Shown here: piece after piece, positions 1 through 27,238 of the stretch | Position numbering within the stretch: the stretch's first letter is position 1 | Layout of the letters: the number at the start of each line of letters is the position of its first letter | From: an uncultured Anaerolineae bacterium | GTDB lineage: Bacteria > Chloroflexota > Anaerolineae > Anaerolineales > Villigracilaceae | Assembly: GCA_903882765.1 (NCBI GenBank) | Contig: CAIRYE010000026.1 | Span: 1 to 27,238 of the forward strand | Length of the DNA stretch: 27,238 nt | Direction: 5' to 3' | Position numbers and translations under genes: made by a program | Notes under the pieces: generated by a model | Databases searched by the model: none | Told to the model about the DNA's origin: nothing | The model's input: the letters and a program-made list of their open reading frames with translations, nothing else

Positions 1-24
1 ATCATAAATATATTAATAAATTAT

Positions 25-951
25 ATGAAAAAATCCCCTTCCCAACTTCTTATCGCGTCAGTCGTTTTATTCGGCATTCTATCGGTGTCTACCTCATCTA
101 TTTTTATTCGCTTTTCACAAAACGAGTCGGTCAATTCTATGGTTATCTCTACCTATCGCTTGGTAGTTGCGAGCCTAATACTGACTCCGATCGTGTTGAT
201 AAAATATCGGGAGGAACTAAGATCGATCAAACGAAAACAATTGATCCTCGGTTTGATCTCAGGGGTTTTTCTTTCTCTCCATTTTTTCTCTTGGATAACT
301 TCCCTCGAATTTACCAGTATTACCAGCTCCGTTGTGTTGGTTACTACCACGCCGCTTTGGGTGGCGATCCTTGCCCCTTTCTTGCTAAAAGAAAAGGTAA
401 ACAAACTGCTTCTGATAGGGATGGTAGTGTCGCTTGTTGGCGGGGTTATCATCGGAATTTCTGATACTTGTTCTTGGCAAAACGGTTTAGTTTGCCCAGA
501 TATGAACACCTTCCTGAAGGACAACTCACTATGGGGTAACTTCTTGGCACTCTTTGGTGCTTGGATGGCAGCGGGCTATATTATGATCGGCCGAGAATTA
601 CGCTCCAACCTCTCTCTGATTCCTTACATATTTTTGGTATACGGCTTGGCAGCCATCTTCTCCTTGGGTCTCATTCTAACCATGGGGCTTTCCATCTTTG
701 GCTATACTCCCATTACGTACGTTTGGCTAATTTTATTAGGGGTTGTTCCACAGCTACTTGGACATTCATCGTTTAATTGGTCATTAAAGTATGTCAAAGC
801 CTCCTTGGTTTCGGTAATGCTCTTAGGCGAGCCGATCGGTTCGACCATATTGGGGTTTATCATCTTCCATGAAACACCTACGTTAATCAAGATCGTTGGT
901 GGTGTTTTGATCCTAGCGGGAATATTCATTACAACTTATCGACAGAAATAA
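25..951 (+). CDS. DMT/EamA family drug-metabolite transporter
   Basis: 308 aa, about 10 hydrophobic segments in two EamA-like repeats (e.g. LSLHFFSWITSLEFTSITSSVVLVTTTPLWVAILA; LLGEPIGSTILGFIIFHETPT). Confidence 0.9.
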   Translation: MKKSPSQLLIASVVLFGILSVSTSSIFIRFSQNESVNSMVISTYRLVVASLILTPIVLIKYREELRSIKRKQLILGLISGVFLSLHFFSWITSLEFTSITSSVVLVTTTPLWVAILAPFLLKEKVNKLLLIGMVVSLVGGVIIGISDTCSWQNGLVCPDMNTFLKDNSLWGNFLALFGAWMAAGYIMIGRELRSNLSLIPYIFLVYGLAAIFSLGLILTMGLSIFGYTPITYVWLILLGVVPQLLGHSSFNWSLKYVKASLVSVMLLGEPIGSTILGFIIFHETPTLIKIVGGVLILAGIFITTYRQK

Positions 952-984
952 AAAAATGCTCCAGGAATTATCTGGAGCATTTTT
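952..984. terminator. Bidirectional intrinsic terminator between convergent EamA and malQ
   Basis: AAAAATGCTCCAG (952-964) / loop GAATTAT / CTGGAGCATTTTT (972-984), with A- and T-tracts on both sides. Confidence 0.88.
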
Positions 985-993
985 ATTGATAGG

Positions 994-2481
994 TTATCTC
1001 AAGTAGAGATGGTTATAGGTTCGCAAGCGTTGAATGAGATCGTCACTAAAACTATCAAGGGTTGTTCGCCAAGCCCAATACCCACCCACCTTACCCGGAA
1101 AATTCATCCGGGCATCGGTATCCAATCCCAATAAATCCTGCAATGGCGCGATCGCGAATAAGGCAACTGAACTCCATATCGATCTGACCATTACGTCTGA
1201 TACATCCGGGTTGGATGAGTTGTAATATTGGTGGAAAAAATTTACTTCGTGCTCAGGTGCGGTTTTGTACCACCCCACCACGGTATCGTTATCGTGCGAA
1301 CCAGTATAAACAACACAATTCTGCGGATAGAGATGAGGTAAGAAGGGGTTATCGGGACCTGAAAAGCCAAATTGTAATATCTTCATTCCGGGTAATCGGA
1401 ACAAATCGCGGAGCTCGAAGACATCTGGAGTTATTTCGCCAAGGTCTTCCGCGATGATCGGCAGATCACCTAAAGCGGCTCGGATAGCTTCAAATAATTT
1501 GGAACCAGGACCCTTTACCCACTGCCCATTGATAGCGGTCGGCTCACCAAATGGAATTTCCCAATACCCGGCAAAACCTCGGAAATGGTCGATACGAACA
1601 ATATCATAAATACTTAGAGATGCCCTAATGCGGTTGATCCACCAAGAGTAGCCGGTCTTCTCATGGATCTCCCATTTGTATAGTGGGTTACCCCATAATT
1701 GGCCGGTTTCTGAAAAATAATCTGGCGGTACTCCCGCCACAACGGTGGGAAAACCATTTTTATCAAGATGGAAGAGATCGGGGTTTCCCCAGGTATCCGC
1801 CGAATCCATGGCGACAAAGATCGGAATATCCCCGATGACTTGAACGCCCTTTTGATTGGCGTATTGTTTGATTTCTGTCCATTGTTTGAAAAACAAAAAT
1901 TGGGAATATTTTATTTCCAAAACGGTTTCTTGCTGCTCGGCTTCTACTTTTGAAAGGGTAGTAACATCCCGAAATCGATACAATTCAGCCCATTCGGTCC
2001 AGGCACTTCCGCCGTTCAACCCCTTTATCGTCATAAAAAGGCTGTACTCATCCAACCAGGCTTGGTTTTCACGACAAAATGCATTGAAACTGCTTTTTAT
2101 TGGCGAAGAGTTTTCCAACTCATTGAAATGACCGAAGGACCGTTTTAACAATGCTGGTTTCCAAAGGAAGATCTTCCCAAAATCCACTCGGTTCTCATCC
2201 CAATCAGGCATATCCGAGAGATCTTCTATCGTTAATAAACCATCCTGAAGCAGTAGTTGCGGACTGATCAAATAGGGATTGCCCGCAAAGGCGGAAAAGC
2301 ATTGATATGGTGAATCACCATACCCGGTTGGTCCTAGTGGAAGGACCTGCCATAATTTGCAACCTGCCGCCTCCAAAGAATCAATAAATGAATAGGCTTC
2401 GGGACCCAGATCACCAATTCCATAGGGACTCGCAAAGCTCGTTGGGTGCATTAATATTCCAGAACTTCGTTTGAATGACAT
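994..2481 (-). CDS. malQ: 4-alpha-glucanotransferase (amylomaltase, GH77)
   Basis: RSSGILMHPTS, WQVLPLGP, GDIPIFV, catalytic RIDHFRGF, IAEDLG and GSHDND motifs; 495 aa. Confidence 0.97.
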   Translation of the reverse strand: MSFKRSSGILMHPTSFASPYGIGDLGPEAYSFIDSLEAAGCKLWQVLPLGPTGYGDSPYQCFSAFAGNPYLISPQLLLQDGLLTIEDLSDMPDWDENRVDFGKIFLWKPALLKRSFGHFNELENSSPIKSSFNAFCRENQAWLDEYSLFMTIKGLNGGSAWTEWAELYRFRDVTTLSKVEAEQQETVLEIKYSQFLFFKQWTEIKQYANQKGVQVIGDIPIFVAMDSADTWGNPDLFHLDKNGFPTVVAGVPPDYFSETGQLWGNPLYKWEIHEKTGYSWWINRIRASLSIYDIVRIDHFRGFAGYWEIPFGEPTAINGQWVKGPGSKLFEAIRAALGDLPIIAEDLGEITPDVFELRDLFRLPGMKILQFGFSGPDNPFLPHLYPQNCVVYTGSHDNDTVVGWYKTAPEHEVNFFHQYYNSSNPDVSDVMVRSIWSSVALFAIAPLQDLLGLDTDARMNFPGKVGGYWAWRTTLDSFSDDLIQRLRTYNHLYLR

Positions 2482-2490
2482 TGATCTACC

Positions 2491-3906
2491 CTAAACCAAA
2501 CTCTCAAAAAGGTTTTTGTATTTCTCCGCGGAATTTTGCCAAGAAAAATTCTCATCCATACAATTGGTTTGCATCCGCTTCCACAGATCCTTCTTTTTGT
2601 AGGTCCTTAGCGCTTTGATGATACTTGCCGCTAACTCGCCTGCGTTTATATGTTCGAATAAAAAGCCGGTTCTCTCTTCTGTAACGGTATCCTTCAAACC
2701 ACCGGTAGCACGAACGATCGGCACAGAACCGTACCGCATTGAGATCATTTGAGCAATACCGCAAGGCTCGTAACGGGATGGCATCAGAATCATATCGGCG
2801 CTCGCATAGATCTGGCGGGATAATTTTCCATCGTATTTAATGATCGCCCGAACCTGTTCGGGATATTTTTCTTCAAGAAGTTTACATTTTTCTTCGATCT
2901 CCGGGTTTCCAGTGCCAAGAATGATCATTTGGTATTTTTCACTGGAGATCAACTCGATCGCTTCAAGAAGAGTGTCAACCCCCTTCTGCTGATCCATTCT
3001 TGTTACCATCGCTAGAAGTGGAACAGAAGGCTTTGGAGCTAAATGAAAAAGTTCTTGCAGATATTGTTTATTAACCTTTTTATTATCAATCTCACTAATT
3101 GAAAATGTTTGGGGGATCGCCTGATCCTTCTCGGGATCCCAAATATCCTGGTCGATTCCGTTTACGATCCCAACGACGTCCTCAGCGCGATATTGAAAAT
3201 ACTCCTCCAATCCACAGCCATATTCGGCGGTCTGGATCTCCTTCGAATAGGTTGGGGATACCGTTACAATCTTATCCGCCGCCAAGATCCCCATCGGGAG
3301 GGGTACGTGCTTTCCCCACCAAGGGATCTTATCTGTGATGACCTTCGAAATGCCAAAGCGCTCAAGAATGGCTTCTGTTCCCGCGCCCATATAGCAAAGG
3401 TTGTGAATGGTGATGACCGTTTTTACATTTCTCCAAAATGGATCAGCCTGCCTTTGCTTAATAGCGTGAAGAGCAATGGCGGTATGCCAGTCATTGGCCA
3501 TCACGATCGAAGGCTGCCACCCATCTCGTTTTATAAATTCTAAAGCAGCGAGATCAAAGAAAATGTACTTTTCCCCATCTAATTCGATATTGGAATCATA
3601 GACTTTTTCTTTGTCGCTGATCGGTTCCCCGGATAGAAAGAAAACCTCAAGGTTTTTCTTGTTCGTTTTGAATACATCAACGCTTTGTTTTTTTCCGCCG
3701 AGATCAGTTACAAAAGTGGAATAATGAGTGATGCCAAAAGTTTCTGGGATTATTTGTTTATGAAGGGGGATTATTAAACGAACATCAATTTCATCACCAA
3801 GATCGAGTAGAGCATTCGGTAAAGATCCGGCTACATCTCCTAACCCCCCAATTTTGATGAACGGATCGGCTTCAGAAGCTAGGAACAAGACTTTTATTTT
3901 TTTCAT
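2491..3906 (-). CDS. glgA: Glycogen/starch synthase (GT5)
   Basis: KIGGLGDV ADP-glucose motif, ANDWH, TIHNL, RMDQQKG, PSRYEPCG, ATGGLKDTV; AGGA SD about 7 nt upstream; 9 nt from malQ. Confidence 0.96.
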   Translation of the reverse strand: MKKIKVLFLASEADPFIKIGGLGDVAGSLPNALLDLGDEIDVRLIIPLHKQIIPETFGITHYSTFVTDLGGKKQSVDVFKTNKKNLEVFFLSGEPISDKEKVYDSNIELDGEKYIFFDLAALEFIKRDGWQPSIVMANDWHTAIALHAIKQRQADPFWRNVKTVITIHNLCYMGAGTEAILERFGISKVITDKIPWWGKHVPLPMGILAADKIVTVSPTYSKEIQTAEYGCGLEEYFQYRAEDVVGIVNGIDQDIWDPEKDQAIPQTFSISEIDNKKVNKQYLQELFHLAPKPSVPLLAMVTRMDQQKGVDTLLEAIELISSEKYQMIILGTGNPEIEEKCKLLEEKYPEQVRAIIKYDGKLSRQIYASADMILMPSRYEPCGIAQMISMRYGSVPIVRATGGLKDTVTEERTGFLFEHINAGELAASIIKALRTYKKKDLWKRMQTNCMDENFSWQNSAEKYKNLFESLV

Positions 3907-3934
3907 AATGCCATCCTATTCAGGATCAAGGTTC

Positions 3935-3958
3935 AAAAAAAGCCCAATTAATGGGCTT
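3935..3958 (-). terminator. Intrinsic terminator downstream of tRNA-His
   Basis: Minus strand AAGCCCA-TTAAT-TGGGCTT followed by TTTTT. Confidence 0.75.
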
Positions 3959-3966
3959 ATTTTCAG

Positions 3967-4039
3967 GGAGGCTGGACGGTTTCGAACCCTCAACATCCAC
4001 ATCCACAGTGTGGCGCTCTGCCTTTGAGCTACAGCCTCC
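3967..4039 (-). tRNA. tRNA-His (GUG), includes G-1; CCA not encoded
   Basis: Cloverleaf: acceptor GAGGCTG/CAGCCTC with G-1:C73, D stem GCTC/GAGC, anticodon stem CCACA/TGTGG with loop CT-GTG-GA, T loop TTCGAAA; one G.G mismatch in the T stem. Confidence 0.95.
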
Positions 4040-4058
4040 ATTTTTGAATTGCCGGAAA

Positions 4059-4086
4059 ATTATATCACAGGCCATTATTATTTCAA
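4059..4086 (-). promoter_or_regulatory. Sigma70-type promoter for tRNA-His
   Basis: TTGAAA (4086-4081), 16 nt spacer, TATAAT (4064-4059) with extended -10 TG; the -35 lies in the last codons of hisS. Confidence 0.75.
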
Positions 4087-5355
4087 GGATTTTAAAAGGA
4101 CAGAAACCAATTCACTCTCACTGATCGTCGATTGTGTCATATCTGTGAGGTTTTTTAGGGTTACATTCCCTTGAGAAATTTCATCAGGACCTACTACAAC
4201 GACGGACTTGATCCCCATTTTATCGGCAAATTTGAATTGTTTTTGTAACTTGGCGGGTTCTGGGTAAAGAATCACATTTATTCCTTCGTTCCGCAAATTG
4301 GTGGCAATTTTCGCGGAAACCCCATAGCTTCCAGCGTCAAAAATGGTGACCATGACCTTGGCTGGCAGTGAAGTTTGGTCTGTTATCAGTCCTAATTCCT
4401 TAAGGATGATCCCTACCACAACATCTCCCATCGCGAACCCAACGCCAGAAAGTGGGTCTCCACCTACTTCTTTTAGCAGATTGTCGTAGCGGCCACCGCC
4501 AAAAATTGCACGCTTTACGCTTCCGGAAGTATCAAAAGCTTCAAAAACGGTTCCGGTATAGTAAAGCAAGCCGCGCATAATATTCGGATCAAAACGAACA
4601 TACTCCCCAACACCCATATCTTTCAGGGCCGCAAAAAGCCTGACCAGTTCATCAGAGGTTTTCCATAGATCATAATCAGCCAGTAATTTTTTTAGACCAT
4701 TGAGTTGAACTTCGGTCAGACCGAGATCGATCACATATTGATCCCATTTGTCTGATTCCATTTTATTTCTGCGGTCGACGGCATTGGAAACAGCGAGGCG
4801 GTTTTCGGGGGTAATTTCTAATTCAGCAAACTGTTGGTCCATCAATTTTCGGTTGTTGATCAGGATCACAGTTTGATCTGGTTTGAGACCACATAACCTA
4901 AGAAAATTCGCGGCAACCGCGATCAATTCGGCGTCAGCCTCGGGTGAATTGACGCCCATCATGTCTACATTCCATTGGAAGAATTCGCGAGATCGGCCGC
5001 GTTGGGGACGCTCGTAACGCCAAAATGGGCCAAAAGACCACCAACGAAGGGGATAGGTCAACTCATTTTGTTTCTGTGCCACCATCCTCGCTAAGGTAGG
5101 GGTCAATTCTGGGCGAAGGGTGATAAGGTCACCTCCGCGGTCGGGGAAAACAAAGGCTTGCTCCTTCACCAATTCATCGCCAGATTTTGCCGCGTAAAGG
5201 TCAATTGTCTCCAAAAATGGGCCATCCCACTCCTGAAAACCAAATAATTCAGAGGCTTCGCGAGCGCGGGAGTAGATGAAATTTCGTAAGGCCATTTCCG
5301 TGGGATAAAATTCGCGTGTACCTTTTACACTTTGTATAACTTTTTTCTCAGACAT
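4078..5355 (-). CDS. hisS: Histidine--tRNA ligase
   Basis: KGTREFYP, LRPELTP, RYERPQRGR.REF.Q, RGL.YYTG, GGGRYDNL, C-terminal anticodon-binding domain. ATG at 5355 preferred over TTG at 5382. Confidence 0.97.
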   Translation of the reverse strand: MSEKKVIQSVKGTREFYPTEMALRNFIYSRAREASELFGFQEWDGPFLETIDLYAAKSGDELVKEQAFVFPDRGGDLITLRPELTPTLARMVAQKQNELTYPLRWWSFGPFWRYERPQRGRSREFFQWNVDMMGVNSPEADAELIAVAANFLRLCGLKPDQTVILINNRKLMDQQFAELEITPENRLAVSNAVDRRNKMESDKWDQYVIDLGLTEVQLNGLKKLLADYDLWKTSDELVRLFAALKDMGVGEYVRFDPNIMRGLLYYTGTVFEAFDTSGSVKRAIFGGGRYDNLLKEVGGDPLSGVGFAMGDVVVGIILKELGLITDQTSLPAKVMVTIFDAGSYGVSAKIATNLRNEGINVILYPEPAKLQKQFKFADKMGIKSVVVVGPDEISQGNVTLKNLTDMTQSTISESELVSVLLKSLK

Positions 5356-5396
5356 AGATCGAATCCAATCAATAAAATTCAAGTAGTATTTTGGTT

Positions 5397-5405
5397 TGGT
5401 ATAAT
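5397..5405 (+). promoter_or_regulatory. Extended -10 promoter (TGnTATAAT) for the methyltransferase-deacetylase pair
   Basis: TGGTATAAT about 40 nt upstream of ATG 5445, followed by an AGGAG SD. Confidence 0.65.
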
Positions 5406-5444
5406 AAGAATATTAACTAATTGTAACTTCAAACTAGGAGTAAA

Positions 5445-6251
5445 ATGCAGATCAATTACAAAGAAACCAGCGCCGATCTTCAAAAACGAATTGAGATCCA
5501 TGAAAAATACGGCACCCGAAATATCGATGATTGGAACTTAGAAGTTCTAAACCCCCAACCAGGGTTCACAATTCTCGATGTTGGCTGTGGAGCTGGAAAA
5601 CAATGTTTTTTATTTGATGCCCACACCAAAGGAAAAGCCGAGATCTTCGGCGGCGATTTTTCTGAGGAGCTTCTTGGCAAGGCCAATGAAAAATTACAGA
5701 AATTGGGAAATAAGAATATTAATTTCCAATTTCTCGATTTTAACAAACCCTTTGACTTTTCTGATGGAAAATTTGATCTGGTAACCAGTTCTTTCGCGAT
5801 ATATTACGCGGCGGATCTTAAATTTACCTTTTCCGAAGCCTATCGTGTACTCAATTCTGGCGGACGTTTATTTGTTACCGGACCTCTCCCTGAGAACAAA
5901 AAAATGTTTTATGACATTATCAAAGAAGCTACCAATAAGGTAATTCCTCCAATGCCCGGTTCCAGCCGATTTAAGGGCGAAATTCTTAATACTATCGATG
6001 GAATTTTCGATAAAACTGAATTATTGACCTGGGAAAACCCGCTCGTCTTCCCCGAAGTAGAACCTTTTATGGAATATGTCCATGCCTCCTTGAATGAAGA
6101 TCGAAAACTTTGGACCGATCTTTTCAATTCCCCCGAGGAATACAAAAAAATGATCAGCTCCATTCAAGAAGTTGCTGTTAAATGGCATCAACGTGATGGC
6201 AAGCTAGTGATGACCAAGGTTGTTGGCGGCATACTTGCCACTAAGAAATAA
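5445..6251 (+). CDS. Class I SAM-dependent methyltransferase, substrate unknown
   Basis: Motif I ILDVGCGAG, motif II GGDFSEELL, KFDLVTSSFAIYY, RVLNSGGRL; AGGAG SD. Confidence 0.9.
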   Translation: MQINYKETSADLQKRIEIHEKYGTRNIDDWNLEVLNPQPGFTILDVGCGAGKQCFLFDAHTKGKAEIFGGDFSEELLGKANEKLQKLGNKNINFQFLDFNKPFDFSDGKFDLVTSSFAIYYAADLKFTFSEAYRVLNSGGRLFVTGPLPENKKMFYDIIKEATNKVIPPMPGSSRFKGEILNTIDGIFDKTELLTWENPLVFPEVEPFMEYVHASLNEDRKLWTDLFNSPEEYKKMISSIQEVAVKWHQRDGKLVMTKVVGGILATKK

Positions 6252-6273
6252 GTATCAGTAGAATTGGTGAAGA

Positions 6274-6906
6274 ATGAATTTTTTTGGTAAACGAATTCTT
6301 TTGGTCGGGGCGCATCCCGATGATATTGAGTTAGGATGCGGAGCGTTTCTGCATCAGGTCCAACCTCACAATGACGTGCTCTGCCTAACCTTATCAGACA
6401 ATCAGAAAAACCCAAACCTCAGCGACATCGTTTCAGAGCATTTTGCCAGCTTTGCGGTTTTAGGCGTTCCCGAATCGAAGATCATTCTCGAAAAATTTGA
6501 AACCCGGAAATTCCCTGAGCAACGACAAGATATTCTCGAATACCTTCTCAAAATTCGCAAAGACTATTCACCTGATTTAGTTTTGGTTCACACTCGCTCG
6601 GATATCCACCAAGACCACAACGTCGTAACCGAAGAATCGCTGCGAGCCTATAGAGGTACAACCGTGCTGGGGTTTGATGTTGTCAGATCTAGTTATGGTT
6701 TTTTCCCGCATTTTTTGGTGGGTGTATCCGAAGAGGATGTGGATATGAAAGTAAAAGCCTTATCCGAGTACAAGACCTATCACGATAAATATTACTTTAA
6801 CGCCGATTTACTACGCGCAACTATGATCCGCCACGGCGCTTTAGCGGAAAAGAAATTTGCCGAAGGTTTTGATATCCTGCGGATCGTCGCGGATTACTAC
6901 CACTAA
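6274..6906 (+). CDS. PIG-L/LmbE family metal-dependent de-N-acetylase
   Basis: AHPDD and HQDH metal-binding motifs, terminal AEGF; GGTGA SD; 22 nt after the methyltransferase. Confidence 0.92.
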   Translation: MNFFGKRILLVGAHPDDIELGCGAFLHQVQPHNDVLCLTLSDNQKNPNLSDIVSEHFASFAVLGVPESKIILEKFETRKFPEQRQDILEYLLKIRKDYSPDLVLVHTRSDIHQDHNVVTEESLRAYRGTTVLGFDVVRSSYGFFPHFLVGVSEEDVDMKVKALSEYKTYHDKYYFNADLLRATMIRHGALAEKKFAEGFDILRIVADYYH

Positions 6907-6907
6907 G

Positions 6908-6939
6908 AAAAAAGTCTCGCTTTTGGCGAGACTTTTTTT
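6908..6939. terminator. Bidirectional intrinsic terminator between the deacetylase and the end of the suf operon
   Basis: AAAAAAGTCTCGC / TTTTG / GCGAGACTTTTTT. Confidence 0.9.
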
Positions 6940-6941
6940 AT

Positions 6942-7286
6942 TCATTTTTTCATTCCAATGTATAAAGTGTTCCCCTCTTGATATACCGGATACGAAGGTA
7001 TATCTTTTATTGCCGGCATGGTTAAGGCTTTACCGGAACGGATATCAAACTCCGCGCCATGCCTTGGGCATACAATGCAGTGATCCTCTATTAGCCCATT
7101 ATCCAGCGGTCCATCATCGTGTGAGCAGATATCGCCAATGGCATACAATTTCTCTTTCACTTTCAACACAATAATAGCCTGTTCATTGATCGTAAGAAAT
7201 AATCTTTCGGTGAGATCAACCCCATCCATATCCAATTCAAAAATATCATAAATTGATTCGTCTATGGGGTTCTGTTTATTTTCCAA
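6942..7286 (-). CDS. Rieske [2Fe-2S] ferredoxin (suf-associated)
   Basis: CSH...CPRH Rieske ligands; TTG start with GAGGT SD overlapping the sufU stop. Confidence 0.92.
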   Translation of the reverse strand: MENKQNPIDESIYDIFELDMDGVDLTERLFLTINEQAIIVLKVKEKLYAIGDICSHDDGPLDNGLIEDHCIVCPRHGAEFDIRSGKALTMPAIKDIPSYPVYQEGNTLYIGMKK

Positions 7287-7294
7287 ACTCTACC

Positions 7295-7693
7295 TCATTC
7301 ATCTAAATCGATCTCATCCGCTGAGGAGAGACCATAAATTCCAGCTTTTAATACTTTAAGTGACAATAATGCGCATTTGAGTCGAACTGGACCAGGTTCG
7401 ATACCGATCAGCTCGATGATGCTGTCTTTGGTCATTTTTTTTACTTCTTCTACATCTTTGTTGATCACATAGTCAAGTAAAATGTCCGCGGTTGCTTGGG
7501 ATATAGAACAACCGTGACCATCAAATTTTGCGTCCGAAATACGATTTTCAGAATCCGTTAGCAAGGTTATTTCAATATGATCTCCGCATAACGGGTTATT
7601 ATCCTCAAATCTTACATTGTAATTTTCGAGTGTACCCCGATGCGAGGGATTGTTGTAGTGTTCAATGATAACTTCGCGATAGAGATCGTCCAC
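7295..7693 (-). CDS. sufU: U-type Fe-S protein (SufU-like sulfur acceptor, short form)
   Basis: NPLCGD (C36, D38), GHGCSISQA (C62), RLKCA (C107); GTG start; follows sufS. Confidence 0.9.
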   Translation of the reverse strand: MDDLYREVIIEHYNNPSHRGTLENYNVRFEDNNPLCGDHIEITLLTDSENRISDAKFDGHGCSISQATADILLDYVINKDVEEVKKMTKDSIIELIGIEPGPVRLKCALLSLKVLKAGIYGLSSADEIDLDE

Positions 7694-7704
7694 AGTGTTT
7701 TGCC

Positions 7705-8928
7705 TTATTTAAAATATTCTTTTACTTTGTACAAGCCATCCACAAACGCGTCCACCTCTTGGGTTGTGTTGTATAGGTAGAAACTAGCTCGCGTTGTTGC
7801 GGGAATTGCGAATAACTCGTGTAAAGGTTGGGCGCAATGGTGCCCTGCCCGAACAGCGATTCCGCTCCTATCGAGTATCTGAGCAACATCGTGGGGGTGG
7901 ATTTTCCCGAAGGTAAAAGCTATTACCCCACCTTTCAGTTTCGGGTTGGAATTTAGAACCTTGACATCCGGCACGTCCATGATCTTGCCTAAGGCATATC
8001 GCAAAATTACGTTCTCATGCCGATCAATATTTTCCATGCCGACCGATTCTAGGTAGTCGATCGCCGCGCCAAACCCAACAGCTTCCGCGATTGCGGGTGT
8101 ACCCGCTTCAAACTTATAAGGAAGATCATTGGCTGAGAAACCGCTAAATTTTACTTCTTTGATCATGTCACCACCCCCAAGGAATGGCGGCATTTTCTTG
8201 AGTAAATCGAATTTACCGTAGAGTACACCAATACCTGTTGGGCCTACCATTTTGTGGGCAGAGAACGCCAAAAAATCAGCATCAAGATCTTGCACATCTA
8301 CCGGAAAATGAGGGACAGCCTGTGCGCCATCTACTAATGTGATCGCGCCAGCGGCATGCGCCAGTTGTATCAATTCCTTGGCTGGGTTTATACTACCGAG
8401 CACATTCGACATATAGGTAAATGACACCAGTTTCGGTTCTCGAACAAGTAATTGCTTGTAGTCTTCTATATCTAACAAGCCTTCTGGTGTAATTTTTATG
8501 TACTCGATCGAAAAACCTAGCTGACTAGATAACATCTGCCAAGGAACAATATTGCTATGGTGTTCCATCTGTGTAAGCAAGATCAAATCATCCGCTTTTA
8601 GGTTTTGTCGCCCCCAAGTATTTGCAACCAAGTTAATCGATTCAGTAGTGTTACGGGTGTAGATGACCTGCTTGCTTTTTTCAGAGTTAATGAATTTCGC
8701 TATTTTGGTCCTCGCCGCTTCATATTTTTCGGTTGCTTCTTCAGCTAATTTATGAACACCCCGATGAATATTCGCGTTTGAGTTTCGGTAATAGTCATTC
8801 ATCGATTCGATCACCGAGAGCGGTTTTTGCGACGACGCGGCAGAATCCAGGTAGATCAATTTTTGTCCTGGGTGTACCTCGCGATTTAGAATGGGAAAAT
8901 CTTCCCTGATCAAAGCTACATCAAACAT
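7705..8928 (-). CDS. sufS: Group II cysteine desulfurase
   Basis: YLDSAASSQKP, SAHKM PLP-lysine, HPHDVA and RAGHHCAQP group II motif. Confidence 0.97.
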   Translation of the reverse strand: MFDVALIREDFPILNREVHPGQKLIYLDSAASSQKPLSVIESMNDYYRNSNANIHRGVHKLAEEATEKYEAARTKIAKFINSEKSKQVIYTRNTTESINLVANTWGRQNLKADDLILLTQMEHHSNIVPWQMLSSQLGFSIEYIKITPEGLLDIEDYKQLLVREPKLVSFTYMSNVLGSINPAKELIQLAHAAGAITLVDGAQAVPHFPVDVQDLDADFLAFSAHKMVGPTGIGVLYGKFDLLKKMPPFLGGGDMIKEVKFSGFSANDLPYKFEAGTPAIAEAVGFGAAIDYLESVGMENIDRHENVILRYALGKIMDVPDVKVLNSNPKLKGGVIAFTFGKIHPHDVAQILDRSGIAVRAGHHCAQPLHELFAIPATTRASFYLYNTTQEVDAFVDGLYKVKEYFK

Positions 8929-8934
8929 AAAGTT

Positions 8935-9303
8935 CTATTCATCCTCAACAATTTTTTTGATCAATGGAACCTTTTTACCAGTACCATATGGCCGCACCTG
9001 CTCAGATTGCATCGGAAACCAAAGAATATGGTCGGGAACCATCCAACCGTCGGTCAGAAATACGTTGGACCGAAATTGAACCGCGGCCATTTTATTGTTA
9101 TCGATTTGAACAATAATTCCTTTAAGCCAACCGCGCACTCGTTCTGTACCTTTTTCATGGTCACAAAAAGCATCGACAGCATCGCCCACTTCGTATTTCT
9201 GATCATTGCTGGGCGACCTCATGAAGGCATAGTCTTTTCCGCTGCCCCGAGTACTTTTTCGGGATACACCTGCGGCTTGCGTTGTTGGCTTAATTTGTTT
9301 CAT
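8935..9303 (-). CDS. Hypothetical protein, possible SH3/Tudor-like beta-barrel, inside the suf operon
   Basis: 122 aa; AGAGG SD 5 nt upstream; 18 nt after the sufD stop and 6 nt before the sufS start, co-directional. Confidence 0.85.
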   Translation of the reverse strand: MKQIKPTTQAAGVSRKSTRGSGKDYAFMRSPSNDQKYEVGDAVDAFCDHEKGTERVRGWLKGIIVQIDNNKMAAVQFRSNVFLTDGWMVPDHILWFPMQSEQVRPYGTGKKVPLIKKIVEDE

Positions 9304-9321
9304 ACAACCTCTTTTGAATTG

Positions 9322-10647
9322 TTATTTCGTCATTTTATTAATAATAGCTTCTTTAAAGCGATCTCGTACACCTTGAAATGGAATTCTCTGCATGATCGGG
9401 TCGAAAAATCCTTCAACGACCAATTTTTCAGCTTCCGCTTGTGGAATTCCACGAGACTTTAGGTAAAAGATAGGTTCAGCCTCTAATTTTCCAACGGTAG
9501 CGCCGTGGGTACATCGTACATCATCCGCAAGGATCTCTAACCCGGGAATCGAATCCGCCCGAGCATGCTCGCTGAGGATCAGGTTCCGATTTGCTTGGTA
9601 GCCATCACTTTGCTGTGCATCAGGAGCAACATAGATCATCCCTTGCCATACAGAACGGGAGTGATCTAACAAAGCTCCTTTGAACAGCAAGTCGCTGGTG
9701 GTTTTTCCGGCGAAATGGTTTTGTTGGGTATCGTGATCAATGTGCTGGTTATTGTCTGTGATATAAAAACCAGACATTCTCCCCGTTGCTCCCACGCCGA
9801 CCAGATCAATGTCGGAGAAGTTCTTCGTTAATCGTGAGCCAAGTGAACCAATGATCCAATCAAGATTAGCCCCTTCTTCTACTCGAGAACGTTCGTGCGA
9901 AAAATTCCACACATTTTTGCCCCAAGATTGTAATTCAACAAATCGTAATTGTGCACCTTTTGACAGGTTAATTTCAATATTATTCGAGGAAAGTATCTGA
10001 TCCTCTGACTCCTTTGGAGAGGCTGATTCGTGAACAAAGGTGAGGGAGGCGTTTTCTTCTAGGTACACCAAAATATTCGATATAAAGGCAAGCCCATTAC
10101 CACCCGCCCAGAAAATACTATGCAATGGCTTTTCTACCTTAACATTTTTTGGCACATAAATAAACACACCGGTTTGGGCTAATGAGGCAGATAAGGCGGC
10201 AAAAATACTTTCCTCTGGGTTGACCAAAGTCCCAAGAATTTTCTTGAGTTGGTCCGGATATTTGGTTTCGGCTGTTTTGATGTCGGTGAAAATAACACCG
10301 CTATTTTTTATATCTTCATCGAGGGCGATCGTGGTTGAAAAAGGCGTTGTGATAATTTGCCCGCCAAATTTGTCATCCACCATCGGCTCTAATATTTCCT
10401 TTGGAATTTGCGGCAAAGCAATTTCATCCAAAGTTGTGAATATTTTGAAAGAGTCTATTGGAAAACTTTTCAGATCAGTTCTGCGCCAAGCTTCTACAGA
10501 AGTATCTGGAAGAGTTGTTTTGTTGAGAACATCAAATGCCGTTTTCCTGACCTTGTTTTCTGCATTATTGAGAATTTGAGATTCAGAAAAATGGAAACTT
10601 TTGGGTCCCGTTTGGCGTATTGTTGGAGATAGTTTTAGGTTAGTCAT
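9322..10647 (-). CDS. sufD: Fe-S assembly protein SufD
   Basis: EAWRRTDL, beta-helix repeats, ADSIPGLEILADDVRCTHGATVG, FYLKSRGI; ATG one nt after the sufB stop. Confidence 0.95.
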   Translation of the reverse strand: MTNLKLSPTIRQTGPKSFHFSESQILNNAENKVRKTAFDVLNKTTLPDTSVEAWRRTDLKSFPIDSFKIFTTLDEIALPQIPKEILEPMVDDKFGGQIITTPFSTTIALDEDIKNSGVIFTDIKTAETKYPDQLKKILGTLVNPEESIFAALSASLAQTGVFIYVPKNVKVEKPLHSIFWAGGNGLAFISNILVYLEENASLTFVHESASPKESEDQILSSNNIEINLSKGAQLRFVELQSWGKNVWNFSHERSRVEEGANLDWIIGSLGSRLTKNFSDIDLVGVGATGRMSGFYITDNNQHIDHDTQQNHFAGKTTSDLLFKGALLDHSRSVWQGMIYVAPDAQQSDGYQANRNLILSEHARADSIPGLEILADDVRCTHGATVGKLEAEPIFYLKSRGIPQAEAEKLVVEGFFDPIMQRIPFQGVRDRFKEAIINKMTK

Positions 10648-10648
10648 A

Positions 10649-12058
10649 TTACCCGATCGATCCTTCCATCTGCAATTGGATCAGTCTGTTCATTTCAACC
10701 GCGTATTCCATCGGCAATTCCTTGACCAACGGCTCAATGAAACCTGAAACGACCATCGTGGTAGCTTCTTCTTGTGTCAAACCGCGGCTCATTAGGTAAA
10801 ACAGTTGTTCTTCACCCACTTTTGAAACCGAGGCTTCGTGGCCGATGGTTACATCCGTTTCGTCGATCTCAATATATGGATAGGTATCCGAACGGGATTT
10901 TGGATCTAACAAAAGCGCATCACAAACTACGCTAGATTTTGAATTTTTCGCGCCGTTGTACACCTTCAATAGTCCGCGGAAGGAAGATCGACCACCGCCC
11001 TTGGAAATGGACTTAGAGACAACTTTGCTTGAGGTGTTGGGGGCAAAATGGACCATTTTTGTGCCAGCATCCTGAACTTGGCCGGGACCAGCGAATGCCA
11101 TCGAAAGCATCTCGCCATGCGCGCCAGGTTCCATCAGGTAGCAGGATGGGTACTTCATCGTAACTTTCGACCCAAGATTCGCGTCAACCCACTCGTGGGT
11201 ACCGTTTTCATACACCATAGCGCGCTGGGTTACCAAGTTGTATACATTGGTAGACCAATTTTGTATGGTTGAATAACGTGAGCGAGCCCCTTTTTTAACA
11301 ATGATCTCGATCACACCGCTATGAAATGAGTTGGCGCTATAGGTTGGCGCGGTACACCCTTCAACATAATGGACATGCGCGCCTTCTTCTACAATGATCA
11401 TGGTTCGCTCAAACTGCCCAACATTTGGAGTATTTAAGCGGAAATAGGCTTGCAACGGCAGATCCACTTTTACCCCTTTAGGGACATAAACGAATGAGCC
11501 ACCAGACCAAACAGCGCTGTTTAATGCCGCGAATTTATTATCTTCAATAGGTACGACTTTCCCAAAATATTCCCTGAACAAATCAGGGTATTTTTTTAAT
11601 CCATCTTCGATCGACAAGAAGATGACACCTTGTTTTTCAAGATGCTCCAAAACGGAGTGATACACCATCTCCGATTCATATTGCGCCCCTACACCAGCCA
11701 GGAATTTTCGCTCGGCTTCGGGTACGCCTAACCGATCAAAGGTCTTTTTAATATCATCGGGAACATCATCCCAAGACCGTTCACTTTTTTCGGTGGGCTT
11801 AACATAATAATAAATTTCGTCAAAATTAAGCTCTTCAAGTGTTGGGCCCCATTTTGGCATTGGCCTCGAAAGATAATGCTTCAAGGCTTTTAACCGAAAC
11901 TCTAACATCCATTCCGGTTCCTGCTTCATTCGGGAAATGTTACGTACTACTTCTTCGCTTAAACCGCGTTGTGATTTGAACACATAGTTATCATCTCGGT
12001 CATAAAAACCGTATTTGTATTCGCCCAGATCTTCTAAAATTTTCTCGTCTTCACTCAT
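10649..12058 (-). CDS. sufB: Fe-S assembly scaffold SufB
   Basis: [49 protein letters not shown]; ATG at 12058 preferred (ORF open to TTG 12073). Confidence 0.97.
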
Positions 12059-12085
12059 AATTGTTTGATCCAATAAGTAGGTAGA

Positions 12086-12856
12086 TTATGCAACTTCTTC
12101 ATATTTTTCACGAACCCAGTCATAACCCATCTCTTCAAGACGAAGAGCGAGATCAGGTCCACCGCTCTCAACGATAATTCCGTTCATCATAATATGAACA
12201 AATTGAGGCTTAATATAATTGAGGAGCCTTTGGTAATGGGTGATCACTAAAACACCAAGATCAGGACCATTTAGAGCGTTAACGCCCTCTGAAACGATTC
12301 GCAGAGCATCAATATCCAAGCCTGAATCTGTTTCATCGAGGATGGCGATCTCAGGTTTCAACGTTGCCATCTGTAAAATTTCAGCGCGCTTTTTCTCTCC
12401 GCCCGAAAAACCGTCGTTCAAATACCGGCCGGCAAATGCTGGGTCCATCTTTAACAGAGCCATTTTTTCTTTGAGCATGGTCCTAAAATCAGGGATTGAA
12501 ATTCCTTTATCCTCGGGATTGGCGGCTCTTCTGCGTGAATTGATAGCGGTACGAAGGAAGTTCGCCACGGTTACACCTGGAATGGATACCGGGTACTGAA
12601 ACGCGAGGAAAATTCCTGCTCTTGAGCGTTCGTCTGCTTCAAGATCAAGAATGTTCTTGCCTTTAAAGATGATCTCTCCACCAGTTACGGTGTAACCGGG
12701 ATGTCCCATAAGGGTGTACGCTAATGTGGATTTGCCTGTTCCGTTCGGCCCCATGATTGCGTGCACTTCCCCTTGATTTATGGTTAAATTTAATCCTTTT
12801 AGGATCTCTTTACCTTCAACACTAACCTTGAGATTTTTTATTTCCAAAGCTGACAT
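12086..12856 (-). CDS. sufC: Fe-S assembly ABC ATPase SufC
   Basis: GPNGTGKST Walker [37 protein letters not shown]; GGAG SD 7 nt upstream. Confidence 0.97.
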
Positions 12857-12861
12857 AATTA

Positions 12862-12913
12862 AACTCCAATTTGCGATTTTCAGTGATGTACGAGATTATA
12901 GCAAATCGGAGTT
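12862..12913. repeat. 13-bp inverted repeat with 26-nt spacer covering the sufC SD and promoter spacer
   Basis: AACTCCAATTTGC (12862-12874) and GCAAATCGGAGTT (12901-12913): 12/13 complementary, and the odd pair is G.U in the mRNA sense. Confidence 0.8.
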
Positions 12914-12923
12914 AATCTGTCAA
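12895..12923 (-). promoter_or_regulatory. Perfect consensus sigma70 promoter of the suf operon
   Basis: TTGACA (12923-12918), 17 nt, TATAAT (12900-12895) with TGn extension; AT-rich UP-like tract upstream. Confidence 0.9.
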
Positions 12924-12966
12924 TATTTATGAATTTTATCTTATAAATTATATATATTCAAAAAAA

Positions 12967-14427
12967 TTAAAGTTTTCGAACATCATGAGAGCCGCTCTCA
13001 CGGATTCCAGCGGGGGTAATTTCGATAAACTCAGCGTTTTCTTGTAATTTCTTAATATTTTCGGCACCACCATAGCTTAGCCCAGATCGTAACCCGCCAA
13101 CCAACTGATGTAGCACCTCACCAACATTTCCGCGATACGGTACCACTGCTTCGACGCCTTCAGGAACGACCTTCATCCAATCTTCCTGGTCTTCTGCGCT
13201 CTCATCATTGTTCGACTCCACCATTTTACGCCCCATGGTTGCCGCCAACGAGGCCATACCTCGAACGACCTTCACCTTTTGTCCATCGCGAATCACCGGT
13301 GACCCTGGGGCCTCTTCCGTACCCGCAAACATACTGCCGATCATAATGCTTTCAGCCCCCGCGGCTAAGGCTTTAACAAGATCCCCCGCTTTTTGGATGC
13401 CGCCATCCGCAATTAAAGGAATATCTATTCCGGTATCGCGAATTCCCTCCGCGCTATCCATGATAGCTGTTAGTTGTGGAACGCCAAAACCAGTCACAAT
13501 TCGGGTAGTGCAGATCGACCCTGGGCCGATCCCCACCTTAATGGCGTTAGCGCCGGCAAGAGTAAGATCGCGCGCCCCTTCCCTCGATGCTACATTTCCA
13601 GCGATGATCTGCGCGTTCGGATGATTTGCTCTAAGGGTTCGTACCATATCGACGCAGTGGTCGGCGTGTCCATGAGCGATATCCAAAACCAACACGTCAA
13701 CACCCGCTTCTAACAGTGCTTCTGCGCGAGCGATCTCGCCTTTGCTTACTCCAATCGCCGCACCTACGCGCAATCTACCCTTTTCATCCAAAGCGGCGTT
13801 GGGGTTTCGTACCGGTTTTAGTACATCTTGCGCTGTAACCAATCCGCGAACTGTTCCATCGGGATTTAGAACCGGAATTTTTTCAATACGGTTTTCATAC
13901 AACAACCGCCTAGCCTCATCAACCGAGAAATTCGCTTGAAGTGTGACCAGCTTTTCCTTTTTGGTCATAACATCTTGAACAAGCAATTTCCCATTTGGCA
14001 CCAAATTAACATCCCGGGTGGTGATGATGCCGTTTACAAAACCGCCATCGTCTGTTACCACCAAACCGCCAACCTTATATTGTCGCATCAGCTCGATCGC
14101 TTTTTCAACGAGTTCGTTTGAATTAATACAATAGGGGTTTTCGACCATAACGCCTTGGGCACGCTTGACGAGTTTAATTTGTTTAACATGGTGCTCTATC
14201 GACATAAATCGATGGATAATGCCAATTCCGCCAGCGTTCGCCATGGCAATCGCCATCGAGGTTTCGGTTACAGTATCCATATTTGCGCTGAGAATCGGAA
14301 TGTTGATGCGAATTTTATCGGTTAAACGAGTGGAAGTATCCACTTGCTGCCTTGATGTAATGGATGATTTTTGCGGGATCAATAACACATCATCGAAGGT
14401 GAGCCCTTTATTTTCCCTGATTTTCAT
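12967..14427 (-). CDS. guaB: IMP dehydrogenase/GMP reductase family protein with CBS pair (pipelines would call it guaB; may be a GMP reductase, see findings)
   Basis: [15 protein letters not shown], two CBS motifs, [17 protein letters not shown] (C306), IADGG, PEGVE. Family assignment is secure; IMPDH versus GMPR is not. Confidence 0.85.
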
Positions 14428-14444
14428 ATTTTCTCTCTCTTTTC

Positions 14445-15467
14445 CTATTCTTGCATCTTTTTGAGTGCAAAGATAAATCCAATTGTTAGAAGTATTGCCG
14501 CCATGCTAATTGAAATGAAAATGATAATATCGGATGTTTTCATACTGTTTAAACCCGCGCCTGTTTCTAAGTTACCAATTTTTTGGTCGTTCTGTGGAGT
14601 TGACAAAACAGGGACACTCGTAGCGGTTGCTGGGCTCGCTGTTTGGGACGGGTAAGGTGTTAGCGTTGATAATTCAGGAGTGGCGGTTGGTTTAAGAACC
14701 ACTGGGATGAGTAATTTTTGGCCCGGATATATGTTCATTTCAAAAATGGTTGGGTTATAAGCTTTAATTTGGTCGATCTTCGTTCCATACGATACAGCGA
14801 TCAACCAAAGCGTTTCTCCTTCACGAACTTCATGAAATGTTTTTCCATTCGATTCGGGGGTATTCGCGACCAATGTTTTAACAACCACCGGATTCGATGG
14901 TAGCAAGCTAATTTCAGCCTGCATTGAGGTAGGTATGACCTGAGGTTGGCCTGATTCTGTAGAACGTCCGCAGTCGATCACGTAGTAATAATAACCATCA
15001 ACCTGAACCACCCCAGCGCCGATTTCTGTAAGCGATGAGGAAAGCATTGTGTTTAGGTGGGGTGCATCTCCTTGCCACTCAAGAACAGCATCCGAAACTG
15101 CTTTATCGCTGCCAGCGGTAATATTCTCAGAAAATAAACCGCCCTGTGTGAGATCACCCGCAAGGGGGTATCCAGCGGCGATCGCTCTTTGATAAGGGCG
15201 AGATCCCCCAACACCGTAATGCGAAACACCACTAGCTGCCATAAACCCAGCGTGAGACTGGGCGATTCCCATTAGTATCGGATTCGTGGAATAAGCAGCC
15301 AAACCATTCGCGGCCCTAAGTTGGTTTACCGCCGCAATTAATGAATAAGGATCGCTATCGAGCATCGGCTTGGAAAACGAAAAAGCGCTTGGTTCCAAGG
15401 CGAATGCCGTGTTTGAACAAAGTAGGACTAGCAAAACAATCAGGTAAACGCGAGTGACATTCTTCAT
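14445..15467 (-). CDS. Secreted/membrane-anchored CAP (SCP) + LysM protein
   Basis: Signal peptide [23 protein letters not shown]; CAP motifs ([16 protein letters not shown]...H); Lys[18 protein letters not shown]...[10 protein letters not shown]; P/T/S-rich linker; C-terminal TM. ATG at 15467 preferred. Confidence 0.88.
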
Positions 15468-15536
15468 AATGATCATTATTAATTTTATCAACAAAATTAC
15501 TGATAAATTAACTCGCCTTTAGATTGCTTTTCACTT

Positions 15537-15542
15537 TATAAT
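15537..15542 (+). promoter_or_regulatory. Candidate -10 box for the acyl-CoA ligase/GNAT gene
   Basis: TATAAT 63 nt upstream of ATG 15606; no good -35. Confidence 0.4.
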
Positions 15543-15605
15543 CATTACTTAGTTCTAAATTTCACAAAAGATTATCATCAACGATATTGAAAGGATTTTC
15601 CCCCA

Positions 15606-18362
15606 ATGAACCCAGAAGAGAACATACCAACCAGCTATTCCAAATTTGACCCATCACATGATGTTTACCGATATCTCTCGAACCCACTTCAAAGCATTTT
15701 CGCTCCTCAAAATGTTGCTGTAATTGGCGCTACCGAAAAAGAAGGCAGTGTAGGCCGCACAATTTTGTGGAATTTGATCAGCAGCCCATTTGGCGGCGCT
15801 GTATTCCCCATCAATCCAAAACGCCCTAGCTTGCTTGGTATCAAAGCATATCCTAGCATCAAAGATGTTCCTGATCAGGTAGATCTCGCTGTGATCGTAA
15901 CCCCTTCGGCCAGTATCCCAGGAATCATTTCGGAGTGTGTGGAAGCCGGCGTAAAAGGAGCCATTGTTATTTCGGCTGGTTTCAAAGAAATTGGCGTTGT
16001 AGGTGTTGAACTTGAACGCCAGTTGTTAGAGAACGCCCGAAAAGGCAAGATGAGGATCATCGGACCAAACTGTTTGGGGGTAATGAACCCAGTGAGCGGC
16101 CTCAACGCCACTTTTGCGGCAGGTATGGCCCGTAAAGGCAATGTTGCCTTTATTAGCCAATCTGGCGCTCTTTGCACCGCCGTTTTAGATTGGTCCTTCA
16201 AAGAAAATGTTGGCTTTTCTGCTTTTGTATCCGTTGGTTCGATGTTGGATGTAGACTGGGGTGACCTGATCTATTATCTTGGCGATGACCCGCATACCGA
16301 AAGCATCGTGATCTATATGGAATCGATCGGAGACGCCCGTTCATTTCTATCAGCCGCTCGCGAAGTTGCGCTCAGCAAACCAATCATTGTTATTAAACCT
16401 GGTAGAACCGAAGGCGCTGCCCGTGCCGCCGCATCACACACCGGCTCATTAACTGGTTCCGATGAAGTGCTAGATGCTGCCTTCAAACGAGCCGGTGTTC
16501 TACGAGTTGAAAGCATCAGCGAAATATTCTCGATGGCGGAAGTGCTTGGCCGTCAACCTCGACCAAAGGGACCAAGACTAACCATCCTTACCAATGCGGG
16601 TGGTCCTGGCGTATTAGCGACAGATACCTTAATAACCAATGGAGGTGAGTTGGCGGAAGTGTCCCCAGAAACGATCGCCAAGCTGAATGAGATCTTGCCC
16701 TTCTCTTGGAGCCATAACAACCCGATCGATATCATTGGTGACGCGGACCCCCAACGGTATGCCAAATCGCTTGAAATTGCCGCTTCAGACCCGAACAGCG
16801 ATGGATTGCTTGTTATCCTTACCCCACAAGCAATGACAGACCCAACCGCCACGGCAGAAGCGCTTAAGTCTTACGCGAAAAGTTACGAAAAACCTATCCT
16901 CGCTTCTTGGTCTGGTGGTAAAGAAGTTGCCGCCGGAGAAGCTATTTTGAACAAAGCTGGAATTCCAACGTTTGAGTATCCTGATGATGCCGCGAAAGCA
17001 TTCACCTATATGTGGCAATCATCGTTCAATCTCAAGACCCTCTACGAAACTCCGAGCTACACCGAAGACGCAAACCATACTCCCGATAGAGACCTGGCGG
17101 CAAAGATCATTGACGATGTACGAAAATCAGGCCGAGACCTGCTAACCGAAGCTGAATCCAAGGATCTACTGAAGGCCTATGGTATTCCCACCACGGCAAT
17201 GTACATCGCCGCCACCGAAAAGGATGCCTGCGATAAATCTGAATTGTGCGGTTTCCCGGTCGTGCTCAAGCTCCATTCCGAAACGATCACCCACAAAACC
17301 GATGTTGGCGGCGTGAAATTAAATATTACCAATTGTGAGGAAGCCAAAAAAGCGTTCAATGAGATCAAAGAATCAGTTACCCGATTGAAGGGCGCGGAAC
17401 ACTTCCAAGGCGTTACTGTTCAGCCAATGATCAAATTAGAGGGTTACGAGTTGATCGTTGGCTCTTCTATTGATCCACAATTTGGTCCAGTGCTTTTATT
17501 TGGTACCGGAGGGCAGTTAGTAGAAGTCTTCAAGGACAGATCTCTTGGGCTTCCTCCGCTAAACACAACCTTGGCAAAGAGAATGATCGAACGTACCAAG
17601 ATCGCCAAAGCGCTCGCGGGTGTTCGTGGCCGCAAACCGGTTGATATGGATGAATTAGAGAAATTACTTGTTCGTTTTAGCCAATTGGTCGTTGAGCAAA
17701 GATGGATAAAAGAGATCGATATCAACCCATTGATCGCCTCACCGGATGGTTTATTAGCCCTCGATGGTCGAGTTGTCCTCTATGGATTAGATACAAAAGA
17801 AACCGATCTACCAAAACTCGCGATTCGACCTTACCCCAACCGCTATGTTGGCGAATGGAAAATGAAGAACGGTTCTGATGTAATGATCCGCCCCATCCGC
17901 GCCGAAGACGAGCAACTGATGATCAATTTCCACAAACACCTCTCGGATCGATCCGTGTATTTACGGTATCTGTCTCCGATGGTGCTTAGCGATCGAGTAA
18001 CCCATGAACGGTTGGCAAGAGTTTGCCATTGTGATTATGCTCGTGAGATCGCTCTTGTGGTGGAGACGGATATAGATGGCCAGAACAACATTATCGCGGT
18101 AGGTAGAATTAGCAAGCTAAAAGGGGAAGACGAAGAAGCCCGTATCAGCTTGCTGGTCAACGACAAATACCAAGGCCAAGGGATTGGTCTCGAACTAGTC
18201 AATCGGCTGATCAAAGCGGCGAGGCACGAAAAGATCAAGCGTATCATTTCGATCATGTCACAAGAGAATTCATCCATGCAGAGGCTTTGCCGGCGCGCTG
18301 GATTCTCATCGATCACCACAAATTCAAAAACAGGGATGATCGAAGCGTCATTATCGCTCTAA
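15606..18362 (+). CDS. ADP-forming acyl-CoA ligase (alpha-beta fusion) with C-terminal GNAT domain (Pat/PatZ-like architecture)
   Basis: CoA-binding VAVIGA, GPNCLG, SQSGAL, ASHTGSL (H278), [25 protein letters not shown] (H563), EIDINPL, GNAT IRPI and QGQGIG. Confidence 0.93.
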
Positions 18363-18369
18363 CTAAGCT

Positions 18370-18406
18370 AAAATACGGTAGGGTTAAAACCCTACCGTAT
18401 TTTTTT
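18370..18406 (+). terminator. Intrinsic terminator after the acyl-CoA ligase/GNAT gene
   Basis: AAAATACGGTAGGGTT / AACCCTACCGTATTTT long perfect stem running into a T8 tract. Confidence 0.88.
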
Positions 18407-18410
18407 AATT

Positions 18411-19040
18411 ATGAAAAATTTTATTTACCAATGTACTAATCCCAAATGCGAACTACGATTCCCTGTTCATGAAAACTCGGGGTTCAATGAACGCTGCCCT
18501 AAATGCCTCGGTAAAACAGAGCTGGTTCACACATCGGAAGCGGCACAAGAAAACCGAACCGACCGCAAGGCGCGGACAGGCAACATACTTGTTGTGATCG
18601 ACAATGTACGCTCAGCCTTTAATGTCGGCGCGATGTTACGAACAGCTGAATGCTTTGGTGTAGATACCATATATCTTTGCGGAATAACCCCGGATATTTC
18701 GGATAAAAACGTGCAAAAAGCCAGCATCGGTTCAGAACAATATTTACAAGTGATCCACAAGAATAACAGTTTGAAAACTGTACAAGAATTGATCGGGCTT
18801 GGTTATGAAATTTGGTCTTTGGAATTAGACGACAACGCTATCGATCTCACCTCGGTAAAATTAGGCGACAGGAAAATTGCGCTAATTGTCGGCAACGAAC
18901 GATGCGGTGTTGACCCAGCAATTTTAGCGCTTTCAACTCAAATCATCCAAATACCGATGTTGGGTAACAAAAACTCGCTAAATGTGGAGGTTTCTTTTGG
19001 AATCGCGATATCTACTTTAAGCACATTCCCAAGAAACTAA
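18411..19040 (+). CDS. SPOUT (TrmH/SpoU family) RNA 2'-O-methyltransferase with N-terminal Cys4 Zn-ribbon-like segment
   Basis: DNVRSAFNVGAMLRTA, LIVGNERCGV, IPMLGNKNSLNV; N-terminal C8-x4-C13...C29-x2-C32. Confidence 0.92.
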   Translation: MKNFIYQCTNPKCELRFPVHENSGFNERCPKCLGKTELVHTSEAAQENRTDRKARTGNILVVIDNVRSAFNVGAMLRTAECFGVDTIYLCGITPDISDKNVQKASIGSEQYLQVIHKNNSLKTVQELIGLGYEIWSLELDDNAIDLTSVKLGDRKIALIVGNERCGVDPAILALSTQIIQIPMLGNKNSLNVEVSFGIAISTLSTFPRN

Positions 19041-21937
19041 AACCGGGTCTGATCCAAAATTTCAACAGTGTGCAGCGCTGGTTTATTCACCCCGTCTGTA
19101 ATTTGGGTGCGGCAAGATGTTCCGGGGGAGCAAATGATCGTTTTTCGTTCTATAAAACTCTGTTTAATTGCTGGGAATAAGGTCAAATTAGCAACCCCAA
19201 GTGAGGTGGCGGCGTGTTCAACTTCATAACCAAAAGAACCAGCCATCCCGCAACAACCTGTGTTTAACACATTCACCTTGTACCCAAATTTTTCCAGAAG
19301 CAATCGAGTTGCCTCAACCCCTACCGGAACACCATCGATGGATAACGTTTGAGCCTTTTGGTGACAATGACCATGCAAAAGAACTGTGGTTTCATTACTC
19401 AACGAAGGCGTAAAGTCTAGCGTCCCAAGCACTTCCCGAAGTAGGTATTCATCAATAAAAAAGACCCTATCCGCGATCTTTTTTAAGTCCGCGAACGGAG
19501 CATCCAACACATCAAAAATCTCATCTTTAAGAATATAGACCTCCGATGGTTCCAATCCGATAATTGGCATTGTTCCTTCTGGATCAAGCGCGTTTATTTC
19601 ATCAATCAAAGATCTAACTTGGCTTTTTGCTTGCTTTAGGAAACCTTTGGAAAAGAAGGTTCTTCCCGCTCCGATCGTTTTTGTGCTGATGACTTCTACA
19701 CCAAGTCGATGCAGCAGGCTCAAAGCGCTCGCTTCTATCTGAGTATCAAAAAAGTGACTATAGGTATCAGTTACTAGAATGCATTTGGTGCGGGCTATCC
19801 TTTTTTCTTTCAAAAATGACACAGGTTTATTCATCTTTGGGAAGGCATGTTTATCAGAAATAGCGAGGGCTTTTCGAAGTGGGGAGAATTTTTCGATGGT
19901 TAACGCGGCTAGATTAAAGAGAGCTGGGAATGGAGCAAAGAGTTCAGTGAAAACTGGCAAGTACCCGAATAGGGTGTCGCGGAGGGAATGTGAATGGTCT
20001 TGGTAATAACGATCCAAGAACGCCACTTTTAATTTTGCCACATCCACCTTGCTTGGACACTCTGATTTGCAGCCCTTACAAGCAAGGCAGAGGTCGAAGG
20101 TTTCTTTTAGATCTTTGATCGAGATCTCAGTATTTTCTGAATAAATAAATTCCCGTAATAAATTTGCCCGGCCGCGAGTAGAAAAAACCTCATCCTTGGT
20201 AACTTGGAAGCTGGGACACATAACACCATCTTCTTTACGACAAACACCTTGCCCATTACATTTTTCAACAGTCCTCAGAAATCCACCGGTAGACTCAAAA
20301 TGGATAGCTGGTTCCCATAAATTTATTGCGGATTTTTGATCATTCCGCAGGTTACTATCCAGTAGAGGAGCATTTACGATCTTCTTCGGATTTAATATGC
20401 CGTAGGGATCTACAACTTGTTTAAAATCTTGCATCAATTGGAAGATCTCAGAGCCATAGGTATCCTTCACCCATTCGCCACGGGCAATTCCATCACCGTG
20501 CTCTGAGGACATCGACCCTCCAAGAGCAAAGGTCAACTTCGCTACATCGGTTGAAATATTCCGCAAGATGGTCTTGCCATTTTTCGACCGCAGATCGATG
20601 GTTGGCCGAACGTGTAAACAACCCGCCGAAGCATGGGCATAATAGGAGGCTTGCACCTGATACATTTCAAATATACGGTGGATTTCACTAACAAATTTTC
20701 CGAGATTCTCTACAGGGATAGCGCAATCTTCAATAAACGCGATCGGTCGTTCGCTGTTACTTGTTGAATCAAATAATCCAAGACCAACTTTTCTGGTCAC
20801 CCAAATATTATTCTGATCTTCACTACTTTCAGCGATGTAGATAACATCTCGCCCAACCTGACATTTTTTAAATAAGGTTGATTTATCATCCCCAGAAAAC
20901 TCCAAAACCAGAAATGCTTCTGATTCGCCATTGAAATATTTAAGGTTTTTGGAATAAGCCGGCACACTTTTTGCCAATTGGATCAAATTTTGCGGAATAA
21001 GCTCTATCGCGCTTGGATGGTGTCCTAATAAATAGGGAACGTCTTCACAAGCCGCGATGATACTTTTATAGGCGAGAATGGCGAGTACAGTGAATTTTGG
21101 CTTGTCAACAAGCTTCAATCGAGCCTGCTGAATAACACCCAATGTCCCTTCGCTGCCAGCCATGATCGGCGCAAGATTGATGGAGGATTCAGCCCCTCTG
21201 CGAGGATAGTACGGTTCTCCCCATTCCTCCGGTCGCGTAGCAGACCATGGAATGAGATAGTTCAAACGGTATCCAGCGGAATTTCTCCATGTTCTTGGTC
21301 CATTATTTTGAAAGAGTTCGCCAGCGCCTTCTTTTATATCGAAGGCGTGGTTCACAATCTTACCAAACAGGGTTTTATCGCTCTGCCGAACGGCTACTTC
21401 TCCCCAACTAGCGGAGGTACCATCTGATTGGAGCACCTGACAGGAGACCAAATGATCCGCTGTCATCCCGTAACGAATGGAATGTGCCCCTGTAGCGTTG
21501 TTCCCGATTACTCCGCCAAGAGTTGCCCGTTCACTGGATGCTGGGTCGGGCCCAAACATAAGGCCGAATTTCGCCGCTTGCTTGTTCAAATGCGCCAGAA
21601 TTAACCCTGGTTCTACTACAACTTCTTTTCTTTCCACATCGATCGAGCCGACCATGTGATTCAAATATTTCGAATGGTCTACGATGATCGCTTCGCCAAT
21701 AGCCTGGCCAGCCAAAGAACTTCCCGAGCCACGGGGCAGGATGGGCAGCCGATACTTTGCCGCAAACTCCACCGCCGCGATCAGGTCTTCTTGTGTCCTT
21801 GGAATCAAAACAGCATGGGGCATGAACTGATAGATTGAGGCATCGGTGCTGTACAGATGCCTTGTTACCGGGTCTACCTTAATTTCACCCGAAAAGTTCT
21901 TTTTGAGGTCATTGGTAAAGTCGACAATGTTTTGCAT
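19037..21937 (-). CDS. FAD-binding and 4Fe-4S/CCG-domain oxidoreductase (GlcD-GlcF fusion, YdiJ-like 2-hydroxyacid dehydrogenase family)
   Basis: YSTDAS, PRGSGSSLAGQ, PDPAS, GSEGTLG, AHASAGCLHVRP, SEHGDG, CNGQGVC...CPS, CLACKGCKSECP, HGHCHQ, CCGMAGSFG, GTSCRTQI. Confidence 0.93.
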   Translation of the reverse strand: MQNIVDFTNDLKKNFSGEIKVDPVTRHLYSTDASIYQFMPHAVLIPRTQEDLIAAVEFAAKYRLPILPRGSGSSLAGQAIGEAIIVDHSKYLNHMVGSIDVERKEVVVEPGLILAHLNKQAAKFGLMFGPDPASSERATLGGVIGNNATGAHSIRYGMTADHLVSCQVLQSDGTSASWGEVAVRQSDKTLFGKIVNHAFDIKEGAGELFQNNGPRTWRNSAGYRLNYLIPWSATRPEEWGEPYYPRRGAESSINLAPIMAGSEGTLGVIQQARLKLVDKPKFTVLAILAYKSIIAACEDVPYLLGHHPSAIELIPQNLIQLAKSVPAYSKNLKYFNGESEAFLVLEFSGDDKSTLFKKCQVGRDVIYIAESSEDQNNIWVTRKVGLGLFDSTSNSERPIAFIEDCAIPVENLGKFVSEIHRIFEMYQVQASYYAHASAGCLHVRPTIDLRSKNGKTILRNISTDVAKLTFALGGSMSSEHGDGIARGEWVKDTYGSEIFQLMQDFKQVVDPYGILNPKKIVNAPLLDSNLRNDQKSAINLWEPAIHFESTGGFLRTVEKCNGQGVCRKEDGVMCPSFQVTKDEVFSTRGRANLLREFIYSENTEISIKDLKETFDLCLACKGCKSECPSKVDVAKLKVAFLDRYYQDHSHSLRDTLFGYLPVFTELFAPFPALFNLAALTIEKFSPLRKALAISDKHAFPKMNKPVSFLKEKRIARTKCILVTDTYSHFFDTQIEASALSLLHRLGVEVISTKTIGAGRTFFSKGFLKQAKSQVRSLIDEINALDPEGTMPIIGLEPSEVYILKDEIFDVLDAPFADLKKIADRVFFIDEYLLREVLGTLDFTPSLSNETTVLLHGHCHQKAQTLSIDGVPVGVEATRLLLEKFGYKVNVLNTGCCGMAGSFGYEVEHAATSLGVANLTLFPAIKQSFIERKTIICSPGTSCRTQITDGVNKPALHTVEILDQTRF

Positions 21938-21943
21938 ACTAAA

Positions 21944-21949
21944 ATTATA
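21944..21949 (-). promoter_or_regulatory. -10 box 6 nt upstream of ATG (probable leaderless promoter)
   Basis: TATAAT-TTTAGT-ATG on the minus strand, no SD. Confidence 0.6.
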
Positions 21950-21952
21950 AAC

Positions 21953-21982
21953 AAAAAACTCCCCATTGTTTGGATGGGGAGT
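21953..21982 (-). terminator. Intrinsic terminator after gpmA
   Basis: Minus strand ACTCCCCAT / CCAAACA / ATGGGGAGT followed by TTTTTGTTT. Confidence 0.85.
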
Positions 21983-22001
21983 GATGTTGATGACGATTCG
22001 A

Positions 22002-22760
22002 TTACTTTTTTGCGGAAGCTTGGGACGCGACCGAAGCTACAGCCTGAGCGATCGCTTCTTCATTTCCAAGGTAGTAGTGTTTAATCGGTTTTAGGTCCGC
22101 GTCTAACTCATAGACTAAGGGGACACCAGTTGGAATATTGAGTTCGGTAATTTCAGAATCGGGGATGTTATCGAGGTACTTTACCAGTGCCCGCAAACTA
22201 TTGCCGTGGGCGGCTACAAGTACTTTTTTGCCGCTTTTGATCATAGGAGCTATTGTAGAGTGCCAATAGGGTAAAACACGATCCAGAGTAATTTTTAATG
22301 ATTCAGTGGCGGGAAGATCTTTAGCGGCTACTTCGGCATAACGGCGATCAAATTTAGGGTGCCGGGCATCGGTTTCTTCGAGGGCGGGTGGGGGTACATC
22401 ATAACTGCGTCGCCAGATCTTAACCTGATCTTCTCCGAAGCGCTCCGCCATTTCAGCTTTATTCAAACCTTGCAAATCTCCATAATGGCGTTCATTTAAT
22501 TGCCAAGCTCGAACAACAGGGATCCAATCCAAATTCATATTGTCCTGAACGATGCCTAAGGTTTTGATGGCTCTTTTTAAAACGGAGGTATAGGCGATAT
22601 CGAATTCGAAATTGTTTTGTTTTAGCACAATTCCAGCCTGACGAGCTTCTTCACGACCAAGATCAGAGAGGTCCACATCGGTCCAGCCGGTAAATTTATT
22701 TTCCAAATTCCAAGTGCTTTGTCCATGGCGAACAAGGACTAATATGTATTTTGCTTCCAT
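22002..22760 (-). CDS. gpmA: 2,3-bisphosphoglycerate-dependent phosphoglycerate mutase
   Basis: RHGQS.WN, FTGW, LNERHYG.LQG, WRRSYD.PPP, AHGNSLR; GGAG SD before ATG 22760. Confidence 0.97.
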
Positions 22761-22780
22761 TTCAAACTCCAATAACAGTT

Positions 22781-22810
22781 TTTATAATTTTTTTGATAAC
22801 TATTCGTCAA
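22781..22810 (-). promoter_or_regulatory. Sigma70-type promoter for gpmA
   Basis: TTGACG (22810-22805), 18 nt, TATAAA (22786-22781). Confidence 0.6.
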
Positions 22811-22867
22811 ACAAGATTTCTAAGGTATGAAATAAAATTTGAACTATTTATCGGGCAAATTATATCC

Positions 22868-22873
22868 TATAAT
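22868..22873 (+). promoter_or_regulatory. -10 box 10 nt upstream of the likely mutS start
   Basis: TATAAT-AGAAAACACT-ATG, no SD. Confidence 0.5.
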
Positions 22874-22883
22874 AGAAAACACT

Positions 22884-25442
22884 ATGTCTACTGAAGATGT
22901 GACACCGGTTCGACAGCAATACTTAGATCTCAAAAAACAATATCCCAATACCATTCTATTTTTTCGTTTAGGTGATTTTTACGAAACCTTTGATGAGGAT
23001 GCAGAAACAGTTTCAAGGGATTTAGATATCGTTTTAACTTCGCGGCCGATCGGTAATGGGGTTAGAGCTCCCCTGGCAGGAATTCCATATCACGCCGTTG
23101 ATAATTACCTTTCGCGGCTAATTTCAAAAGGTCACCATGTTGCGATAGCGGAACAATTAGGCGATCAACCCCAAAAAGGAATATTTCCACGTAAAGTCGT
23201 TCGGGTTATTACTCCCGGTACCGTCCTTGATCCGCATTTGTTGCCCGGCGATTCTAACAATTATCTTTGCTCTGTTTATGTTTTTAATTACAAATTTTCC
23301 ATCGCCACCGTGGATATTTCGACCGGGGAATTTTTGGTTACCGAAGGCCCTTTGGAGAATGATTCAACCATTCGGTCAGAGATCAACAGAATTAATCCGG
23401 CAGAAATCATTCTTCCTGAAGGACAGACCCTCCCGGATGGGATCATTGTCCATACCTCAATCCTTCCGGCATGGCGTTTCGATAACGGAAAGTGCAAGAA
23501 CACCATCCTCGCGCATTTTAATATTTCTGAATTAGCAGGGTTTGGAATTTCACCTTCCTCTCCCTCAATCAACTCAGTCGGCGCTATCCTCCAATATGTT
23601 TCCGAAAATGAGCCGAGCGCGATCAAATTATTGACGGACATTCGTGTTTATCACCTCAATGAATTTATGGTTCTCGACAGCCAGACCCGGAAAAACTTAG
23701 AATTAACTGAAAGCCTTCGTGGAGAAGCGAAAGGGTCCTTGCTCGAACTGATCGATCTGACAGTTTCACCTATGGGAAAGCGGCTGATTCGGCAATGGAT
23801 ATCTCAACCTCTTCTTGATATCAATCAGATACAGGTTCGACAAGATGGGGTTCATTTTTTTTTCAATTCAGGATTACTACGCGCTGAAGTGAGGGCCATC
23901 CTAAAAAAAATGGCCGATATCGAACGGTTGATCAACAAAGTAGCCTCCGGCAATATTTTGCCACGCGAGTTAATTAAGCTACGCGATACATTAGAGGTTT
24001 TGCCGGAGCTTAAAAGGAGCTTGGGACCACATAACCAGATCCTTGAATCAGATTTTTCTAAGATACATCCTTTCGAAACGGAAATGCTCCTCCTCAATCG
24101 ATCGATCTCTGATGACGCACCCGCCACTATGCAAAACACCGGTATTATCAAGCCTGGCTTCTCCACTGAGTTAGACAACATTTTAGACGCGTCCTCACAC
24201 GCCAGAAATTGGATCAACTCGCTTGAAGCTACCGAAAGAGAACGGACGGGGATCAAAACCCTAAAAGTTGGTTACAACAAAGTTTTCGGATACTACCTGG
24301 AAATTTCCGCTGGACAATCCCAAAACGCGCCAACAGAATACATACGCAAACAAACTTTGGTAAACGCGGAACGTTATATTACTCCTGAAATGAAGGAGTA
24401 TGAAACTCTCATCCTAAACGCCGATGACCGCATCAGGGAGATCGAAGGGAGATTATTCAAGGACATTTGCCAATCACTCTCCTCCAGAATAAAAGAATTT
24501 CTCGAAACCGCCAGGGCGATCGCTCACCTCGATTGCCTTTCCACGATCGCTGAAACATCCGCGAACAATGGCTTTGTGCGGCCAGATATAATCGCGGAGG
24601 ATGTTCTCGAGATCATCGATGGCCGGCATCCTGTTGTGGAAAAGAATCTACTCAACGGTCGCTATGTTCCAAACGATATCGTCTTCGAGCCATGTGAACG
24701 AATTCGATTGCTTACCGGGCCAAATATGGCAGGAAAATCAACGTATTTACGGCAAGCGGCTATCATTGTGCTTATGGCGCAAATGGGTTGTTTTGTGCCA
24801 GCTTCATCCGCCAGGATCGGACTCGTAGATCGTATCTTCACCCGTATAGGGGCACAAGACGAGATCCATTCAGGTCATTCAACTTTTATGGTTGAAATGA
24901 TCGAGACCTCCAACATTTTACACAATGCCACCGAGCGTTCCCTGATCATTCTCGATGAAGTTGGTCGTGGAACGAGTACGTATGATGGTGTATCCATTGC
25001 TTGGTCGGTGATCGAATATATTCACAATCACCCATCCCTGCGTTCTAAAACATTATTTGCCACCCATTACCACGAGCTTACCCAATTATCTGAAAAACTT
25101 CCGGGTTTACGAAACTACAATGTTGCCGTTTCCGAAACCGACGGGAAAGTGGTCTTTCTTCACAAGATCATTGAAGGCGGTGCGGATAAATCCTACGGCA
25201 TCCACGTTGCCCAATTAGCTGGGTTGCCGCGTGTCGTTATTACCAGAGCCGAAGAGATCCTGATCGATTTAGAGAAAAATTCTGGCACTACTAAGAAGAA
25301 TCCACTTTCAGCCCAACAAGTTGCCTTATTTCCAGAAACAAATCCGCTGGTCGAAGAAATTCGCCAGCTTGATATCAATACGTTATCACCCATTGAAGCT
25401 CTGAACAAGATCTTTGAATGGAAAAAAGACCTCTCGAAATAA
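22884..25442 (+). CDS. mutS: DNA mismatch repair protein MutS1
   Basis: TPVRQQY, FFRLGDFYETF mismatch-recognition motif, GPNMAGKST, IFTRIGA, STFMVEM, DEVGRGTS, FATHYHEL, SYGIHVAQLAG; ATG at 22884 preferred over TTG 22839. Confidence 0.97.
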   Translation: MSTEDVTPVRQQYLDLKKQYPNTILFFRLGDFYETFDEDAETVSRDLDIVLTSRPIGNGVRAPLAGIPYHAVDNYLSRLISKGHHVAIAEQLGDQPQKGIFPRKVVRVITPGTVLDPHLLPGDSNNYLCSVYVFNYKFSIATVDISTGEFLVTEGPLENDSTIRSEINRINPAEIILPEGQTLPDGIIVHTSILPAWRFDNGKCKNTILAHFNISELAGFGISPSSPSINSVGAILQYVSENEPSAIKLLTDIRVYHLNEFMVLDSQTRKNLELTESLRGEAKGSLLELIDLTVSPMGKRLIRQWISQPLLDINQIQVRQDGVHFFFNSGLLRAEVRAILKKMADIERLINKVASGNILPRELIKLRDTLEVLPELKRSLGPHNQILESDFSKIHPFETEMLLLNRSISDDAPATMQNTGIIKPGFSTELDNILDASSHARNWINSLEATERERTGIKTLKVGYNKVFGYYLEISAGQSQNAPTEYIRKQTLVNAERYITPEMKEYETLILNADDRIREIEGRLFKDICQSLSSRIKEFLETARAIAHLDCLSTIAETSANNGFVRPDIIAEDVLEIIDGRHPVVEKNLLNGRYVPNDIVFEPCERIRLLTGPNMAGKSTYLRQAAIIVLMAQMGCFVPASSARIGLVDRIFTRIGAQDEIHSGHSTFMVEMIETSNILHNATERSLIILDEVGRGTSTYDGVSIAWSVIEYIHNHPSLRSKTLFATHYHELTQLSEKLPGLRNYNVAVSETDGKVVFLHKIIEGGADKSYGIHVAQLAGLPRVVITRAEEILIDLEKNSGTTKKNPLSAQQVALFPETNPLVEEIRQLDINTLSPIEALNKIFEWKKDLSK

Positions 25443-25446
25443 AAAT

Positions 25447-25474
25447 AACCGCAGAATTTATTCTGCGGTTTTTT
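25447..25474. terminator. Bidirectional intrinsic terminator between mutS and the pyrophosphatase gene
   Basis: AACCGCAGAA / TTTA / TTCTGCGGTT + TTTT, with an A-rich tract on the other side. Confidence 0.88.
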
Positions 25475-25491
25475 GTTGACGAAATAAAATC

Positions 25492-27238
25492 TTATAACTG
25501 GGGTGTTTGCGCTTTCGATCTAGCGATCGCCCATACGAGCAAACCAATAAGCGCTAAGGCGACAACCCATATCACAACCAACTCAATGCCTTGAGCGTTG
25601 GAATATTGAACAACGATCGGGGCAATAATCACTGATACTAAGTTGACCACTTTGATCATCGGGTTGAGCGCTGGGCCCGCGGTATCCTTGAAAGGATCAC
25701 CAACGGTATCACCAACAACAGAAGCCTTATGACGTTCTGAACCTTTACCGGTATTGTTCGCGGGATTTTTTGGTTCGTCCTCGATCAATTTCTTAGCATT
25801 ATCCCAAGCTCCACCGGAGTTGTTTAGGAATACAGCCAAGAGTTGTCCTGAAACGATGATACCCGCCAGGAAACCGCCTAAAGCCTCAACCTGTAAAGTA
25901 AGACCAACCACAATTGGGGTAACGATGCCAAGAAGAGCCAAACCAACCAATTCTTTTTGAGCGGCAGTGGTTGAGATCTCAACAGCCTTCGCGTAATCCG
26001 GCTTTACTAAACCTTCCAATACACCCAACTTGAACTGCCTGCGGGATTCTTGAACGATCAAAGCGGCGGCTCGGCTAACAGCTTGGATGGCGAAGGAGGA
26101 GAACAACCACGGTAACGCTCCACCGATCAACATACCTACGAATACTTGGGGAATATCAACACGAATACCAATATTTTGGATCTGGTGAGCAACATCGATC
26201 CCATTTAATGCTTGGGCGCGGCTTACATCAACCATAAAGGAGCCAAAAAGGGAAACAGCCGCGATCACCGCTGAACCGATAGCGACACCCTTCGTAATGG
26301 CTTTGGTCGTGTTACCAACCGCATCCAGATCGGACATGATCTGCTGGGCCTTCTTTGTTTCAGGATCTTCCATGCCAGACCAAGACATTTCGCCGATACC
26401 ATTCGCGTTATCAGCGATCGGGCCAAAGGAATCCATAGCCACATTGTTACCAGTGAGGGTTAACATACCAATACCGGTCATTGCTACACCGTATAGGATG
26501 TAAGAAATTCGTTGAGCGGCCGTAACGTCAGGAATGGTACCCATGATGAAAATGGAAGCCATGATAGTTACAGCTATTACCAAAACAGACCATACAGAAG
26601 ATTCAAACCCAACAGAAATACCCTGAAGGATCAACGTAGCTGGGCCAGTATCAGCAGCCTTTTTAATTTCTTGGACTGGTGAAGTGTGAGTACCAGTAAA
26701 ATATTCGGTCAAACGGTCGATCAGGATAGCAAGTAGAACACCTACCGCAACCGTGGTCGGGGTTCGCCACCAACCGCCAAACGCGTCCATTTCTGGTTTG
26801 TTCATATAAACATAACCAGCAATGAAGAACAAAGCCGCGGAGATTGCGGCTGAACTTAAGAAACCTTTGAAAATGGCCGCCATCGCGTCTTCATTTTTAC
26901 CGGGCTCACTTTTTACTACGTAAGTACCAATAATGGAGGATAAAACACCAATGCCTCGAACGATCAATGGGAAAATGATCCATTCAAGACGACCGGTGAA
27001 ATGATACAGAGATAAACCTAGGATCAAACCGGAAACGATAGTTACTTCGTACGATTCGAAAATATCAGCAGCCATACCAGCACAGTCACCAACATTGTCA
27101 CCAACAAGGTCAGCAATAACGGCGGGGTTTCGAGGATCATCTTCAGGAATGCCAGCTTCAACCTTACCAACAAGATCGGCGCCAACATCAGCTGCTTTGG
27201 TAAAAATACCACCGCCTACTCGCATAAAGAGGGCAAGG
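25492..27238 (-). CDS. hppA: Membrane-bound H+-translocating pyrophosphatase, K+-independent type (5' end outside window)
   Basis: GGGIFTKAADVGADLVGKVEAGIPEDDPRNP, DLVGDNVGD, DSFGPIADNA, GNTTKA, GGAWDNAKK, GDTVGDPFKDTAGP; the frame is open to the window edge. Confidence 0.96.
   Translation of the reverse strand, partial: LALFMRVGGGIFTKAADVGADLVGKVEAGIPEDDPRNPAVIADLVGDNVGDCAGMAADIFESYEVTIVSGLILGLSLYHFTGRLEWIIFPLIVRGIGVLSSIIGTYVVKSEPGKNEDAMAAIFKGFLSSAAISAALFFIAGYVYMNKPEMDAFGGWWRTPTTVAVGVLLAILIDRLTEYFTGTHTSPVQEIKKAADTGPATLILQGISVGFESSVWSVLVIAVTIMASIFIMGTIPDVTAAQRISYILYGVAMTGIGMLTLTGNNVAMDSFGPIADNANGIGEMSWSGMEDPETKKAQQIMSDLDAVGNTTKAITKGVAIGSAVIAAVSLFGSFMVDVSRAQALNGIDVAHQIQNIGIRVDIPQVFVGMLIGGALPWLFSSFAIQAVSRAAALIVQESRRQFKLGVLEGLVKPDYAKAVEISTTAAQKELVGLALLGIVTPIVVGLTLQVEALGGFLAGIIVSGQLLAVFLNNSGGAWDNAKKLIEDEPKNPANNTGKGSERHKASVVGDTVGDPFKDTAGPALNPMIKVVNLVSVIIAPIVVQYSNAQGIELVVIWVVALALIGLLVWAIARSKAQTPQL

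Follow-up and report, generated by a model that had tools for sequence, protein, structure and literature searches.

The question raised by this locus is which way a guaB-like gene drives purine flux: from IMP to XMP, as an IMP dehydrogenase (IMPDH), or from GMP back to IMP, as a GMP reductase (GMPR). The gene lies on the minus strand of the window, a stretch of 27,238 nucleotides from an uncultured Anaerolineae bacterium (contig CAIRYE010000026.1), and a sequence-only reading had proposed that it encodes a CBS-domain GMPR resembling the kinetoplastid enzyme.

Domain architecture and active-site signatures

The ORF opens with ATG and encodes a 486-residue protein with an IMPDH/GMPR TIM barrel and an inserted CBS pair (Table 1). 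The Pfam IMPDH model matches at 469 bits and the CBS model matches twice. The TIM barrel, Cys306 in GSICTT and the CBS pair are all features of IMPDH, but the same barrel, Cys loop and CBS pair are found in CBS-bearing GMPRs, so the architecture does not separate the two enzymes. Re-translation placed every motif quoted in the sequence-only reading at its residues (the V388/A392 motif, a flap without Arg-Tyr, DIAHGH, VKRAQ and the C-terminus), and the kinetoplastid counterparts that it named are correct: HMMER alignment to the T. brucei GMPR chains 6lk4 and 6jig gives DGQKVKIIRGMAG, DIAHGH, VKRAQ and a terminal RESGSHGVAKL.

Table 1. Features of the proposed GMPR gene and its flank, with coordinates in the window.
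Feature	Position	Strand	Basis
CDS, 486 aa, proposed Bateman-domain GMP reductase	12967..14427	-	ORF and translation, Pfam, NCBI models
SANMDT, residues 47-52; Asn49 where IMPDH has Ala (SAAMDT)	14272..14289	-	alignment
VKRAQ, residues 87-91; Arg89 aligns with T. brucei GMPR Arg93	14155..14169	-	alignment
Bateman module (CBS pair), residues 92-205; ribose-binding aspartates D139 and D201 equivalent to T. brucei D149 and D211	13813..14154	-	Pfam and residue map
DIAHGH, residues 249-254, dinucleotide-site motif; Ile250 where IMPDH has Thr/Ser (DTAHGH, DSSHGH)	13666..13683	-	alignment
GSICTT catalytic loop; Cys306, nucleophile forming E-XMP*; Thr308 of the Thr/Glu pair common to IMPDH and GMPR	13504..13521	-	alignment
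KVVRGMAS, residues 386-393, substrate-base binding motif; Val388 for IMPDH Tyr, Ala392 for IMPDH Gly	13249..13272	-	alignment
Mobile flap, residues 394-419, acidic, without Arg-Tyr dyad	13171..13248	-	alignment
PEG, residues 422-424; Glu423 in the same column as T. brucei Glu428 and the E. coli GuaC Glu	13156..13164	-	alignment
C-terminus, last 11 residues; level with the end of T. brucei GMPR (RESGSHGVAKL)	12970..13002	-	alignment
Perfect sigma-70 consensus promoter, TTGACA-17-TATAAT with TG, between the gene's stop codon and sufC	12895..12923	-	

In IMPDH, an Arg-Tyr (RY) dyad on the mobile flap activates the water that hydrolyses the covalent intermediate E-XMP*, and this hydrolysis is the step that defines the enzyme. 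Every one of the 18 complete canonical IMPDHs from the same order has the dyad, and none of the 20 members of the query's clade does; within this clade the flap residue Arg400 is invariant. The lack of the dyad argues against the principal alternative, a genuine but atypical IMPDH that would dispense with the dyad, for example by way of a Thr308/Glu423 relay, and would feed GuaA where canonical GuaB has been lost. According to Hedstrom's group, a Thr/Glu proton relay is reportedly a second, slower route of water activation in IMPDH, and the shared catalytic core retains its Cys, Thr and Glu here, which favours this alternative. Cys306 and Thr308 are invariant in the alignment of the clade; the Glu of PEG shares its column with that of E. 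coli GuaC (Glu289; Glu431 in T. foetus IMPDH).

The substrate-base motif points towards GMPR. The Y-R-G-M-G-S of IMPDH (Tyr411 and Gly415 in human IMPDH2) is not matched, Val388 and Ala392 standing at the two positions. T. brucei GMPR, an enzyme with no IMP-to-XMP activity, has likewise lost the IMP-binding Tyr and Gly, and its authors blame the missing activity on the changes Tyr411 to Ile398 and Gly415 to Ala402 (Bessho 2016, PMC4701174); the shared replacement argues against an atypical IMPDH. Met391 and Ala392 align with Met401 and Ala402 of the T. brucei enzyme, which together with Glu428 contact the guanine base in its crystal structure (PMC7160140). The full set of Met401, Ala402, Glu428, Cys318 and Thr320 corresponds to Met391, Ala392, Glu423, Cys306 and Thr308 of the 486-residue protein.

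The Asn of SANMDT is common to T. brucei GMPR (ASNMDT) and E. coli GuaC (AANMDT), and the GuaC counterpart of DIAHGH is DVANGY. Signatures of the Ala392, Ile250 and Asn49 type are found in both of these independently proven GMPR lineages, while E. coli GuaB and the same-order canonical IMPDHs carry Tyr/Gly, Thr/Ser and Ala at those positions. We scored 120 aligned family members for the presence of RY on the flap, for Gly or Ala/Ser at query position 392 and for Thr/Ser/Cys or Ile/Val/Leu at position 250. The RY-less flap is combined with Ala/Ser and Ile/Val/Leu in 72, RY with Gly and Thr/Ser/Cys in 36, and 12 are mixed. Judged by this cross-tabulation, the combination of signatures is more than chance.

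The allosteric site was compared in the same way. Arg93 of T. brucei GMPR hydrogen-bonds allosteric GMP/GTP (PMC7160140), and the Bateman-site residues Arg93, Asp149 and Asp211 of that enzyme are matched by Arg89, Asp139 and Asp201. Both aspartates also occur in IMPDHs, so the match supports regulation and does not bear on reaction type. Since the canonical aspartates and the Arg89 hinge contact are kept, control by guanine versus adenine nucleotides is likely, by analogy with the T. brucei enzyme. The C-terminus of the same-order canonical IMPDH, ESHPHDV..ITKEAPNYQ, is unlike that of the 486-residue protein.

Relation to characterised enzymes

The GMPRs of T. brucei (6JL8, 6JIG, 6LK4) and Leishmania have the same barrel and CBS pair at 47-49% identity, and the T. 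brucei protein is collinear with ours from residue 7 of the query through to the end of both proteins. Trypanosomatid GMPRs have in common with it the sites of Tyr/Gly substitution, the lack of RY, the motifs DIAHGH, VKRAQ, IHRF/LHRF, xxNMDT and RESGSH..KL, the guanine contacts (M/A/E) and the Bateman ligand residues (R, D, D); both also belong to organisms without de novo purine synthesis. The 486-residue protein differs from the parasite enzymes in its flap, which is longer and more acidic, in Ser393, where they have Gly, and in ending with RKL instead of the AKL/SKL of a canonical PTS1.

Canonical GuaB (E. coli, T. maritima 1VRD and the same-order RY paralogue) shows the same fold and domain order at 42-46% identity and shares the GSICTT loop and the PEG Glu. 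Several traits of GuaB are missing from the query: the RY dyad, Tyr and Gly in YRGMGS, Thr/Ser in D[TS]xHG, and the tail ESHPH..EAPNY. The RY-less type, unlike canonical GuaB, is not linked to pur genes and is absent from most de novo-capable relatives. E. coli GuaC and human GMPR1/2 resemble the query in having Asn in xxNMDT, the catalytic Cys/Thr/Glu and no RY, and in them too the dinucleotide-site Asp is followed by a hydrophobic residue and G-M by a residue other than Gly. They have no CBS pair, a short flap and F-Y-G-M-S-S in place of V-R-G-M-A-S, with 35% identity over the barrel.

Mycobacterial GuaB1, an actinobacterial enzyme, initially passed for an IMPDH homologue in annotation and was later shown to be an NADPH-dependent CBS-GMPR regulated by ATP and GTP (PMC9790621, PMC13249884). 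It is likewise CBS-bearing and IMPDH-like, but its CBS sites are non-canonical and it has no flexible linker, whereas the 486-residue protein keeps the canonical aspartates. The query scored below cut-off with all three GuaB1 models (NF052358, 334.4 against 675 bits; TIGR01303, 297.1 against 562.75; NF005869, 338.3 against 549) and with all three GuaC models (TIGR01305, 212 against 492; NF003470, 219 against 397; NF003966, 205 against 344).

Two measures of overall similarity side with an atypical IMPDH. The protein narrowly passes TIGR01302, the NCBI equivalog model for IMPDH (511.5 bits, cut-off 481.5), and among PDB sequences T. maritima IMPDH ranks first (500 bits), with T. brucei GMPR at 441 bits. 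However, TIGR01302 is also passed by the Diplonema homologue of the euglenozoan GMPR (485.2 bits) and by other RY-less representatives, and it was dropped as non-discriminating. Whole-sequence similarity was likewise set aside as a criterion, given an IMPDH as top PDB match and near-equal identities to T. brucei GMPR (47%) and E. coli GuaB (46%). An HMM of the clade, compared with one of canonical Chloroflexi IMPDHs, scores higher by 144 to 171 bits on the T. brucei, T. cruzi and Leishmania GMPRs and by 36 bits on E. coli GuaC, and lower by 78 bits on E. coli GuaB.

Deep phylogeny is less decisive. A FastTree analysis of all columns splits the family cleanly into RY and RY-less proteins, with the query in the RY-less assemblage alongside the euglenozoan enzymes (split support 91). 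The maximum-likelihood tree (IQ-TREE), built without the flap columns and under a site-heterogeneous model, keeps the query outside an RY clade (SH-aLRT 93), within a paraphyletic RY-less grade and not next to the euglenozoan clade, and its deep backbone collapses. In these trees, which contained no GuaB1 sequence, the AU test did not reject grouping the query's type with RY-type IMPDHs (p = 0.54) or with Chloroflexi IMPDHs (p = 0.115). With this collapse and two non-significant tests, neither sisterhood to the kinetoplastid enzymes nor exclusion from an IMPDH-related origin can be claimed, and the permitted position as sister to the IMPDH clade counts in favour of an atypical IMPDH.

The sequence-only reading is therefore borne out in part. 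Resemblance to the kinetoplastid CBS-GMPR holds at V388/A392, at M391/A392/E423 and in the profile preference of the clade, but not in lineage placement: a ‘bacterial member of that lineage’, taken strictly, finds no backing in a tree that does not set the protein beside the euglenozoan clade. The identity of the query to the euglenozoan enzyme is 45-49%; other metagenomic proteins are about 60% identical to the Diplonema homologue.

Distribution across Anaerolineae genomes

In its own genome (94.8% complete), the 486-residue protein is the sole IMPDH-family gene; a second, canonical guaB, which the sequence-only reading had suggested looking for, is absent from this assembly. That reading had also held that a sole guaB-like gene in a genome with de novo GMP synthesis would refute a GMPR. 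The gene is indeed the only one, but searches of the same genome for purD, purC, purF and purM found none of them, and the refuting case does not arise. Three HGPRT matches, guaA, purA and purB are kept, and the host appears to be a purine salvager.

A survey of 41 genomes of the same order comprised 21 with purD and purC and 20 without; weak purD-like matches in G010 and G019 (136-137 bits) were left uncounted, as these two genomes lack purC too. Canonical IMPDH of the RY type is present in 20 of the 21 and in none of the 20, while the RY-less type occurs in 7 and 15, respectively. It substitutes for canonical IMPDH in just one of the 21 de novo-capable genomes, which argues against its being an IMPDH. 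The closed same-family genome G142 has the RY-less type only and lacks both purC and purD.

Across both surveys the RY-less type stands alongside canonical IMPDH in 26 genomes (7 + 19) from many families, the closed genome G036 included. Such coexistence is expected of paralogues with different jobs and again disfavours an atypical IMPDH, as does gene linkage: at least 27 genomes have canonical guaB and purC no more than about 13 kb apart, and no purC-positive genome with the RY-less gene has it that close.

Retention of guaA beside a sole family gene, seen here and in 15 of the 41 same-order genomes, would at first sight favour an IMPDH. We rejected the rule that a sole guaB-like gene plus guaA equals IMPDH, since guaA is kept in 40 of the 41 genomes and persists in some without any IMPDH-family gene, including the closed genomes G037 and G052.

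More widely, the RY-less type is found in 33 of 151 good Anaerolineae genomes, and 23 of the 82 purC-positive ones have no canonical IMPDH. Family f39 (four genomes, one in 5 contigs) has purC, purD and guaA with the RY-less protein as its only family member, and G021 and G134 resemble this pattern. RY-less CBS-bearing proteins make up about half of the 134 full-length representatives, clustered at 50% identity, that are nearest to the query; one of the representatives, P0220, was suspected of being a GuaB1 and rejected as such at 255 bits against the 675 cut-off. Further RY-less relatives occur in other bacteria, one Woesearchaeota MAG and several protists.

Proposed reaction and competing explanations

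Observed directly were the residues, the spread across genomes and the preference of the profile; from these we infer that the gene product is probably a Bateman-regulated GMP reductase, with NADPH as its probable cofactor. As in the established GMPR mechanism, Cys306 would attack C2 of GMP and ammonia would depart, helped by the Thr308/Glu423 pair, to leave the covalent E-XMP*, which hydride from NAD(P)H, probably NADPH, would reduce to IMP. With no Arg-Tyr dyad on its flap for activating water, the enzyme is expected to hydrolyse E-XMP* to XMP very poorly or not at all. In the cell, HGPRT would make GMP from guanine, or from xanthine via GuaA; the 486-residue enzyme would return GMP to IMP, from which PurA and PurB would then make AMP. 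Most likely, then, it turns salvaged guanine nucleotides back into IMP.

An atypical IMPDH remains the foremost competitor, and one that we judge unlikely. Family f39 speaks for it, having purC, purD and guaA with the RY-less type alone. Extended to the whole RY-less clade, the idea would be that of a working IMPDH in which an ‘atavistic’ activation of water replaces the dyad and supplies XMP to GuaA in Anaerolineae devoid of GuaB; this we find slightly harder to accept. Candidates for such a dyad-free supply could be f39 and the salvage-only genomes. If real, a dyad-free IMPDH would overturn the rule that the Arg-Tyr dyad defines IMPDH.

Another fate of E-XMP*, or a bifunctional protein, seems improbable. 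Examples would be GMPR in reverse (IMP + NH3 + NADP+ to GMP) or nucleotide sensing by the Bateman module. The purC-positive Anaerolineae without canonical IMPDH leave some guanylate route unaccounted for, the RY-less protein is the only family candidate in f39, and the Bateman ligand residues are conserved. However, guaA is retained there, which a direct route from IMP to GMP would render superfluous, and GMPRs are generally considered irreversible under physiological conditions. Across the clade, the whole catalytic set is also invariant, which argues for a working enzyme over a sensor.

A decaying or functionless paralogue is barely conceivable: the copy in one relative (G174) has an in-frame TAA, but the ORF is intact in the own genome and in 19 relatives, about 150 columns of the clade alignment, every catalytic residue included, are invariant down to 50% pairwise identity, and the tree largely follows genus, family and order.

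If the protein is a GMPR, a large group of CBS-bearing, dyad-less proteins is being misnamed ‘IMP dehydrogenase’ by annotation pipelines, and metabolic reconstructions, with the flux reversed, would wrongly credit their carriers with guanylate synthesis. The signatures offer a testable rule for separating the two reactions: presence of the RY dyad, Gly versus Ala/Ser after G-M, Thr/Ser versus Ile/Val after the dinucleotide-site Asp, and Ala versus Asn before M-D-T. In an environmentally common lineage, the enzyme would then accompany the disappearance of de novo purine synthesis, echoing the salvage-only trypanosomatids, and the kinetoplastid Bateman-domain GMPR, which the literature calls ‘unique’ and which is a candidate drug target, would turn out to have relatives broadly among prokaryotes.

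In the window, the gene is followed downstream by a suf operon and preceded by a CAP-LysM gene. No guaA or other purine gene was found beside it in the neighbourhoods read from three relatives, and beyond this absent guaBA/pur linkage the surroundings proved uninformative as a clue to function. Given the promoter between the stop codon and sufC, the downstream suf operon is probably a separate transcription unit.

Residue-level comparison with the trypanosomal enzyme

The 486-aa query comprises a single IMPDH/GMPR barrel (469 bits) into which two CBS domains are inserted (Pfam). Combined residue-level, profile-level and distribution evidence favours the view that it is probably a Bateman-domain GMP reductase (GMPR) that serves to convert guanine into adenine nucleotides in a member of the Anaerolineae that salvages its purines. 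The serious rival, an atypical IMPDH without the Arg-Tyr (RY) dyad of the mobile flap, is unlikely. The literature searched describes CBS-bearing GMPRs from trypanosomatids and Actinobacteria alone, and a query-type GMPR would have wider consequences for annotation.

Relatives in the query's 90%-identity cluster, many Chloroflexota/Anaerolineae proteins of 483–487 aa, are called ‘IMP dehydrogenase’ whenever their source gives a name. The only curated NCBI model that the query passes is TIGR01302 (‘IMP dehydrogenase’), narrowly (511.5 versus a cut-off of 481.5 bits), and it scores far under the cut-offs of the GuaB1 and GuaC models. The TIGR01302 pass is uninformative as evidence for an IMPDH, because a Diplonema homologue of euglenozoan GMPR also passes (485 bits).

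The sequence-only reading had proposed a CBS-domain GMPR akin to the kinetoplastid enzyme. The strings it quoted were all found at the residues it gave, and the kinetoplastid motifs it listed proved correct when the query was aligned with T. brucei GMPR (6lk4/6jig) by HMMER. This alignment (441 bits) is collinear through the last residue of both proteins, which have in common DGQKVK(V/I)(V/I)RGMA, DIAHGH, VKRAQ, (I/L)HRF, xxNMDT and RESGSH.V.KL. No IMP-to-XMP activity was detected for T. brucei GMPR, for which Tyr411→Ile398 and Gly415→Ala402 are implicated (Bessho et al., PMC4701174); I398 and A402 map to V388 and A392 of the query. The guanine base is held by Met401, Ala402 and Glu428, allosteric GMP/GTP is contacted by Arg93, and the canonical CBS sites are marked by Asp149/Asp211 (Imamura et al., PMC7160140). 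M401 and E428 map to M391 and E423, R93 to R89, and D149 and D211 to D139 and D201, while C318 and T320 map to C306 and T308.

Chloroflexi C-termini (-RKL, -KRL, -KKL, -RRL; relatives L032–L044) lie exactly at the position of the peroxisomal/glycosomal PTS1 of euglenozoan GMPRs (-AKL, -SKL, -AKM), and one substitution would yield a PTS1.

Two enzyme types and their phylogeny

Every IMPDH-family gene was extracted from the query's own genome and 40 same-order relatives. Canonical RY-type IMPDHs (GuaB) carry KEYRGMGS...(K/R)DRY...PEG, DTAHGH and the tail ESHPHDV..ITKEAPNYQ, whereas the query type carries K(V/I)VRGMAS, no RY, DIAHGH and the tail ESG.HDV..L. Three signatures, namely the dyad (present or absent), residue 392 (Gly or Ala/Ser) and residue 250 (Thr/Ser/Cys or Ile/Val/Leu), covary on cross-tabulation of 120 aligned family members (72 with the query combination, 36 with the IMPDH combination, 12 mixed). 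E. coli GuaC, an established GMPR from another lineage, agrees with the query at each signature position and at Asn49, while E. coli GuaB agrees with the canonical type. With HMMs built from the two Chloroflexi clades, the query-type minus canonical score was +144 to +171 bits for the T. brucei, T. cruzi and Leishmania GMPRs, +36 bits for GuaC, −78 bits for GuaB and positive for every RY-less representative.

A FastTree phylogeny of 134 sequences on all columns separated an RY half from an RY-less half (support 91), the latter holding many prokaryotic representatives alongside the query and the Diplonema homologue. A second tree (LG+C20) omitted motif and flap columns and included named GMPRs and E. 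coli GuaB/GuaC. RY-type IMPDHs still formed a near-clade without the query (SH-aLRT 93), and RY-less sequences formed a weakly supported grade. AU tests did not reject grouping the query clade with all RY-type IMPDHs (p = 0.54) or with Chloroflexi IMPDHs (delta lnL 54, p = 0.115). A special query–IMPDH link is thus neither established nor ruled out by the tree, which also gives no evidence of sisterhood to the parasite enzyme. Strict membership of the kinetoplastid lineage, as previously suggested, was not borne out: the euglenozoan clade is not adjacent to the query clade, and the sequences ~60% identical to the Diplonema protein, far nearer to it than the query, are metagenomic and protist.

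CBS-less family members also occur in the class, namely an RY-less form of 373 aa with KSYRGMAS and a short flap (L045/L047) in a genome without de novo synthesis, and ~341-codon matches in four closed f48-family genomes (G071, G109, G141, G172). Possible pseudogenes are a canonical guaB in two overlapping frames (L046; frameshift or sequencing error, 10-contig genome) and an RY-less gene with an in-frame TAA.

Distribution across Anaerolineae

De novo synthesis was scored by purD/purC in the 41 same-order genomes. Canonical IMPDH occurs in 20 of 21 genomes with these genes and 0 of 20 without; the query type occurs in 7 of 21 and 15 of 20, respectively. Its near-absence as sole copy in de novo-capable same-order genomes is consistent with a paralogue that has a separate role. 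Four further same-order genomes (one closed) have no IMPDH-family member, and one has a CBS-less RY-less form. HGPRT, a salvage enzyme, is present in 41/41 genomes and guaA in 40/41; guaA retention is thus no argument for XMP-making by the query type.

We then surveyed 151 class genomes (≥ 90% complete), searching each for purC, Pfam IMPDH and matches to the HMM of either clade. Canonical IMPDH alone was found in 56 (42 with purC, 14 without), both types in 19 (17, 2), the query type alone in 14 (5, 9) and neither in 62 (18, 44). Frequent coexistence with canonical IMPDH likewise agrees with such a separate role. Closed G142, of the query's family, has the query type only and lacks purC and purD.

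The dyad-less IMPDH alternative draws on family f39, whose four genomes carry purC, purD, guaA and an RY-less query-type protein as sole family member; G021 and G134 are similar, but are single and less complete genomes. From this gene content, some query-type members could oxidise IMP. Against this, closed G052 carries purC, purD and guaA yet lacks any IMPDH-family gene, so the class evidently tolerates or bypasses the absence of IMPDH. At E ≤ 1e-40 the family gene is absent from 55/151 class genomes, all within the ‘neither’ group and including G052, G094, G130, G161, G189 (f29), G106 and G138 (f43); at least 13 of the 55 retain purC. Such IMP makers either need exogenous guanine/xanthine or the class has an unrecognised XMP/GMP route.

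Anaerolineae canonical guaB lies inside or beside a pur cluster, with purD and purC within ~5–13 kb (G036, G022, G033, G025 and about 23 class-level genomes). By coordinates in both surveys, purC lies within ~13 kb of canonical guaB in at least 27 genomes and never within that distance of the query type. One closed genome holds canonical guaB, purD, purC, guaA and an RY-less paralogue within 28 kb.

Own genome and gene neighbourhood

The second, canonical guaB that the sequence-only reading advised seeking is lacking: the query is the sole IMPDH-family gene in its own genome assembly (94.8% complete). This assembly has guaA, purH, purA, three HGPRT matches and a purB split across two contig ends; purD and purC gave no match, and purF and purM only matches far under cut-offs. 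The purH (AICARFT/IMPCH) matches lie on the same strand in reversed domain order (model positions 78–311 precede 1–62), an arrangement that points either to two distinct genes or to a fault in the assembly. Recycling of the AICAR formed in histidine synthesis may be the reason that purH is retained.

Coordinates of features in the window and in surveyed genomes
Feature	Location	Strand	Remark
Query CDS	window 12967..14427	-	486 aa; intact ORF, ATG start
Query C-terminal tripeptide	window 12970-12978		
Perfect sigma-70 promoter	window 12923-12895	-	in 110-nt gap, query gene to sufC
Complete suf cluster	window 6942-12856	-	sufC, sufB, sufD, further genes; downstream of query gene
122-aa ORF	window 8935-9303		in suf cluster; no Pfam match
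Acyl-CoA synthetase-like/GNAT fusion	window 15606-18362	+	918 aa
purH matches, own genome	G000:C294:10-777 and 1579-1761		
guaB–pur region	G036:C1:829914-857495		closed genome
CBS-less RY-less gene	G039:C28:82961-83956		
Two-frame canonical guaB	G007:C3:1192837-1194239		
RY-less gene with TAA	G174:C257:19302-20729		

Neither guaA nor another purine gene lies alongside in the three query-type neighbourhoods read. The suf cluster, which also encodes a class-V aminotransferase (SufS-like), a NifU_N protein (SufU-like) and a Rieske ferredoxin, is predicted to be driven by the consensus promoter. A CAP-LysM gene lies 18 nt before the query gene. The fusion protein joins an ADP-forming acyl-CoA synthetase-like module (CoA-binding, succinyl-CoA-ligase-like, ATP-grasp_5) to a C-terminal GNAT domain, an arrangement typical of Pat-type protein lysine acetyltransferases, and the synteny of the fusion, CAP-LysM and RY-less genes is kept in a relative (L066).
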